In this document: positions 1-64,000 of the stretch, piece by piece
Position numbering within the stretch: position 1 is the stretch's first letter
Layout: every line of letters starts with the position of its first letter
Notes under the pieces: generated by a model
What the model saw: only the letters and a program-made list of their open reading frames with translations
Databases searched by the model: none
Told to the model about the DNA's origin: nothing
Program-made: the position numbers and the translations under genes
DNA from: a bacterium
GTDB lineage: Bacteria > Cyanobacteriota > Vampirovibrionia > Gastranaerophilales > JBAXKC01
Direction of reading: 5' to 3'
NCBI GenBank assembly: GCA_037137535.1
Contig: JBAXKC010000005.1
Location: 32,001 to 96,000, forward strand
Length of the DNA stretch: 64,000 bases

Positions 1-1483
1 TGCTCAGCTCTTTATAAATTGAGTTCCAATCAGAGATGTTTCCACCTGATTTATAGACTTTTTCGATAATATTTGCAGTTCTTCTGTCTGCTCTTGATAA
101 AAAGGCTTGAATATAGTCCCATCTTGCACTTGTCGGTTTGAAATCCACATGAATTTTAGCTAACCCCTTTTTTAGCAGTTCAATTCGTTTTTTTATTTCT
201 TTATTAGCAAGACGTTCTTCTCTTTCAAAGGGGGTTTGGGCTTTTGGCACAAAAGAGCTTACGCTTAACGTGATTTTAAATCCTTTTTTGACAGATTTAA
301 GTCTTTTCATTAATTCTATAAATTCATAAATATCATCATCTGTTTCAGTCGGTAAACCTATCATTCCATAGATTTTAACACCTGTAAGTCCGTTTTCTGA
401 TGCTGTTTTTATGCAATTAACAATCATTTCTTCAGTTAGACGCTTGTTTATGACTTTTCTTAGTCTTTCGCTTCCTGCTTCTACTGCTATGGTTATATTT
501 TTTTGTCCGCATTCTGCAAGCATTTGAGCTACCTGCGGAGTTAATCTGTCTGCTCTTAAAGAAGAAACCGATACTTCAAACTTTTTTTCTTTTCTTCTAT
601 TACTTAAATAAGTGCAAATTTTCTCAAAATCTGGATGTAATGAAATTAATGCGCCTAATAATCCCAGTTTGCTTGAGTGTTCAAGCCCTATTTCTATTGC
701 TTTTATTATTTCTTCGTAGTCAGGGTATCTTGTTGGTAACGTTAAATAGCTTGCAATGCAGAATCTGCAGCGCATTGGACAGCCTCTTGAGATTTCAATT
801 AAGAACATATTAGAGAAAGCTATATTTTCTGAGATTATAGGTGTGTATAAGCATTTATTAAGCGGTTTTGTTACTTTACGTTCAATGCTCTTAGGGGTTT
901 CTTTACAAAGTGTTTTTATTGATGAGATTGTAAAATTTTCATTATAGGTAAACTCATATAATGAAGGAACATAAACGCCTTCCAGTTTTGAAAGTGCTAT
1001 AAGTTTTTCGTTTTTTGTTTTGTGCTTATTTTGTTTTAAAACGTCTATTATTTCGTCAAAAAGCTCTTCTCCGTCCCCTACCAAGAAAAAATCAAAAAAG
1101 GCTGAAAAAGGTTCGGGATTTGCTGTTACTACAGGACCACCCGCAAATAAAAGAGGATAGTTTTCATCTCTGTCTATGCTTTTTAATGGAATATTGAATT
1201 TATCAAGTATTTTAAATATACCTAGAAAATCTAACTCAAAAGAAAATGAAAAACCTGCCAGTTGTACATTTTTGGCATTATGAAAAGTTTTTTCCGTATC
1301 GGTAAAAATTCTTTCAGGTTTTACATCAGGATTTTCGTCTAAAAGTCTGAAAAGATAAGGATAGCCTAAAGATGACATGCCAATTGAGAAATCGGCAGGA
1401 AAACAAAACCAGACAGGCATTGCATCCGAATTTTTAACGGCAGGTTTATAAATGAACTTTTCAGCATTTTTAGGTGTTTTCAT
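1..1483 (-). CDS. Radical SAM protein with N-terminal B12-binding-like domain (partial, runs off window start)
   Basis: Not in ORF track. Manual translation from ATG at 1483: MKTPKNAEKFIYKPAV...GMSSLGYPYLF...AGGPVVTANPEPF...GDGEE; CxxxCxxC motif GCPMRCRFC near 757-783; later SVSSLRAD, AVEAGSERLR, YGMIGLPTET. Confidence 0.85.
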   Translation of the reverse strand, partial: MKTPKNAEKFIYKPAVKNSDAMPVWFCFPADFSIGMSSLGYPYLFRLLDENPDVKPERIFTDTEKTFHNAKNVQLAGFSFSFELDFLGIFKILDKFNIPLKSIDRDENYPLLFAGGPVVTANPEPFSAFFDFFLVGDGEELFDEIIDVLKQNKHKTKNEKLIALSKLEGVYVPSLYEFTYNENFTISSIKTLCKETPKSIERKVTKPLNKCLYTPIISENIAFSNMFLIEISRGCPMRCRFCIASYLTLPTRYPDYEEIIKAIEIGLEHSSKLGLLGALISLHPDFEKICTYLSNRRKEKKFEVSVSSLRADRLTPQVAQMLAECGQKNITIAVEAGSERLRKVINKRLTEEMIVNCIKTASENGLTGVKIYGMIGLPTETDDDIYEFIELMKRLKSVKKGFKITLSVSSFVPKAQTPFEREERLANKEIKKRIELLKKGLAKIHVDFKPTSARWDYIQAFLSRADRRTANIIEKVYKSGGNISDWNSIYKELS

Positions 1484-1646
1484 AATATTAATAATATACC
1501 ATTTAAAAATAATAAGTTTTAAAATAAAGATAACCAGTTAGAAATACTATAAACTTATTTTTATTTCATCAAAGATTTAAAGGATTTATTAAAAGTGTTA
1601 GTTTAAAATAATGAGTAAAATACAAATAATATAGAAATAGTGATAG

Positions 1647-2699
1647 ATGAACTTAAAACTTTCTAAAAATGAAATAATTGAGTTACTTTCAGAAAATGAT
1701 ATTTTGAAGCTAGCTGGAATTGCTGATGAAGTTAAGCAAGAGCTTCATTATAATACTGATATAGCTACTTTTGTGGTTGACAGAAATATTAACTATACAA
1801 ATATTTGCAGTTGTAAATGTAAATTTTGTGCATTTTATAAAACAAAAGATCAGGATGATTCGTATATTCTTTTTTATCCCGAAATTAAAGAAAAAATTCA
1901 AGAATTAGTTGATATTAAAGGTACACAGATTTTAATGCAAGGTGGATTGAACTCAGCGCTTGGCTTTGACTATTATTTGAATATTGTTTCTTCTATAAAA
2001 AAAGATTTTCCTTCTATTGATATACATTCTTTTTCACCTGCTGAAATTGATTTTATTGCTAAAAATGAAAAGATAAGCCACATCGAAGTGATTCAAGAGT
2101 TTAAAAAACTGGGATTATCTTCAATTCCGGGTGGTGGTGCTGAAATATTAAGTGATAATATCAGAAATAAAATTAGTCCCAATAAAATAACTTCTGAAAG
2201 ATGGCTTGAAATCATGAAGTCTGTTCATGAACTGGGAATGAGTTCCACTGCTACAATGGTTTATGGTTTTGGTGAATCGTTGGAAGATATATTTGAACAT
2301 CTTGAAAAAATTAAAAAATTACAGTCAGAAACAGGCGGATTTACTGCGTTTATTCCATGGAGTTTTGCAGCTGAAAATACTGAGCTTGCTTCTAACGTAA
2401 AATTTTATGAAACAACTGCCTTTGACTACTTAAAAATTCTTGCTGTTTCAAGGATAATGCTTAATAATATAAAAAATATTCAAGTATCATGGGTTACACA
2501 AGGATTAAAAGTTGCTCAATTGGGCTTGAAGTTTGGAGCCAATGATTTTGGCGGTACAATGTTAGAAGAAAATGTAGTAAAAGCAGCAGGAGTTGTTAAT
2601 AAATCTACTAAAACTGAAATAATCAAAAATATTAAAATGGCTGGTTTCGTTCCCGCACAAAGAAATACAGCTTATGAACTTTTAAACATTTATAATTAG
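1647..2699 (+). CDS. mqnC: Cyclic dehypoxanthinyl futalosine synthase (radical SAM, futalosine menaquinone pathway)
   Basis: FVVDRNINYTNIC-x3-C-x2-C, SIPGGGAEIL, GGFTAFIPWSF, QVSWVTQG, GANDFGGTMLEENVV. Confidence 0.85.
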   Translation: MNLKLSKNEIIELLSENDILKLAGIADEVKQELHYNTDIATFVVDRNINYTNICSCKCKFCAFYKTKDQDDSYILFYPEIKEKIQELVDIKGTQILMQGGLNSALGFDYYLNIVSSIKKDFPSIDIHSFSPAEIDFIAKNEKISHIEVIQEFKKLGLSSIPGGGAEILSDNIRNKISPNKITSERWLEIMKSVHELGMSSTATMVYGFGESLEDIFEHLEKIKKLQSETGGFTAFIPWSFAAENTELASNVKFYETTAFDYLKILAVSRIMLNNIKNIQVSWVTQGLKVAQLGLKFGANDFGGTMLEENVVKAAGVVNKSTKTEIIKNIKMAGFVPAQRNTAYELLNIYN

Positions 2700-2728
2700 A
2701 GCTACATATATATATTTAAGGAGAAGTC

Positions 2729-4084
2729 ATGAAAAATACCGTTAACCAGTCAATAATGCCCAAAACCGCTGTTATTAACGAAAATGGACACCTTCAGGTG
2801 GGTGGTTGTGACGTTGTGGATTTAGTCGAAAAATACGGTTCACCTCTTTATGTATATGACGAAGAAACAGTAAGATCAGCATGTAGAGAATATAAAGAAG
2901 CCTTTTCCGCTTATCCTGATACAAAAATTTTATATGCTTCAAAAGCATTTTTGACACAAGCAATGGCTTGTATATTTGCTCAAGAAGGATTAGGACTTGA
3001 CGTTGTTTCGGGTGGGGAAATATATACAGCTTACAAAGCAGGCTTTCCTCTTGAAAGAGCTTATTTCAACGGGAACAATAAATCTTCAGAAGAACTAGAG
3101 CTTGCAATAGATACAGGCGTTGGCAGAGTAACGGTTGATAATTTCTTTGAGCTGGCTTTGCTTGATAGTGTTGCAAAATCAAAAGAAACAACAGTGAAAA
3201 TTTTATTAAGAATTACACCTGGTATTGATGTTCATACTCATGAATATATTAAAACAGGGACTTTAGATAGTAAATTCGGTTTTGATATGACGCAGCTTGA
3301 CGAAGCGATTGAGTTAATTAAAGAAGAATATTCAAATCTTGAATTAGTGGGGCTTCATGCTCATATAGGTTCACAAATATTTGAAATTGCTCAACCTTAT
3401 AATGATTTAATCGAAGTTGTTTCAAAGCAATTTGCTTTAATTAGAGAAAAGCATAACATTGAATTAACAGAAATGAATGTTGGCGGTGGACTTGGCATAA
3501 CTTATACTCAAGTTGATAATCCTCCATCCATGTTTGAACTTGCTGAAGTTATATTAAAAGCGTTTAATAAATGTAATGAAGAATATAAATTAAATAGTCC
3601 TACTTTGATAATTGAACCGGGTAGAAGTGCAATTTGTACATCAGGCGTTACTTTATATACTGTAGGAAGTGCTAAACAAGTTCCTGAAGGTAGAAAATAT
3701 ATTGCTGTAGATGGTGGAATGGCTGATAATCCAAGACCTTCAATGTATCAGGCAAAATATCATGCGATTGTAGCTAATAAAGCCAATGAAACAGCAACCG
3801 AAACAGTTACTATGGCAGGAAGATATTGTGAATCAGGCGATATCCTTATTAGAGATATTGAACTTCCTGAAACTGAAGCAGGAGATATCATTTGTGTATT
3901 TAACACAGGAGCTTACAATTATTCAATGGCAAGCAACTATAACAGAGTACCAAGACCTGCTGCCGTAATAGTCGAAAATGCTAATTCTGATATAATTATA
4001 GAAAGAGAATCTTATGATAATCTTATTTGCCTGGATAAAGTTCCTCAAAGATTATCCTGTAAGAAACCGGAAGGTGTTTTATAG
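2729..4084 (+). CDS. lysA: Diaminopimelate decarboxylase
   Basis: YASKAF PLP lysine, DSKFG, HAHIGSQI, EPGRS, YCESGD, GAYNYSMASNYN; RBS AAGGAG. Confidence 0.97.
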   Translation: MKNTVNQSIMPKTAVINENGHLQVGGCDVVDLVEKYGSPLYVYDEETVRSACREYKEAFSAYPDTKILYASKAFLTQAMACIFAQEGLGLDVVSGGEIYTAYKAGFPLERAYFNGNNKSSEELELAIDTGVGRVTVDNFFELALLDSVAKSKETTVKILLRITPGIDVHTHEYIKTGTLDSKFGFDMTQLDEAIELIKEEYSNLELVGLHAHIGSQIFEIAQPYNDLIEVVSKQFALIREKHNIELTEMNVGGGLGITYTQVDNPPSMFELAEVILKAFNKCNEEYKLNSPTLIIEPGRSAICTSGVTLYTVGSAKQVPEGRKYIAVDGGMADNPRPSMYQAKYHAIVANKANETATETVTMAGRYCESGDILIRDIELPETEAGDIICVFNTGAYNYSMASNYNRVPRPAAVIVENANSDIIIERESYDNLICLDKVPQRLSCKKPEGVL

Positions 4085-4956
4085 TGCTGAATTACCTGCA
4101 AGGAATTGATTTAAAAGATATTGTATACTCAATTAAAGGGTTAAATCCCGTTAATTTTATTGAGTTAACTTTCCTTGTTATCGTCATTTTTATAATCTAT
4201 AGGAAAATCAAGGGTTCACAGGCTGAGCAACTTCTAAAAGGCATATTAATGCTCTTTCTTGCTCTTATTTTAAGTCATGTTTTTCAGTTGCATATAATAG
4301 GTAAAGTCCTTGAAAGTATCGTGAATATAGTAATTTTCAGTTTGGTTGTTATTTTTCAGCCTGAATTGAGAAGATTACTCGGTTATCTGGGGCAACCGGG
4401 GATAATTAATAAAAATATACTTTCTCCTCAACGAGACTCTGATACAAAATCTATTGTCGATGAAATTATTGAAGCAGTTAAGCATCTAAGTAAATCACAT
4501 ATTGGAGCTTTGCTGGTATTTAAAAATGTCGTTGGGAATGAAAGTTTTCTTGAAGTTGGGACAAAATTAAATGCTAATGTAACTCATGAATTGATATTAA
4601 CTATTTTTCACCCGAATACACCTTTGCATGACGGTGCAACAGTAATAAGCAATGATCAAATTGTTGCTGCGGGCGTATTATTGCCATTAACAGAAGATCC
4701 TACTCTTAGTTGGAAGTACGGCACAAGACACAGAGCTGCTATTGGAATGTCAGAAGTCAGTGATGCTGTTTGCCTTGTTGTTTCAGAAGAAACAGGTGAT
4801 ATTTCTATGGCTCAAGGTGGATTGTTGACCAAATTCTCTAATACTGATGAATTAAAAAGAGAACTTATGGCTGTTTTAGGTTGCAATGAAGACGAGGATA
4901 AAAATATTACTTTAGATAAGAATTCTTTGACCTTTGGTTTGTTCAAGCATAAATAG
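4084..4956 (+). CDS. cdaA: Membrane diadenylate cyclase CdaA (c-di-AMP synthase)
   Basis: Three N-terminal TM helices, IFQPELRR, PLHDGA, GTRHRAA, VSEETG; GTG start overlaps lysA stop. Confidence 0.95.
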   Translation: MLNYLQGIDLKDIVYSIKGLNPVNFIELTFLVIVIFIIYRKIKGSQAEQLLKGILMLFLALILSHVFQLHIIGKVLESIVNIVIFSLVVIFQPELRRLLGYLGQPGIINKNILSPQRDSDTKSIVDEIIEAVKHLSKSHIGALLVFKNVVGNESFLEVGTKLNANVTHELILTIFHPNTPLHDGATVISNDQIVAAGVLLPLTEDPTLSWKYGTRHRAAIGMSEVSDAVCLVVSEETGDISMAQGGLLTKFSNTDELKRELMAVLGCNEDEDKNITLDKNSLTFGLFKHK

Positions 4957-4992
4957 ATTTTTAGCTTAATTGCTTTTTACTTTATTACTTTT

Positions 4993-5028
4993 AAATAAAA
5001 TCAGCTTAATATTAGGCTGATTTTATTT
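4993..5028 (+). terminator. Intrinsic terminator after cdaA
   Basis: AAATAAAATCAGC...GCTGATTTTATTT inverted repeat. Confidence 0.75.
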
Positions 5029-5090
5029 GTGTTTTCTTTGTTTATCTCATAGAATGGCTATAATAGATTAATCCTTTTGGAGCATTAAGT

Positions 5091-6452
5091 TTGGCAGAGC
5101 ATATTATTGAAAAAAAATTGGAAAAATTGCCGCCACAAAGTTTAGAAGCAGAACAGGCTGTTCTGGGGGCTTTGTTAGTAAATCCTATTGCTATAACAAG
5201 AGTTATAGAGACGTTAAAAGCTGATAGTTTCTATAAACAGGCACATAAGGTGATTTATTCTGTTGTTATTTCTTTATATAACGGAAATGAGCCTATTGAT
5301 GTCGTAACTGTATCCGAGCAATTAAGAGATATGGGCAAACTTGACATGGTTGGCGGACGTTCTTATATAAATGATTTGGCATTATCTGTAATAACTACTG
5401 CAAATATAGAATATTATGCAAAAATAATTTCAGAAAAGCATATAAGAAGAGAACTTATAAGAGCGAACTCTGAAATTGTAACTATGGCCTTTGAAGAAAA
5501 TGAAATCGGTAGCTTGCTTGATTTTGCCGAGCATGAGATTTTTTCAATTGCTCAAGGTAAAGCCTCAAATGATTTAGTACCTGTTAAAGATTTCGTTATG
5601 ACTTGTTATAGTCAGATTGAGATGAGATACAATAATCGTGATGAGATTATTGGTGTGCCTACAGGGTTTTATGATCTTGATAATATGACGGCAGGGCTTC
5701 AGCCTTCTGATTTGATAATTTTAGCGGCAAGACCTTCTATGGGTAAAACTGCTTTTTGTTTGAATATTGCACAAGAAGTCGGAATTAGAAAAAAAATTCC
5801 TGTTGCTATATTCAGTTTAGAGATGTCAAAAGAGCAACTTGTTCAGCGTATGTTATGTTCAGAGGCTGAGATCGATTCTAATAGGCTTAGAACAGGTCAT
5901 ATGCAGACAGAAGACTGGGGAAGACTTGCTAATGCAATGGGAGTCTTATCTGATGCGCCTATATTTATTGATGATAGCGCAGGGGCAACTGTTTTAGACA
6001 TTAGAGCAAAATGTAGAAGACTTGCAATGGAGCATGGTAATTTAGGTTTAGTTATTATTGACTATTTACAGCTCATGGAAGGCCCTGAAGGCAAAAATGA
6101 TAGGGTTCAAGTAATTTCTGCTATATCAAGAGGCTTGAAAAACCTTGCAAGAGAGATTAAAGCACCTGTTATAGCATTATCTCAGTTATCAAGGGCTGTA
6201 GAATCAAGACAAATTAAAAAGCCTATGCTTAGTGATCTTAGAGAGAGCGGAAGTATTGAGCAAGATGCTGATATTGTTATGTTCATTTATAGGGATGAGT
6301 ATTACAATCAGGAAAATACTGATCTTAAAGGAAAAGCGGAAATTATTATTGCAAAACAAAGAAACGGCCCTGTTGGATCTGTTGAGCTTTTATTCCAATC
6401 AAATATAACTAAGTTTAAAAATCAGGCAACTGTTAGAACACATAGTTTTTAA
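5091..6452 (+). CDS. dnaB: Replicative DNA helicase
   Basis: PPQSLEAEQAVLG, AARPSMGKT, FSLEMS, IDYLQLM, LSQLSR, DLRESGSIEQDAD, KQRNGP; no intein. Confidence 0.98.
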   Translation: MAEHIIEKKLEKLPPQSLEAEQAVLGALLVNPIAITRVIETLKADSFYKQAHKVIYSVVISLYNGNEPIDVVTVSEQLRDMGKLDMVGGRSYINDLALSVITTANIEYYAKIISEKHIRRELIRANSEIVTMAFEENEIGSLLDFAEHEIFSIAQGKASNDLVPVKDFVMTCYSQIEMRYNNRDEIIGVPTGFYDLDNMTAGLQPSDLIILAARPSMGKTAFCLNIAQEVGIRKKIPVAIFSLEMSKEQLVQRMLCSEAEIDSNRLRTGHMQTEDWGRLANAMGVLSDAPIFIDDSAGATVLDIRAKCRRLAMEHGNLGLVIIDYLQLMEGPEGKNDRVQVISAISRGLKNLAREIKAPVIALSQLSRAVESRQIKKPMLSDLRESGSIEQDADIVMFIYRDEYYNQENTDLKGKAEIIIAKQRNGPVGSVELLFQSNITKFKNQATVRTHSF

Positions 6453-6472
6453 AAGTTAAAATATTTTAAATA

Positions 6473-6507
6473 AATAAGCTTAATACTAAAGTGCTATTAA
6501 GTTTATT
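6473..6507 (+). terminator. Hairpin after dnaB
   Basis: AATAAGCTTAATA...TATTAAGTTTATT. Confidence 0.5.
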
Positions 6508-6681
6508 AGTATTATAATTTTTTTGATATTTTTCTTTCTTAATATAGCTCTTAATCTATATTCTTTTACAAGCATTTTAGACAATTGTCCGATGATAATA
6601 GATTGCAAAAAAGTCTAATATTGAATTAATAAATCATAAAAAGATTTAATTGAAATTTAGAGAAGAGAGAAGGGGAAGAAT

Positions 6682-7353
6682 ATGCATGAAAATAAAATTA
6701 GGCTTCTCATGGTTGAAGATCACAAATTATTAAGAGTAGGTTTGAAATCTATATTTGAAGAATATTCGAATTTAGAAGTTGTCGGAGAGGCAGAGGATGG
6801 GGCTACTTCGGTAAAATTAGCCAAAGAACTTAATCCTGACGTAGTTTTAATGGATATTGGCTTACCTGTAATGAACGGAATTGAGGCAACCAAAAAAATC
6901 AAGGAATATAATCCAGATATTAAGGTTATAGTTTTAACTTCTCATCACACAGAAGACGAGGTTATTCAAGTTATTGCAGCAGGTGCTAATGCTTTTGCAA
7001 TGAAAGATATTAAAACAGAATATTTAATCATGGTTATTCAGTCTGTAAATGAAGGTGCTTTTTGGCTTGATCCTGCAATTGCAAAAGTTGTACTTGAAAA
7101 AAAACCTGCTATTATGACTCAACAAAAGCCTCAATCAAGAGCAAGTTTTAAAGCTGAGCATTCTAATCTTACTGAAAGAGAGTATGAAGTGTTAAAGTTG
7201 GTTGTAGACGGTCAATCCAATAACGATATCGCTAAAACTCTTAATATTAGCGAACATACAGCTAAAGCTCATGTTTGCAGTATTATTCAAAAATTAGTTG
7301 TAGATGATAGAACACAAGCCGCAGTAAAAGCCCTTAAAGATGGCTTAGTTTAA
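6682..7353 (+). CDS. NarL/FixJ-family response regulator (REC + LuxR HTH), no adjacent kinase
   Basis: VEDH, DVVLMDIGLP phospho-Asp, LTEREYEVL...SNNDIA...ISEHTAKAHV. Confidence 0.93.
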   Translation: MHENKIRLLMVEDHKLLRVGLKSIFEEYSNLEVVGEAEDGATSVKLAKELNPDVVLMDIGLPVMNGIEATKKIKEYNPDIKVIVLTSHHTEDEVIQVIAAGANAFAMKDIKTEYLIMVIQSVNEGAFWLDPAIAKVVLEKKPAIMTQQKPQSRASFKAEHSNLTEREYEVLKLVVDGQSNNDIAKTLNISEHTAKAHVCSIIQKLVVDDRTQAAVKALKDGLV

Positions 7354-7363
7354 TCTTTTAAAT

Positions 7364-7392
7364 GGGGAGCAGTAAAGTTATTACTGCTTCCT
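7364..7392 (+). terminator. Hairpin terminator after response regulator
   Basis: GGGGAGCAGTAA...TTACTGCTTCCT. Confidence 0.65.
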
Positions 7393-7485
7393 TAGGTTTT
7401 AGCCATAATTAATATAACTGATTTACCCATTGTCTTTTTGTAAAAATAATTTATAATTTATTAAGCATTATAAAAATAAAAAATT

Positions 7486-7932
7486 GTGGGTTTTATGGAA
7501 GAATTGTGGAAAATTGAATTTACTGATGATTTATTAACAGGAATTAATGAAGTTGACGATGCGCATAGGCAATTGGCACAAAGTGCGAATGATCTTTATG
7601 AAATGTGTATAAATATTGATACAAAAAAAAATGATTTACTTGATTACATGGAAAAAGTTCAAGATGTATTATGCGCTCATTTTGATAAGGAAATAGCATT
7701 GTTTGAGTCTTATAATCTGGATGATTGTCAAGCACATAAGCAAATACATGAAAAGTTTAAAGAATCTGTTTTGAATTTAGTAACAAAACCAAGTCCTGTT
7801 TTAGTAAAAGGTATGATGTTAAATCAGCTTATTAATCACTATCTTAAAGATCATTTTTTAAAAGAAGATAAAGAATGCATTATTAAGATACGAAAAATAA
7901 ACTCTGATCGTCTAAAAGATAACTTAAATTAG
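7486..7932 (+). CDS. Hemerythrin-family non-heme di-iron protein
   Basis: TGINEVDDAH, HFDKE, HKQIH, HFLKED ligand spacing. Confidence 0.85.
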   Translation: MGFMEELWKIEFTDDLLTGINEVDDAHRQLAQSANDLYEMCINIDTKKNDLLDYMEKVQDVLCAHFDKEIALFESYNLDDCQAHKQIHEKFKESVLNLVTKPSPVLVKGMMLNQLINHYLKDHFLKEDKECIIKIRKINSDRLKDNLN

Positions 7933-7957
7933 TTATTTAGAAATTAATATATGGGAG

Positions 7958-7988
7958 AAGAAAGTTATAATTCTTTATAACTTTCTTT
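7958..7988 (+). terminator. Hairpin after hemerythrin
   Basis: AAGAAAGTTATAA...TTATAACTTTCTT. Confidence 0.55.
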
Positions 7989-8015
7989 ATTTTATAGGTG
8001 TAATATGAAAATTAT

Positions 8016-8301
8016 ATGAATAATGAAAGTGATTTAATTGAATATATAGATAAAACTAAGAGATTATTTTATAAACATTTTGATACTGAAGTCGCTTTGT
8101 TTCGTAAATTAAATTTAGAAGAATGTGATTATCATGAAAATTTACACTTTGAATTTAAAGAGGATCTTGCTGATTTAACTCTAGAAATGTTCCTGTGCTT
8201 ACTAAAGCACTAAGGTTAAATTAAATAGTTTTATATTACTTGAAAAATCATTTACCTATGTATGATAAGACTTGTATTGAAAAATAAGGAAATTAAAATA
8301 A
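8016..8301 (+). pseudogene. Degraded hemerythrin paralogue of 7486-7932
   Basis: Frame 1 gives DLIEYIDK..HFDTEVALF..CDYHENLHFEFKE; after a frameshift near 8180 it reads SRNVPVLTKALRLN*IVLYYLKNHLPMYDKTCIEK, aligning to PSPVLVKGMMLNQLINHYLKDHFLKEDKECIIK; N-terminus missing. Confidence 0.8.
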
Positions 8302-8429
8302 ATTTATTTTTATCTCTATGTAAATCTAATGCGTTTGATTATTGGTTATAAATAAAGTAATATGATACAATCAAGCTATTAATATCAGATTTATTGTATT
8401 AAATCTGCCGTTAAATTCAGAAAGGTTTA

Positions 8430-8714
8430 ATGATGAGTGACAATCAAAATAAAGTCATTTCACTCGCTGGTGCAAGAGAAAAAGATAAAGAAAAGCAATC
8501 AGATAAAAGTAATGAAAACAAAGAACCTCAGGTTCATTGTTCATTTTGTGGACGACCAAATTTTCAGGTTCTAAAAATGATAAAAGGTCCAGGGGTTAAT
8601 ATTTGCTCTGAGTGTGTAATGATTTGTATTCAGTTTTTAATTCTTGAAGATAGAGTTTCCTCTCCGGAAGTACAAAGGGTTTTAGACCAGTTTTGGCAAG
8701 GGTTTAGAAAATAA
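8430..8714 (+). CDS. Stand-alone ClpX-type C4 zinc-finger protein
   Basis: CSFCGR...KMIKGPGVNICSECV matches the ClpX N-terminal zinc-binding domain; no AAA+ domain. Confidence 0.85.
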   Translation: MMSDNQNKVISLAGAREKDKEKQSDKSNENKEPQVHCSFCGRPNFQVLKMIKGPGVNICSECVMICIQFLILEDRVSSPEVQRVLDQFWQGFRK

Positions 8715-10444
8715 TGTCAAAGAGAACATTATCAAAACTTCAAATAAGATCAGAGATTTTATCAATATTATCAGTATTTAATAATATTGAAGATACTCCT
8801 AAAGAAAAACAGGATGAGGTTCTAAAGTCATTAAAGACCATAGAAAATAAATCTGATGTATTTGATTTTTTGCTTAAAGAATTGCCTAAATTAAGTATTG
8901 AACAAGCTCAAGTTGTAATTTATCTGTTTATTGAATTGGGTTCTTTGGATGAATTAAAAGAACCGTTATGGGCTTTTATAAAAGATTCTAATTCTTCTGA
9001 TGAACTTAAAGATCTCGCAGGTATTGCTTTACGTAGTCTTGGTGATGTTTCGGATACTCAGGTTTTTTTAAATTATCTTGATGATCCAAAAGCTGTTATT
9101 GATAAAGAAACTCAAAAGTTGCTTGAACTTGCAAAAATCAATCCGGAAGCGCAAATCGATTTTTTTGATTTTTTATTTTCGCTTCCTGAGGAAGAACAAC
9201 TTTCTCTTATAAGTTCATTAAAAACAGATTATTCAGGTGAATATATTGTAAATGTTCTTGTTCCCGCCTTGGAGTCAAACCCTTCGGGCAGAATTAAAGA
9301 AGCTTTAATAGAGGCATTGGGTGAAAGTAAGAATGAAGGTGCTGTTTCAATATTAAATGATATAGTTGATAATTCTACTGATTTGAAATTGAAGAAATTA
9401 GCTAAAAAAAATCTGACATTATTAAAAATTTCCGGCATAGATATAGAAAATAACATAGCTGATAAAAGAGGTGATACTCTTTGTAAGCATACCGATATAT
9501 ATGAATGTTACGCTAGTAATGTTGATGGTGTTGGTAATCAGGGCATTATTATAAGTAGAATAAAACCAAATCAAGATATTATGATGTTTACTGTCGTTAT
9601 AAATGATCTTGAAGGTATTGTTGATTGTTTTGGTTTTAACGGTATAAGTAAAACTGATTTTTCGAGAATTATTCATAAATTTCAAGAGAAATCAACACGT
9701 CTTTCGGTTTCGCCTGAATATTGCAAGTATAAACTTATACAGGCTGAAAGAATTAACAAAAAAAATAATTCAAATATTACTTATGAATATTCAGCATGGA
9801 AGATATTAACTCATGACTTTTTAGCGTTAGAAGAGCCTGTTGAAAATATTGCATTGGCTTGGGGGAATATTAATTATATATTTCAAGGATGTAATCTTTA
9901 TAATTATCCCGATTTTAAATACTGGTTTTTTGAAGAGTCAGATCATCCTAAAATTAAAGAATTTTTAGATAAAATTGTTAATAATATTCTTAAAGATGTG
10001 ACTTATTATAAAGAAAATATAGATAAGTTGTTTGTATATTTGAATAATGAAATAAAATTAATTCTTCCTGAAATTTTTGATGATAAATTAAGGGCTTGTT
10101 ATAAAAACAGATTACTAAATATCGCATATCTTATGGATTTGCAAGGATTTAACTCTTTTAGAAATATATCAAGTTCTGTTGCTATTTCACTTGATGCTAA
10201 TTATAAAGTACCATTATCTGAAAATGTATTTGTTTTTGAATTGATGAAAAAAACTGTTAGTGAAGGTTTTTTACGACACAGGCAAAAACTTAAAGATGCT
10301 CAGCTAAATTCACAATTTGTAACATCATGGAATATTAAAAAATTGAAACAAGCTCAAGAACCTTTGCCGGCTTGTGATGATAGTGGAGTTTGCGAGATAA
10401 TTGACCTTTTATATGAAGAATGGATGTTTAAACCGTCATGTTAG
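8714..10444 (+). CDS. Hypothetical protein with HEAT/armadillo-like helical repeats
   Basis: LKDLAGIALRSLGD, IKEALIEALGESKNEGAVSIL repeats; TAATG coupling to upstream gene. Confidence 0.6.
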   Translation: MSKRTLSKLQIRSEILSILSVFNNIEDTPKEKQDEVLKSLKTIENKSDVFDFLLKELPKLSIEQAQVVIYLFIELGSLDELKEPLWAFIKDSNSSDELKDLAGIALRSLGDVSDTQVFLNYLDDPKAVIDKETQKLLELAKINPEAQIDFFDFLFSLPEEEQLSLISSLKTDYSGEYIVNVLVPALESNPSGRIKEALIEALGESKNEGAVSILNDIVDNSTDLKLKKLAKKNLTLLKISGIDIENNIADKRGDTLCKHTDIYECYASNVDGVGNQGIIISRIKPNQDIMMFTVVINDLEGIVDCFGFNGISKTDFSRIIHKFQEKSTRLSVSPEYCKYKLIQAERINKKNNSNITYEYSAWKILTHDFLALEEPVENIALAWGNINYIFQGCNLYNYPDFKYWFFEESDHPKIKEFLDKIVNNILKDVTYYKENIDKLFVYLNNEIKLILPEIFDDKLRACYKNRLLNIAYLMDLQGFNSFRNISSSVAISLDANYKVPLSENVFVFELMKKTVSEGFLRHRQKLKDAQLNSQFVTSWNIKKLKQAQEPLPACDDSGVCEIIDLLYEEWMFKPSC

Positions 10445-10875
10445 ATGAAAGATTTATAGGGCTTGATGTAGGTAATAAGAGAATCGGCGTATCTTTAAGT
10501 GATAGGTTGCTTCTTACTGCTCAGCCCCTAAAGACGATTAATAGAATGCCTGAAGTTAAGGCAATAGAAGAATTGTCAAAAATAATAAAAGAAAACGGAG
10601 TGACAGGTATAGTTGTAGGGCTTCCAAAAAATATGAACGGCTCTATAGGTTTTCAAGCTGATAATGTACAAAATTTTGCAGAACTGCTTGAACAAAGTTT
10701 TAATCTTGATATAATTTTTGAAGATGAAAGATTATCTAGTAGACAAGCGGAAAGGTTTTTATCGGAACAAAACGTAAAACCTTCTCGCAATAAAGGGTTA
10801 ATAGACGTTGCCTCAGCGGCAATAATATTACAATTGTATTTGGACAAAAGGAGAATTCAAAATGGAAGATCTTAA
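10438..10875 (+). CDS. ruvX: YqgF/RuvX pre-16S rRNA nuclease / resolvase-like protein
   Basis: GLDVGNKRIGVSLSD, VVGLPKNMNGS, DERLSS, DVASAAIILQ. Confidence 0.95.
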   Translation: MLDERFIGLDVGNKRIGVSLSDRLLLTAQPLKTINRMPEVKAIEELSKIIKENGVTGIVVGLPKNMNGSIGFQADNVQNFAELLEQSFNLDIIFEDERLSSRQAERFLSEQNVKPSRNKGLIDVASAAIILQLYLDKRRIQNGRS

Positions 10876-11218
10876 CAATATTGAAACAAAAATCATCAGA
10901 ACTCAGGATGAAAATGGCGAAGTTCATAACTTTGAGCTTGTTGATGTTGTAGAAGTAGACGGAAATGAGTATGGTTTATTAGTTTACGTTGATGAAGATG
11001 AAACTGCTGAAACTGAAAAATCAGAAGGTTGTGGATGCAGCAACGAAGAGTGTGGTTGTGAAGAAGAAGAAGAAATTATCATTATGAAATTAAATAAAAG
11101 TGGTGAGTCTTATTCATTCGAAACAATCGAAGACGATGATGAATTCAGCAAAGTTGTTGAATATCTTGAAACAGAATGTGCTGATGATGACGAAGAAGAT
11201 GAAGAAGACGCAGAATAA
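10862..11218 (+). CDS. DUF1292/DUF3727-like acidic protein
   Basis: QDENGE..FELVDVVEVDGNEYGLL, IEDDDEFSKV; usual position downstream of yqgF. Confidence 0.75.
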   Translation: MEDLNNIETKIIRTQDENGEVHNFELVDVVEVDGNEYGLLVYVDEDETAETEKSEGCGCSNEECGCEEEEEIIIMKLNKSGESYSFETIEDDDEFSKVVEYLETECADDDEEDEEDAE

Positions 11219-11234
11219 GTTTCTTTAATCCAAT

Positions 11235-11271
11235 AAATCCCTCCTGAGTTTTAATGATGCAGGAGGGATTT
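11235..11271 (+). terminator. Intrinsic terminator
   Basis: AAATCCCTCCTG...CAGGAGGGATTT followed by GTTTG. Confidence 0.8.
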
Positions 11272-11349
11272 GTTTGTAAATGCAATTATTCATTTTATAA
11301 ATGTGTTAGTATTAATTAGCAATATTAAATTAGTTATGAGGTGTGTCTT

Positions 11350-11757
11350 TTGACAGTAATTTTAGAATATAGAGAAATTCTTTCAACAGGCATAAAAAAA
11401 ATTGATGACCAACATAAAAAACTATATCAGCTGATAAATGATTTATTTACAGCGTGCGTTAATGGTTATGATAAAGAAATGATTTCTACTATTCTTTCCG
11501 ATCTTGCCGAGTATATTGACGTTCATTTTAAAGATGAAGAAGATATAATGCAGTCTGTGGGCTACTCTGATTTTTTAATTCATAAATCGGAACATGATAA
11601 ATTTTATAGTCTTGTTGTAGGGATTTTGAAAGAGTATGAATTAACAGGTGTAACTGATAATTTAATAAATGATACAAAGAAACTTTTAGTAGACTGGCTT
11701 TTAAGTCATTTAAATCATTTTGATAAAAAGTTGGCAATTTTCATCAAATCTCAGTAA
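11350..11757 (+). CDS. Bacteriohemerythrin
   Basis: TGIKKIDDQHKKL, HFKDEE, HKSEH, WLLSHLNHFD; TTG start at 11350 after GAGGTG RBS (track uses 11341). Confidence 0.9.
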   Translation: MTVILEYREILSTGIKKIDDQHKKLYQLINDLFTACVNGYDKEMISTILSDLAEYIDVHFKDEEDIMQSVGYSDFLIHKSEHDKFYSLVVGILKEYELTGVTDNLINDTKKLLVDWLLSHLNHFDKKLAIFIKSQ

Positions 11758-11835
11758 TTATGTTAAGAAATAATTCTAAAGATAAAGTATTGTTAATATT
11801 TTGCTCAAAAACAACAAATTCATAGAAGTTTTTTT

Positions 11836-11866
11836 TAAAAGCTGCCGATACAAATGGTAGCTTTTT
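11836..11866 (+). terminator. Probable terminator after hemerythrin
   Basis: AAAAGCTGCC...GGTAGCTTTTT stem with U tract. Confidence 0.6.
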
Positions 11867-12097
11867 AGTTTTAGAAGTTGAGAGTTTGTTTTAAGAGAGA
11901 AGTTTAGCTTATGGGAAAAAATTGTTTTTTCAATTCATGTTTCATATTTGAAAATATGCTAAATAGCATGTATTTAAGTGCTTTTGGGCATGTAAACAAT
12001 TGTAAAAAAAAGTATAAATATGAGAGTTTTTTTAACATGTTTTTAATTTATATGACTTTTTATTATTACGATAGAATTTGGGCTGAGGTCATAATTA

Positions 12098-13411
12098 ATG
12101 GTTAGCAAAATAGATAACTCAAAATTGTTTGAAAAATTTGCTTTGAAGCCACAGCAACAGCAAGCTCCTGCTCCTGTGACACAGCAGGCTGAAGTTGTTC
12201 CTGTTCAGGTTCAAAAGGAAATGGAAGGGGTTCAAGCAAAGACTCACGAGCCAAAGCAAGATGAACTTAACATCGGGCATGCATCGGATCACATGGTTTC
12301 TAATGATGCTCTTACAAAAATGAAAGTCCAAGTCGAAAAGACATCAAAGCTACCTGAATACGCTATTAGGGGAATGAAAGGCGATCAGGATGCTAATTTC
12401 TATGAGTTTTTAGAATTAGGTAAAGTTCCTTATTTTCTTGGTGGTGCTGTTTTAACTGCATGTTATGCTGCCGGTGGTAAGGGGGCTGCTCCATTTGTAA
12501 CAAGAATGGGAGCCGGTGCTGCATTTTTCTATACAGCTGCAATGTTAGGAAAGAATGCTATTGCTCTTCCTGTTCAGTTATTAAGAGGTATTGATCTTAA
12601 TCATCCTTACAGAGATATTGTAGATTGTAGAGCAGTAGATGCTCAAGGTACATCTCCGAAAAAGAAAGAATATCACAAAGTATTTGAAAGTATCGACTTT
12701 ACAAGATGGGATCTTCTTGAAAATCATGAAAAAGGAGATGTTAAAAACAACCCAAGGCTTATTAACGCTAAATATGACCGTATCGCTAAGAAAATGGGCA
12801 TAAAAGAAAAAGACCTTAATGACTCAGATAGCACATTAAGAGCTTATATCAAGAAAACACTTGTCATGAGTAAAGCTGCTCAATATATGAGTATAGCTTT
12901 ATTTGCACCACTAGCTATTGGTGTAGCTAATGTTCGTGAAATGGAATCACTTGGTCATAATATGTTTGGAGATATTGCTAAACATCTTGCAAAGCCTAAG
13001 GCTGACGCTACTATTGCCTCAACAACAAAGGATGTGTTCAGTATTATAAAATCTGCTACAACTGATGTTATTGGTAGATCCTTTAAATCACTATGGACAG
13101 GTGAGGGTAATACGCATACTATAAAGGGTGTTAAAAATACAATAGGAAGCGTGAAAACATCTGACCTCTTTAAGCAAATGACAGGTGGAGAGTTCTTCCA
13201 ATCATTAAATGGATTGCTTAAGAAACATGGCGGAAAAGCATTAATCCTTGCTCCGTTAGTAACATCAGTAGCCGCAAACGCATGGATTTACTTCCACACA
13301 AATGCAGGCAAGAAAAAAGTATTACCTGCCGCAGAGTTTGCTATCGATAAGCAAAGACTTGCTGAACAATCAGCTCAAGGGGACAACACTCAACAAGTTA
13401 AGCCACAGTAG
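12098..13411 (+). CDS. Hypothetical membrane protein, paralogue of 13429-16158
   Basis: 437 aa; RBS GAGG; Q/P-rich N-terminus; Gly/Ala-rich hydrophobic helices; C-terminal hydrophobic helix followed by GKKK. Confidence 0.85.
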   Translation: MVSKIDNSKLFEKFALKPQQQQAPAPVTQQAEVVPVQVQKEMEGVQAKTHEPKQDELNIGHASDHMVSNDALTKMKVQVEKTSKLPEYAIRGMKGDQDANFYEFLELGKVPYFLGGAVLTACYAAGGKGAAPFVTRMGAGAAFFYTAAMLGKNAIALPVQLLRGIDLNHPYRDIVDCRAVDAQGTSPKKKEYHKVFESIDFTRWDLLENHEKGDVKNNPRLINAKYDRIAKKMGIKEKDLNDSDSTLRAYIKKTLVMSKAAQYMSIALFAPLAIGVANVREMESLGHNMFGDIAKHLAKPKADATIASTTKDVFSIIKSATTDVIGRSFKSLWTGEGNTHTIKGVKNTIGSVKTSDLFKQMTGGEFFQSLNGLLKKHGGKALILAPLVTSVAANAWIYFHTNAGKKKVLPAAEFAIDKQRLAEQSAQGDNTQQVKPQ

Positions 13412-13428
13412 GGTTAGGGGATATTAAA

Positions 13429-16158
13429 ATGGTTAACATTAATCGAAATCTCACATTTACAAATGCAGACTTGATTAAAAAACAGTTTCAGATGAAGCCG
13501 TCTAATCAGCAAGCTCAACCTGCTCCTGTGGTTGAAAATAGTCCGCAAAAAGCTAATCAGGAATTGATTGCAGATACATTAAAATTAAGAAACGTTGAGC
13601 CTGACAAACCAAAAGGTAAAACATTTAACAGAGGTCTTCTTCAGTGGCCACAAGAAATATATGAAACCAACGTTAAAGGTGCAAAAGTTCTTTGGAAAGC
13701 TATGGCTAAAGGCGAAGGCAACGATAAAGATATCGGAAGCCTTAACGATTTAGCGTTAGGTTTGGGCAGTTTAGGTATTGCTGCTGCTTTAGCACTTAGA
13801 CCTAAGGCTTCCCCTGCCGAAAGAGCTATGGAATTTGCCGGTTTTGGAACATGGTTTGCAGCGCAAGCTATTTGGCCAAAAACTATTCTCGCAGGACCTG
13901 TTAAATTTTTTACCGGTGTAGATATTAATAAAACTTATCAGCATAGTGAAGGCAAAATTAATAGAACGCTTACTGATCCTCAATATATTCCTTGGGATCA
14001 CTATACTCAAAAAGAATATGATGAAGTTGGTAAAAAATGTCATATTCCTGAAAATATCAAAGATAGAAATAAACATGTTCAAAATAAAATCAGACAGGTT
14101 GGCGTTCAGTCAAATACTTTATGGATGCTGACAGCAGGTTTTTCAACTCCGTTAATTTCCAGTTTATTTGCTGATAGATTAAGACCGGCTGTTGCAGGTG
14201 GTCTTGAGATGGTAAATGAAACAAAAAATTCTATGAAGTTATTCGGATTCAAGAAAACACTTCACGATAGAATTGATAGAGCTCTTCAAAATCTTGAACA
14301 TAAGATGATTCCTAACGCTACAGGTAACGGATTAGGTTCTGTGGGTAGAGGTGTTCAAAACTTCTTCATTAGTGCTGATAATATGTTAGGAACTATTAAA
14401 AAGCCTATTTTATCCACAGTTCAACATCTTGTCGGCTATAAGCCTGAAGAAGCATTAAAAGGTTTTGATTCTAAAGCTGAATCTATTTCTAAGAAAACTG
14501 CTGAGCAAATGGAAAAATTACTTGAGTCTAATCCTAATAAAGAGAAAATGACAAGTGAATTAGCAAATATGTTTAAAGATTCTAGTGAATTAGGTTCATT
14601 TAGACATACTGACTTATTTAACAGTATTGTTAAAACTGTATCTTCTAAAATGGATGAAATTCCTGGAAAAGATGCGACTAAACAAGCAGAGCTTAAAAAA
14701 CAAATCGTTAGTGTTGTTTCATCGGCTAAGAAATTTGTTGAGATGGCAAAAGATGTTGAAGGCTATGCTAAAACAACACTCGGTAATTACGCTGATACAA
14801 CTATAGCTCACGCTTGGGATCAAGCTCCTAGAGAAATGATGGATGCTTTAAGACTTCCTAATGCTGTAAGAGTTAAATTACAAAGTGTTAACGGTCAAAC
14901 TCCTAATGGTATAAGTGCAGTTGCTCTTGAAATTTCTGATTATATTCATAAACTTCCTGCTGCTGAAAGAGAAGAAGTTAAAATTGCATTAGATAATGTT
15001 ATTCATAAGCACGATAGTAAGTTATCAGGAATGGCTGAGAGAGTAGGTGTTGTCTTTACTGAAGGAGGAGCTAAAGAGACTGAAAATGGTGTAATGCAAA
15101 AATTAAGAGCATACTCTAAAGACCTTAGCACTCAACTTTATGATAGTGATGATTTTAAAACAGCAAATATTTATATGGATAATCTGAGTAATATGGTCAG
15201 AGATCGTATTATGAATACAAAAAATTCCTTCCATAAAATGCCTGTGTTATTTGAAGCTCATACAAAAGAAGTTGAATTAATTGCTGAGTATAATAAAAAG
15301 AATCCGACTAAAGCTATTGATCTTAAAAATGGCGTGACTAATATAGTAATGGAATTGTCAAGTAAACCTAAGGAAGCACTTAACGATCATGAAAAAACAT
15401 TACTTGAGGGTCTAACTAAATCAATGAAGTTTAAGAGTACTTTTGATCCGCATAACTTAATGACAGTTGACAAAGGTGTAAGTTTAGATGAATTCTTAAA
15501 TAAATGCAGAGCGATTTATGGAAGTAATCCTGCAACAGAAGCTAAAGGCACTATAAATGAGATGTTAAATCAATTATTTGTGTCAATGTATAAAATTGAG
15601 GATACAGGTAAGGATCTCAGTAAATGGACAGAGGCAGCTCTTACTGATTTATTAAAAGGTGATAATCAATTAGCAAAACAATTAAAATCTGCAAGTGGTG
15701 ATGACCTTAAACATATGCTTGAGGCTAATGATCACCAGTTAGAAAAAACGATTAATTCTCATTTGGGTGAATTATTTAATCAAGCTAAGTCAACAATGAC
15801 AGAAAAAGGTTTAATATCACTTACTGAAGATTCAATTAAAGCTATATTTAATGAAACCTTTAATAAAGCGGGTATTGATGTTTCTCATTCGTTAAAAACA
15901 CAAGCATTTATTGAAGAAAAAGCTGATGCTCTTGCTCCAAAACTTAAATCAGCTGGAGCTTGGTTAGGTAAAGCTCTTGATAAATTTATCGCAGATGCAG
16001 CAGGTGAGACTGTACTTTACAGAGGTTGGTTGACAAAAGTCGGTAGTGCATTCGCTGTTCTTACAGGTGTAACATTAATCGCTTCATCAATGATGGGCAA
16101 GAAAAACAAATATAATCCGGGTGTCTATGAGGTAAGGGAGACCAAGAAATATGAATAA
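13429..16158 (+). CDS. Large hypothetical membrane protein with long helical middle, paralogue of 12098-13411
   Basis: 909 aa; RBS AGGGG; hydrophobic segments near aa 105-160, 230-248 and 870-890. Confidence 0.85.
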   Translation: MVNINRNLTFTNADLIKKQFQMKPSNQQAQPAPVVENSPQKANQELIADTLKLRNVEPDKPKGKTFNRGLLQWPQEIYETNVKGAKVLWKAMAKGEGNDKDIGSLNDLALGLGSLGIAAALALRPKASPAERAMEFAGFGTWFAAQAIWPKTILAGPVKFFTGVDINKTYQHSEGKINRTLTDPQYIPWDHYTQKEYDEVGKKCHIPENIKDRNKHVQNKIRQVGVQSNTLWMLTAGFSTPLISSLFADRLRPAVAGGLEMVNETKNSMKLFGFKKTLHDRIDRALQNLEHKMIPNATGNGLGSVGRGVQNFFISADNMLGTIKKPILSTVQHLVGYKPEEALKGFDSKAESISKKTAEQMEKLLESNPNKEKMTSELANMFKDSSELGSFRHTDLFNSIVKTVSSKMDEIPGKDATKQAELKKQIVSVVSSAKKFVEMAKDVEGYAKTTLGNYADTTIAHAWDQAPREMMDALRLPNAVRVKLQSVNGQTPNGISAVALEISDYIHKLPAAEREEVKIALDNVIHKHDSKLSGMAERVGVVFTEGGAKETENGVMQKLRAYSKDLSTQLYDSDDFKTANIYMDNLSNMVRDRIMNTKNSFHKMPVLFEAHTKEVELIAEYNKKNPTKAIDLKNGVTNIVMELSSKPKEALNDHEKTLLEGLTKSMKFKSTFDPHNLMTVDKGVSLDEFLNKCRAIYGSNPATEAKGTINEMLNQLFVSMYKIEDTGKDLSKWTEAALTDLLKGDNQLAKQLKSASGDDLKHMLEANDHQLEKTINSHLGELFNQAKSTMTEKGLISLTEDSIKAIFNETFNKAGIDVSHSLKTQAFIEEKADALAPKLKSAGAWLGKALDKFIADAAGETVLYRGWLTKVGSAFAVLTGVTLIASSMMGKKNKYNPGVYEVRETKKYE

Positions 16159-18118
16159 CGTTCAAAATAACAATAATCAGTTTATTGTAAAACTTCCTTT
16201 GAATAAAACTAATCAGCCGTTACCTCAACAGCCTGTGTATGTTGCTCCTGCGGCTACACATGTGAATCAGCAGCCAAATCAGGTAGTTTATGCAAATAAT
16301 ATTCCTAATATTTTCTTTAAATCACCACAACCTCAAAAAGCTGTTGTTGCTCCACAAGTAGCTCCACAGCAACAAGCTAATACTCAATCAATGTCGTCAG
16401 ATTGGGTTTCAAGTTGGATAAAAGTTAAAATGCCTGCAGCGGCTAATGCTTCAACAGCAGTAGCAAAGGCTGCTCCGGTTCAGAAAATATCTGATGTGAA
16501 ACTTGATCCGAATTTTCATTGGAAAAACGACCTTAGGCAGTTATTCCACGAAAATAAAGCTTGTATTATGGCAGTGTTAATGAATACATTCAATGCTAAA
16601 GATAAAGATGGTGACAGATTAATTCAACCGTCTAAAGGTGAAGAATTCGGCACTTGGTATAATGGTATCGAGCGTCTTGATGAGATGAAAGCATTAGGTA
16701 TTAATACATTACACATTCTTCCTCCAAACCCACCCGGTGCAAAAGGTGCTATGGGGAACAACGGTTCAAGATATGCTGTTGATGATTATACTAAATTAGA
16801 TCCAATGCTTGATGATCCAAAATGTCCTCTTGGCGTGGAAGATGAAGCAAAATTATTCATTCAGGAAGCTCATAAACGTGGTATCAGAGTAATGTTTGAC
16901 CTTGCAAGCTGTTTCTCAATCGATCAGTTTGAAAAATCTGCTGCTAATCAAGATAAAAATCCTGCAACTCCAAAAGTAGCTGTAAATCCTGACGGTACAC
17001 CGGCTATTCCTCAAGGTTGGGAAGACATTAGAATGATGGATCCTTGGGAAGATAAAGATAAGAGAATTTTACACAAAGGCTTGATGGATTATCATAAAAA
17101 ATTCATTGATTTGGCACAAAGAATTGGTGTTGATGGTATCAGAGCTGACGTTGCAAGAGCGAAACCTGTTGAATTCTGGAATGAATTAATTGCATATTCC
17201 AGAAGTAAAGATCCAAACTTCTGCTGGTTAGCTGAAAGCTATTGTTATGAAGATGCCTCACCAATGCAAAACGTACCTGCTGATAGACCTGAAGAGCTGT
17301 TAAAAGTTGGTTTCGATTCATACTATGGTCAAGATCACTTATTCCCATTATGGAAAAACAGTAAAGATTTCCATGACAATATGCTTCTAAACCTTGATCT
17401 TTCACATAAAGTAGGGCCTAATAAGTCTGTAATCGGTTCAATGCATACCCATGATGATAGAAGTCCTATGTCAAACGGTGGCGCTCCATACTGTTGTTTA
17501 ACAGCAGGCGCTCAACTTACATTACCGATGACTAATCCATACTTTACAATCGGTTTTGAATCAGGTGACAGATATTTATATCCATACGATGGCAAGCCTG
17601 TTCAAGGTTGGGCAAGAACAGACTCTAAAACCTATGTAACTCATAGTGAGTTTATCGACATCTTTAATACGTCAGATAAACCGCATGGCGATAATCCTGA
17701 AATCGGCCAATATATGACTGATATGACAAAAGTTAGAAAGCAATATGAAGATGTTATTACCAAAGGTTCTTACATTCCGTTAAAAACTACTAATAAAGAA
17801 GATTTAATTATCGGTTATGCAAGACACTATAACGGTAAAACCTTACTTGCTATTGCTAACAAAGATGTAAATGCTGTTCAGCAAGGAAAAGTGAAAGTAC
17901 CAACTTTAAAAGAAGGACAAGTTCTTAAAGATCTTTCACCTGCTTATGGTGCACCAAGTAATTATGTCGCTAAAAACGGAGAAGTTGACGTAGAACTTGG
18001 ACCAGCTAGATTCCATCTTTTTGAAATTGATACACCTGAAATAGAAAAAGCTGCTGATGGCGTATATTCTCAAAACCTTGATTTATCTATGTATGAACAA
18101 ACTCCAATAAAAGATTAA
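16151..18118 (+). CDS. GH13 alpha-amylase-family glycoside hydrolase with about 115-aa low-complexity N-terminus
   Basis: LGINTLHILP, EAHKRGIRVMFD, GVDGIRADVA (nucleophile), WLAESY (acid/base), MHTHDD; overlaps upstream stop. Confidence 0.9.
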   Translation: MNNVQNNNNQFIVKLPLNKTNQPLPQQPVYVAPAATHVNQQPNQVVYANNIPNIFFKSPQPQKAVVAPQVAPQQQANTQSMSSDWVSSWIKVKMPAAANASTAVAKAAPVQKISDVKLDPNFHWKNDLRQLFHENKACIMAVLMNTFNAKDKDGDRLIQPSKGEEFGTWYNGIERLDEMKALGINTLHILPPNPPGAKGAMGNNGSRYAVDDYTKLDPMLDDPKCPLGVEDEAKLFIQEAHKRGIRVMFDLASCFSIDQFEKSAANQDKNPATPKVAVNPDGTPAIPQGWEDIRMMDPWEDKDKRILHKGLMDYHKKFIDLAQRIGVDGIRADVARAKPVEFWNELIAYSRSKDPNFCWLAESYCYEDASPMQNVPADRPEELLKVGFDSYYGQDHLFPLWKNSKDFHDNMLLNLDLSHKVGPNKSVIGSMHTHDDRSPMSNGGAPYCCLTAGAQLTLPMTNPYFTIGFESGDRYLYPYDGKPVQGWARTDSKTYVTHSEFIDIFNTSDKPHGDNPEIGQYMTDMTKVRKQYEDVITKGSYIPLKTTNKEDLIIGYARHYNGKTLLAIANKDVNAVQQGKVKVPTLKEGQVLKDLSPAYGAPSNYVAKNGEVDVELGPARFHLFEIDTPEIEKAADGVYSQNLDLSMYEQTPIKD

Positions 18119-18144
18119 TCTAGTAAAATAACTAAATTAATTAT

Positions 18145-18182
18145 AAAAATCCCTTACATTATTTAAGATGTAAGGGATTTTA
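18145..18182. terminator. Bidirectional intrinsic terminator
   Basis: AAAAATCCCTTACAT...ATGTAAGGGATTTT. Confidence 0.85.
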
Positions 18183-18354
18183 GCTATAAAGACGGGCATT
18201 TAAACCCTAATGCCAGCTTGCCGTTTTATGACAAAGTCCGACTAGAATAAAAACGCCCTATATTTAATAACCCTGCATAAGGTAATTCCATAAAAAAGAT
18301 AAATCGCAACAGTATCGTAACATTGACTTCACGTCTTGTATTAACTTATCTTTT
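18145..18354 (-). ncRNA. Candidate structured non-coding RNA (family unassigned; 6S-like rod possible)
   Basis: Nested helices on the minus strand with about 8 G-U pairs that would be A-C mismatches on plus; ends at a terminator. Confidence 0.5.
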
Positions 18355-18448
18355 CTTATCCTTTATAAATATATCATTATGTTATATAAACAACATCGGT
18401 TGTTCGTTCTACAACAATTGTCTATAATTACAAATATATTACCATAAT

Positions 18449-18464
18449 ATTGTTGTACAACAAT
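18449..18464. promoter_or_regulatory. Perfect 16-bp palindrome, possible operator
   Basis: ATTGTTGTACAACAAT; partial repeat TACAACAATTG at about 18410-18420. Confidence 0.4.
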
Positions 18465-18471
18465 TGGCTTA

Positions 18472-20394
18472 TTATGTTAATTTAGCTATTTTTTCCGCTA
18501 GCTGAGCAATTTCCTCACAGTTATCAGCAGAAACATTTATAAGTTTAGTTATTTCAGTCATTTCTTTACCAGCTTCATTCATGTTAGTTTCAAGTTTGTC
18601 TGAAATTTTATTCATTAACTCTACTTGCTTCTGAATTATGGATTCACTAGATTTAGTTGAATCTACAACTTCTTTAGATTGTTCAGAAAGTTTTCTTACT
18701 TCATCCGCTACAATTGCAAAGCCACGTCCATGATCACCCGCACGAGCTGCTTCAATAGAAGCATTAAGTGAGAGTAAATTTGTCATACCTGCTATATTTA
18801 CAATTTCTTTTGATGCTTCAATAAATTCATTAACGCTTTGTTCAACACTATAAATACTATTTTTTAAATCACTTGAGGTTTTAATAAGATTAATTATTTG
18901 TTCTTTTATTTGTTCCGTATTTGCACTATTTTCTTTATTTGAATTAGCGACATTTAATACTTTTTCTATAATCTTATCCACATTTGTTTTAAGAATAGTT
19001 GATGATTCCTCTTTTTCTGCATTAATTTCCTGTAATTCTGCTGTCATTTGTTGTAGTTTACAATTTTGTGCATTTATCATGTCATGTTCTATTTTAAGCT
19101 CTTTTTTATTATAAAATATGCAGTTTTTTAAATGATTAGTATTATTAAATATAGAAAGGGCCATATTTTTACAATTGCCATATCCGCAAGCATTACAGTT
19201 TATGTTTTTATCTTTTTCAGTATATTTATGCAGTTTTATAAATACTTCATTCAATTCGCTTTGATTTGGAATTAATATTTTTACATCAGAAGATTTATTT
19301 TTGTATTTTCTAATAAAATCATTCAAGTCTATTTCTTTGTTAAACATATCAAATAAAGGATAGGTATTTTTATTAAATATATTCTTTGAGCTTTTTTCTT
19401 TGATTTTTTGTTTTTTTGCTAAATTCATTTTATTATCAAGATCATCTATGTGACGATCTTTACATGTCCCTGTCCCCAAATTGCAGCCGAAAGAACAGTT
19501 TAAAATATCTACAATAAGAGGCAAATTTTTATTTTCTTTTACTCTTTTATTATATGAATCAAGGTAACTATATGCATGCTCATTACCTTCTACCTGTCTT
19601 ACCCAGGCATCAGGTATATGGAATTCTACGTTTTCTCTAAGACCACCTGGTCTTGAGAAGGTTAAGCCTAATCCACATCCGATATCATCAAAGTCTGTTT
19701 CTTCATAGCTATTTAGGTTTATATTATTTCTTTTTAAATAATTCTCTATTTTTTTATAGGTAATATTATATGAAATATAACCATTAGTATTGGGATCATT
19801 AAATTCATCTGTTTTTCCAAGACAAGGTGATAAAAAGGCTATGTTATCATTTATTTTTTTATAATTTTTCATGTAAATAGCAGTACAGAGAGCAGGACTA
19901 TGAACAGGTGAGGTTTTTTCGATTAATTCAGGTTTGTATTTTTCTATATAATTAACAATTGCAGGACAAGGCTGTGCAATGACAGAGTCTAAATTTTTAG
20001 TAGTAATCGCTTTGATATAAGCCCATGTACATAGATCAGCACCAAATGACACATCATATATTAAATTTATACCTTTGCTTTTAAAAAATGAAAAAAGTTT
20101 TTTGTAATTGTCAAAATTCAACCTTGCTGCAGGAGCTGCAACAATGGATAATTTTTTACCTTTTTTTAAATCTTCAAAAAATAATTCTGTATCATCATTA
20201 TATCTACGAGCATTATGATCACATTCCTCTATACAATGTCCACAATTTATACATTTATAAGGATCAACTTTAATTTTATTATCGTTGTTTTCGTCTAAAT
20301 AGGCTATATTGGCGTATATTGCAGGACAACCATTTATGCATTTATTGCAACCGACACAATTCTCTTCAATTGTGTAAACAATATTATTCTTCAT
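18472..20394 (-). CDS. Soluble chemoreceptor: 2x[4Fe-4S] + [FeFe]-hydrogenase-like domain + FeS + MCP signalling domain
   Basis: [93 protein letters not shown]. Confidence 0.9.
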
Positions 20395-20606
20395 TATTTT
20401 GACCCAGCTTCCTTTTTATTTTATTTTAAATCCAACATACATAATCGATATTTTTTCTTTAATTATAATTAGAAAACAATATAGTAATAATAAAAAAATT
20501 TATAATCTATCCTCTTGTCATACTAACTAATGAAAGATTTAATTTTATGAAACATAATTAGTTTAACTTTTATACGGTGGTTATGATAATTTATGAGGTA
20601 TTTACC

Positions 20607-20912
20607 ATGAATGTTTCAAGAATTGATGGTTTTAAAGAAGAAATGCATAATGCTACTGAATCAATGAAAACTAGAATATCAGAAGTTCAAGGTAAAGTTG
20701 AAGAGAATATTAATAAAGCTATGGTTGTTACTGCTGACAGTTTAGAAAATACGGCAAAAAAATTTAACGGTACTGCTGAAGTTTTACGAGAAAAAAATGC
20801 TCAAACTATTAAAAATGATGTATCTGAGCTTGTTAAAAAATATCCTGCTTATACTTTTGTTGGTGCTATGGTTATAGGCTTTATTTTTGGCAAAATGCTT
20901 TCAAAACGATAG
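20607..20912 (+). CDS. YqjD/ElaB (DUF883)-like tail-anchored protein
   Basis: Helical N-terminus, VKKYP then C-terminal TM GAMVIGFIFGKML; ATG at 20607 after GAGGT. Confidence 0.65.
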   Translation: MNVSRIDGFKEEMHNATESMKTRISEVQGKVEENINKAMVVTADSLENTAKKFNGTAEVLREKNAQTIKNDVSELVKKYPAYTFVGAMVIGFIFGKMLSKR

Positions 20913-20925
20913 GAGGATTGTAGCT

Positions 20926-21267
20926 TTGTTTAAAAATGAACCAAATTTTAAAGAGAAAAATAATATTCCGCATCTAATTAAAGAAATAGTTAATGAATTT
21001 TTAAATTTGACATTAAAGCACATAAGTTTAATAAAATTTGATATAAAACATGATATTAGAGTTGCAATAAGTCATATATTATTAGGTCTTTTATGCATTT
21101 TTATGGGATTTTGCGGACTTATTTTTCTTGGGTTTTTCTTTATTCTGATGCTGACTAAAGCTTTACCGCTATGGTTGGCTACTTTGTTGGTAGCGTTATT
21201 GTATTTTGTCATTTCTATAATTTTGCTGGCTTTTGCAATGAATAAAATTAACATTGAAAAATTTTAG
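20926..21267 (+). CDS. YqjE / phage-holin-family two-TM membrane protein
   Basis: HISLIKFDIK then two TMs, LPLWLATLLV; TTG start after AGGAGG. Confidence 0.65.
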   Translation: MFKNEPNFKEKNNIPHLIKEIVNEFLNLTLKHISLIKFDIKHDIRVAISHILLGLLCIFMGFCGLIFLGFFFILMLTKALPLWLATLLVALLYFVISIILLAFAMNKINIEKF

Positions 21268-21290
21268 CATAATATATTTGGAGATTTAAA

Positions 21291-21596
21291 ATGGATAAAA
21301 GACATGAACTTCTAAACGATATTGAGCGTTCGCAGGAGCGCATTCAAGATGATATCTCTCATATTGGAGATATTATTCATAATAAAACTAATATAGCGGA
21401 TGCAATAAAAAAACATCCGTTTCAATCTCTTGCTATTGGAACAGCAGCAGGTTTTGCATTGGCATTTATTTCTACCCCTATTGGAAGAGTAGTTATTAAA
21501 TCACTTATAGGTTCTGCTGTTGCTACTGCCGGTGCTCATTATTCCAAAAAGGGAATAGATTATTTACAATTATTAAAAGAGAAAAAAGTTGTTTAA
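21291..21596 (+). CDS. YqjK/DUF3618-like protein
   Basis: ELLNDIERSQERI coil, IKKHPFQSLAIGTAAGF; third gene of a yqjDEK-like operon. Confidence 0.55.
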   Translation: MDKRHELLNDIERSQERIQDDISHIGDIIHNKTNIADAIKKHPFQSLAIGTAAGFALAFISTPIGRVVIKSLIGSAVATAGAHYSKKGIDYLQLLKEKKVV

Positions 21597-22324
21597 AGTG
21601 GTTTCTTTTTAGGTATTCCTGCCTTACGTGGATAATGAGAGGAAGTGTTCCCGACTTTCTTTATTATTAGTATATTTCTATCAGTATTTTCTATTGAATA
21701 ATCTATTTGTTTTACAGACTCGCCTTTGAGGGTCTGTAAAGCTTTTTGGGCTTCGTTAAGTTCTTCTTGAGCTTCTTTTGCTTTATATGCTGCAAATATA
21801 CCGTCCTTTTTAACAAATGGCAGGCAATATTCGCATAGTATATTAAGTCGACTTACTGCTCTTGCAACAGAAATATCAAATTTTTCTCTCATTTCGACAG
21901 TATGTGCCAGATCTTCCGCTCTTCCGTTTACTGTTTTAATTCGGTCTGTTAATTCTAATATTTCTGCCAATTCTTTAATAAAGTTAATTTTTTTACCAAC
22001 TGAATCCACAGCAGTTAAAGTCCATGTGTCAAATAAAATAATCAGCGGAACTCCAGGAAAACCACCACCACAGCCAATATCAATAATAGAAAGGTTCTTT
22101 TTTTCTCTAATTTCTTCATCAAGATATAAGGAAATAGAGTCTGCGAAATGCTTTGTCATAACTGTTTCATAGCTTGCATCGCTGACTATATTTGTATGTT
22201 CGTTAAACTTATTTAAAAATTCAAAATATTTTCCGAAAAGTTCAATTTGCTTTTCGTTTAATTCAATATCAAATTCTTTTATTTTATTTATTAAAAGTTC
22301 CATAATTTTATCGTCCTTTAGCAT
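21593..22324 (-). CDS. rsmG: 16S rRNA m7G527 methyltransferase
   Basis: KHFADS, DIGCGGGFPGVPL, GRAE, ARAV, YPRKAGIPKKKPL; start may be 22303. Confidence 0.97.
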   Translation of the reverse strand: MLKDDKIMELLINKIKEFDIELNEKQIELFGKYFEFLNKFNEHTNIVSDASYETVMTKHFADSISLYLDEEIREKKNLSIIDIGCGGGFPGVPLIILFDTWTLTAVDSVGKKINFIKELAEILELTDRIKTVNGRAEDLAHTVEMREKFDISVARAVSRLNILCEYCLPFVKKDGIFAAYKAKEAQEELNEAQKALQTLKGESVKQIDYSIENTDRNILIIKKVGNTSSHYPRKAGIPKKKPL

Positions 22325-24995
22325 TCTTTATTCGTTCCATAATAATATTAAAACGAACTTCTCCTATTTCATTCATTATTTGTCTTATTTTTCGGTCAAT
22401 TTTTTCAGAGCTGTCTGTAGAAATTGTAGCTCCTATGGTTTTTCTTGAGAGGATAAAGTTTTTTAGAGATTTTTCATAATCTCTTACATTTAAGAAAAAA
22501 TCGCCAAGATCAAATAAGGAACCTGCAACAAGATAAATATCTTTAGAGCTTTTTGCTGATTCTAGTCCCATATTCAAATAATCAAGGGCTTTATCATTAT
22601 TACCTTGGTAAATATATATATTTGCAAGTTTATTAATTGTTTTATATTCACCATCAAAGTTTTTATTTATTCTGTCAACATTTAATGATTTCTGATAAAA
22701 GTTTAGTGCATTATCAAAGTTGTTATTTTCTTCATAAATAGCCGCAATATTTGCTAATGCTTCCGCTAAGAAAATATTTTGTTCAATATTTTGAAATTCA
22801 GCACATTTTTTATAATATTCCAAAGCTTTTGAAATATTATTCATATCATCATAAACCAGAGCCAGTTTGAATGCAGTAAGAGCATATTGTTCTTTACTTT
22901 GAGCTGTTTCATTTTTTTCTGCAAATTGAAGTGATTTTAAATAATAAGTTATAGCAAGTTCAGCATTTTTCCTGTAATCATAAATCTCCGCTAATCCTGT
23001 GTATGCCTCTGATAGTATTTCATTATTCAGATTATTATTTTTGTCATTAATAACTCTTTTAAAGGCTTTTAGTGCTTCGTCATGTTTATAACTTTCGCTA
23101 TAGGCATTACCAAGCATATTATTTACTTTATTTGCGGTTATATAGTCATTTTCTTGTTGATAAAAGTCTATTGACTCATTATAATAAACCGCTGCATCTT
23201 CATATTTATGCATTTCGGCTAAAATATCAGCTATTTGTATAGATATTTGAGCAACTTGTTTTTTATCTCCTAATGATTTTGAAAGATTTAATGCTTTTTT
23301 ATATTGATAAAAAGCTAAATCAAGTTTATGTGCTTTTTGAAACTCATCTGCTTTTTCAAGTAATTCTTTTCTTTCTTGTGTAGGTGAAATCTTTTCTTCT
23401 TGTTCGGTTGTTTGATCATTTTCTTGAAAAAATATTGGAATAATTAATTTTGACGGGTCAGTTTTTTCTCTTGATAAATCTTCATTAATAGATTCTTCTT
23501 CTAATAATTTTTTTTCATCATCAGAAAGTTCAAAACCTAAATCATCGTCATCCATGTCTTGAATGGTTTCGATTAATTTCTTTTTGAAATTATTGTCTAT
23601 ATTTACTGTTTCGTTGTCTTCAAAGTTTAAGACACTTTCTTCATTTGTATTTTCAATGTTTTTACTTTGTTGTTTCTCTTGTTTATTGGGATTTTTCTGT
23701 GCAGGAGGCATTTGTGATTTTTTAAAATCATAAAATTGATTTGGAGTTGATGCCAATATATTAAAATTGGTTTTAAATTTCGTGCTTATTTTATAGTGAT
23801 AATATTGTTCTGTGTGTAAAAGTTTTCGAGAAAGAGTTATTTCTCTTTCATTTATTGGTTTTGGTATTTGATTTGAGTAAAATTCATGTAAGAAATTATG
23901 AATTTTACCTTTTTCATTTGTGGCAATATGTTTATATATAAGATTTTTAATCATAGGCTTAATGTAGTAATTACCGTTATTATCGGTTACTATCATAAGC
24001 TCTTTGAGTTTATTTATTTTGTGTTCTAAATCACCTTCCGCATTAAGTTTTTGCAGTAGGCTTATTTTTACGGGGTGTCTTAATGCTGATAAAAACCTGC
24101 ATAATTTTATACAATCTTGCGGAATAATATCATATATTTTTTCTATAATATATTCTTCAAAACTTTCTTTTCTTGACGAATATTCTCCAATTAAATCAAA
24201 TGGTGTTATTTTTAAGTTTATTACACCATTTATAAACCATAATAAACTTTCAGGATAACCTCTAGTTATTTCAAAGGCCTGATAAAGTGTGTTTTCATAG
24301 CCTATTAAATTATGATCTTTAAATATTTGCAACGCATGGTTATCATCAAGGCCGCCCAGCTTTATGCGAGAACTGTTTTTCTCGTTAAGGTTAAGTCCTG
24401 ATACCAATAATTTTTGCGAAGAAATAATTAACTTAATATTTGGAAATTTAAGTAAATAGTTCAAAAACTTTGCTATTTCTTCATCGGCAAAGTTGAAATT
24501 TTTGTCGGTTAAAAACTCTAATGAGTCTATAGCTATAATTAACGGTCTTTTTAAGTTTTTTATATACTCTATAACTTTTCTATCAATGGATAAAGTTGAT
24601 GAAGCTTTTATATCACGGGCAAGCTCTGTGTTTTTTTTGAAGAATTTATTCAAATAAGAATATAAAGAAACGATTATATCATCGAGATTAGTTATTTGTG
24701 AGCATTCATAATAAAAACGTAAAATAGAATCATCAAGGCTAAGAAAAAGTGATTTTATAAATTCTGTTTTTCCTACTCCATAAAATCCATTTATAACTAA
24801 AGCTTTTCTCATCTCTGAATTTATTGTTCTGATGGCTTCTTTAAAGTGTTCATTTCGATTTATTAAAATATAAGGTGTGTTTTTATTGATATGTTTTACT
24901 TTTGCTTTGTTTAAAACGTCTAAAATTCCGTCAAATTCTTGTATTGACGGGCTAATATTGTCGGTTAATGCAGTTTTAAAGAAAGATTTTCTCAT
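22308..24995 (-). CDS. STAND-like P-loop NTPase with acidic linker and C-terminal TPR repeats
   Basis: INRNEH, Walker A GFYGVGKT, Walker B IIAIDSLE, GxP RGYPESL, about 8 TPR-like repeats. Confidence 0.75.
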   Translation of the reverse strand: MRKSFFKTALTDNISPSIQEFDGILDVLNKAKVKHINKNTPYILINRNEHFKEAIRTINSEMRKALVINGFYGVGKTEFIKSLFLSLDDSILRFYYECSQITNLDDIIVSLYSYLNKFFKKNTELARDIKASSTLSIDRKVIEYIKNLKRPLIIAIDSLEFLTDKNFNFADEEIAKFLNYLLKFPNIKLIISSQKLLVSGLNLNEKNSSRIKLGGLDDNHALQIFKDHNLIGYENTLYQAFEITRGYPESLLWFINGVINLKITPFDLIGEYSSRKESFEEYIIEKIYDIIPQDCIKLCRFLSALRHPVKISLLQKLNAEGDLEHKINKLKELMIVTDNNGNYYIKPMIKNLIYKHIATNEKGKIHNFLHEFYSNQIPKPINEREITLSRKLLHTEQYYHYKISTKFKTNFNILASTPNQFYDFKKSQMPPAQKNPNKQEKQQSKNIENTNEESVLNFEDNETVNIDNNFKKKLIETIQDMDDDDLGFELSDDEKKLLEEESINEDLSREKTDPSKLIIPIFFQENDQTTEQEEKISPTQERKELLEKADEFQKAHKLDLAFYQYKKALNLSKSLGDKKQVAQISIQIADILAEMHKYEDAAVYYNESIDFYQQENDYITANKVNNMLGNAYSESYKHDEALKAFKRVINDKNNNLNNEILSEAYTGLAEIYDYRKNAELAITYYLKSLQFAEKNETAQSKEQYALTAFKLALVYDDMNNISKALEYYKKCAEFQNIEQNIFLAEALANIAAIYEENNNFDNALNFYQKSLNVDRINKNFDGEYKTINKLANIYIYQGNNDKALDYLNMGLESAKSSKDIYLVAGSLFDLGDFFLNVRDYEKSLKNFILSRKTIGATISTDSSEKIDRKIRQIMNEIGEVRFNIIMERIKNAKGR

Positions 24996-25146
24996 ACTTA
25001 GAATATTTTACTAGGTAATTGTCTTTTTTTCCATAAATTATTAATATGATTGAGATTTTATAATGTGTAAAGTAATCTTAACAAATATAGCAATTATACC
25101 AATTTAGTAGTTTTTATAATTATATATAAGGAGGTAAAATCTATTT

Positions 25147-25803
25147 ATGATTAATTCAAATTATAATTCACAGGTTGCATTTGCAGGAAAAGAGAAAACA
25201 GAGAAAAAATCTGCATATCCTGAAAAACAATCTGATAATATAAAAAGAGTTGCCGTTAATACTGCTGTTACTGTAGGGACAGGGGCAGCGTTGGGTGCCG
25301 GTGCTGCTGTAGGTATAAATGAGTTTGCTGTTTCTAAAGTAACTAATGGTATTAAAGAAGTTACTGATACATTTAATAGTAAGTTTCTAAATTCAGATGT
25401 TGCAGAAAAAGTGATTTGTGAAGACTCTCATCCTATTGTTCAACTGGGAGAAAAAATTTCTGATGGATTGAGAGCAGTAAAAAACATATTTGGTTTACCA
25501 AAAAATAATGAATTTAGAACAGGCTTTAATGATGCTCTTGAATCTGCTGCATTTGTCGGAGAAAACAGATATTACTTAAACGGTAATATCGATGAAATTG
25601 GACAGAATGTATTACCTTTTATAAATAATTTCAGAGATGAAATGGTTAATCATATTAGAAGTTGCACAAAAAAGACTATTCTTCCTTTTGCTGCTATTGG
25701 TGCAGCAACTGCTTTAATTCTAGGAACAGCCGGAAGTTTGACTATTCATGGAGTTAAGGATATTTTTAGAACTGATAAAAAAGAAGAAACTTCTAAAGCA
25801 TAG
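25147..25803 (+). CDS. Hypothetical protein with two Gly/Ala-rich hydrophobic helices
   Basis: RBS AAGGAGG; N-terminus MINSNYNSQVAFAG; own terminator. Confidence 0.8.
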   Translation: MINSNYNSQVAFAGKEKTEKKSAYPEKQSDNIKRVAVNTAVTVGTGAALGAGAAVGINEFAVSKVTNGIKEVTDTFNSKFLNSDVAEKVICEDSHPIVQLGEKISDGLRAVKNIFGLPKNNEFRTGFNDALESAAFVGENRYYLNGNIDEIGQNVLPFINNFRDEMVNHIRSCTKKTILPFAAIGAATALILGTAGSLTIHGVKDIFRTDKKEETSKA

Positions 25804-25826
25804 ACTTTGAAATTTAAACAAATATT

Positions 25827-25865
25827 ACTAAAAGCTTTAGTCTCTACTAAGGCTTTTAGTTTTTT
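25827..25865 (+). terminator. Intrinsic terminator
   Basis: ACTAAAAGCTTTAG...CTAAGGCTTTTAGTTTTT. Confidence 0.75.
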
Positions 25866-25910
25866 CATGGGATAATTGTATAGTCATAGTTCAATATTTG
25901 GGGAAAAGAC

Positions 25911-26720
25911 ATGACACAGAATAAAATTAAAGTTGCTGTATGCGGCGCATGTGGCAAAATGGGGCAAGAAGTAATCAGAGCCGTATTAAATGAAGCTGAT
26001 TTAGAGCTTGTTGCGGCTATTGATATTCAAAATACTGGAAAAGATATCGGAGAAATTGTTAATAATACAACTTCTGGCGTAAAAGTAACTAAAGATTTAA
26101 AAGAAACACTTTTGAACTCTAAATCTGATGTTATAGTTGACTTTACATCACCTGAGCTTATCTATAAAAGCTCGATAACTGCTATTGAATGTGGTGTCCG
26201 TCCTGTAATAGGTACAACAGGTTTAAGTGAAGAGCAACTTGCTGAATTAAAAAGACTTTCAGAAGAAAATAAACTTAGCGTATTAATCGCTCCTAACTTT
26301 GCAATTGGTGCGGTTTTAATGATGATGTATGCAGCTCAAGCTTCAAAATATTTTGAACATGCTGAAATTATTGAATTACATCACAATAGAAAAAAAGATG
26401 CTCCATCAGGAACAGCAATTAAAACAGCTCAATTAATGACCGAAGCTCGCAAAGAATTCAGCAAGGATAATATTCCCGAAACTGAATTTATAGAAGGCGC
26501 AAGAGGCGGAGTTACCGACTCAAATATCCATATTCACAGCGTAAGACTTCCGGGTTATATTGCCAGTCAGGAAGTTATTTTTGGAGCTATGGGACAAACC
26601 TTTACTATCAGGCATGATTCCTTCAATAGAGAATGTTATATGCCAGGTGTAGTTTTAGCGATAAAACATGTTATGAAAAATAATGATTTTGTATATGGAT
26701 TAGAAAACATATTATTATAA
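25911..26720 (+). CDS. dapB: 4-hydroxy-tetrahydrodipicolinate reductase
   Basis: GACGKMG, VDFT, GTTG, APNFAIG, ELHHNRKKDAPSGTA. Confidence 0.97.
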   Translation: MTQNKIKVAVCGACGKMGQEVIRAVLNEADLELVAAIDIQNTGKDIGEIVNNTTSGVKVTKDLKETLLNSKSDVIVDFTSPELIYKSSITAIECGVRPVIGTTGLSEEQLAELKRLSEENKLSVLIAPNFAIGAVLMMMYAAQASKYFEHAEIIELHHNRKKDAPSGTAIKTAQLMTEARKEFSKDNIPETEFIEGARGGVTDSNIHIHSVRLPGYIASQEVIFGAMGQTFTIRHDSFNRECYMPGVVLAIKHVMKNNDFVYGLENILL

Positions 26721-26731
26721 GGATAAAATCT

Positions 26732-27748
26732 ATGAAAAAGCCTAATATAGCAGTTCTTGGCGCAACAGGCGTTGTAGGAAGCGAAATATTAAAAATATTA
26801 TCAGAAAAAAACTTTCCGTTTGAAAATATAAAATTCCTTGCTAGTGCTAGAAGTGCAGGTAAAGATATTCAATTTAACGGTAAAACTTATAAAATTGAAG
26901 AAGCTACTCCTGAATCATTTGAAGGAGTAAATATTGTTCTTTCTTCCGCAGGAGCAGCGACAAGTAAAGCTCTTGCTCATGAAGCAGTAAAAAGAGGGGC
27001 TGTAGTAGTTGATAATACCAGTTTATTCAGAATGGAAAAGGATGTTCCGCTTGTAATAGCAGGTGTTAATGATGAAGATTTAAGAAACCATAAAGGCATT
27101 ATTGCAAATCCTAACTGTTCTACTTCACAACTTATGCTAGCTTTAAAACCGCTTCACGATTATGCAACAATAAAAAGACTAGTAGTTAGTACATATCAGT
27201 CAGTTAGTGGTGCAGGTATAGAAGCTATTAATGAATTAACAGAAAATACTAAAGCTACGCTTGAAAATAAAAACTACGAAAATAAAGTATTTAAAAAATC
27301 TATTGGCTTTAATGTTATTCCTCAAATTGATGTTTTCCTTGACAATGGATACACAAAAGAGGAAATGAAAGTCGTAAATGAAACTAAGAAAATCCTTCAC
27401 TTACCTGAAAATACTCCTATTGCTACAACAGCGGTAAGAGTTCCTGTTTATATCAGTCATAGTGAAGCTGTAAACGTAGAGTTTGAAAAAGAGCTTTCTC
27501 CTGAAAAAGCTAGAGAAATTCTCTCAACTGCTTTTGGTGTTGTAGTTGAAGACAATCCTTCAGACTTTGTATTCCCTACTCCTGTTGAAACAGCAGGAAA
27601 AGACCCTGTTTATGTAGGAAGAATAAGAAAAGATCTTTCCTGTGAAAATGGAATTGCAATGTGGGTTGTTGCTGATAATTTAAGAATCGGTGCTGCTCTC
27701 AATACTGTAAGAATTGCCGAAAAACTCGTAGAAATGGGTTTATACTAA
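26732..27748 (+). CDS. asd: Aspartate-semialdehyde dehydrogenase
   Basis: GATGVVG, ANPNCST, TYQSVSGAG, DNLRIGAALN. Confidence 0.97.
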   Translation: MKKPNIAVLGATGVVGSEILKILSEKNFPFENIKFLASARSAGKDIQFNGKTYKIEEATPESFEGVNIVLSSAGAATSKALAHEAVKRGAVVVDNTSLFRMEKDVPLVIAGVNDEDLRNHKGIIANPNCSTSQLMLALKPLHDYATIKRLVVSTYQSVSGAGIEAINELTENTKATLENKNYENKVFKKSIGFNVIPQIDVFLDNGYTKEEMKVVNETKKILHLPENTPIATTAVRVPVYISHSEAVNVEFEKELSPEKAREILSTAFGVVVEDNPSDFVFPTPVETAGKDPVYVGRIRKDLSCENGIAMWVVADNLRIGAALNTVRIAEKLVEMGLY

Positions 27749-27767
27749 ATTTATAAAGGAGCTGAAA

Positions 27768-28658
27768 ATGTCTTTAAGATATAATGCCGGAGAAGTTATT
27801 ACAGCAATGGCAACTCCGTTTAATGATAAATTGGCAATTGATTTTGAAGCAGTTGAAAAACTTGTTGAACATTTAATAAATAACGGTAGTGATGCTATTT
27901 TAGTGGCAGGAACAACAGGCGAATCTCCAACTTTAACTCATGAAGAAGAGTTTGAGCTTTTATCAGTTGTAAAGTCTGTTGCAAAAGGTAGAGTTAAAGT
28001 TATTATGGGAGCAGGCTCAAATAGTACTGATACCGCTGTTGCATCTACTAAAAGAGTTACAGCAATTGGCGCAGATGCTATTTTGACTGTAGTTCCATAT
28101 TATAATAAACCGTCACAACGAGGACTTATCGAGCATTTTGGCGCAATTGCAAAGGCGGCGGATATTCCTATAATGCTCTACAATATACCTGGAAGAACAG
28201 GCATAAATATGCAACCTGAAACAATTGTAAAAGTTGCTGAAGAAAATAAAAATATTTTTGCGGTAAAACAAAGCAACGCAGACCTAGATTTAGTTAGTGA
28301 AATTGCTTCAACTGCTCCCGAAGGATTTGTTGTATATAGCGGTGATGACAGCTTAACCTTACCTATGATGTCTTTAGGCGCTTATGGTGTTGTTAGTGTT
28401 GCAAGTCATATAATTGGTAACGATATTAAAGAGATGATTTCTTGCTTTAATAGAGGTGAAAATCAAAAAGCTAGAGAAATTCACTATAAATGTTTCCCTG
28501 TATTTAAAGCTATTTTCACAGCACCAAATCCTGTGCCTATAAAAGCTTGTCTTGAAAGAATAGGAATCATGTCTGATAATGTGAGATTACCGCTTGTTTC
28601 TCTGTCAAATGAGGAAAAAGCTGTTCTTCTTAAAGTTATCGAGCAATTTGAAGGCTAA
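27768..28658 (+). CDS. dapA: 4-hydroxy-tetrahydrodipicolinate synthase
   Basis: GTTGESPTL, PYYNKPSQ, YNIPGRTG, YSGDD, PNPVPIK. Confidence 0.97.
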   Translation: MSLRYNAGEVITAMATPFNDKLAIDFEAVEKLVEHLINNGSDAILVAGTTGESPTLTHEEEFELLSVVKSVAKGRVKVIMGAGSNSTDTAVASTKRVTAIGADAILTVVPYYNKPSQRGLIEHFGAIAKAADIPIMLYNIPGRTGINMQPETIVKVAEENKNIFAVKQSNADLDLVSEIASTAPEGFVVYSGDDSLTLPMMSLGAYGVVSVASHIIGNDIKEMISCFNRGENQKAREIHYKCFPVFKAIFTAPNPVPIKACLERIGIMSDNVRLPLVSLSNEEKAVLLKVIEQFEG

Positions 28659-28683
28659 TAATTTAAAAATAATTTTGTGAATT

Positions 28684-28709
28684 TACCCCGTACTTTAATA
28701 TACGGGGTA
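28684..28709 (+). terminator. Terminator after dapA
   Basis: TACCCCGTA...TACGGGGTA. Confidence 0.7.
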
Positions 28710-28792
28710 TTCTATTGTAAAAGCTTATTATTGACAATTTTTAATGTATAATTTATTGCCGAGGCTATAAAAACAGATAAAAGGTAAACTAG

Positions 28793-29512
28793 ATGAATAG
28801 ATATAACCGAAATATTTTAATGATTGAAGAGAGCGGACAACAAAAACTTTTAAATTCAAAAATATTAATTGCAGGTGCAGGTGGATTGGGTTCAACTGTC
28901 ATTGTAAATCTTGCCTCTTTGGGTATAGGAAAATTAGGCATAATTGATAATGACAAATTAGATATTACTAATCTTAACAGGCAATATATTCATAAATTTG
29001 AAAATATCGGCAAAGATAAAGTTGACTCTGCTGAAGAGTGGATTAAGTCTTTTAACCCTGATATTGAAGTAGAAAAATTCAAATTAAGACTAAATGAAGA
29101 TAATGCGGAAAGTATTATTTCAAAATTCGATCTTGTAATTGATTGTTTTGATTCTTATGCGTCAAAATTCATATTAAATGACATTTGTAATAAACTGAAG
29201 AAACCGCTTATTCATGGCGGTGTAATGGAATATAGCGGTCAAGTTCTAACAATTTTTCCTGAAAAATCAGCATGTTTAAGGTGTATTTTTCCCGATGCAA
29301 ATCTTGATGCTTATGTGGTTAAAGGAATTATAAGTCCGACAGTAAGCGTTATTGCTTCATTGCAGGCAATGGAAGCAGCTAAGGTTATTTTAGGGGAAGA
29401 TAACCTTTTAATCGATAAACTTCTTACTTATAACGGCAAACTTCAAGAATTTAAGAAAATTAACCTGACCAAAAATCAGGCATGTCCTTTGTGTTCCACT
29501 TTAAAAGTATAA
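28793..29512 (+). CDS. ThiF/MoeB/HesA-family adenylyltransferase
   Basis: RYNRN, GAGGLGS, TNLNRQ, DCFD, CLRC and CPLC zinc motifs. Confidence 0.9.
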   Translation: MNRYNRNILMIEESGQQKLLNSKILIAGAGGLGSTVIVNLASLGIGKLGIIDNDKLDITNLNRQYIHKFENIGKDKVDSAEEWIKSFNPDIEVEKFKLRLNEDNAESIISKFDLVIDCFDSYASKFILNDICNKLKKPLIHGGVMEYSGQVLTIFPEKSACLRCIFPDANLDAYVVKGIISPTVSVIASLQAMEAAKVILGEDNLLIDKLLTYNGKLQEFKKINLTKNQACPLCSTLKV

Positions 29513-29546
29513 ATGGTTGCTCTTGAATTAATCTATTAGATATAAC

Positions 29547-29582
29547 AAAAGACAAGTCTTAATTTTCAAAGACATGTCTTTT
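29547..29582. terminator. Bidirectional terminator between convergent genes
   Basis: AAAAGACA-A-GTCTT...AAGAC-A-TGTCTTTT. Confidence 0.65.
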
Positions 29583-29598
29583 CTTTATTAGACAGTAG

Positions 29599-32500
29599 TT
29601 ATTCCACAGAGAAAATATCCTCTAAATCCTGATAAGTCAATGCTTTTCCTATTGATCTGTCTACAGAAATAATGGTATCTGCAATATCACGTTTTTTCTC
29701 TTTTAATTTCATTATTTTTTCTTCAACAGAGTTTTTTGTAATAAACCTGTAAACGAAAACATTTTTGGTTTGTCCAATTCTGTAAGCTCTATCAGTTGCC
29801 TGATCTTCAACAGCAGGATTCCACCATGGGTCATAATGAATTACATAGTCGGCACCTGTTAAATTCAGACCTGTTCCGCCCGCTTTAAGACTTATTAAAA
29901 ATATGGGGATGCTATCGTCATTATTGAAGTTATTTACTCTTTCGGCTCGGTCTTTTGTTGAACCGGTAAGATACTCATGTTTTATGCCTTTTTCTTCAAG
30001 CCATTCTTTAACAATATCAAGCATTTGAACAAATTGACTGAATAATAAAATTCTATGTCCCTCGCTTATGATTTCTTCGAGCATTTCTTTTAAATGTTCA
30101 AATTTACCTGATGTTTCAATGCCTCTTTCACCTTGTTTATCAAAGAGTTTTGGATGGCAACAGATTTGTCTTAATCTTAATAGAGCGGCAAAAATAGACA
30201 TTTGACTTTTTTCAATTCCGTCCTTTTGCACTTTTGCCATAAGTTCTTTTTTAGTGCTGTCAAGAACATCAAGATAAAAGTCTTTTTGTTCAGGCAACAT
30301 GTGACAATATGCAATGTTTTCAACTTTATCGGGAAGGTCTTTTGCAATATCTCTTTTCATTCTTCTAAGAATAAACGGATAAATTTGTTTTTTAAGTTTG
30401 GATTCGACCAGCCTGTCTTCTCTCTCTTGAATTGGAACTAAATACCTTGATTTAAACTCTTTATCATCATATAAAAAGCCCGGCATTAAGAAGTCAAAAA
30501 CTGACCATAATTCGTTAATGCTGTTTTCTATCGGTGTACCTGAAAGAGCGATTCTATGTTGTGCATTAAGCTGTTTTGCCGATTGTGCGGTAATTGAATC
30601 AGAGTTTTTAATATTTTGTGATTCATCAAGAATAATAAATCTGAAATTATATTTTTTTAACTCTTCAATATCTCTTCTTAACAACGCATAACTGGTAATT
30701 ATTATGTCATGCTTGTCAATTTTACCGAAAGAATCTTTTCTTGATGAGCCTGTTAAGTTTAAATATTTTAATTTTGGCGTAAATTTCTCAATCTCCGCTT
30801 CCCAGTTAAAAACAACTGAAGTCGGACAAACTACTAATGTCGGCATAAGTTTATCTTCTTCTTTCGCCTTTAGAATGAGAGCGAGAGTCTGAAGTGTTTT
30901 ACCAAGACCCATATCATCAGCAAGTATTCCGTTTAGTCCGTAATCATATAAGAACCATAACCAGTTAAGACCTTTTATCTGATATTCTCTGAGATCGGCT
31001 TTTAGACCTTTTGGTTTGCTTATGTCTTCAAGTGTATTAAAAGATTTGATTTGTGTCCAAAATCTTTCAAATTTTTCGCTCATTTCAATTTTTACATTTT
31101 GCTCGATTAATTCATTAACAAGACCTGCTCTATATGTTTTTATTTTATAAACGTCTTCTCCGTTTATTTTTTGAGCATCAAAACTCGTCAAACTCTTTGT
31201 AAAGTTAAGAATGAGAGCTAATGGTATTTCGACATAGCCTTTATTGTAAGCATTTATATATTTTTTTCCATGTAAAAAAGCTTGAATTACATCATCTGTA
31301 GCTATTTCAACTTCCCCTGAAATCATTTTTACAGCCATTAAGAAACTATCGGCAGATTTTTCAAAATCTAAATGTGCAGAAACTACAAGCGGTTCAGGTA
31401 ATACAGTAATTAATGAAAAATCTCCTGTTTCTTCAAAAATCCAGTCATCTCCTGCTTTAGGTTTATAAAAATTATAAAAATCTACTGCATCATCGCCTTC
31501 TACTTGAAGGTTATTTGTTTGCATCGGATAAAATTTACAGGTCTGTAAAGAGTTATAAGCTTGCTGTTCATGTTTTAAATCTCTTTTTAGCCAGTATATA
31601 ATTTCTTCTTCAGGTTTTTTAACTGTAACATAAGGCGTTTTATCAGCGAGTTTGCCAAAAGGAACTCTTGTGCCGTCATACTCAAATTCTAATGCCGCTT
31701 TTATTGTGTTATTTTCTAAAAGTTCCATTGTAACTATATTAGTAGGTATTTTTTGTTCTAGGTTCAGTTTGCCTAATGTTTCAGATATTTCTACAGGCAT
31801 GACTTCTTTTATCTTAGGAAGTTCTTCATATATGAATTTTCCGCCGTCAGCATCCCTTATATCAGTAAAAGTGGATTTTGTTAAATAAGGAGGTAATTTC
31901 ATAAGTTTGATATTTGTCGGGAATACAAATTGCTTGTATCTTCCCCATTGAGAATGTTTTGAGTAATATCTTATTTCTTCAAAAGGAAGTATTTCATCAA
32001 TATCTGTTCTATGCCAATGCAAAGATAAGAGCACATTTCCAACAAGTGACACATTTACGGCCAGTTTAAGATTCAAAATATTTTGATTAAAAATAAGTCT
32101 TTTTTTAGTTACAGGATCAACAACTTCTTCAAGTTTAGAAAGTAGGTTTATTGTTTCATCAAGTAAATTAAAAGGTATAGAATAAAATTCGCTGTCTTTT
32201 TGAAATTTAGCTTTTTTATATAAGAACTGCATTACTCCAAATTCATTTTTTTGAGTTTCATTGAGTTCAAAGGTTGAACCAGGTGTTTTTTGTAATGCAA
32301 TAACCGCTCTCAATAAGCTTTCTACGTCTTTTACGACTTCTTCTTTATTTCTGTCAATTATTTTTATTCCGATAAATTTAGGCTTTAACTCAGGGGCAAA
32401 TAAAAACCTGTAAGCTCCTTGAGGTGATTCTAAAGGAGGTGGAGTTTCTTCATCAAAGTCAAAAGTTTCTTCTGTTTTTTTTGTGAGATATTCCTCATAA

Positions 32501-32778
32501 AAATGTTTTTCTATTGAATAAATAGCCGCAGATACTGCATGTTTGCACCATTCTTCTTCAAGGGGGCAGTTGCATTCAGCTTTTATATTATTCTCATCAA
32601 ATTTTAACTTTACCTCATAGCTTTCCTGAAAACTTCCTTTTATTTTTGCATTTACTGTATAGTCTTCAAGTAAAGCTTCAAGAACCATATCTTTTTTAAA
32701 ATATTCATAGCCTCTTCTCCAACTTCCCGGAGTTGCTGCTTCTTTTAGATATTTAAAGTTAAAATTACTTTTTTTCAT
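29599..32778 (-). CDS. SWIM zinc finger + SNF2-family helicase/ATPase
   Basis: CNCP....WCKH SWIM; LADDMGLGKT, DESQ, SGTPIEN, SLKAGGTGLNL, QATDRAYRIGQ; ATG at 32778 after AGGA (track 32802). Confidence 0.93.
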   Translation of the reverse strand: MKKSNFNFKYLKEAATPGSWRRGYEYFKKDMVLEALLEDYTVNAKIKGSFQESYEVKLKFDENNIKAECNCPLEEEWCKHAVSAAIYSIEKHFYEEYLTKKTEETFDFDEETPPPLESPQGAYRFLFAPELKPKFIGIKIIDRNKEEVVKDVESLLRAVIALQKTPGSTFELNETQKNEFGVMQFLYKKAKFQKDSEFYSIPFNLLDETINLLSKLEEVVDPVTKKRLIFNQNILNLKLAVNVSLVGNVLLSLHWHRTDIDEILPFEEIRYYSKHSQWGRYKQFVFPTNIKLMKLPPYLTKSTFTDIRDADGGKFIYEELPKIKEVMPVEISETLGKLNLEQKIPTNIVTMELLENNTIKAALEFEYDGTRVPFGKLADKTPYVTVKKPEEEIIYWLKRDLKHEQQAYNSLQTCKFYPMQTNNLQVEGDDAVDFYNFYKPKAGDDWIFEETGDFSLITVLPEPLVVSAHLDFEKSADSFLMAVKMISGEVEIATDDVIQAFLHGKKYINAYNKGYVEIPLALILNFTKSLTSFDAQKINGEDVYKIKTYRAGLVNELIEQNVKIEMSEKFERFWTQIKSFNTLEDISKPKGLKADLREYQIKGLNWLWFLYDYGLNGILADDMGLGKTLQTLALILKAKEEDKLMPTLVVCPTSVVFNWEAEIEKFTPKLKYLNLTGSSRKDSFGKIDKHDIIITSYALLRRDIEELKKYNFRFIILDESQNIKNSDSITAQSAKQLNAQHRIALSGTPIENSINELWSVFDFLMPGFLYDDKEFKSRYLVPIQEREDRLVESKLKKQIYPFILRRMKRDIAKDLPDKVENIAYCHMLPEQKDFYLDVLDSTKKELMAKVQKDGIEKSQMSIFAALLRLRQICCHPKLFDKQGERGIETSGKFEHLKEMLEEIISEGHRILLFSQFVQMLDIVKEWLEEKGIKHEYLTGSTKDRAERVNNFNNDDSIPIFLISLKAGGTGLNLTGADYVIHYDPWWNPAVEDQATDRAYRIGQTKNVFVYRFITKNSVEEKIMKLKEKKRDIADTIISVDRSIGKALTYQDLEDIFSVE

Positions 32779-33483
32779 TATAATTCCTAGAAAATCATAC
32801 AAAACTTTTAATTATTTTTATTGTATTATCCACCCGCAATTACTTTAAGTTTAAAAATTACAAGTAATTATGGGAGTGGTTAATGTTTAAATACGTATTT
32901 CTTAATACGTCAAAAATATCTTCAATTACTAATATACTATAACCTGATAATAATGTACTAATTCATTAAGCTAATATTAAGACTGTATCAATATAGAATG
33001 AATTTATTAATGTCATTTACTCGTATCTCTACTGAATAATTATCTTTATGCCGTATGTAATTATTACAAAGAATGCCTTTTAGTTTTTAAATAGTTATTT
33101 TTAGTATGGTCGAACTGATAAGTTTTCGTTAAAGAATGTTTTTTTAAACTATCCATGCAAATAGGTAATAGTGGTAATGCTATAAGTCGTTTGTAAGCTT
33201 CATAATCATTTGTAAATAAATGAAACATGTTAATACCTTTGAGTTTACTAAATTAAAACTTTATTACGAGGTTAGAAAAATAAATAAATGTTAAATAAGG
33301 TATTAAAAAAAATAAATGAAGTCAGTTGTAGATAAATGTAATCTTTGCTTGATATATCGATTACACATTTAGCATGTTTCTAAAAATAGTGCTAAAACTA
33401 AATATTTAGTTATAGGGATGGTAGTTTTCAGGATGAGGAACCAGGTTATTCATTCTGGTAGAAAACAAAGGGAGGAAACTAGT

Positions 33484-35397
33484 ATGAGTTTCAAAAAAAT
33501 GACATTAGCAGCAGCTATTACAATAGGTATGGTTGCAGTTGGCGGCGCTGCAAGAGCGGCAGATTTGAATGGTGCAACAATTCCTACATCATCAGATGCT
33601 TGTACACCAAGTAATATAATCTCTTCTCAGCAGGTTAATTGTCCGGTCAGCGGTACTTGTCCTGCTATGTCCACAGATGGTAAACTTGATTATTCAGAAA
33701 GACAAGTTTATGCGTTCCCTAATTTAAGTGGGCAAAACCTTGTAATTCCTAATGAGAATACAATGGTTCAATTAGGTCAATCATCTGATGTAAGTGTTCC
33801 GACTAAAAACAATATTACAGGTGCGGCAGCTCCTATTGGTCAAAATGGTGTAATTTTGAACAATAGAGCAGGTGTTGGAATCGCAGGACAAACCGTAAAC
33901 CTTTCAGAAGAAAATACAGGTTGTTGCCCTGATTCAAAAAAAGCAGAAGCAGAACAGCCTAAGAGAACAGGTGCAGCTGCAGCAGTAGATGAGTCTTGTG
34001 CTCCTGTTAATCCTTGTACAGGCGGTGCAGCTCCTGCTAATAATACTTTCCAATCAAGTTCAGGACTTCAAATTGAAAAGAAAATTCCTGAATGTGAATT
34101 AGAACAAATGAGAAAAACAGGTGCAGCCGCTGCAATAATTCCAAATCAATTTACTGATGTAAGTTCTGATTTCTGGGCAAGTAATCAAATTAACTTGCTT
34201 GGTTCAAAAGGAATTTTGGCAGGATATCCTGACAGAACATACAGACCAACACTTCCAACATTAAGATCTGAATTTGCAAGTATGGTTGTTGCAGGTTTAA
34301 ATCTTGAAGGAACACAAGCTTATTCCGAGAAAAAATTTAAAGATGTTCCTGAAAATCACTGGGCTAGAAATGATATTTATAAAGCCTATAATCAAGGTTA
34401 TATGAATGGTTATTCCGATAATACTTTCCGTCCGTCAGAAACTATTTCCAGAGCTCAAGCGTTTAATTCATTCGCAAAAGCATTACCAGGTAAAATGACG
34501 GCTCAGGAAGCTCAAGGTGTATTAGCATCTTATGCTGATAATAATACTGTTCCTGATTGGGCTAAAATTGGTATGGCAGAATCTATTAGTGCAGGATTAA
34601 CTAAAGATTCACCTGATCCTACAAGATTAAATCCTAATAAAGATGCTTCAAGAGCTGAAATGGCAGCAGTTATTGCTCAATTAAGACAAACATTAGCCCT
34701 TGATCCATCTAATATTCCTACGGGAGCAGCTTCTGAAATACAAACATTCCCTACACTCAGCTTGAAATTTAATGATATGTTACATGCTAGAGGTAGTCAT
34801 ATTGGTGATACTTTCGTAGCAGAAACTCAAGATCAGGTTACAATAAACGGACAAGTATACCCAACAGGCTCTAAAGTTCACGGTAAAATTGTTGAAGTTG
34901 TTATGCCTAATTTAGATAACAAAGGTTCAGTAAAACTTGCCTTTGATACTATCGAAGATAATGGCCATAAAGCTGATTTACCTAAACAAATTTTATCAGC
35001 AGGTATTACAAGAAGTGATAATGTAAATATTATCGCAAGAGCTGTACAATTCCCATTTGTATGGCCTGGTAAACTTGTCGGTACAGCAGGAAGATCAGTT
35101 TCTAATATTGGTATAATTGCTTCCAATACAGTTCAAGAGATGATGGGTGCTACCGGTTTTGCGGCTGGTCACGTATTCTCTGGTGAATTTGGCGCAGCAG
35201 GAAGAAACACTTATGAAGTTGGTAAATCACTTGCTATGGGCGTAGTTGATACAGGTAAAACTGTAATTAGCGGTACCGTAGGACTATTCAAAGAATCAGG
35301 TGATGAATTAACTTATATTGTATCTCCTGATACATTACAAGTATCAAGCATCAACCCTGATGAAGTTGTTCAAGTTGCATTTGGTTGCCCTCAATAA
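33484..35397 (+). CDS. Secreted S-layer homology (SLH) domain protein with Cys-rich/TGAAA-repeat N-region and VirB10/TrbI-like C-region
   Basis: Signal peptide MSFKKMTLAAA...ARA; three SLH repeats (FTDV...FWA...GYPD, FKDVPENHWA...GYSD, YAD...DWA); RBS GGAGG. Confidence 0.85.
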   Translation: MSFKKMTLAAAITIGMVAVGGAARAADLNGATIPTSSDACTPSNIISSQQVNCPVSGTCPAMSTDGKLDYSERQVYAFPNLSGQNLVIPNENTMVQLGQSSDVSVPTKNNITGAAAPIGQNGVILNNRAGVGIAGQTVNLSEENTGCCPDSKKAEAEQPKRTGAAAAVDESCAPVNPCTGGAAPANNTFQSSSGLQIEKKIPECELEQMRKTGAAAAIIPNQFTDVSSDFWASNQINLLGSKGILAGYPDRTYRPTLPTLRSEFASMVVAGLNLEGTQAYSEKKFKDVPENHWARNDIYKAYNQGYMNGYSDNTFRPSETISRAQAFNSFAKALPGKMTAQEAQGVLASYADNNTVPDWAKIGMAESISAGLTKDSPDPTRLNPNKDASRAEMAAVIAQLRQTLALDPSNIPTGAASEIQTFPTLSLKFNDMLHARGSHIGDTFVAETQDQVTINGQVYPTGSKVHGKIVEVVMPNLDNKGSVKLAFDTIEDNGHKADLPKQILSAGITRSDNVNIIARAVQFPFVWPGKLVGTAGRSVSNIGIIASNTVQEMMGATGFAAGHVFSGEFGAAGRNTYEVGKSLAMGVVDTGKTVISGTVGLFKESGDELTYIVSPDTLQVSSINPDEVVQVAFGCPQ

Positions 35398-35419
35398 GCG
35401 CTAAATTTAATTAACAACG

Positions 35420-35452
35420 AATAAGAGGACTGGTTTCAGTCCTCTTATTTTT
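35420..35452. terminator. Terminator between convergent genes
   Basis: AATAAGAGGACTG...CAGTCCTCTTATTTTT. Confidence 0.85.
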
Positions 35453-35477
35453 ATGAGTTTTTATAGTTCTTGAATTA

Positions 35478-35999
35478 TTAGCTTTTAAGAAAATCATCTA
35501 ATGCTTGATCATTTTTTGTTACTTTTGGTTTATCGTAATATTTTTTTGCAAGATTAATAACACCTTTAAATAGAGAATCAAGTCCATGAATACCATGTTC
35601 TTCATCAACTATTACAGTTTTTTTGCCATCAGGTTGTTCAATTGTGTAAAAGTTTGCATCAGATCCAAAACAATGTTGAGGTGAATCTTCAGCATTATTT
35701 TTGTCTGATTGACTAATGTGTGGATCTTTGTTTATCTCTTTGATTGTTTTCATTGAGACAGTGAATGTATCTTTATCAGGTCCAATAGTTTTTAATTTTG
35801 ATTTGCAGAAGTTACCTTTGTTCAAAAAATCATTAACTAAATTACCTTCCGGATGTTTGATATCTTGAGGTTCTCCATTGCAAACACCAGATAAAATATC
35901 TGGATTTTGATCGCTAAAAACTTTTTTTAGACCTTCTGCATTAGGAAGATCAAATTTTAGGTTTGCTTTAAAAGCTATATTGTTTGTTTTTGAAATCAT
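35478..35999 (-). CDS. Hypothetical protein
   Basis: 173 aa, RBS AGGA, N-terminus MISKTNNIAFKA. Confidence 0.75.
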   Translation of the reverse strand: MISKTNNIAFKANLKFDLPNAEGLKKVFSDQNPDILSGVCNGEPQDIKHPEGNLVNDFLNKGNFCKSKLKTIGPDKDTFTVSMKTIKEINKDPHISQSDKNNAEDSPQHCFGSDANFYTIEQPDGKKTVIVDEEHGIHGLDSLFKGVINLAKKYYDKPKVTKNDQALDDFLKS

Positions 36000-36230
36000 T
36001 GTTTTATTCCTATATGATGTACAGATTTAATGATGCTTTCATTATAAGTATAAAAAAGTATGTGTCAAATTTTATAAGTAATAAAGTTTGACATCAAAAA
36101 CCTTAAAATTCCTAACGTTTCATAATGCGATAGGTGGTTGTCATAATGGTTTCATCTTATCCGCAAAAAAAAAGATTTACGGACAAACAATGATAAGATA
36201 ATAAATTTAATTTAGATTTATATAAACTTG

Positions 36231-36974
36231 TCATGGCGTTTCAAAATGTGGTTCATCTTTAAATGTTTTCCAATTGCCACCCCAAGAAAGACCTAATGAT
36301 TCACCAATTTTTCCAGCATTAGAATACTCTGGCGATTCCCATTCAATTTCACCATTTTTTCCAATAATAGCAATATCAAAAGCCTTACCGGAATTATGAT
36401 TAGATTGTCCTCCACGTGCATTTGTAACAATTGGCCCAGGCGTTGTTCGTCCTTGAGCATAGAGTTTTTCTTGCTCGTCAAATGACCTATATCCTGAAAT
36501 TATCTTTATATTAATTCCTTTGTCTTTACAAGCTAAATATAAATCAATAGCTTTTTGTGCGGCATCAGGATTCAATCCTTTTAATTTTTTTTTAATTGAG
36601 TCAGGGACTTCAATAGCTGATTTACCATCAGTCGCCTTTTCATTTATTTGTTTTATCTCGTCTGGAGCCATTGGTTGTAAATCTATATTTTCTATACGAA
36701 TTGATTGGTTGTCATTTGTAGAAGTGATTTCACTATTTTTTTCAACACATCCATTTAGTCCGGTAGCAAGAAATAGGCTTGTAGCAAGTGCTGCTAAACC
36801 TAATTTTAGTTTTGAAATGGATTCTTTTTTTTGATTTGCATTAAATCCAATACAATTAAATTCATATTTATCGTAAGTGAGCGGAGTGGAATTATTAATA
36901 TTAGACATTATCTTATTAGTGATTAAGGTCTTTTTTTCATTTAATACCAGCGATTCTGCTCTTATAATTCGCAT
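36231..36974 (-). CDS. M15-family (CwlK-like L,D-endopeptidase) metallopeptidase, probable lipoprotein
   Basis: SGYRSFDEQEKLYAQGRT, SNHNSGKAFD, WGGNW, DEPHFE; hydrophobic stretch ending LNGC. Confidence 0.9.
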   Translation of the reverse strand: MRIIRAESLVLNEKKTLITNKIMSNINNSTPLTYDKYEFNCIGFNANQKKESISKLKLGLAALATSLFLATGLNGCVEKNSEITSTNDNQSIRIENIDLQPMAPDEIKQINEKATDGKSAIEVPDSIKKKLKGLNPDAAQKAIDLYLACKDKGINIKIISGYRSFDEQEKLYAQGRTTPGPIVTNARGGQSNHNSGKAFDIAIIGKNGEIEWESPEYSNAGKIGESLGLSWGGNWKTFKDEPHFETP

Positions 36975-37187
36975 GTTTGTCCCCTCTAACTTTTAGCAAA
37001 GCTCTATATTATTATATTTTTTGTTAATATTGAAAATTAATTTTACTATTTTTATAGAATTAATTTAATTAGTGAGCATCATTGACTTTTTTTACTTCAT
37101 TTTTATTCACTTTATTTAAAGTGTATCAAAAATATGGTATTAACTTCATTGAATTTAGCAATTCAGTTTTTTTATTTTTAAACAAAT

Positions 37188-37242
37188 AAAAATAGAAGCT
37201 TGTTTGCTAGAAATATCTAAACAAAAAGCTCCTATTATTTTT
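37188..37242 (-). terminator. Imperfect hairpin downstream of ctpA
   Basis: AATAG-A-AGCTTGTTTG...CAAAAAGCT-C-CTATT. Confidence 0.4.
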
Positions 37243-37253
37243 TAATTTTATAA

Positions 37254-38537
37254 TTACTTAACTATTGTTTTAACTTGCTCAATAGCCGAGGCTTCATTTT
37301 TATGTTCGGTGTTATATTTTGTTATTTGCGTGGATAACACTTCTTCTGCTTTCATAAGTTGTGGATCTTTTCCGTCTCTTACATCATCAGTAGTAACTTT
37401 AACGGTATAGTCCGGCATTATCCCTTTTTTATTTATATCTGTATCATTAGGCGTTAAATATTTTTGAATAGTAATATTCATTCCTGAGCCATCAGGTAAT
37501 CTGTTGATTTCTTGTACAATTCCCTTACCGAAAGATTTTGTTCCGACTAAAGTTGCTCTTCCGTTATCTTTTAGAGCTCCGCTTAAAATTTCGCTCGCAC
37601 TAGCACTGCCGCTATCTATAAGCAATACTACAGGCTTGTCGGTAATAGTGGCTTTGTCGGATTTTTGAGTTTGTTTATATCCGTCTCTATCAACTGTACT
37701 GACTATTACACCGCCATCAAGCAGCATATCAGCTATTTTAACCGCATTGGACAATAGTCCGCCGGGGTTTGATCTTAAATCAATGATATAACCACTTTTT
37801 GTGTTAAGTTTTTCTAGTGCATCTTTGACTTCATCGGCTGCATTGGAGCTTATAAATGAATTAAGTTTGATATAACCCATATTGTTTTCTACTTTTATTC
37901 CTTTTGGTGGAATTAAAGATACTGATTTAACGTTAATTTTGCTTCTTGCAATAGTAAAGCTTTTAAGTTCTTCGCCTCTTTTTACTTCTATAGTAACGGT
38001 AGTACCTTCTTCGCCTCTTATTCTGTCGGCAGCTTCTTTTACTGAAATACCTTTTGTGCTTTTCTGATCAATTTTAATTATTTCATCATTTGAGAGTAAT
38101 CCTGCTTTTGCCGCAGGTGTATCTTCAATAGGTGATATAACTACTATTTTCTCATCTTTAATACCTATTTGTATTCCAATTCCAAAAAGAGTTCCTTTTA
38201 TTGAGTTTCCTTCATCAGCAAAAGCTTCAGGGTCTAAAAATCTTGTATATGGGTCATTAAGGCTTGCTAGCATTGTTTGAATAGCAAGATAAGCATCCGC
38301 ATCGGTTTTTATGCTGTTATCGTATCTATGTCTCCATTTATTCCAATCTTGAGCGTTTTCACTAGGGTCAAGGAATTTAACACTTACGATTTTCCAGACT
38401 TGGTCATAAAGTGATTGCGGTGTGTTGGCAAAGACACTATTTGTAAACATTCCAAAATAGGAAAAAGCTAGAGCTGAAATTGCCACAGGTAAGATTTTTT
38501 TTAGTTTTTTAGTTGTGTTTGTTTGTTTTGCGCCCAA
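37254..38537 (-). CDS. ctpA: S41 carboxyl-terminal processing protease (PDZ + catalytic domain)
   Basis: LNDPYTRF, GIGIQI, DLRSNPGG, SASASEI, SFGKG; N-terminal signal/TM. Confidence 0.92.
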   Translation of the reverse strand: MGAKQTNTTKKLKKILPVAISALAFSYFGMFTNSVFANTPQSLYDQVWKIVSVKFLDPSENAQDWNKWRHRYDNSIKTDADAYLAIQTMLASLNDPYTRFLDPEAFADEGNSIKGTLFGIGIQIGIKDEKIVVISPIEDTPAAKAGLLSNDEIIKIDQKSTKGISVKEAADRIRGEEGTTVTIEVKRGEELKSFTIARSKINVKSVSLIPPKGIKVENNMGYIKLNSFISSNAADEVKDALEKLNTKSGYIIDLRSNPGGLLSNAVKIADMLLDGGVIVSTVDRDGYKQTQKSDKATITDKPVVLLIDSGSASASEILSGALKDNGRATLVGTKSFGKGIVQEINRLPDGSGMNITIQKYLTPNDTDINKKGIMPDYTVKVTTDDVRDGKDPQLMKAEEVLSTQITKYNTEHKNEASAIEQVKTIVK

Positions 38538-38608
38538 TTTTATATTCCTCTTTTCATCACTTGCAACTAATTACTATAATTGTAGCACATTGTTTTTTTT
38601 AGTGTATA

Positions 38609-39544
38609 TTATCCAGAGCTTTGATATTCTTCAATATAATGATAAACAGTTGAAACGTCAAATTTTATTTGTTTTTTTAGCTCTTCTATTGAGTTGAATT
38701 TAACTTCGTCTCTTATTTTTTTTTGAAAAATAAGTTCAATTTCTTCATTATATATATTTTGATTAAAGTCTAAAATATGTACCTCAATAAGATTATAAGT
38801 TATGTCTGCAAAAGTTGGTCGTTTTCCTATATTTATTACTGCATTGAATAGTTCATTTTTTATTTTTGCTTGAACATAATAGACACCGTTTGCAGGCATG
38901 GCAATATATTCGGGTTTTTGTATGTTTGCAGTGGGAAAACCTAATTCTCTTCCTCTTTGCATTCCCTTTATTACAGTTCCTTTTAATGAATAAGGTCTGC
39001 CTAAATATTCGGAAGCTGATGTTATATCGCCAACAGCCAAGAAGTCCCTTATCGAAGAGCTGCTTACCGCAATTTCATTTATTAGTACAGGAGAAACTAC
39101 ATTTACTTCATAGTTGTATTCTATTGAATTATTTTTAAGAAATTCATAATTCCCTTTTTTATTTGCTCCAAAATTATGGTCATAGCCTATGGTTATGCTT
39201 TTTGCGTTTAATGATGCGATTAAATATTCTTTAAGGTATTTTTCTGCACTTATTTTAGAAAATTTATCATCAAAATCAATTAAAAAGACTGCATCAACGC
39301 CTTCTTTTTCTAAAAGTTCAAGTTTTTCTTCAGTTGCAGTAATTAATTTTATTTTATTTTCAGAGGTTATAACTTCAGGATGTGTGTCAAAAGTTACAAT
39401 ACATGTAGGGCAATTAAATTCTTTACCCTTATCCATAGCAGTTTTTATAACTTTTTTATGGGCGGAATGTACACCATCAAACATCCCTAACGCAAGACTA
39501 GAGGCTTTAAAAATATTTTTTAACGGTGTTTTTATTATTTGCAT
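38609..39544 (-). CDS. ribF: Bifunctional riboflavin kinase / FAD synthetase
   Basis: GMFDGVHSAH, GYDHNFG, SSSSIR, GRELGFPTAN, GKRPT, IRDEVKF. Confidence 0.96.
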   Translation of the reverse strand: MQIIKTPLKNIFKASSLALGMFDGVHSAHKKVIKTAMDKGKEFNCPTCIVTFDTHPEVITSENKIKLITATEEKLELLEKEGVDAVFLIDFDDKFSKISAEKYLKEYLIASLNAKSITIGYDHNFGANKKGNYEFLKNNSIEYNYEVNVVSPVLINEIAVSSSSIRDFLAVGDITSASEYLGRPYSLKGTVIKGMQRGRELGFPTANIQKPEYIAMPANGVYYVQAKIKNELFNAVINIGKRPTFADITYNLIEVHILDFNQNIYNEEIELIFQKKIRDEVKFNSIEELKKQIKFDVSTVYHYIEEYQSSG

Positions 39545-39718
39545 ATATTCTCTCAGTCACCTAAGAACCACATTCATAATAGCATAGTTATGCTTAATTT
39601 TTTTATATATAAAGTTTGAATTCAATTCAAAATGAAAATATACTAATAGACTGTTATCTCTAAGAAAAATATATTATAATAGATATTGTAGTGGTTTAGA
39701 ATTTTCTGCGGAAGTTTT

Positions 39719-41392
39719 ATGTTGACTTATGCTGAATTAATTACTTTTGTTTTAACAATATTAGTTGGTATTACTGTATTTACTCTTTATAAATACGTAA
39801 TGCAGAGTTTTAATGAGCTTTATGTTGAAAAAAACTTGAATAAAAATGCACAATTCAATAAGATGAAAGAAATGCAGGAAGAAGCCCTTAACGATGTAGC
39901 TCTTTTTAAAAAAGCTATGCAATTGTATCAGTTAGGACAACTCAACGAGGCTTTAAAACTTTTTAAAAGCTATGTGAGAAAAAAGCCCAATGATATTGAT
40001 GCAAGACTTTCTATGACAGATATTTTCATACAGAAAAATGAAATTATTCATGCTATTGAGCAATTAAATCATATAAAAAAACTTGATATGTCTAATTTAT
40101 CCTTTAAAGAAAAACTTATTGAGTGTTACGAATCTTTAGGCAATTATGCTTCTGCTGTTAACGAATTAAATGATTGTTTGAAAATAGTACCTGATAATAT
40201 TTCTTATCTTAAGAGATCAGCAGCAATGTATAAAAAAGTGGGAAACTTTAATTATGCTCTGGCTCAATATCAAAAAATATTGAAAATTGAAACTTCTGAT
40301 TTGGCTACAAGAAAAGAAGTGGCTACTATTTATTTTGATAGTACAAATTATAAAAAAGCAGCTGAAGAATTAGAAATCTTATTAAGATATTCTCCACAAG
40401 ATATGCAGATTTTAAAAAAACTTGCTCAATCTTATAAAAAATCAAATCAATATGAAAAGGCATTAGGAACTTATAATCAAATATTATCCTTTGAGCCTGA
40501 AAATAAAGAAGTAGCAAAAGATTTAGCAGATGTTTACTGTCATTTTGGTAATTATCAAGCCGCAATAGCTCTTTATGAAAATATAATAAATCAACATGAC
40601 TTTTCTTTAAGTGCAAAATCAAGGTATGCAGAACTTTTAACTTTTTGTTCTTATTTCGATAAAGCTATTTCTATCTGTAAAGATATACTATCAAAAGAAA
40701 GCAATAATGAGTACATTAACAATATTCTGTCTAAAGCCTATGAAGGTAAGGGCGATTATTTGTCCGCTATTGATATATATAAAGATTTAATAGCCGTTTC
40801 AAGAGATGAAGACAGTAAAAGTCATTATAGAAATTTATTAAGTGTAGTTTTGTGCAATTGGGGTGTTACTTTGTACAAACAGAAGCTTTATAATGATTCA
40901 TTAGATAAATTTTCACTTGCTGTTTTTTATGATGACAAAAATCCCGATATTTATTTTAATCTGGGGAAAGCAAATCATCTGATTAAAAATTTTGATACAG
41001 CTAAAGCAAACTTTAAAAGAGCAATCGTATTAGCTCCTGATGATTATGATTCTTATCTCGGAATGGCATCTTTATTTGAGGAAATAGGTGAAAAAGACAG
41101 GGCTTTAAGCTATTATCTACAGGCAAAGAAATTAGCACCTTTTAATATTGAAGTTTTATGTGATTTAGGTGTTTTTTACGGGAAATATAACAACATGGAT
41201 AAAGCTATTGAAGAGTTTAAATTAGCTGCATCAGTCGATGAAAATTCTATTGATGCACATTATAATTTAGGCGTAGCTTATGAGATGGTAGGACAATTGC
41301 ATTTAGCAAAAGCGGAGTATGAAAAAACACTTTTTATAAATCCTAATCACCGTGAAGCTAAGAATAATCTTGAAGTATTAATGAATGATTAA
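39719..41392 (+). CDS. Membrane-anchored TPR repeat protein
   Basis: N-terminal TM then many TPRs (e.g. AHYNLGVAYEMVGQLHLAKAEYEKTLFINPNH). Confidence 0.85.
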   Translation: MLTYAELITFVLTILVGITVFTLYKYVMQSFNELYVEKNLNKNAQFNKMKEMQEEALNDVALFKKAMQLYQLGQLNEALKLFKSYVRKKPNDIDARLSMTDIFIQKNEIIHAIEQLNHIKKLDMSNLSFKEKLIECYESLGNYASAVNELNDCLKIVPDNISYLKRSAAMYKKVGNFNYALAQYQKILKIETSDLATRKEVATIYFDSTNYKKAAEELEILLRYSPQDMQILKKLAQSYKKSNQYEKALGTYNQILSFEPENKEVAKDLADVYCHFGNYQAAIALYENIINQHDFSLSAKSRYAELLTFCSYFDKAISICKDILSKESNNEYINNILSKAYEGKGDYLSAIDIYKDLIAVSRDEDSKSHYRNLLSVVLCNWGVTLYKQKLYNDSLDKFSLAVFYDDKNPDIYFNLGKANHLIKNFDTAKANFKRAIVLAPDDYDSYLGMASLFEEIGEKDRALSYYLQAKKLAPFNIEVLCDLGVFYGKYNNMDKAIEEFKLAASVDENSIDAHYNLGVAYEMVGQLHLAKAEYEKTLFINPNHREAKNNLEVLMND

Positions 41393-41548
41393 TCTGCTTT
41401 GTTTTGATAATTTAAAACTTAATAATAATTTGGCAACTTAAGTTAATTATTAAATATACATTAGTATTATATAGTTAAATGGACTACTATATCTCAATTT
41501 TTTATGTAATAATAAAGCGTCTATCGTGAGTCTTATTTGGAGACAAAA

Positions 41549-42001
41549 ATGGAAAGAACATTTATTGCTTTAAAGCCGGATGCCGTTCAAAGAGGTTTAA
41601 TCGGTGAAATTATCAGCCGTATTGAAAAAAGAGGTTTTAAAATCGTAGCTATGAAATTAATGCACCTTAGTGAAGAAAAAGCTAAAGAGCATTATAGCGA
41701 ACATATAGGAAAACCTTTCTTTGACAAGCTTGTGACTTTTATAACAAGTGGGCCTATCGTTGCTATTGTTGTTGAAGGTGTCAATGTTGTAAAAACAATG
41801 AGAAAAACTATGGGAGCAACTAATCCTCAAGATTCAGAATTAGGATCAATCAGAGCTGATTTTGGACAGGATATGGGGAGAAATATTATCCATGGTTCTG
41901 ACTCATTAGAAAGTGCAAAACGTGAAATAGCAATATTTTTTGATGATTCTGAGATTTTACCGTCATGGAATAGAGATGTTGATAAATGGGTTATTGAGTA
42001 A
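41549..42001 (+). CDS. ndk: Nucleoside diphosphate kinase
   Basis: MERTFIALKPDAVQR, GATNP, RNIIHGSDS; ATG at 41549 after GGAG. Confidence 0.97.
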   Translation: MERTFIALKPDAVQRGLIGEIISRIEKRGFKIVAMKLMHLSEEKAKEHYSEHIGKPFFDKLVTFITSGPIVAIVVEGVNVVKTMRKTMGATNPQDSELGSIRADFGQDMGRNIIHGSDSLESAKREIAIFFDDSEILPSWNRDVDKWVIE

Positions 42002-42019
42002 AAAATTGAAAATGGTTTT

Positions 42020-43144
42020 ATGAGTGAAAAATATTTTGACTATACATTAGAAAAAAAATCTGCTAAATCAAATGCAAGAGCAGGTACATTTAAAACTCCT
42101 CACGGAGAAATTAAAACACCCGTATTTATGCCTGTTGGTACTAATTCTGCCGTTAAAATGATGACAGGACACCATTTGTATGAAACAAATGCGCAGATTA
42201 TATTATCAAATTCATATCATTTATTTTTAAGACCAGGGCATAAATTAATTGAAAAAGCAGGCGGTCTTCATAAATGGATGAATTGGCATAAGCCTATATT
42301 AACTGATTCAGGCGGATTTCAAGTCTTTAGTCTTGCTGCTTTAAGAAAAATAACTGAAGAAGGAGTAACCTTCAGAGATCCTAAGCGTGGTGATTCTTAT
42401 TTTATTAATCCTGAAGTTTCTATGGAAATTCAGAATGCCCTTGGCCCTGATATTATGATGGCATTTGATGAATGCGCACCATATCCTTGTGATCACACTC
42501 ATGCTAAGAAAGCCATGGAACGTACTCATAGATGGTTGGATAGATGTTTTGCCGCTCATAAAAGACCTGACCAAGCATTATTTCCAATTGTTCAAGGTTC
42601 TACTTATGATGATTTGCGTGCAGAAAGCGTTAAATATATATCATCAGTAGAAGCTCATGGCTATGCAATCGGTGGTGTTAGTGTTGGTGAACCTAGAGAG
42701 CTTATTAATCATATTGTTGAAATAACAGCCCCCGAATTACCAGAAAATAAACCTAGATATTTAATGGGTGTCGGAACTCCCGAAGATTTACTTGATGGTG
42801 TCTTAAGGGGTATTGATATGTTTGATTGCGTTATGCCTACAAGAAATGCAAGGCATGGTAGCTTTTTTACAAATAAAGGTCGTGGTGTAATTAAAAATAA
42901 AGAGTTTGAAGAAGATTTTACTCCTTTAGATCCCGACTGCACCTGTTATGCTTGTAGAAATCATACTAAAGCCTATATCAGACATCTCTTTAGAATGAAA
43001 GAAGCTACTGCGGCTATTCTTATGAGTATTCATAATATTCATTTCCTTGTAAACTTAATGTTTGAAGCAAGGGAAGCTGTTTTAAATGATAATTATGAAG
43101 CATTTTATGATAAGAAAATGACTGATTTGGGTATTATTCGTTAA
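42020..43144 (+). CDS. tgt: tRNA-guanine transglycosylase (queuosine)
   Basis: TPVFMPVGT, TDSGGFQVFSL, PRYLMGVG, DMFDCV, CTCYAC. Confidence 0.97.
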   Translation: MSEKYFDYTLEKKSAKSNARAGTFKTPHGEIKTPVFMPVGTNSAVKMMTGHHLYETNAQIILSNSYHLFLRPGHKLIEKAGGLHKWMNWHKPILTDSGGFQVFSLAALRKITEEGVTFRDPKRGDSYFINPEVSMEIQNALGPDIMMAFDECAPYPCDHTHAKKAMERTHRWLDRCFAAHKRPDQALFPIVQGSTYDDLRAESVKYISSVEAHGYAIGGVSVGEPRELINHIVEITAPELPENKPRYLMGVGTPEDLLDGVLRGIDMFDCVMPTRNARHGSFFTNKGRGVIKNKEFEEDFTPLDPDCTCYACRNHTKAYIRHLFRMKEATAAILMSIHNIHFLVNLMFEAREAVLNDNYEAFYDKKMTDLGIIR

Positions 43145-43175
43145 GAATATATTTTTAGTAGTTCATCAAATATTT

Positions 43176-43203
43176 AAAAACCTGCTTTCATAAGCAGGTT
43201 TTT
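43176..43203. terminator. Bidirectional terminator
   Basis: AAAAACCTGCTT-TCAT-AAGCAGGTTTTT. Confidence 0.85.
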
Positions 43204-43223
43204 GGTTTTCTTGGATAGTTATA

Positions 43224-43820
43224 TTAGAATTCTATTCCTTCTCTTGCAGGAATACCTATATCCCAATAGTGTTTTATCGGTTTTATTTCTGAGACAAGAT
43301 GAGCTATTTCCACAATTTCAGGATGTGCTCTTCTGCCTGTCATTACAATTTCTAAATCTAAAGGCTTGTTTTGTAAGAAGTCTTTGACATCATTTATTTC
43401 GATTAATCCAAGGTCTATTGCTATATTTATCTCATCAAGAACGATAAGTTTATATTCATTAGATTTTGCTGCATCTTTTGCAATGTCCCAACCTTTAGCA
43501 ATAGCAACCTGATCTTCATCATTGATATTAGAGCTATATACAATTCTATCAACGCCTGCTTGAACAATTTTTAGCTTATTGCTTAAATTTTGCATTAATT
43601 CTTTAAAAGAGTATAATTCACCGTAGTTGGTTCCACCCTTAGTAAACATAACTATAAGGACATTCCAACCTCTGCCCAGTGCTCTCATTGTTAAACCGAG
43701 AGATGCGGTTGTTTTACCTTTGCCATCTCCTGTATAGACTTGAATATAGCCTCGTTCATCAAACTGAGGATTTATCAACTCCTGATCAGATAGATTTTGT
43801 TTTCTTGAATTTTTGGTCAT
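43224..43820 (-). CDS. cobO: Cob(I)alamin adenosyltransferase (CobO/BtuR)
   Basis: YTGDGKGKTTASLG, VLDEI, MTGR, KHYW...GIEF; probable ATG at 43820 (track 43886). Confidence 0.92.
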   Translation of the reverse strand: MTKNSRKQNLSDQELINPQFDERGYIQVYTGDGKGKTTASLGLTMRALGRGWNVLIVMFTKGGTNYGELYSFKELMQNLSNKLKIVQAGVDRIVYSSNINDEDQVAIAKGWDIAKDAAKSNEYKLIVLDEINIAIDLGLIEINDVKDFLQNKPLDLEIVMTGRRAHPEIVEIAHLVSEIKPIKHYWDIGIPAREGIEF

Positions 43821-43992
43821 TGTCTTGCCCTTAAAATATCTATTATTAATTTTATCATTAATAAAATAAAAAATTTTCTTTATCATAAAATTAATTGATT
43901 ACTTTGAATTTTTGAATTGCCAAATATAATTAATATTAGTATTAATAAACAAATATTAATACCATTATTTATTAAATTAATATCTCTAAACA

Positions 43993-44028
43993 TAAAAAAT
44001 CCTGACATCAATTGTCAGGATTTTTTTA
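43993..44028. terminator. Terminator after hlyD
   Basis: AAAAAATCCTGACA...TGTCAGGATTTTTT. Confidence 0.85.
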
Positions 44029-44043
44029 GATTATATGCTTTGT

Positions 44044-45378
44044 TTATCTTACGCTCATACCTTCATTTAAGTATTTAATCAGTGGGTAAATAAAGAACTC
44101 TATAATTCTTCTTTTTCCAACTTTGATTTCTGCACTTAAACTCATACCTGTTTTGAGATAAACTTTTTTACTTTCAACCATCAACGACTTATCGATAGGT
44201 GTTATGTAAACTTCATAGATAAGTCCTGCTTTCGGGTCTTGAATACTGTCTTCTGAGATGCTTTTTACTTTTCCTTTTAAAATTCCGTACTTTTGGAAAT
44301 CAAAGGTATCAATTTTAAGAGCTACCGGCATTCCTTCATGAATAAAGCCTATATCTCTGTTTTCAGCTGTGGCTTTAATTACAAGAGGAGTGTTTATCGG
44401 AACAATTGACATTAATTTTTCTGCTGACGTTACAACTCCACCAACTGTGTGGACTGAAAGAGTATTAATATAACCATCAACAGGTGAAATAATGCGTTGT
44501 TTAGTATTTTTGTAAGTTGCTTCTTTAATTTGTGAAATAAGATCAGTAGAATTTTTTTGTTTATCAGAAAGTTCTTTTAAATTCTCAGCTTTAAAGTTAG
44601 CTCTAATGTATGATTGCTCTTCTAGTGCCTGATTTCTTTGATGATGTAACTCATCTAATTTGAAATCAGCTTCTTTTATTTGGCTTTGTAGATTTAAAAT
44701 ATCTGAATGGCATTGATCAACTTCATTTTTTGCAATTATATTTATAACTGCATTTAGTCGTCTTTCTTTATCTTTAAGAATAGTTAATTGATTTAAATTA
44801 TTACTTCTTGAAGCTAAAGTAGATTTAATTTGCTCATCAACTTTTTTAAGCTCTAATTCTTTTACATCTAACTGTTTTTGCATACTATCCATAGATGAAT
44901 TGTATAGTTGAGTCTGTGTATTTATTGAATAAACATCAGGTAATTTTTCACCTGTTGCAGTAGGTGGAACAAATCTAACACCTTGAGATGATGCATCTAA
45001 CCTTTGTGATTCTAATTGAATATAATCAAGATTTTTTTTCATTGCATCAAGCCTAGGAGCGGTAGTTGAAGGATCTATTTCCATCAAAATTTGTCCTTTT
45101 TTTACAAAAGAACCCTCTTTTACAAAAATATTAGTTATTACACCAGTATCTAAAGGTTGAATTACTTTAATATTTCCGTCAGGAATTATCTGTCCTCTTG
45201 TTGTTACTACAATGTCAACTTGTCCAAGGACTAACCAGAGTATAGTGCAAACAAATAAGATAACTACTGTCCAAAACATTGTTCTGCCAATAGGGCTTAC
45301 AGGTGCATCTTCTATTTCTAATAAAATAGGCTTAAACTCGTGAGCGTCATCCATTCTCTTAAATAGTTTTTTAAGCAT
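44044..45378 (-). CDS. hlyD: HlyD-family type I secretion membrane fusion protein
   Basis: EFKP..LEI, TM, SPVDG, GGVVT, FDFQKYG, GMSLSAEIKVGKRRIIEFF. Confidence 0.93.
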   Translation of the reverse strand: MLKKLFKRMDDAHEFKPILLEIEDAPVSPIGRTMFWTVVILFVCTILWLVLGQVDIVVTTRGQIIPDGNIKVIQPLDTGVITNIFVKEGSFVKKGQILMEIDPSTTAPRLDAMKKNLDYIQLESQRLDASSQGVRFVPPTATGEKLPDVYSINTQTQLYNSSMDSMQKQLDVKELELKKVDEQIKSTLASRSNNLNQLTILKDKERRLNAVINIIAKNEVDQCHSDILNLQSQIKEADFKLDELHHQRNQALEEQSYIRANFKAENLKELSDKQKNSTDLISQIKEATYKNTKQRIISPVDGYINTLSVHTVGGVVTSAEKLMSIVPINTPLVIKATAENRDIGFIHEGMPVALKIDTFDFQKYGILKGKVKSISEDSIQDPKAGLIYEVYITPIDKSLMVESKKVYLKTGMSLSAEIKVGKRRIIEFFIYPLIKYLNEGMSVR

Positions 45379-47485
45379 TTACCGGCTCCTGTTGTGTGTA
45401 CAATTTATAATAATAGCCTTTTTTATCTATTAATTCCTGATGTGTTCCCATTTCAATTATTTTGCCCTCATCTAAAGCTACAATTAAATCGCAACCGACA
45501 ACAGTAAATAATCTGTGAGCTATAACAAACATAGTTCTGCTGCTTTTAATCTGTCCGATATTATCTTGAATAATTTTTTCTGATTCGTAATCAAGTGCAG
45601 AAGTCGCTTCGTCAAAAATAAGGATTTTAGGATTTGTAATAATAGCTCTCGCTATTGCTATTCTTTGTCTTTGACCGCCGGAAAGAGTTGAACCTCTTTC
45701 ACCGACTAGAGTGTCATAACCTTCAGGTAATTTTCTGATAAAGTCATGTGCTCCTGCAATTTTTGCACATTCAATTATTAATTCAATTGAAGCATCAGGT
45801 TTTGGTAGTGCAATGTTATCTCTTATTGAGCCGCTAAATAAATAATTCTCTTGTAATACTATTCCGATATTATTTCTTAACCATACTGGATTCATGTGTC
45901 TTGTATCGACATCATCAAGATAAACGGCACCTTCATTAGGAATATATAATCTTTGAATAAGTTTTGCGATTGTACTTTTACCGCTTCCGCTTCTTCCTAC
46001 AAATCCGACACTCATTCCAGATTCAACCTTAAGGCTAAAATTATCGATAACATAAGGAGAATTAATATTGTATTTGAATGATAGGTTTTCTATCTTTATT
46101 GATCCATTAATGCTTGGTAATGTAATAGCTTTGCTATTTGTCGATTCAATAGGGGAATTTAAAATATCACCTAATCTGTCAACACCAAGAAGTGCTTGTT
46201 GAAACTCGTTCCATAAACCTACAAGTCTTAAAACAGGACCTGTGAATTGACCGGAGAACATTTGAAACGCAATAAGCTGACCTATACTTAGTTTATTATC
46301 AATTACAAGTTTAACTCCTAGGTATAGAACTATAATTGACATCATTTTTTGAAAAGCTCCACATATTGCTCCAAGCAATACTCCTAAGTTAGCAAGGTTA
46401 AATCCTGATTTAACATAAGCACCTAGGTAATCATCCCATTTTTGTTGCATTGAACCTTCAATTGCAAGAGATTTAACGGTTTGAACTCCTGTAACAGACT
46501 CAACTAAATAGGAGTTTGATTGAGCTCCCATTTGAAATTTTTCGTTTAATCTGTTTCTAAGTTCAGGCGTAACTGTAACATAAAGTAATGCTAATAACGC
46601 CACAAATATTATAACTACCACAGATAGCTTAACACTATATAGAACCATAAATACAACGAATATTAATGAGAAGAATACGTCAATGATTACTGATACAGCT
46701 TTACTGCATATAAAAGATCGAATATTTTCTAATTCTCTTATTCTTTCAATAATATTTCCGACTTTTCTCGATTCAAAATACATAAATGGTAAACCAAATA
46801 GATGTTTGAATAATTTTGAACCCAATTTTGCATCAATTTTGCTGACTGTGTGAATAAAGATATAATTTCTTGAAATATTAAGAACAAGTTCAAATAGTGC
46901 AGTTCCGATAAAAGCTGCCGCTAATACGTCTAAAGTAAGCATACTTCTATGAACAATTACTTTATCCATAATTACTTGAGTAAATAAAGGTGTTACGAGT
47001 CCAAAAAGCTGAACAATAAACGAACCTATTAAAACTTCTGCTATAACACGTTTATACTTTAAAATTTCGACAAAAAACCACTTGAAACCAAATCGAATGC
47101 TTTCTGACAACATTTTATGAAAAACTGCAATATATTCAAAAGAAAGTTCATCTATTTGTTCAAAAGTAAGTTCTTGGGTTACATTTGTATCACTGGCAGG
47201 TATATAAAGTAATGCTTTTTCTTCTGCTTTTTTGTCTTTTAACACAACTCCGAAAGTATTATCTTTAAAGACTATTACAGCAGGTAACGGGTAATTTTCT
47301 ATAAATTGACTTATAGGTATTTTTTTTAATTTAGCTTTAAATCCATACCTTTTAATGATTTGAAGTAATTGTGCCTTAGATAATTCACTTTCATCTAAAC
47401 AAAATTCTCTCACTATTGATCGTAGATCTACACTCATTCTACTTAATTTAGCAATAATTTCGAAACATAAGAGAGCAGTTTGCAT
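45371..47485 (-). CDS. hlyB: HlyB-family type I secretion ABC transporter with C39-like domain
   Basis: FGFKWF, PLFTQVIMDKV, GRSGSGKST, LSGGQRQR, FDEATSALD. Confidence 0.93.
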   Translation of the reverse strand: MQTALLCFEIIAKLSRMSVDLRSIVREFCLDESELSKAQLLQIIKRYGFKAKLKKIPISQFIENYPLPAVIVFKDNTFGVVLKDKKAEEKALLYIPASDTNVTQELTFEQIDELSFEYIAVFHKMLSESIRFGFKWFFVEILKYKRVIAEVLIGSFIVQLFGLVTPLFTQVIMDKVIVHRSMLTLDVLAAAFIGTALFELVLNISRNYIFIHTVSKIDAKLGSKLFKHLFGLPFMYFESRKVGNIIERIRELENIRSFICSKAVSVIIDVFFSLIFVVFMVLYSVKLSVVVIIFVALLALLYVTVTPELRNRLNEKFQMGAQSNSYLVESVTGVQTVKSLAIEGSMQQKWDDYLGAYVKSGFNLANLGVLLGAICGAFQKMMSIIVLYLGVKLVIDNKLSIGQLIAFQMFSGQFTGPVLRLVGLWNEFQQALLGVDRLGDILNSPIESTNSKAITLPSINGSIKIENLSFKYNINSPYVIDNFSLKVESGMSVGFVGRSGSGKSTIAKLIQRLYIPNEGAVYLDDVDTRHMNPVWLRNNIGIVLQENYLFSGSIRDNIALPKPDASIELIIECAKIAGAHDFIRKLPEGYDTLVGERGSTLSGGQRQRIAIARAIITNPKILIFDEATSALDYESEKIIQDNIGQIKSSRTMFVIAHRLFTVVGCDLIVALDEGKIIEMGTHQELIDKKGYYYKLYTQQEPVNA

Positions 47486-47745
47486 TAATATTCAACCCCA
47501 AATATAAATGATTTCAATAAATTTCATATCAAGCATTAATAGATTTATAAAAATTAAAAAATTTATTAAATTCTGATAGAACTATAAAATCTTAGCATGA
47601 AGACTTAGCCTCATCAATAAAGCCTACTACTTATACAGTATTTATATGACCGTTATTTTTTTATGGAGTCAATCTTTTATATGAATTTTTTTAACAACTT
47701 GTCGGATAAATAAAAAATTAAAAAATTATGATTTATAATATTATT

Positions 47746-49074
47746 ATGAAAAAGAAATTTAATTTATCAATTGGATTAATTTGTGCAATGTTGCTGGCAA
47801 CCGGCAACTTTGCTAAAGCTGAAACAATTACTTTTGACAACGTTTATGATAAGACAAAAACTTATTCACAAGAGCTTAAAATTTCAAACATTGAAATAGG
47901 AATAAGCAAAACTGAATTAAAAAGTGCTAAAGCCGATTATTATCCAACTTTGACGGCTGGATCTTATGCTGAATACACAAGAGATTTAACAAAAAAAACA
48001 GGCGGTAGCGGAGGCTCTTCAATTTCTTCTGTTGGCTCAAGTGTTGTTTCCTCTGCTTCACAATATCAAAATCTTTTAAATATTAACCTATCTTATAATT
48101 TATTTGATTTTGGGGTAATCCATAAAAAAGTAGTTATGGCAAAAAAGGATGTAGAAGAAAAAAATATTCTATATAAACAAAGCCTTGTTGATTTGAAAAT
48201 GAAATTGCTTGACGTATATACGAAGGGTTTAATTTTAAATAAAAGCATAAAAGCGTTAAATCAAATGTTACCAGTTGCCCAATCACTATATGATATGAAA
48301 CAAGAACTTTATAAAGAGGGATTTGCTTCTAAATTACAAGTTTCTGATGAATCTATTAATGTAATGAAGCTTAAAAATGAAATATTGGATAATCAAATTG
48401 AATTCAAAAAAGTATTAACTGATCTTTCATCATATACACATGAAAATTATGATATTGAAAATACTGAATTGTCTGATTTTGATAATCAAGATTATATTGT
48501 TCCTATTGCAAATAAAAGTAATAGGCAAAACTTAAAGTATAAAGTTTATCAACTAGAAATTGAAAAGAAAAAAGCTGAGTTAGAATCAATGAAAAGACAG
48601 AAATTACCAAATATAAAGCTATATACCAGTTTTGGATTATATGGTGCAGATAGAAGTGACTTTTTAAAATCAGTAAATAATATTGGTACAAGAAATCTTA
48701 CTGCGGGCATTTCAGCATCTTTACCGTTATTTGACGGATTTAAAAACTCTGCAAATTGCGACAGATTAAAAATGGAGCTTAAAAAACTTCAATTACAAAA
48801 AGAACAGGCTGAGGAAGATTATAATTCAAGTCTTGATAAATTAACTGAAAGTTTATCTTCTTATAAAGAAGAAAAGAAAAACTATGATATTTTACTAGGT
48901 GAAGTAAGCGAAAAACTTGCTATGCTTAATCAATTATCACAAGAAAAACTGACTGATAAAGCATCTGTTGAGAAGCAAAAGCAAGAGTTAATCAAACAAA
49001 AGCTGGAATATGAAAAAAATAGAATTATAATAGCCTCTTCAATTAGAAAAATTGAAACTTTATTAGGCACTTAG
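47746..49074 (+). CDS. tolC: TolC-family outer membrane efflux protein
   Basis: Signal peptide MKKKF...AKA; AKADYYPTL, SYNLFDFG, SLPLFDGF; divergent from hlyBD. Confidence 0.85.
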   Translation: MKKKFNLSIGLICAMLLATGNFAKAETITFDNVYDKTKTYSQELKISNIEIGISKTELKSAKADYYPTLTAGSYAEYTRDLTKKTGGSGGSSISSVGSSVVSSASQYQNLLNINLSYNLFDFGVIHKKVVMAKKDVEEKNILYKQSLVDLKMKLLDVYTKGLILNKSIKALNQMLPVAQSLYDMKQELYKEGFASKLQVSDESINVMKLKNEILDNQIEFKKVLTDLSSYTHENYDIENTELSDFDNQDYIVPIANKSNRQNLKYKVYQLEIEKKKAELESMKRQKLPNIKLYTSFGLYGADRSDFLKSVNNIGTRNLTAGISASLPLFDGFKNSANCDRLKMELKKLQLQKEQAEEDYNSSLDKLTESLSSYKEEKKNYDILLGEVSEKLAMLNQLSQEKLTDKASVEKQKQELIKQKLEYEKNRIIIASSIRKIETLLGT

Positions 49075-49097
49075 CAGATCATATAATATTGGATTTT

Positions 49098-49133
49098 CTG
49101 AGGCAAAATGCTGTTTGTAGAATTTTGCCTTAG
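49098..49133. terminator. Hairpin between convergent genes
   Basis: CTGAGGCAAAAT...ATTTTGCCTTAG. Confidence 0.6.
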
Positions 49134-49174
49134 AGTGTTTTCACTTGGTGATAAATAGTTTTAAGTGTTCTTTA

Positions 49175-50200
49175 TTAAAACTTCTTACAAGCAGGGCTTG
49201 TTATATCAGGAAGTATTATGAAAGAAGATTTTTTATTTTCATTTGTTGTTAATATAGGTTTCCAATAATCTTTTACAAGTAATTTAAAGTTCTTGTCTTT
49301 TTCAAATTTTAAATTTATTAAGGAAGTTTTTAGTTTGGCACTACTTTGATAATATTTTCTCTCATAAATATATATAATTGCTTCTGAATTGGTAGAGTTA
49401 ATTACTGATGAAATATAAGAAATAACGTGTTCATAATAATCTTGGGCTGTTATTGATAATAAAATATCCACATAAAAATTAAGATTATCCTTTGAATAAA
49501 TTGTTATAAATCCTTCGGCTTCATTTCGTTCTTGATTTATAAATACAAGTTTTTTAGGGTTGTATTTTCTTAAATAATCTAATAAACTGTTTTTTAGGCT
49601 TATTTTGTAATCATTTTTTGATTTTTTTAATGAAACTCTAAATTGTGGATACAATGTAAAAGTATCAAGCTCTAAAAGCTCTTCAGCGTCTTTAGACCTG
49701 ATTTCTCTGATTTTATAGCCATCAAGTTTTATTTTTTCAACATCATTACTTTTGAGTTTCCAGATGTCAATTTCACTTAAATACCTAAATCCACAACCAT
49801 TTTGAAAAAGTGCAATAGTTTCTGTTTGCATGGACTCAAGTGCTGTTATGAAAGATTGAACACCGGCACCGCCATATTTATTTACAACATAATTAACTAA
49901 CTGTTTGCCAATATCAAGATTATTCTGATCAAGAATTAGCCTGTTAATTCTCCATCTCGTGTTGTGTTTATTATCAGGCATAAGGCCTATCAAACCAAGG
50001 AGTTCACCTTTATTTACCGCTACATAATTTTGTTCAAGAAACCTCATATTTAGAGGCATACTGTCATTGAATAAGGATAGCGGGAAAAAAGTGAACTTCC
50101 TGTCTGATATAATGCTATAAACATTTGCAGGCTCAATAAATTCAATTTTTTGAGCCAGTTTTTTTATATCTGAAGGTATAAAACGTCTAATTTTTAGCAT
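49175..50200 (-). CDS. Hypothetical protein, probable tandem GNAT-like fold
   Basis: YVAV..GELLGLI, WRINRL, IGKQLV, ALFQNGCGF resemble GNAT motifs. Confidence 0.55.
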   Translation of the reverse strand: MLKIRRFIPSDIKKLAQKIEFIEPANVYSIISDRKFTFFPLSLFNDSMPLNMRFLEQNYVAVNKGELLGLIGLMPDNKHNTRWRINRLILDQNNLDIGKQLVNYVVNKYGGAGVQSFITALESMQTETIALFQNGCGFRYLSEIDIWKLKSNDVEKIKLDGYKIREIRSKDAEELLELDTFTLYPQFRVSLKKSKNDYKISLKNSLLDYLRKYNPKKLVFINQERNEAEGFITIYSKDNLNFYVDILLSITAQDYYEHVISYISSVINSTNSEAIIYIYERKYYQSSAKLKTSLINLKFEKDKNFKLLVKDYWKPILTTNENKKSSFIILPDITSPACKKF

Positions 50201-50213
50201 TTAACTTCTTTAA

Positions 50214-50672
50214 TTATATTACTTCTACAATTAATTCAACTTCTACTGAAGAATTCAGCGGTAATGTGTTTACACCAACAGCTGAACGAGCATGTTTGCC
50301 TTTATCTCCAAAGACGTCGCCTAATAAGTCAGAAGCTCCGTTAATAACTTTTGGTTGATCTGTGAATAATGAATCACTATTTACAAATCCAACAACTTTA
50401 ACAATTCTTACAACATTATCAAGTCCGACAATATCGTTAATTACACTTAGAGCATTGATAACGCAAAGTTTAGCTCCTTCATAGCCATGTTCGATATTAT
50501 TTTCAAATCCGCCAATTTTACCAGTATAAGCAAGTTTACCTTCTTTCATTGGTAAAACTCCTGAGGTGAAAACGAGATTTCCTGTTCTAACGGCAGGAAT
50601 ATATGTAGCAACCGGTTGTGGTGCAGGTGGAAGTTCTATTCCAAGTTCTTTTAATCTTTCAAGTATTGACAT
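50214..50672 (-). CDS. RidA/YjgF-family protein
   Basis: PVATYIPA, SGVLP, QPKVINGASD, HARSAVG, VEVE. Confidence 0.92.
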   Translation of the reverse strand: MSILERLKELGIELPPAPQPVATYIPAVRTGNLVFTSGVLPMKEGKLAYTGKIGGFENNIEHGYEGAKLCVINALSVINDIVGLDNVVRIVKVVGFVNSDSLFTDQPKVINGASDLLGDVFGDKGKHARSAVGVNTLPLNSSVEVELIVEVI

Positions 50673-50722
50673 AATTTTTACTCCTTAACACAAAATTCCA
50701 ACTTAAATTTTAACAGAAACAA

Positions 50723-51625
50723 TTATACGTTTCCAGCGTATACATATTGCAAACCTGCTTTTTTCCCAATTTCGACACCTTCATATATTTTTTCTAATGG
50801 AGTAGGCGGTAAATGAGCCATTTTGTATTGAGGAAAAAACCTTGTAACGTGCCACGGGGTATCTTTTCCAAGTTTAGTTGCAATCCATTCGGCAGTTTTT
50901 TCAAAATTGTCTACGCTATCATTTATGGTAGGAATAATGTTTGTAATAATTTCAACATGCATTTCTAATTGCTTTGCTCTTTCAATTGTTTCACGAACTT
51001 TGTGTCCATTTTTGGCATTACAAAATTCTTCATAAAATTTATCATCCATACTTTTTACATCGGCTCTGAATACATCAAGATATGGAGCAATTAGCTCTAG
51101 TGCTTCAACTGTCATATAGCCGTTGGTCACATATACAGTATAAAAGCCTTGTTCTTTTGCAAGTTTTGCCGAGTCTATTGTATATTCAAGCCATATTGCA
51201 GGTTCGTTATACGTCCAGCTCAAGCCTTGACAGTTATTTTTCGCAATTATACTTACAAGATGTTCTGGTGATAATTGTCCGCTTTTATTTAAAAGTGCTT
51301 TTATTTGTGGATTAGCTAAACTTTCAGCAGACACTTGCGATATTTGCCAATTCTGACAATGTTTACAGTTAAAATTACAGCCAAAACTTCCAACAGAAAG
51401 AACTTTTGTTCCTCGTCTATAATTGTAAACAGGTTTTTTTTCTATAGGGTCTGCGGCAATAGAAGAAATAAGTCCATAAGTATTTAAAACCATTTCCCCG
51501 TTAATATTTTTTCTTGAAAAGCATCGGGCTATTGTATTTTGCGGAATAACGCATTTGTGATTACAGACATAGCATCGAACAAATCCATTTTTTAATTTTT
51601 CCCATAATAAGGCTTTATTACTCAT
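50723..51625 (-). CDS. amrS: AmmeMemoRadiSam-type radical SAM enzyme (PFL-activase-like)
   Basis: CYVCNHKC, DPIEKKP, GCNFNCKHCQNWQISQ, TYNEP, PWHVTRFFP, YVYAGNV. Confidence 0.85.
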   Translation of the reverse strand: MSNKALLWEKLKNGFVRCYVCNHKCVIPQNTIARCFSRKNINGEMVLNTYGLISSIAADPIEKKPVYNYRRGTKVLSVGSFGCNFNCKHCQNWQISQVSAESLANPQIKALLNKSGQLSPEHLVSIIAKNNCQGLSWTYNEPAIWLEYTIDSAKLAKEQGFYTVYVTNGYMTVEALELIAPYLDVFRADVKSMDDKFYEEFCNAKNGHKVRETIERAKQLEMHVEIITNIIPTINDSVDNFEKTAEWIATKLGKDTPWHVTRFFPQYKMAHLPPTPLEKIYEGVEIGKKAGLQYVYAGNV

Positions 51626-51627
51626 AA

Positions 51628-52935
51628 TTATTCATTCCATAGCTTGCTAAATTCGTTTATGGTTTCTTCTAGCCATTCTCTTCCTTTAGCTAAACTCTTC
51701 CAATCAAGTTTTTCATCCGATGAGTGCATATTTTCTATATTCGCCAATCCGACTAAGATAGGTAAGAATTTTTCACCTTTTTCATTCGTTTTTTCATTTG
51801 CATAAATATGAGTTTCAGCACCTGCATGGAAAACACTTTCTTTTGAGTTAATCTCAAGGTTATTTGCCGCTATGCTTATCGCCTTGCTTAACGGATTATT
51901 TTCTGATTTAAGAAAAGGTTTTAGATGCTTTTGTATGACAACTTCAACTTTTATTTTACCGTTATATTTTTTTTCTGTTTCTGAAACGATATTTTTAATA
52001 ATATTTAATAATTCTTCTTCAGGCTCAATTTCACTACTGCGTAAGGAATATGAAATATAGGCTTCTGAAGAAATTATGTTTAATGGTGATTCTTGAGAAA
52101 TTGTTTTCATTGCTTCTTTTGCCGCATATTTTGGAAGAATATTTTTTTGAGTTTTTATATTTGCTATGGTATCTTTTATAGCCTCATTAAAATAACCGCC
52201 TGCCGAACCTCCGATAATTACACCTGCATTTATGGAAGTTACAACACCTTTATCAGTTTGCTTAAATACACCTTGAGGTATTTTAGAATCTATTTCCGTT
52301 AAAATTTTAATAGCACTGATTCTGTCGATATCAGATATATTAATCCCCGAGTGTCCGCCTTTTCCACCTGTTACATTAATATAAACATTGGTAAAGCCAG
52401 CCCCTGCAACGTCATGCTCTCCGAGTTTTTCACCGTCTGCAACAATTACATATTTTGATTTTAATTTTGAAGTATCAAGATTTCTTATTCCGGTCATTCC
52501 CATTTCTTCGTCTTTGGTGAATGTTGCTTCAAGCATTCCATGAGAAGTTTTTGAGTCAAGACTGTTTAGGCCTATTAAGAGATCCATTATTGCAGCTACG
52601 CCAGCTTTATTATCTGCACCAAGCGTTCTTGTCTTATCAGTTTCAATAAAAACACCGTTTTTAGATAATTTTAAGTTAACAGCATCAGAACCTCCAACTA
52701 CGTCCATATGTGCTGATAATAAAAGTGAAGGGATGTTTTTACAACCCGAAGAAGCAGGGATTTTAGCTATAACATTACCAAAAGTATCATATTTAGCAGC
52801 AATTCCATGAATGCTTAAAATTTCTATGATTCTTTCTGATACTTGTTTCTCTTTCCCCGATGGAGACGGGATTTCAGCGAGTTCGCAAAAAAGATCAATA
52901 ACTCTGTGTTCTTTTTTTATCTGCTCAAGGTTCAT
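51628..52935 (-). CDS. M20-family metallopeptidase (peptidase T-like)
   Basis: SAHMDVV, LGADNKAGV, DEEMG, GGHSG, NMHSSDE. Confidence 0.88.
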   Translation of the reverse strand: MNLEQIKKEHRVIDLFCELAEIPSPSGKEKQVSERIIEILSIHGIAAKYDTFGNVIAKIPASSGCKNIPSLLLSAHMDVVGGSDAVNLKLSKNGVFIETDKTRTLGADNKAGVAAIMDLLIGLNSLDSKTSHGMLEATFTKDEEMGMTGIRNLDTSKLKSKYVIVADGEKLGEHDVAGAGFTNVYINVTGGKGGHSGINISDIDRISAIKILTEIDSKIPQGVFKQTDKGVVTSINAGVIIGGSAGGYFNEAIKDTIANIKTQKNILPKYAAKEAMKTISQESPLNIISSEAYISYSLRSSEIEPEEELLNIIKNIVSETEKKYNGKIKVEVVIQKHLKPFLKSENNPLSKAISIAANNLEINSKESVFHAGAETHIYANEKTNEKGEKFLPILVGLANIENMHSSDEKLDWKSLAKGREWLEETINEFSKLWNE

Positions 52936-53110
52936 AAATACTTCCTTTCAAACATGCTTTGCGAATACCATTTTGTTTATGTAATAATTAAACTACATCT
53001 ATATGTGTTATTGTATGTGAATTTTCTTTTATTTTATAATGTAATAGAAAATAAAGGATTTTATTCTCTGATTATATCAAATCTTTGAGAAACTAAAGCA
53101 GGAGAAAAAA

Positions 53111-53236
53111 ATGAGCGAATATGTTTTTAAAATGAAAAAAGGCGAAATTGAGATTGAATTGAAATCTGATGATGCCAGATTCATTGAAGATCAACTTGAC
53201 AAGTGGAGAGAAGCTCTTCTTAATAAAGAAGACTAA
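53111..53236 (+). CDS. Small 41-aa protein, homologous to N-terminal domain of downstream gene
   Basis: Not in ORF track; RBS AGGAG then MSEYVFKMKKGEIEIELKSDDARFIEDQLDKWREALLNKED*. Confidence 0.8.
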   Translation: MSEYVFKMKKGEIEIELKSDDARFIEDQLDKWREALLNKED

Positions 53237-53258
53237 AAACTGAAGGAAGGGTAAAGCA

Positions 53259-54584
53259 TTGCCTCACTATTATTTATTCAAACTAAAAAAGAATGATGTG
53301 GTTTTTGAATTTTCTTCTCAAGACCCTAAGCTGATGTATTCTCAGTTCAATAAATGGGCTGAAGAATTAATTGGTTCAACTTCAAAAAAAATCGGTTCGC
53401 CTGTAAAAAAGGCCGAGCCTGTTAAAGTTCAACAAGCTGTAAAAATTGAGAAAAAACAAGAACCTATTATTATAGAAACTGTTAAAGTTGTTACAAGAGA
53501 AGAATATGAGGCAATGCAAAAGCAGCAGGCTGCTCCGCTTGAACCTGCTGAAATACCTCAACCGGTATTAAAGGATTATCCTGAAGAATTTGAAGAAGAA
53601 GCCACAATTGTAGAAGAACCTGTTCAGCAAGAAGTAGTTCAAGTCGAGGAAATTCAAGAGCCTATTATACAGGAAGTTAAAAAAGTAATTTCTGAACAAT
53701 TACCGCCTCCTGTCAAATTAAGGTCTTTAAGTCTTGATGATATTGATATCAGCACAAGACAAGAACCTATTGTTCAACAAACAGAAGAAATTAAAGATGA
53801 TTTTATTACTTTTGAAACAATAGAAAAAAAACCTGAAATTATAATTGAAGAACCTTCTGTTAAAGAAACAGAAGAGGTTGTGACTTTCCCTAATGCAGTT
53901 GAATCAACTTCAAAGTTTAAACTTACTGAAGATAATGAGCCAAAAGCATATGAATTTAAGACTTTTAATCAGGATGAAGTGTTTGAAGAAGAGCCTGCCG
54001 TAACAGATAAAGCTGTTGAAGAAGCTGTAATAAATGAAAAGTTCAAACCTTCAAATGTAACTGCAAGTGATGCTTCAAAAGATCAATTCTTTAAAATATT
54101 ACAAAAAAAGTTTAGTTCAATAGTTGACGAACCTGAAGTTGAAGAAGTTAAGCCTAAGAATATTATTAAAGAAGAACTTCCGCCTCTTTCAAGTCCGGAA
54201 GTCGAATATAAGAAACCGGAAATAAGTTCTTATACTCCGCTTGAAGAAGTGAGAACCGCTCCTCAGCCTTCAATGCAAAATAAAGCATTGGATTTGAAAA
54301 ATTTAGATAATTTGATTCAGTTGAAAAAACCTGATAATATGTTTGATTATTTACTTATAGCCGCATATTATTTAAAAGAAGGTGAGTTTTTAGATCGTTA
54401 TTCTCTAAAGCAGATGAATTCTAAAATATTTCCATATACCAGAAAGCCTATTGATCACTCTATAATTCAAAAAGCTGTTGCCAGAAATTACATTGAGGTA
54501 GTACCTGACTATACAGGAATGGCTGAAGTTACTGAATATGTTATTACTGATGAAGGCGAGAATTATTTAATAAATGAACTCTAA
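53259..54584 (+). CDS. Hypothetical protein: small N-domain, long E/P-rich disordered linker, C-terminal winged-helix-like domain
   Basis: TTG start after GAAGG; C-terminus DYLLIAAYYL...YVITDEGENYL. Confidence 0.75.
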   Translation: MPHYYLFKLKKNDVVFEFSSQDPKLMYSQFNKWAEELIGSTSKKIGSPVKKAEPVKVQQAVKIEKKQEPIIIETVKVVTREEYEAMQKQQAAPLEPAEIPQPVLKDYPEEFEEEATIVEEPVQQEVVQVEEIQEPIIQEVKKVISEQLPPPVKLRSLSLDDIDISTRQEPIVQQTEEIKDDFITFETIEKKPEIIIEEPSVKETEEVVTFPNAVESTSKFKLTEDNEPKAYEFKTFNQDEVFEEEPAVTDKAVEEAVINEKFKPSNVTASDASKDQFFKILQKKFSSIVDEPEVEEVKPKNIIKEELPPLSSPEVEYKKPEISSYTPLEEVRTAPQPSMQNKALDLKNLDNLIQLKKPDNMFDYLLIAAYYLKEGEFLDRYSLKQMNSKIFPYTRKPIDHSIIQKAVARNYIEVVPDYTGMAEVTEYVITDEGENYLINEL

Positions 54585-55647
54585 TACTAAAAAAACTAGA
54601 GTTGCTGTTGCTATGAGTGGCGGTGTAGATAGTAGCGTTGCAGCTTTATTATTAAAAAATCAAGGTTATGACGTAATTGGGATAACAGGGGTTATGCATT
54701 GTGGTAATAATGCTAATGATGCTGTTATAAATGCAAAAAAAGTTTGTGAAATACTAGGTATTTCACATTTTGTTATTGATATGAAAGAACTTTTTCAAGA
54801 AAAGGTTGTTGATTATTTTGTAAATAGCTATAAAGAAGGATTAACTCCAAATCCTTGTCCTGTTTGTAATAAATTTATAAAATGGGGTAAACTCAGAAAA
54901 ACTGCTCATGAGTTGTATTTTGCTGATTTTATAGCAACAGGGCACTACGCCAATATTTCAAATGAAAAGGGTACTTATAAGCTAATTCAAGCTAAAGATA
55001 ATAAAAAAGATCAGCTATATATGTTACATACACTAACGCAGGAAGATATTTCAAAAACAATGTTTCCTTTAGCAAATCTTGTTAAATCGCAAGTTAGAGA
55101 AATTGCAAGGGAAAATAACTTACCTGTTGCAGATAACAAAGAAAGTCAGGATGTTTGCTTTATTCAACCTCCTTTAACTACTCCAAAGTTTTTATCTGAC
55201 AATATTGGTGAAAAAGAAGGCATGTTTGTAAGTATTCATACTAATGAAGTTTTAGGTAAGCATTCAGGCTATTATAAATATACGATTGGACAACGTAAAG
55301 GTATTGGCATTGCTCATAAAGAACCATTATATGTTGCAGGTTTAAATCCGAATGAAAATATTGTTTATCTTTGTTATAAAGATGATCTTTTTTCTACAAC
55401 AACATTTGTTGAGAATATGAATTGGGTATTACCCGAATATTCAAAAAATGATTTTGAGGCCTTTTGCAAAATAAGATATAATACGTCGGCAAAAAAAGCT
55501 AAAATAATACATCTTGATAATAATAAAGTGAAAATTATATTTGATGAGCCTGAATCAGCTGTAACAATAGGACAAATGGCTGTTATCTATTCTGCTGACA
55601 ATAGTTTTCTTATTGGTGGCGGAACAATATACGGAGTAAATGAATAA
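54574..55647 (+). CDS. mnmA: tRNA 2-thiouridylase
   Basis: AMSGGVDSS, TPNPCPVCN, ATGHYA, KDQ, ESQDVCF, YTIGQRKG. Confidence 0.97.
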   Translation: MNSNTKKTRVAVAMSGGVDSSVAALLLKNQGYDVIGITGVMHCGNNANDAVINAKKVCEILGISHFVIDMKELFQEKVVDYFVNSYKEGLTPNPCPVCNKFIKWGKLRKTAHELYFADFIATGHYANISNEKGTYKLIQAKDNKKDQLYMLHTLTQEDISKTMFPLANLVKSQVREIARENNLPVADNKESQDVCFIQPPLTTPKFLSDNIGEKEGMFVSIHTNEVLGKHSGYYKYTIGQRKGIGIAHKEPLYVAGLNPNENIVYLCYKDDLFSTTTFVENMNWVLPEYSKNDFEAFCKIRYNTSAKKAKIIHLDNNKVKIIFDEPESAVTIGQMAVIYSADNSFLIGGGTIYGVNE

Positions 55648-55663
55648 TTTAAAGGATTAGGGT

Positions 55664-57403
55664 ATGAATAATATTCAAAAGACACTAGCTGTTTCTTTGC
55701 TATCTCTTTCTCTATCAACTTGTGCATTTTCAAAAAATGCAGTTTATCATCATAAAAATATTCATTCTGTAAAAAAGAATAAAATAGCAGTCAAAAAGCT
55801 CACTTATGTAAAAAATAAAAAAAATGTTGTAACTCCTAAGCATGAAGTTTTTATTAAGAATGATGATTCAATTAAAACGGCAATAACAGTTAATGACGGT
55901 ATAACCTTTGATGATTTGGTTGCGTTATCAAAAAATCCACATCCTGACGGTGTTTTAGGTTATAAACTTCAAAAAGTATTAACTACTCCAATAGTTGATA
56001 ATACTATTAATCCTAATCCTTCATCTGATGAAAAATATAGTACCTCAATTGGTGATTATATCAGGGTAGCCAGTTGGAATATTGAAAGAGGTTTGAATTT
56101 AGATAATATAAAATTATTATTTTCTAATGATGATGAGTTGTTGAAAAAAGTTAATCCTAAAGCTAATAAAATTGATGTAGAGAAAGAGGCTAATCAACTT
56201 AAGCAGTCTGATATTATTGTAATGAATGAAGTTGATGACGGTATGCCGAGGACAGGATACAGAAATGTTGCTAAAGAATTAGCAGAAACCTTACATTATA
56301 ATTATGCTTATGCACCTGAATTTTTAGAAGTGGACCCCGCTCATCTTGGTGAGGAAGATTGCCAGTGGTCAGAAGAAAAATATCTATTTCCAGATAAAAA
56401 ATATGAAGTAGATAAATCTAAATACAAAGGTCTTCATGGAAATGCAATTTTAAGTAAATATCCCCTTGAAAATGTTAGAATTGTAAGACTTCCAGCGGCT
56501 TATGATTGGTTTCAAGGTGAAAGAGATAAGGTAACTGAACTGGAAACAGCAAGAAGAGAAGCTGCTAAGGTTATTTTTAAAGAGGAAATGCTAAGAGAAA
56601 TCAGGCAAGGTGGCAGAATGGCTATAATTGCCGATGTGGTAGTTCCGAAAACAAATCAAAAAATTACTGTAGTTGCGGCACATATTGAAAATAGAACTAC
56701 TCCTGCTAGAAGACTTGTTCAGCTAAAAGCTATACTTGATGATATAAAAGATGTTCATAACCCTGTAATATTCGCAGGTGACTTTAATACAACTATATCT
56801 GATGGCTCTCCGACAAGTGTAAAAAAAGAAGTCTTAAAAAGAATAACCGATCCTGAGTTTATTGCCAGAAATGCAATAATGACAATGCTTCCTTTATCAT
56901 ATGTTGTTAATATTTCATCTTTAACAGGTAATTTCGTTAGAAAATACACCGACCCTACAGTAAAAAATATACCTGTAATCGCTCCTAACAAAGAAAGATC
57001 TTTCTTTAATACTTTAAGAAAATTTACTTTTAATGACGGTTATCAGTTTGATTTCAGAGGGGAGAAAAATAGAACCCGTAAAGGTGAAAATGGTCTTATT
57101 GCTCAATCTAATGAACGTCAATATAAAGGTTTTGTACCTACTTATGTATTTGAGCGTCCGCTTGTTCTAGGGCGTTATAAATTAGATTGGATTTTTGTAA
57201 AATCATTCTCTGAAAAATCGACTGATGATGATCAAAGTTTTAAACTTGCTCCACATTTCGGCTCAACATTAAGGGCATTAAATTATTCATTTACTCCGAT
57301 ATTATCTGATCATGCGCCAATAACTGCAGATTTACCTTTAAATGAACCGCCCAAGCATATAAAAAGAGAAAAATCGATAAAGACGACTAAGGAAAATAAA
57401 TAA
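55664..57403 (+). CDS. Secreted endonuclease/exonuclease/phosphatase (EEP) family protein
   Basis: Signal peptide; ASWNIERG, MNEVD, GNAILSKYP, AGDFNT, KLDWIFV, LSDHAPI. Confidence 0.88.
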   Translation: MNNIQKTLAVSLLSLSLSTCAFSKNAVYHHKNIHSVKKNKIAVKKLTYVKNKKNVVTPKHEVFIKNDDSIKTAITVNDGITFDDLVALSKNPHPDGVLGYKLQKVLTTPIVDNTINPNPSSDEKYSTSIGDYIRVASWNIERGLNLDNIKLLFSNDDELLKKVNPKANKIDVEKEANQLKQSDIIVMNEVDDGMPRTGYRNVAKELAETLHYNYAYAPEFLEVDPAHLGEEDCQWSEEKYLFPDKKYEVDKSKYKGLHGNAILSKYPLENVRIVRLPAAYDWFQGERDKVTELETARREAAKVIFKEEMLREIRQGGRMAIIADVVVPKTNQKITVVAAHIENRTTPARRLVQLKAILDDIKDVHNPVIFAGDFNTTISDGSPTSVKKEVLKRITDPEFIARNAIMTMLPLSYVVNISSLTGNFVRKYTDPTVKNIPVIAPNKERSFFNTLRKFTFNDGYQFDFRGEKNRTRKGENGLIAQSNERQYKGFVPTYVFERPLVLGRYKLDWIFVKSFSEKSTDDDQSFKLAPHFGSTLRALNYSFTPILSDHAPITADLPLNEPPKHIKREKSIKTTKENK

Positions 57404-60279
57404 TGACCTCTAAAACCCTAATTCTTATAGATGGACACGCTTTAGCCTATAGATCATATTTTGCACTCGAGAGAACCGGTATGAAAACTCGTGACGGCAA
57501 ACATACATGGGCTGTTTTCGGATTTTTTAAAGCAATCTTTGATTTGCTGGCAAGAGTTCAACCTGATGCAATTGCAGTAACTTTTGATTGTGGAAGAGAA
57601 ACATTCAGACTGGAAGCTTATTCTGAATATAAAGCGAATAGGCAGTCTATGCCAGATTCTATGAGAGAGCAGCTTCAATATATTCATGAGGGGGTAGAGG
57701 CTTTAGATATTCCTATTTATAAATTACCTGGGTTTGAAGCGGATGATTTAATCGGGACAATAGTTACAAGAGCAAAATCATTAGGTCATAAATCTTTGAT
57801 ATTAACTGGTGATCAGGATTCATTCCAGTTGATTGATAAAGAAGGTCAAATTAAAGTTTTAATCCCATCAAAAGGCGAACTTGTAGAATATGACAGAGAC
57901 AAAGTTCATGAAAAAATGGAAATTTATCCTGAAGATGTTGTCGATTATAAAGCATTAAGAGGTGATACCTCAGATAATATTCCAGGTGTTAAAGGTATAG
58001 GCGAGAAAACAGCTGTTAAGCTCTTAAAAGAATTTGGTACGTTAGACGGTGTTTATGAGCATATTAATGAAATTACGTCTAAGAGCATTAAATCTAAACT
58101 TGAAACTGATAAAGAAATAGCCTATAAAAGTCAATTTCTTGCGACTATTAAACTTGATGTGCCTATGGAATTCGACTTTGAGCATACTCATCTTACAATG
58201 CCGAATATTGATAAACTTTCCGAGTTTTTGACAACTTTTCAGTTAAATGCTTTTTTAAAACAATTACCGACTATTTTAAAGCCTTTTAACAACGGAGTAG
58301 TTCCGGATATTAAATTAACAGCAGAACCTGAAATTAAAACTGATTCTCAGCTTAGTTTGTTTAGTCAAATGCCCCAAGAAAATAATCATGAAAAAGCTAT
58401 AATTGAGCAAGAAATAAGTGATTGTAAACATACTCTCGAAATAATTGACAGTGAGCAAAAACTTGATGATTTAATTAAAATTCTCAACCTTGCAACTGTT
58501 ATTTCGCTTGATACGGAAACAACTGACCTTGATACTTTAAGAGCTGATCTTGTTGGTATTTCTTTTGGAATAAATCCTCAAGTGAATTTTAAAGATGGTA
58601 ATTTATTTGCAGATAAAACAAAAAATGATTGTGTTAATACTTTTTATATTCCTGTTGGACATATTGAAGGTAAGCAGCTAGACAGAATCTTTGTTTTAGA
58701 TAAATTAAAACTCGTTTTTGAAAATGACAATATAAAAAAAGTTTTACAAAATGCGAAATATGAAATAAATATTTTAAAAAATTATAATATTACCTTAAAA
58801 GGCATAATTTTTGACACAATGCTTGCAAGTTATGTGAAAGATCCCGCAGGAAAACATGGCTTAAAGCAGCAGGCTCTTTTGCATCTTAATTATTCAATGA
58901 CAAAGATTGAAGAGTTAATTGGCAAAGGCAAAAATGCATTAACAATGGATAAAGTTTCTATTAATGATTCTGCAAAATATGCCTGTATGGATGCGGCTTC
59001 AACAATTAATCTTGCTGACTATTATTTAACAAAACTCGATAATAAAGATAAAGAAATTTTAAATGATATAGAAATGCCTTTAATTTCTGTACTTGCGGAT
59101 ATGGAAAGAACTGGAGTTTGTGTAGATAAAGAATATCTGGCAGAATTATCAAAAGAACTTGGTTCAAAATTAGAAAAAATAGAAACAGCTATTTTTGAAA
59201 TTGCGGGGGAACGATTTAATGTTAATTCCCCGAAACAGGTTGCCGATATTTTATTTGAAAAACTTCAATTACCTGTTAAAGCAGGGAGTAAGACAAAGAC
59301 AGGTATTAGTACCGATGCAAAAACTCTTGAATATTTAAAAGATATTAATCCTATTGCGGGTTTATTACTCGAACATAGGCATTTATCAAAACTTAAATCA
59401 ACTTATGTTGATTCATTGCCGCTTCTTATAAATCCTAAAACAAAACGTATTCATACGAGTTATAATCAAACAGCAACAACAACAGGACGTCTTTCAAGCA
59501 GTAATCCTAACTTGCAGAATATTCCAATCAGGTCTGAAATTGGTAATAGAATAAGGGCGGCTTTTGTAACAGAAGACCATGAAAATTATGTTATTCTTGC
59601 TGCGGATTATTCACAAATTGAATTAAGGCTTTTAGCTCATGTTTCTCAAGATGAAAACTTAGTATCGGCATTTAGAAATAATATCGATATTCATACAGAT
59701 ACAGCTTCAAAAGTGTTTAACGTATCAACTGAAGAAGTTACAAAAGATATGCGTAGACAGGCAAAAGCTGTAAACTTCGGTATTATATACGGGCAAACAA
59801 GTTATGGGCTTTCCGAATCCCTTGGTATTCCTGCATCAGAAGCTAAGCAAATGATTGAAAAGTATTTTGAAACATATCCTAAAATTAAAGAATATATTGA
59901 AAATACTATTAAAGAAGCTCAACAGAATGGATGTGTTGCCACATTCTATGGAAGAAAGCGTTATTTTGACGAAGATATTCACAGTAGAAATAAAAATATC
60001 AGAGAATTTGCTCAAAGAGCGGCTGTAAATGCACCTTTGCAGGGAACTGCCGCGGATCTGATAAAACTTGCAATGATAAAACTTCATGATGAATTGCAAA
60101 AAAGAAAATTAAAATCTAAACTTATTTTGCAGGTGCATGATGAATTGGTACTTGAAACAGCTAAAGATGAGCTTGATGAAGTTATAAATCTTGTAAAAGA
60201 TTGTATGGAGCTAAATCAACCGTTTTCAGTTCCTCTTGAAATTGATATAACAAGTGCAAAAAACTGGATGGAAGTATAA
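57403..60279 (+). CDS. polA: DNA polymerase I
   Basis: LIDG, EADD, DTET, TGRLSSSNPNLQNIP, DYSQIELR, KAVNFG, QVHDEL. Confidence 0.98.
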   Translation: MTSKTLILIDGHALAYRSYFALERTGMKTRDGKHTWAVFGFFKAIFDLLARVQPDAIAVTFDCGRETFRLEAYSEYKANRQSMPDSMREQLQYIHEGVEALDIPIYKLPGFEADDLIGTIVTRAKSLGHKSLILTGDQDSFQLIDKEGQIKVLIPSKGELVEYDRDKVHEKMEIYPEDVVDYKALRGDTSDNIPGVKGIGEKTAVKLLKEFGTLDGVYEHINEITSKSIKSKLETDKEIAYKSQFLATIKLDVPMEFDFEHTHLTMPNIDKLSEFLTTFQLNAFLKQLPTILKPFNNGVVPDIKLTAEPEIKTDSQLSLFSQMPQENNHEKAIIEQEISDCKHTLEIIDSEQKLDDLIKILNLATVISLDTETTDLDTLRADLVGISFGINPQVNFKDGNLFADKTKNDCVNTFYIPVGHIEGKQLDRIFVLDKLKLVFENDNIKKVLQNAKYEINILKNYNITLKGIIFDTMLASYVKDPAGKHGLKQQALLHLNYSMTKIEELIGKGKNALTMDKVSINDSAKYACMDAASTINLADYYLTKLDNKDKEILNDIEMPLISVLADMERTGVCVDKEYLAELSKELGSKLEKIETAIFEIAGERFNVNSPKQVADILFEKLQLPVKAGSKTKTGISTDAKTLEYLKDINPIAGLLLEHRHLSKLKSTYVDSLPLLINPKTKRIHTSYNQTATTTGRLSSSNPNLQNIPIRSEIGNRIRAAFVTEDHENYVILAADYSQIELRLLAHVSQDENLVSAFRNNIDIHTDTASKVFNVSTEEVTKDMRRQAKAVNFGIIYGQTSYGLSESLGIPASEAKQMIEKYFETYPKIKEYIENTIKEAQQNGCVATFYGRKRYFDEDIHSRNKNIREFAQRAAVNAPLQGTAADLIKLAMIKLHDELQKRKLKSKLILQVHDELVLETAKDELDEVINLVKDCMELNQPFSVPLEIDITSAKNWMEV

Positions 60280-60339
60280 AAAACTTTGAATTTAGCGTTT
60301 AACTGTTAAAATTAATATATAGTTAAACGGAGAAAGATA

Positions 60340-61017
60340 ATGCACATTCCAGACGGTTTTTTAAGTCCAATTACTTGTATAACTTGTTATGCAGCAATAA
60401 TTCCGTTTTGGATTATATTCTCAAAAAAAGTACAAAAGGGTATGAATACTCAATTAATGTCGTATGCAGCTCTGGGTGCTTCATTTTCCTTTTTAATTAT
60501 GATGATAAATATACCGATTCCCGGTGGAACGTGCGGACATGCAACGGGTACAGCTTTATTGAGCCTGCTATTTGGTCCTGAATATGCTTTTATACTTGTT
60601 TCTTTAGCTTTAGCTATACAAGCGTTGATTTTTGGTGATGGCGGAATTACTACCTACGGTGCAAATGTGATTTCAATGGCATTAATCCCATCATATATAG
60701 CTCATTATCTGAATTATATATTAGGCAAATTAAGAAATAATACAACACTTTGTCCGATAAATTCGGCTATAAGTGCTTATTTTGCTATTGTTTCTGGGGC
60801 TTTGTTTACTTCGGTTATACTTGGCGTTCAGCCTTACTTTTTTCATTCTGCAACAGGACTTCCAATGTTTTTCCCGTATGGATTAAATGTTACTATTCCT
60901 GCTATGTTAATTCCCCATATTCTTGTATTTGGTTCTATTGAGGGAGTAATAACCTCTTTAGTTATAAAATATCTGGCAACTTCAAATAATTTATTAAATT
61001 TGCAGGTTGATGAATAA
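60340..61017 (+). CDS. cbiM: Ni/Co ECF transporter substrate component (CbiM/NikM)
   Basis: N-terminal MHIPDG metal-binding motif; GGTCGH, DGGITTYGAN. Confidence 0.9.
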   Translation: MHIPDGFLSPITCITCYAAIIPFWIIFSKKVQKGMNTQLMSYAALGASFSFLIMMINIPIPGGTCGHATGTALLSLLFGPEYAFILVSLALAIQALIFGDGGITTYGANVISMALIPSYIAHYLNYILGKLRNNTTLCPINSAISAYFAIVSGALFTSVILGVQPYFFHSATGLPMFFPYGLNVTIPAMLIPHILVFGSIEGVITSLVIKYLATSNNLLNLQVDE

Positions 61018-61346
61018 TGCAATATAAAAAGTTAAGATTAATAGTATTTTTATTAATTATAATTTCACCTCTCGGTGTTATTTTACCTGAACTTATAAAA
61101 AATAATGGCACTTGGGGCGAATGGGGCAACGATGAACTTTATAGAATGATTGGTTATTTACCTCATGGGATAAATAAACTTAGTTCTTCATGGTCATCAG
61201 TTTTTCCTGACTATTCTTTAACGTCAACTCAACATGGTTTAGTGGGCAAATCAATTGAGTATTATACCTCTGCTGTAATTGGAGCAGTTTGCTGTTTCTC
61301 TTTGAGCTTATTTTTATTAAAACGTATGAATGGAAACGTAAAATAA
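61017..61346 (+). CDS. NikN/PDGLE-like accessory membrane component
   Basis: SPLG, WGEWG, FPDY; two TMs. Confidence 0.75.
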   Translation: MQYKKLRLIVFLLIIISPLGVILPELIKNNGTWGEWGNDELYRMIGYLPHGINKLSSSWSSVFPDYSLTSTQHGLVGKSIEYYTSAVIGAVCCFSLSLFLLKRMNGNVK

Positions 61347-61348
61347 TT

Positions 61349-62050
61349 ATGCAATTTATTGATAAAACATTAGAAGACGTAATGCAAATTTTAAAAAGAG
61401 ATTATTGTTTATCCACTCAGCATAATAATCGTTTTTATAATAAAATTTCACCTGAATTAAAATTATTATTATTTAGTATTATGCTTTTAATCGTAAACTT
61501 CATTGGAAATATTCAATTTGATTTTCTTATTTCATTTTTTTTGATAATGCAGATTTATTTTATTGATTCAAAATTTAGAAGAGTTTCATTTCTGTTAATA
61601 ATTTTTAATCTTATATTTTTAAGTTTGATTTTTCTTCCCGTATTATTAACCTTCAACTTTGACAAAAACTTAGCAATAGGCTTTAGTTTAAAGCATTTTC
61701 ATCTTTTTATAACTAACGTATTAAGAACAGAAACTTCTCTTATCCTTTTAATTTTATTATGGCTTACTACAAGTTGGGATAAAATTATTAAGTCATTAAA
61801 GATATTTAAAGTTCCCGACTTTATAATAGAAATTTTACTTTTAAATTATAGATATATTTTCTATTTCTTGAATTTATTAAATAATATAAACTATTCTCTA
61901 AAAAGCAGGTTGATTAAACGTGTTAATATAAGATTAATGTATAAATTTATTTCGTTTAAAATATTGTTAATACTATATAAGTCGGTTTCAATGGCTAAAC
62001 AGGTAAACATGGTGATGATTTCAAGGAGTTATAATGTCCGAAAGTTCTAA
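61349..62050 (+). CDS. cbiQ: ECF transmembrane component CbiQ/NikQ
   Basis: Multiple TMs, YRYIF, SLKSR, MISR; ATG at 61349. Confidence 0.85.
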   Translation: MQFIDKTLEDVMQILKRDYCLSTQHNNRFYNKISPELKLLLFSIMLLIVNFIGNIQFDFLISFFLIMQIYFIDSKFRRVSFLLIIFNLIFLSLIFLPVLLTFNFDKNLAIGFSLKHFHLFITNVLRTETSLILLILLWLTTSWDKIIKSLKIFKVPDFIIEILLLNYRYIFYFLNLLNNINYSLKSRLIKRVNIRLMYKFISFKILLILYKSVSMAKQVNMVMISRSYNVRKF

Positions 62051-62783
62051 AGTTTTATATAAGTTTGAAAATGTTTCTTTTAATTATTTTAAAGAAAAGC
62101 CTATTTTTAATAATTTGAATTTTGAGATAAATGTATCTGATAAAGTTTCTATTCTCGGGCCAAATGGAGCCGGAAAAAGCACTTTATTGAATTTGTTAAA
62201 TGGATTAGTCTTTCCAACCTCGGGTAAAGTTATTTGCGGTGGAATGGAATTAAACAAGGTAAACCTTGCAAAATGGAATAATAACCACCAATTTAGAAGA
62301 AAATGTGCCTATGTGTTTCAAAATCCCGAAGTTCAGCTTTTATGTCCGACTGTAAGAGAAGAATTAGCTTTTGGACTTGATCAGCTTGGCATTGATAAAG
62401 CTAATATAGTAAATTTTGTAGATTTAACTGCAAAAAAATTCAATATAGAAAAGCTTTTAGATTCACATCCTTATAATTTAAGTATTGGGCAGAAAAAACT
62501 TGTTGGTTTAGCTTCTGTTTTAATTTTAAATACAGGTATTATTTTGTTTGATGAGCCAACAACTTCTTTAGATTTGAAAACTAAAAAATTGATTGTTGAT
62601 GTCCTCGAAAAGTTAAAAAATTCTGATAAAACCATTATTATAAGTACTCATGATTTAGATATTGCAGAGCAAACTTCAAATAAAACCATTCTTTTAAATA
62701 AAAATAATGAAATTTGCGCAATTGATGAAACTCATAAAATTATTAATAATAGAGAATTATTAGAACAAGCCGAATTGATTTAA
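62034..62783 (+). CDS. cbiO: ECF ATPase CbiO/NikO
   Basis: GPNGAGKST, FQNPEVQL, LSIGQKK, FDEPT, STHD. Confidence 0.9.
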   Translation: MSESSKVLYKFENVSFNYFKEKPIFNNLNFEINVSDKVSILGPNGAGKSTLLNLLNGLVFPTSGKVICGGMELNKVNLAKWNNNHQFRRKCAYVFQNPEVQLLCPTVREELAFGLDQLGIDKANIVNFVDLTAKKFNIEKLLDSHPYNLSIGQKKLVGLASVLILNTGIILFDEPTTSLDLKTKKLIVDVLEKLKNSDKTIIISTHDLDIAEQTSNKTILLNKNNEICAIDETHKIINNRELLEQAELI

Positions 62784-62899
62784 TTTAAATTTAATATATT
62801 CTTTATTTGTAATCACTCCAAATTAGAATAACTGTGTGCAATAATTAAATAGAGTTTAAAATAATATAAATAAACTTTAGCAGACAAGGATTTCATAAT

Positions 62900-64000
62900 A
62901 TGTATGAAAATTATAAAAAAGAATATATTACGGTAAGAAAGGCAAATCAGCATAATTTAAAGGATGTAAGCCTATCAATACCAAAAAATCAATTAGTTGT
63001 ATTTACAGGAGTAAGCGGTTCGGGAAAGAGTTCTTTAGCGTTCGATACTATTTTTGCTGAGGGACAACGCCGATATATAGAAAGTTTAAGCTCCTATGCA
63101 AGACAATTCTTAGGGAGAATGGATAAACCTGAAGTCGAAAGTATTGAAGGTTTAAGTCCTGCTATATCTATTGACCAAAAAACTACAAGTAATAATCCAC
63201 GTTCTACAGTTGGAACTGTAACAGAAATATATGACCATTTGCGTTTGTTATTTGCAAGAGTGGGAACACCTCATTGTCCTCAATGTGGCGATATAATTAG
63301 TCCTCAGACTGTTGATCAGATTGTTGACAGTATTTTAAATCTTGAAGAAGGTACTAAAATTCAAATTCTTTCGCCTGTTATTAGAGGCAGAAAGGGAGAA
63401 TATCACTCTTTATTGAATGAAATCAAACAAGAAGGTTTCGTAAGGGTAAGAATTGACGGAAAAGTTTATAATCTTGACGATGATGAAGTCAAATTAGCTA
63501 AAACAAAAAAACACGATATTGAAATTATCATAGATAGAATTATAGTAAAAGAAAGTGCTCGCTCAAGAATTGCCGATAGCGTTCAACTTGCACTTAAAAA
63601 AGCTGAAGGTCTTTTGCTGGTTGATATTATAGGTGAAAGAGAACAAATATATTCTGAAAAACTGGCATGCCATAAATGCCAATTAAGTTTTGATGAGCTT
63701 TCCCCTCGAATGTTCAGTTTTAACAGTCCTTACGGAGCTTGTGATAATTGTAGCGGATTAGGGGCTCATTTAGAAATTTCACCTGACTTAATTGTTCCAG
63801 ACCCTACTAAATCCATAGCTAAGGGTGCTATTTATCCTTGGGCAAAAACAGGAAATTCTTATTATACTGATTTATTGAAATCCGTTGCTGATCATTTTGA
63901 AATTGATTTGAATACTCCCTTTGAAGAATTATCGCAAGAAAAACGAGAAATTATTTTATTCGGAAGCGGTAAAGAGAAAGTTATGCTTACTCATGAGGAT
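62900..64000 (+). CDS. uvrA: Excinuclease ABC subunit A (partial, runs off window end)
   Basis: Manual translation: [23 protein letters not shown]...[30 protein letters not shown]...[14 protein letters not shown]. Confidence 0.97.

Follow-up and report, generated by a model that had tools for sequence, protein, structure and literature searches.

A conserved three-gene unit of Vampirovibrionia encodes two predicted membrane paralogues and a divergent GH13 enzyme that they probably tether

Three open reading frames of the + strand were examined within the window (the whole stretch of bacterial DNA analysed, 64,000 nucleotides), and their coordinates in it were confirmed. They encode a small predicted membrane protein, P1 (12098..13411, 437 aa), its larger paralogue, P2 (13429..16158, 909 aa), and a GH13 enzyme, P3 (16151..18118, 655 aa). 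An earlier note on this DNA described the genes as tightly coupled, and they are: P1 and P2 are separated by 17 nt, and the end of P2 shares 8 nt with the start of P3 (ATGAATAA). Motifs resembling ribosome-binding sites could be read from the sequence of the + strand in front of the second and third genes, namely AGGGGA (13416..13421), 7 nt ahead of the P2 ATG, and AGGGAG (16135..16140), 10 nt ahead of the P3 start and within the 3' end of P2.

The operon ends, as had been proposed, at a single strong terminator. Folding reveals an intrinsic terminator with a 15-bp stem between an A-run and a U-run (18146..18181, + strand); this stem-loop, followed by U's, reaches -21.8 kcal/mol with a z-score of -4.58, and 0 of 200 shuffled sequences fold as well. 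The gene upstream of the operon ends at a terminator-like hairpin (11837-11865). The intergenic region between this hairpin and the P1 start (11866..12097, + strand) is the presumed location of the promoter, and a consensus promoter scan gave no excess of sites (30 versus a shuffled mean of 28.8). RNA contigs from two libraries together span 12072-18051, and both gene junctions are bridged, by 12963-15261 and 15251-18051 in X2 and by 13281-13644 and 16042-16423 in X4; both libraries represent one sample, the probable source of this DNA, and the contigs carry no strand, transcript-end or single-transcript information and may come in part from DNA in an RNA library.

BLASTP aligned P1 with P2 at 21% identity over 271 columns (E 5e-6, a single comparison), and the four motif pairs listed in the earlier note are aligned with each other within this match. 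Comparison of the two family alignments by hhalign, in which P1 residues 58-275 correspond to P2 residues 57-244, gave a probability of 97.7 and an E-value of 1.5e-12 over 184 columns; both forms of the comparison recommended earlier are thus significant. The P2 profile was also matched at E <= 1e-3 by 18 of 20 distant P1 orthologues. Judged by sequence comparison, P1 and P2 are paralogues.

The shared module occupies 12269..12922 in P1 (+ strand; delimited by hhalign, family alignments and model helices) and 13597..14160 in P2 (+ strand; hhalign and the joint module alignment, which took in 59 modules). It is about 200 residues long and consists of a helix hairpin, a G[VI]D[LI]N..Y loop, an aromatic/acidic motif and a third hydrophobic helix. 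In P1 the order is juxtamembrane helices, the Gly/Ala-rich helix hairpin, the conserved loop domain and the third hydrophobic helix. Among 1.84 billion, the module family has 530 representatives at E <= 1e-3 and 417 at E <= 1e-30.

The AlphaFold2 model of P1 (pLDDT 70.4) contains helices 110-124, 128-163 and 243-277 and strands 170-176 and 188-194. The last hydrophobic helix of P1 (residues 380-399; 13235..13294, + strand), recognized by a hydropathy of 1.67 over 19 residues, falls within model helix 364-401 and is followed by GKKK. P2 combines the shared module with a long and variable helical region and with a hydrophobic helix near its C-terminus (residues 867-887; 16027..16089, + strand; hydropathy and alignment), after which comes the tail motif GKKNKYNPGVYE, conserved in the P2 family alignment. 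The Gly/Ala-rich hydrophobic hairpin that the earlier note placed ahead of the shared domain was found in both proteins, as was a late hydrophobic helix with GKK behind it; the proteins do not end there, since 38 further residues follow in P1 and 18 in P2. The N-termini of P1, P2 and P3 are all rich in Q, P and N, again in agreement with the earlier description.

P1 and P2 are each predicted to be a helical membrane protein containing four hydrophobic helices. These segments are only moderately hydrophobic (1.3-1.9 on the Kyte-Doolittle scale), and Pro, Gly, Glu, Asn and Thr residues within the helices are conserved throughout the class together with a strongly conserved loop domain. Profile and structure searches matched neither protein to a Pfam or NCBIfam family or to a solved fold; in particular, Pfam and NCBIfam hold no confident match to a known housekeeping membrane family, an outcome that the earlier note had named as counting against its proposal. 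At least 184 homologues of P1 exist, titled merely hypothetical proteins of Melainabacteria or Gastranaerophilales. The P1 family is undescribed and confined to Vampirovibrionia, the non-photosynthetic sister group of cyanobacteria, which includes common gut bacteria.

Prediction of a P1-P2 complex gave a score of 0.51 against 0.00 for the best of three controls, with the verdict 'weak support'. Of 157 solved complexes, 116 attained this mark, as did 2 of 215 mismatched pairs, and scores of 0.60 or less were those of 18 of the 157 solved complexes and of both mismatches that passed; own alignments were used for P1-P2, so that these calibration counts hold roughly. Contact agreement in the P1-P2 runs was at least 54% and partner pLDDT at least 61.

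P3 begins with a Q/P/N/A-rich extension (residues 1-123; 16151..16519, + strand), defined by composition and hydropathy and containing no signal-peptide-like segment. The GH13 catalytic core and a C-terminal beta domain follow (16520..18118, + strand), identified by PF00128, conserved motifs and solved relatives. P3 matches PF00128 with E 5.3e-8 (33 bits, cut-off 22) and so belongs to family GH13; the same model was matched at E <= 0.01 by all 36 GH13-bearing members of the P2/GH13 alignment. Residues R331, D333, E362, H434 and D435/D436 lie within conserved regions II to IV. Four of them (R331, D333, E362 and D436) are invariant across 29 sequences, which means that the catalytic Asp/Glu/Asp and the Arg are kept. 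The family motifs read DG.R.DVAR, LAE[ST]Y and THDD, with TPYD as region IV in two aligned sequences. The canonical region I of GH13 (Asp-x-x-x-Asn-His) is absent from the family, which reads VMxDxPSCAS there, with the Asp kept and Asn-His missing. The region I His is not invariant across the GH13 clan, so the missing Asn-His points to a divergent subfamily rather than to exclusion from GH13. The atypical region I also means that the substrate of P3 could not be read from its sequence.

In a profile search of the PDB the P3 family matched AmyB of Thermotoga neapolitana (4gkl, E 2.3e-33), a Lactobacillus plantarum amylase (3dhu, 4.9e-28), the maltosyltransferase of Thermotoga maritima (1gju, 2.3e-27) and, less strongly than AmyB, GlgE (1.2e-20), all of them GH13 proteins with the same catalytic fold. 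Foldseek comparison with 4gkl, made with the model of a fused orthologue, gave E 1e-20, a target-normalised TM-score of 0.82 and about 20% identity; this fused-orthologue model (pLDDT 89) shows a (beta/alpha)8 barrel and a C-terminal beta domain. P3 differs from its solved relatives in this low identity of about 20%, in the VMxDxPSCAS region I and in its low-complexity N-extension or membrane fusion, and we know of no solved GH13 relative with such membrane partners. No NCBIfam equivalog was reached by P3 and no GlgE model was among its NCBIfam matches at E <= 1, while GLGE_C (PF21702) was touched by 1 of 49 members (E 0.0037). On these alignments P3 is classified as a divergent GH13 protein with its catalytic residues kept, closest to AmyB, the Thermotoga maltosyltransferase and GlgE.

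P3 lacks a Sec signal, as the earlier note had stated: no segment reaches membrane-type hydrophobicity. Across the 29 unfused GH13 orthologues, no 19-residue window attains a hydropathy of >=1.6 and no RR.hh motif occurs within the first 40 residues; one of the 29 contains 12 consecutive residues of >=2.0 in its N-extension, and all of them carry a low-complexity N-extension of 61-168 residues.

Gene order was compared in 40 related loci, 39 of which keep P1-P2-GH13. Within the same order the arrangement is kept in 19 of 20 loci, the contig of the twentieth stopping after P1, and in other orders of the class it is kept in all 20. Conserved linkage with the amylase in Vampirovibrionia, a synteny check put forward in the earlier note, is thereby borne out. 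An adjacent pair of one small and one large protein upstream of GH13, the arrangement taken to define a new P1/P2 family, was present in the same 39 loci. A single sample of 201 genomes from the class contained P1 in 80 cases and the GH13 family in 81, and outside the order the two were present in the same 32 genomes. Both are absent from families f12 (0/47), f13 (0/30), f15 (0/9) and f16 (0/12). Gene order and distribution identify the three genes as one conserved unit.

At 7 of the 20 loci belonging to other orders, P2 is joined to GH13 in a single reading frame of 986-1101 aa. In these fused proteins the enzyme begins about 25-120 residues past the last hydrophobic helix, and the linker between them, KNKYGASSYEV, is similar to the P2 tail motif. 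The fusions indicate that enzyme and membrane protein function together as a single entity, and they offer a concrete handle on function. One fused protein was modelled with AlphaFold2 (pLDDT 89.0, pTM 0.70). Its third hydrophobic segment lies within helix 161-224 and its fourth within helix 431-472, with a helical bundle (226-427) between these two membrane helices and GH13 after them. The bundle of P2 proteins varies from about 250 to 620 residues and is little conserved.

The membrane side of the enzyme was assessed from the absence of export signals in the unfused enzymes, and a position on the cytoplasmic face appears probable. Lys/Arg counts by the helices favour this topology slightly (7.8 versus 6.1 for P1, 9.6 versus 6.6 for P2).

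A giant GH13-like gene lies beside the three genes in 18 of the 40 loci, and at 6 of the 20 distant loci the flanking sequence retrieved includes a gene for a starch-synthase-like GT5 protein of 730-990 aa. Genes of both kinds are present elsewhere in the genome studied here. The neighbours of the operon encode a hemerythrin-domain protein, DUF1292, a YqgF-like ORF, a HEAT-repeat protein and a hydrogenase-like chemoreceptor. The neighbours give no indication of the direction of the reaction, as synthetic and degradative enzymes commonly occur together in glycogen gene clusters.

Taken without any conduit step, the module probably forms a membrane complex peculiar to this lineage, to which a GH13 enzyme active on alpha-glucan is tethered. 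P1 and P2 would pair through the shared module and build an eight-helix core in the inner membrane, where the last membrane helix of P2 and its conserved tail would fix the enzyme to the surface of the membrane. The link between P2 and the enzyme is covalent in the fused forms; in the genome studied here it would be non-covalent and would probably involve the P2 tail and the flexible N-extension of P3. With the enzyme on the cytoplasmic face, the variable helical bundle of P2 would extend toward the periplasm, and the conserved aromatic/acidic loop of the membrane core would lie on the enzyme's side.

The most likely function, which we can suggest only tentatively, is cutting or transfer of malto-oligosyl units on alpha-1,4-glucan at the membrane, with the core passing on the glucan or oligosaccharide, either to the other side of the membrane or along it. 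The reaction could form part of a second alpha-glucan pathway that would include the giant GH13-like protein and the large starch-synthase-like glycosyltransferase. A still bolder proposal, which we consider rather unlikely, is that P1/P2 constitute a new polysaccharide conduit, i.e., a heterodimer that has eight helices and a helical stalk in the periplasm and that moves alpha-1,4-glucan chains or malto-oligosaccharides through the inner membrane in concert with a docked or fused GH13 transglycosylase. Such an alpha-glucan export or import machine would be organized around an enzyme of a glycoside hydrolase family and not around a membrane glycosyltransferase or an ABC transporter.

A possible working model for the module is provided by OpgH, cyclic beta-glucan synthase and BcsA-BcsB, in which an enzyme at the cytoplasmic face is joined to membrane helices and has a periplasmic partner domain. 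The likeness concerns the enzyme-plus-membrane layout. Those systems are GT2 and GT84 glycosyltransferases that make beta-glucans, and no relation of P1/P2 to them was found in sequence or fold.

P1 and P2 could also serve as an anchor only, holding the enzyme, and glycogen granules by way of it, at the cytoplasmic membrane with nothing crossing it. The fusions fit this reading, and with it the anchor or membrane scaffold that the earlier note had offered as its alternative; it also agrees with the cytoplasm-type enzyme, the glycogen-type neighbours and the long variable helical region of P2, which could act as a scaffold. It is nevertheless doubtful, since one helix would suffice for an anchor, yet two four-helix paralogues with a conserved loop domain and conserved helix residues are kept class-wide, and since the modelled variable region, lying between two membrane helices, would be on the side opposite to the enzyme. 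If it were correct, glycogen metabolism would here be organised at a membrane in a new manner.

The enzyme could instead face outward, with the last helix of P2 acting as a signal anchor, a periplasmic GH13 acting on imported starch fragments and P1/P2 acting as the importer. This architecture would resemble that of the SLC3 heavy chains (rBAT, 4F2hc) of eukaryotic heteromeric amino-acid transporters, which carry an extracellular, catalytically dead GH13-type ectodomain and have a 12-helix APC-type permease as partner. The fused proteins share with SLC3 the order of a membrane helix followed by a GH13-type domain and the presence of a multi-pass membrane partner. The last helix of P2 is basic on both flanks, so its charge leaves the side undecided, and many members dwell in the gut, according to their source names, where starch is abundant. 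Unlike SLC3, the module keeps the catalytic residues, has two four-helix partners and probably has its enzyme in the cytoplasm; Pfam identifies no permease family in P1 or P2. An outward enzyme is unlikely in view of the 29 unfused enzymes, none of which has an export signal or a membrane helix, and of the nearest solved relatives, which are AmyB, maltosyltransferase and GlgE and not secreted amylases. A neighbouring GT5 synthase, moreover, would use cytoplasmic sugar nucleotides, as GT5 synthases do.

Control of a cytoplasmic GH13 by the P2 bundle, which would sense a periplasmic or envelope signal and switch the enzyme on or off, much as membrane sensors do with their output domains, agrees with the modelled membrane helices 3 and 4 (161-224 and 431-472), which run straight into the bundle, and with the position of the enzyme after helix 4. 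We regard it as quite improbable: no hit to a sensor or HAMP family was obtained, the bundle is variable in length and poorly conserved, the enzyme is separate in most lineages, and the role of P1 is left unexplained.

The export or effector module of the earlier note, in which P1/P2 would be secreted through a type III system as a pair of translocator-like pore proteins and would deliver the leaderless amylase to the outside or into a target cell, is highly improbable. The gene pair does resemble YopB/YopD and IpaB/IpaC in having adjacent smaller and larger genes, hydrophobic hairpins, helical regions and disordered N-termini. The genome has two full-length FlhA/SctV-type genes, on contigs other than that of the operon, and every family with the three genes has one. 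FHIPEP was found in 152 of the 201 genomes and in every module-bearing family, though not in every genome counted; FlhA-type genes are, however, equally common in families without the three genes (29/30 in f13, 9/9 in f15, 12/12 in f16). None of the translocator families (SseC/YopB, IpaB, IpaC/SipC, YopD, EspB) was matched by P1 or P2 in all of Pfam at E <= 1, by 33 P1 members at E <= 0.1 or by 20 P2 or fused members at E <= 0.01, and a search of the genome with PF04888 returned nothing above the cut-off (best E 0.5). Translocators have one or two hydrophobic helices, whereas P1 and P2 are paralogous proteins with four each, P2 is fused to the whole enzyme in seven loci, and no chaperone, injectisome or other secretion gene stands beside the operon. 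The relatives of the enzyme (AmyB, maltosyltransferase and GlgE) act inside the cell as glucan enzymes. Both the translocator analogy and the exported effector were given up on these grounds, and a secretion system for the GH13 enzyme was rejected as a candidate.

The P1/P2 family has no name, domain model or solved relative, yet it is always kept with one GH13 across several Vampirovibrionia orders. Two 'hypothetical proteins' and a generic 'alpha-amylase' can now be annotated as a defined, testable three-part module. If glucan crosses the membrane, the pair would represent a polysaccharide transporter of a new type, and it would serve as a model for those steps of alpha-glucan export in other bacteria that, to our knowledge, are still unassigned.

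The codon choice of highly expressed genes, which the earlier note had seen in the operon, was evaluated from the proportion of Phe, Tyr, Asn, Ile, His and Asp codons that end in C, and it is borne out only in part. Among 2245 crude ORFs P1 stands at the 91st percentile, P3 at the 88th and P2 at the 47th; the proportions are 0.31-0.33, compared with 0.45-0.59 in the top genes.

The three-gene module occupies the plus strand of the window at exactly the coordinates claimed by the earlier note: P1 (12098-13411, 437 aa), P2 (13429-16158, 909 aa) and P3 (16151-18118, 655 aa). P1 and P2 are the small and the large member of a predicted pair of paralogous helical membrane proteins, and P3 is the GH13 enzyme. 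The tight coupling that had been described is present as well, with a 17-nt gap between P1 and P2 (AGGGGA located 7 nt upstream of the start of P2) and an 8-nt overlap of P2 and P3 (AGGGAG 10 nt upstream). The strong terminator noted at the end of the operon is a 15-bp hairpin with A- and U-runs on either side (18146-18181; -21.8 kcal/mol, z -4.58), equalled by 0 of 200 shuffles. The preceding hemerythrin-domain gene is closed by a terminator-like hairpin of its own (11837-11865).

RNA contigs from two small metatranscriptome libraries cover positions 12072-18051 and span both gene junctions. Both libraries derive from one freshwater sample, the probable source of this DNA, and are not independent of the assembly. 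The coverage is consistent with transcription of the three-gene unit in situ; the contigs prove neither a single transcript nor its level. Gaps between RNA contigs (e.g., 11269-11735 and 18274-19674) carry no evidential weight. Within the stretch compared with the libraries, the top contig depth, 23.5 in library X2, was recorded at 10756-11251 over the upstream DUF1292 gene, and this value is a pointer only, as contig depth cannot rank genes. The impression gained earlier by eye, codon choice of the highly expressed type, is borne out for P1 (91st percentile) and P3 (88th percentile), but not for P2 (47th percentile).

The GH13 enzyme with its catalytic residues is tied to P1 and P2 by strict synteny, by co-distribution and by natural gene fusion. 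P1 is present in 30 of the 41 genomes of the order Gastranaerophilales, the window's own included, and in 22 of the 28 high-quality ones. The linkage with the enzyme in relatives, proposed earlier as a check, is kept: P1, P2 and GH13 follow one another on the same strand and in the same order in 19 of 20 fetched loci of the order, and all three genes are carried by 20 of 20 loci from other orders of the class Vampirovibrionia (one of these records is labelled Vampirovibrionales by its depositor). The twentieth locus of the order (L028, genome G006) has a 631-aa P1-like ORF with the contig end 135 nt behind it. In another locus (L025, from genome G039, rated 83% complete), P2 and GH13 are each split into two ORFs, which may be due to frameshifts or sequencing errors.

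In a class-wide sample of 201 genomes, 80 matched the P1 profile and 81 the GH13 family profile (counted at E <=1e-60). By family, P1 and GH13 were detected in 47/48 and 48/48 genomes of f3, respectively, and in identical numbers in f11 (2/2), f14 (6/19), f18 (19/25) and f20 (5/5); both are absent from the sampled genomes of f12 (0/47), f13 (0/30), f15 (0/9), f16 (0/12), f17 (0/2) and f19 (0/1). Outside the window's order, the identical 32 genomes are positive for P1 and GH13. The single additional GH13-positive genome (G024) carries the shorter enzyme paralogue only.

The decisive observation is the gene fusion. Of the 20 distant loci, seven (L044, L046, L050, L051, L052, L056 and L060; six of them from f18 and one from f14) encode P2 together with GH13 in a single reading frame of 986-1101 aa, and three genomes have both a fused and an unfused set. 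An eighth genome (G203) has a 1106-aa frame at its GH13 match. About 25-120 residues separate the fourth hydrophobic helix from the start of GH13 in the fused proteins; the linker between them, KNKYGASSYEV, is similar to the tail conserved in unfused P2 (GKKNKYNPGVYE in the window). AlphaFold2 gave a confident model for the L052 fusion (pLDDT 89.0, pTM 0.70). Its third hydrophobic segment lies within a 64-residue helix (161-224) that continues into a helical bundle (226-427); a return helix (431-472) holds the fourth hydrophobic segment and is followed by a short low-confidence linker and GH13. Because of this layout in the model, the bundle and the enzyme should be on opposite sides of the membrane, with the conserved loop and the N-terminal part on the enzyme's side.

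The domain that P1 and P2 had been said to share is recovered by two methods. BLASTP aligns P1 7-272 with P2 12-242 (21% identity, E 5e-6), with the four motif pairs of the earlier note in register. Comparison of family profiles from genomes of the window's order (20 P1 and 19 P2 sequences) matches P1 58-275 with P2 57-244 over 184 columns (probability 97.7, E 1.5e-12). These alignments confirm the paralogy. P1 proteins from the class's other orders are without two insertions and resemble P2 even more closely; the P2 profile is matched by 18 of 20 such P1 orthologues (E <=1e-3). Four parts make up the shared module: juxtamembrane helices, a helix hairpin rich in Gly/Ala, a conserved loop and a third hydrophobic helix. 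The loop contains G[VI]D[LI]N..Y and then an aromatic/acidic motif (FESxDFTRWDL in P1; QDPQYIPWDL in P2). A helical stretch follows, of about 100 residues in P1 versus 250-620 in P2, and behind it both proteins have a fourth hydrophobic helix and a basic tail.

The N-termini of P1 and P2 in the window (12116-12190 and 13462-13536; NSKLFEKFALKPQQQQAPAPV and NADLIKKQFQMKPSNQQAQPAPV) are alike, fall within the BLASTP alignment and are unlike those of the orthologues. This likeness may result from recent exchange between the genes or from a composition effect. In the alignment of 59 shared modules, P1 proteins carry Lys/Arg at the start of the second hydrophobic helix (about residues 134-136), and the equivalent columns within the P2 motif MEF.G or GEF.G (about 134-135) are occupied by Glu in most proteins and by His in some. 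These columns could form a charge pair between P1 and P2 subunits.

P3 is a divergent member of the known GH13 family and scores above the Pfam cut-off. Residues R331, D333, E362 and D436 are invariant in 29 unfused orthologues. The motifs DG.R.DVAR, LAE[ST]Y and THDD are kept, with TPYD in region IV of two alignment sequences; region I is atypical (VMxDxPSCAS, Asn-His missing). The P3 profile matches AmyB, a 'noncanonic maltogenic alpha-amylase' (4gkl, E 2.3e-33), Lactobacillus plantarum amylase (3dhu, E 4.9e-28), Thermotoga maritima maltosyltransferase (1gju, E 2.3e-27) and GlgE maltosyltransferases (E 1.2e-20). The same four are among the top matches of the fold search, which is led by 4gkl (E 1e-20, target-normalised TM-score 0.82) and 3dhu; GlgE comes after these two, and 1gju has rank 25. 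Going by their titles, these nearest solved enzymes handle maltose units of alpha-1,4-glucans. A second, shorter GH13 paralogue of 527 aa, without the N-terminal extension, is encoded elsewhere in the genome (contig C8:49722-51305; L065:1726-3306, minus strand). Its two neighbours have no match in Pfam. The second copy occurs across the order, in nearly all sampled f3 genomes.

The module is part of alpha-glucan metabolism, because genes of this metabolism are found as its neighbours or in the same genome. A giant GH13-like gene (>1100 aa) flanks the module in 18 of 40 loci (7/20 in the order, 11/20 in other orders), and in 6 of 20 distant loci the retrieved flanks include a starch-synthase-like GT5 gene of 730-990 aa. 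In the window's own genome, the giant gene encodes 1508 aa and lies about 32 kb upstream of the operon on the same contig, outside the window (C5:7495-12021; L064:496-5019, plus strand); a GH13 barrel segment was recognised at residues 235-323 of its product, and no further domain. The large starch-synthase-like GT5 of this genome has 850 aa with long extra regions (C4:98089-100641; L063:593-3142, minus strand). A class search with this GT5 alone gave 2 of 201 genomes (E <=1e-20, four candidates scored per genome) and is uninformative on co-distribution. The genome also has a canonical glycogen synthase (contig C7) and a phosphorylase-like gene.

In the proposed arrangement, P1 and P2 would pair via the shared module, and the P2 tail would hold GH13 at the membrane. 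Complex prediction for P1 and P2 returned 'weak support' (score 0.51; best of three controls 0.00). In the calibration, 116 of 157 solved complexes attained this mark, as did 2 of 215 mismatches, figures that are approximate here since own alignments were used; only 18 of the 157 solved complexes, and both passing mismatches, scored <=0.60. Contact agreement between runs was at least 54%, and partner pLDDT at least 61. The conserved aromatic/acidic loop and the conserved polar residues of the helices suggest that the membrane core is more than an anchor. Speculatively, and at less than even chances, this core may pass glucan or an oligosaccharide across the membrane or along it. Pure anchoring of the enzyme and of granules is somewhat less likely.

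No membrane-type hydrophobic window (0/29) and no twin-arginine-like motif (0/29) was found in the unfused orthologues of the enzyme; a 12-residue stretch with hydropathy >=2.0 is present in 1 of 29, and all 29 have a 61-168 residue extension before the core, rich in P, Q, N and A. As the unfused forms carry no export signal, we infer from their sequences that GH13 probably faces the cytoplasm. AmyB, 3dhu, 1gju and the GlgE enzymes are presumably intracellular. Lys/Arg counts beside the helices lean only slightly to a cytoplasmic enzyme and do not settle the topology; an outward-facing enzyme is improbable. Control of the enzyme by a sensor is quite unlikely.

A translocator/effector module is very unlikely: the type III translocator pair suggested by the earlier note was not borne out, with no translocator family match for P1 or P2 in Pfam or for the genome with PF04888, no chaperone or apparatus gene near the operon, FlhA-type genes equally common in families with and without the module, and the fusion of a four-helix protein with a 500-residue enzyme, which does not resemble a secreted pore-former. 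Taken by itself, the FHIPEP (FlhA/SctV-type) distribution across the class speaks neither for nor against a type III link. The window's own genome has two full-length FHIPEP genes (C3:65045-67045 and C13:1506-3485) and four ORFs of 467-599 aa (on C2, C34, C27 and C60) matching the C-terminal part only; two FHIPEP matches occur in many genomes of the class.

Searches for relatives of P1 and P2 led to no described family. Pfam gave no consistent family among the window's P1 and P2 and 33 P1 members (four isolated single-member matches, E 0.006-0.04), and isolated single-member matches only among 20 P2 or fused members. In NCBIfam, the window's P1 had no match and P2 one at E 0.5, far below the cut-off. 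By sequence profile against the PDB, the P1 family had no match and the P2 family only designed or coiled-coil helical proteins. The AlphaFold2 model of P1 (pLDDT 70.4, pTM 0.63) matched nothing in the PDB at E <=1e-3 by Foldseek, and generic helix bundles among 48,161 chains by VIA-align (best Z 5.7, within the stated noise for helical models). In the ESM Atlas, P1 matched unnamed Melainabacteria clusters only, and the P2 middle region gave no usable feature match (structure rows with TM-score <=0.31). Public records name the P1 family 'hypothetical protein'. Word-based search with P2 returned only three proteins; the family is larger by profile and locus searches. Out of 1.84 billion proteins, the shared-module profile matched 530 cluster representatives at E <=1e-3 and 417 at E below 1e-30, and the best 150 of the 530 comprise 128 P2-like, 21 P1-like and one fused protein. 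By these profile criteria, the family is compact, and P1 and P2 constitute a new one; relatives from beyond the class may be among the weaker matches.

No description of the P1-P2-GH13 module was found in full-text literature, within main texts; in passages of PMC3787301, alpha-amylase is just one item in a list of predicted enzymes. With its two paralogous membrane proteins and a docked or fused GH13, the arrangement adds a new form to the membrane-associated carbohydrate enzymes, and it could prove a novel type of glucan conduit.

The window (C5:32001-96000; the genome has 2.95 Mb in 81 contigs and a completeness rating of 100%) is otherwise ordinary chromosome, with DnaB, DapB, Asd, DapA, Tgt, MnmA and PolA. 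TolC-like, HlyD-like and SLH-domain genes in it suggest that the cell has an outer membrane. Convergent with the operon, a gene at 18472-20394 (minus strand) encodes a 640-aa protein combining 4Fe-4S ferredoxin, iron-only hydrogenase large-subunit and methyl-accepting chemotaxis signalling domains, a candidate redox- or hydrogen-sensing chemoreceptor. The group at 44044-49074 comprises an HlyD-like adaptor, an outer-membrane efflux protein and an ABC exporter carrying a C39 peptidase domain, apparently a type I set that exports a peptide or bacteriocin.

Follow-up and report, generated by a model that had tools for sequence, protein, structure and literature searches.

The spacer between two convergent genes in a 64-kb stretch of Gastranaerophilales DNA (hereafter the window, taken at its full length) carries on its minus strand what is very probably a divergent member of an undescribed Gastranaerophilales structured RNA family. 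It is likely that the element is a stand-alone minus-strand small non-coding RNA gene operating by the mechanism proposed below, and that it is a real and independently transcribed RNA gene can, as a separate claim, be put slightly more firmly. An earlier note on this DNA had proposed a stand-alone or 3'-UTR-derived minus-strand RNA as opposed to a riboswitch, and this proposal was supported by strand-specific folding, by covariation in relatives, by a G-U bias, by the lack of any Rfam match and by the lack of a same-strand gene downstream. The features of the locus are as follows, with coordinates being those of the window.

16151-18118, plus strand: gene with an alpha-amylase domain, the convergent neighbor of the minus-strand element
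18119-18471: spacer containing the element, lying between the convergent genes 16151-18118 (plus) and 18472-20394 (minus)
18141-18181 (hairpin 18181-18146), both strands: perfect 14-bp hairpin AAAAUCCCUUACAU/AUGUAAGGGAUUUU, flanked by runs of A and U
18194-18258, minus strand: hairpin H2 (the rod of the earlier note), with outer stem GGGCGUUU/AAAUGCCC, then AUUCU-AG.../...AGGGU and an enlarged apical part
18259-18269, minus strand: AU-rich single-stranded linker UAUUAAAUAUA, with a family consensus of about WAUWAUAUAG (from alignments and column counts)
18270-18283, minus strand: hairpin H1, ACCUU-AUGC-AGGGU, the small hairpin of the family (consensus ACCYU...RGGRU)
18293-18355, minus strand: 5' domain, in which a 13-bp stem GAAAAGAUAAGUU/GAUUUAUCUUUUU closes off a small inner hairpin
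18368-18396, minus strand: promoter-like box ATGTTGTTTATATAACATAATGATATATT, conserved in relatives, consisting of a -35-like ATGTTG (18396-18391), a 17-nt spacer, an extended -10 TG (18376-18375) and a -10 TATATT (18373-18368)
18404-18463, minus strand: long imperfect hairpin of TTGTTGTA/ACAACAA repeats in the minimum free energy structure, abutting the stop codon of 18472-20394
18472-20394, minus strand: gene with 4Fe-4S, Fe-only-hydrogenase large-subunit ([FeFe]-hydrogenase-like) and MCP signaling domains

The hydrogenase-like gene is on the same strand as the element and directly upstream of it. The claim of the earlier note that no gene lies downstream on the minus strand was found to be correct, as no ORF of at least 40 aa occurs there before the convergent plus-strand gene. 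The long hairpin at 18404-18463 may represent the terminator of the hydrogenase-like gene, or an operator. It is followed by no clear U run (read 18463-18404), it includes a perfect 14-bp palindrome TTGTTGTACAACAA, and it was not seen in the loci of relatives. Further along the plus strand, a 909-aa ORF at 13429-16158 had no Pfam match at an E value of 0.001 or better. Assembled contigs from three freshwater metatranscriptome runs of a single study, with libraries that were not of the small-RNA type, cover positions 17900-18051 of the alpha-amylase-domain gene and none cover 18062-18700. These contigs have zero differences to the gene across 17900-18051, which indicates that the organism or a very near relative was present in that freshwater sample, with DNA carry-over into the RNA library being a possible source of the contigs.

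The helices that had been drawn for the minus strand all pair where they were placed: GGUUAU/AUAGCU (6/6 pairs, 2 of them G-U), GGGCGUUU/AAAUGCCC (8/8, 1 G-U), AUUCUAGU/AUUAGGGU (8/8, 3 G-U) and AAAAGAUAAGUU/GAUUUAUCUUUU (12/12, 2 G-U). The GACGUGAAGUC hairpin is likewise present, and the approximately eight G-U pairs that had been counted are located in the rod and its outer helix. The outermost helix, GGUUAU/AUAGCU, does exist but has a pair probability of only 0.45 and is rivaled by the hairpin ACCUU/AGGGU at 18283-18270 (0.44), which is H1 and is the more likely arrangement of the two because it is conserved by homology in relatives. Alternative folds had also been suggested and appear to be incidental in the ensemble; the stretch GGCAUU..AAUGCC at 18214-18195 is there, but as a competing hairpin it has a pair probability of approximately zero.

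Folding was compared with shuffled controls on both strands, as the earlier note had advised, and a real excess specific to the minus strand was obtained. The whole spacer (18119-18471) folds at -94.6 kcal/mol on the minus strand (z -5.96, with 0/100 shuffles as good) and at -64.4 kcal/mol on the plus strand (z -2.98). With the symmetric terminator removed (18361-18190), the z values are -3.54 for the minus and +0.93 for the plus strand, and for the rod alone (18258-18194), whose pair probability is approximately 1.0, they are -5.16 and -0.36, respectively. The 5' domain (18355-18293) has pair probabilities of 0.84-1.0 and z values of -2.99 (minus) and -0.92 (plus). Its sequence is not conserved in relatives, several of which have a different 5' hairpin and some of which have none, and by this comparison of sequences the domain can be considered lineage-specific.

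A DNA search of 60 genomes of the same order returned a single short block, which in the window spans 18397-18363 of the minus strand (sequence ATGTTGTTTATATAAnATAATGATATATT) and which occurs once per genome. The box within it is 84-97% identical over 29-38 nt in seven relatives (L002-L008) and 80% identical over 45 nt in an eighth (L013), all of the relatives compared being from families other than the window's own. The matches in other families have E values from 3.5e-7 to 3.7e-4 and always lie upstream of the RNA in the same orientation. The window has the pattern ATG-N20-TATATT upstream of the element in this orientation, with a best identity of 97% (E 3.5e-7), and the more general ATG-N20-TAnnnT occurs upstream in 21 of 23 family members, against an expectation of 0.11 per 225 nt. 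In the window's own genome (G000) the box is unique, even with up to 6 mismatches allowed. Its extended -10 reads TGaTATATT, and the TG of the -10 is held at a fixed distance in 13 of the 14 box-bearing members. The -35 is poor, with 2/6 matches to TTGACA by eye; because of this weakness the box was not flagged in a scan for consensus promoters. On the basis of its sequence we infer the box to be an extended -10 promoter, and promoter geometry alone would put the transcription start (G) at the seventh nucleotide after the -10, position 18361 on the minus strand. The stand-alone reading is favored because this conserved promoter-like box lies approximately 7 nt upstream of the first structured domain. 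Two other identities for the box were discarded. With the Fur-box consensus, approximately 2,050 genomic sites match when up to 6 mismatches are allowed, none of them in the promoter. A mini-ORF (ATG TTG TTT ATA TAA) would have a purine run ending only 2-3 nt before its ATG, and its stop codon is lost in L005.

At the other end of the element, the hairpin at 18181-18146 is a probable bidirectional intrinsic terminator, serving both the RNA and the convergent gene 16151-18118; against Rfam it gave only weak matches of the hairpin-plus-U type. The predicted transcript would thus run on the minus strand from approximately 18361 to approximately 18141-18145, a length of about 217 nt.

Downstream of the box and in the same orientation, relatives share a common module comprised of H1 (ACCYU...RGGRU), an AU-rich linker, the long hairpin H2 and usually a U run. 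The H2 of the family has a 3x2 internal loop with the strands 5' CUAGCU and 3' UAWAAG. A covariance model (R1) was built from seven relatives with the window left out, and its top match in the 64-kb window was 18287-18185 on the minus strand (26.9 bits, E 2.9e-4), a low score beside the 36.6-97 bits of the other members. With a later model (R2), in which the window was included, the window element scores 40.7 bits. The element is single-copy in its own genome. The large model scans used stricter filters, under which divergent copies may be missed, and the R1 scan of the whole genome with these filters did not report the window element.

The box and 3' module were found, as one copy per genome, in 21 of 151 genomes of the order (150 sampled plus that of the window), representing 7 of 10 families. 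Carriers by family (numbered here f2 to f10) are the window's own genome, f2 (1/1), f4 (3/3), f5 (9/12), f6 (3/3), f7 (1/1) and f9 (3/5, with every carrier in genus g18 and none in genus g9). Families f8 (0/5) and f10 (0/3) yielded no copy of the RNA. Family f3 has no real member among 117 sampled genomes, as the R1 matches (4/117) and the R2 match (1/4) there are all plain terminators; the weak model matches L044, L047-L049 and L208 of this family, together with L209, are hairpin-plus-U structures without the loop strands. No member was found in 118 genomes from other orders of the class, where two weak matches (L200, L201) are also plain terminators, and a phylum sample of 150 genomes (50 of f3 and 100 of other families) gave no match. 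Among 80 metagenome loci fetched, there were four carriers, one identical to a genome copy. A box-pattern scan of whole collections returned mostly chance matches, with 26/30 genome contigs and 76/80 metagenome loci lacking the RNA, and a close relative of the window variant was not present among these genome contigs and metagenomes. One record titled as an uncultured Gammaproteobacteria MAG (L074) has a box and RNA of Gastranaerophilales type scoring 80.5 bits, the same as the G025 copy, and its taxonomic label is probably wrong.

The covariation for which the earlier note had advised a homolog search is present in these relatives, which are conserved and covarying within Gastranaerophilales. 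When 8 sequences were aligned with MAFFT blind to structure, H2 was predicted by RNAalifold and double changes occurred at 14 of 18 pairs. In 21 model-aligned sequences, 94.4% of 428 cells are paired and 19/21 pairs have compensatory changes, in an alignment fitted to the structure of the model, which favors that structure; values as high were reached in 0/500 shuffles, and pairing in slid controls is 37-53%. An 18-sequence alignment gave the same picture. For H1, 87.7% of cells are paired across the 21 sequences. G-U cells number 56 and A-C cells 6, an excess that identifies the RNA strand as the one downstream of the box, and the given strand pairs at 94.4% compared to 82.7% for its opposite. 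While the stems vary, the loop strands are conserved at 86-100% (5' strand, 18-20 of 21 sequences; 3' strand, 19-20 of 20-21). A small ORF across H2 was considered and rejected, as it is not conserved and the compensatory changes argue for RNA.

The window copy retains the box, H1 and the linker, as well as the outer H2 stem and, within the 5' loop strand, CUAG. H1 aligns with model positions 6-16, and ACCUU-AUGC-AGGGU followed by UAUUAAAUAUA is aligned ahead of H2 at a posterior of approximately 1; H1 is lacking in some true members (L038, L041). The 5' loop strand reads CUAGUC for CUAGCU, with CUAG kept, and we count it as the family strand. The 3' strand is CAUUAG where the family has UAWAAG, so that the internal loop of the window closes to A-U, G-U and U-A in nearly continuous pairing, and the apical part of H2 is enlarged. 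Judged by sequence, the H2 of the window is homologous to the long hairpin of the family with its 5' CUAGCU loop strand. It lacks a U run directly after H2, being followed instead by GUCUUUAUAGCU and then by the separate 14-bp terminator. A second hairpin after H2 also occurs in L035, where H2 has a U run, and in L037, where it has none.

Synteny was also informative. A same-strand CAAX/Rce1-like protease gene precedes the RNA in f2, f9 and part of f5, and in f5, f7 and f9 H2 lies directly against the stop codon of a convergent ~150-aa gene. The order of protease gene, RNA and convergent gene is conserved in L031-L042 and L204-L207. In the ~150-aa protein, which matches no Pfam family, the N-terminus is hydrophobic and the C-terminal tail acidic. 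Orthologs of these flanking genes are located elsewhere in the window's genome without the RNA, and no relic copies were found beside them in G000, which suggests that the promoter-plus-RNA unit moved as a whole; such movement fits an independent gene.

The best explanation of these observations would be as follows. Transcription would be initiated near 18361 from a sigma-70-type, extended -10 promoter (18396-18368) and would stop at the 14-bp terminator (18181-18146). The resulting RNA of ~217 nt would have four parts, namely a lineage-specific 5' hairpin domain, H1, the AU-rich linker and H2. H1, linker and H2, together with the promoter, are orthologous to the single-copy structured RNA found in 7/10 sampled Gastranaerophilales families. 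H2 would be a binding module for a protein or another partner, doubling as terminator in most members, and the AU-rich linker and variable 5' region may contact RNA targets, with the RNA acting in trans. A binding module is preferred for H2 because its helices covary while the loop strands CUAGCU and UAWAAG stay 86-100% constant, and constant loop strands within covarying stems suggest, from the alignment, the pattern expected of a specific recognition surface. Given an RNA gene, recognition of a protein or ligand through H2 is a tentative assignment, and the role of a base-pairing regulator is offered just as tentatively. The more particular idea, in which the CUAGCU/UAWAAG loop would be the site for a dedicated protein or ligand and the genome-unique promoter, which is unusually well conserved, would be under a dedicated regulator, is somewhat more doubtful than either.

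Of the other readings, the one that survives best is that the element is the 3'-UTR of the hydrogenase-like gene 18472-20394, or an RNA processed from it, made by read-through. This agrees with the same-strand position of the element immediately downstream of that gene, with the lack of a clear U run after the hairpin (18463-18404) that follows the stop codon, with the weak -35 of the box and with the same-strand protease gene that the RNA also follows in f2, f5 and f9. However, the upstream gene varies by lineage while the box-plus-RNA unit stays together, the -10 has its TG at a fixed distance in 13/14 box-bearing members, and in L038 and L041 the RNA starts only ~15-20 nt before H2. We therefore regard a 3'-UTR origin as unlikely.

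A little less probable again is that the element acts only in cis within the spacer, as a bidirectional terminator or an insulator that separates convergent genes, and has no function in trans. The family does resemble bidirectional terminators in that H2 with its U run directly following ends the RNA in most members, and H2 abuts the stop codon of the convergent ~150-aa gene in f5, f7 and f9; in the window, 18181-18146 serves both strands. Plain terminators are, in addition, found among the weak matches of the model. Terminator hairpins, however, are normally not alignable between families. Here, unlike in ordinary bidirectional terminators, conservation of the loop strands stands at 86-100%, the promoter box is kept across families as well, and the G-U bias fixes one strand. 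In the window, moreover, a separate perfect terminator sets H2 apart from the convergent gene. Termination there thus does not require H2, and the retention of H2 in spite of this redundancy makes a pure terminator or insulator role unlikely.

It is very improbable that the RNA is a CsrA-sequestering decoy of the CsrB/RsmZ type. RsmY, RsmZ and CsrB, which are thought to act by protein binding, are similarly hairpin-rich and terminator-ended, CsrA is encoded in the window's genome and in every RNA-bearing family, and AAGGAU occurs in both H1 and H2 of many members. Unlike those RNAs, the family has no conserved GGA loops and no enrichment of GGA, which was observed 60 times in the 21 RNAs against 50.1 +/- 4.9 in shuffles (one member having none) and 4 times in the window against 3.1 expected. 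The GGA sites sit in stems and covary away to AGAAU or AGGGU. CsrA also occurs where the RNA was not found (f8 3/5, f10 2/3, f3 20/117), and with this wider distribution and the lack of GGA enrichment a decoy was rejected as the main reading.

A 6S-like RNA, for which only the rod-like appearance speaks, can be given practically no weight. It would share with 6S RNA (RF00013) a long, largely double-stranded form and a housekeeping-style single-copy gene, but RF00013 has no match in 18050-18550 at the gathering score or at E values up to 10, and the family consists of hairpins and a terminator with no central bubble. The 6S-like closing stem and bubble raised in the earlier note found no support and were rejected because the genome's 6S RNA is encoded elsewhere, at G000:C25:12893-13074, where it scores above the Rfam cut-off.

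The comparison to known RNA classes was extended to the whole window, which had no match to Rfam 15 at gathering scores. The Rfam search that the earlier note had called for returned no family for the element, even at E values up to 10, beyond hairpin-plus-U noise over the terminator, and there was no match in the loci of relatives. A bacterial small SRP RNA (RF00169) has no match in the region, with the SRP RNA of this genome located at C16:16750-16848, where its 61.6 bits exceed the Rfam cut-off. A riboswitch or cis-regulatory leader was rejected, having no Rfam match and a downstream gene that is convergent in the window and in most relatives. An Hfq-dependent sRNA and a bacterial Y RNA were also set aside, as neither Hfq (PF17209) nor Ro60/TROVE (PF05731) was found in G000, a genome that is 100% complete, and a Y RNA had no Rfam match. 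K-turn and sarcin-ricin signatures, compared by eye with the consensus sequences, do not fit the H2 loop. The 5' arm of H1 pairs well with the 3' loop of H2 in L006 and L007 but not in L003 and L013, and this pairing was judged to be coincidental.

The Gastranaerophilales are non-photosynthetic relatives of cyanobacteria, and Vampirovibrionia/Melainabacteria are, to our knowledge, known almost only from metagenome-assembled genomes. In the portions of the literature reached by full-text search, no regulatory RNA has been described from Vampirovibrionia, Melainabacteria or Gastranaerophilales. The text available of a 2026 paper on RNA structures in 202 cyanobacterial genomes has zero occurrences of either clade name (PMC12873609). 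We class the RNA as a new family, of the stand-alone bacterial sRNA kind, of which the window carries a divergent member. A covarying single-copy RNA with a conserved promoter provides a handle on gene regulation in an uncultured clade, and the family is a candidate for an Rfam entry. As the RNA is confined to families with larger genomes and is apparently absent from f3 (0/117), it is suggested that it was lost with genome reduction. If recognition through the H2 loop holds true, the family would provide a first example of a ribonucleoprotein or regulatory RNA that is both order-wide and specific to non-photosynthetic relatives of cyanobacteria, and the lineage of the window would be a natural variant with a remodeled binding loop.

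Among motifs of known structure, the H2 strands CCUAGCU/UAUAAGG are superficially similar, although not identical, to the 11-nt receptor of GNRA tetraloops (CCUAAG/UAUGG); this is a lead only. Members in f6 cap H2 with GNRA loops and those in f5 have 7-nt loops. As a whole, the family is most comparable to stand-alone sRNA genes such as the cyanobacterial Yfr1, IsaR1 and PsrR1. Like these it is intergenic, single-copy and ~70-220 nt in length, with a promoter, hairpins, an AU-rich single strand, a terminator hairpin with a U run and no conserved coding potential. It differs from them in that no Rfam 15 family resembles it by sequence or by model, in its non-photosynthetic, uncultured host clade, and in that its most conserved part is an internal loop within the terminal hairpin as opposed to an exposed seed.
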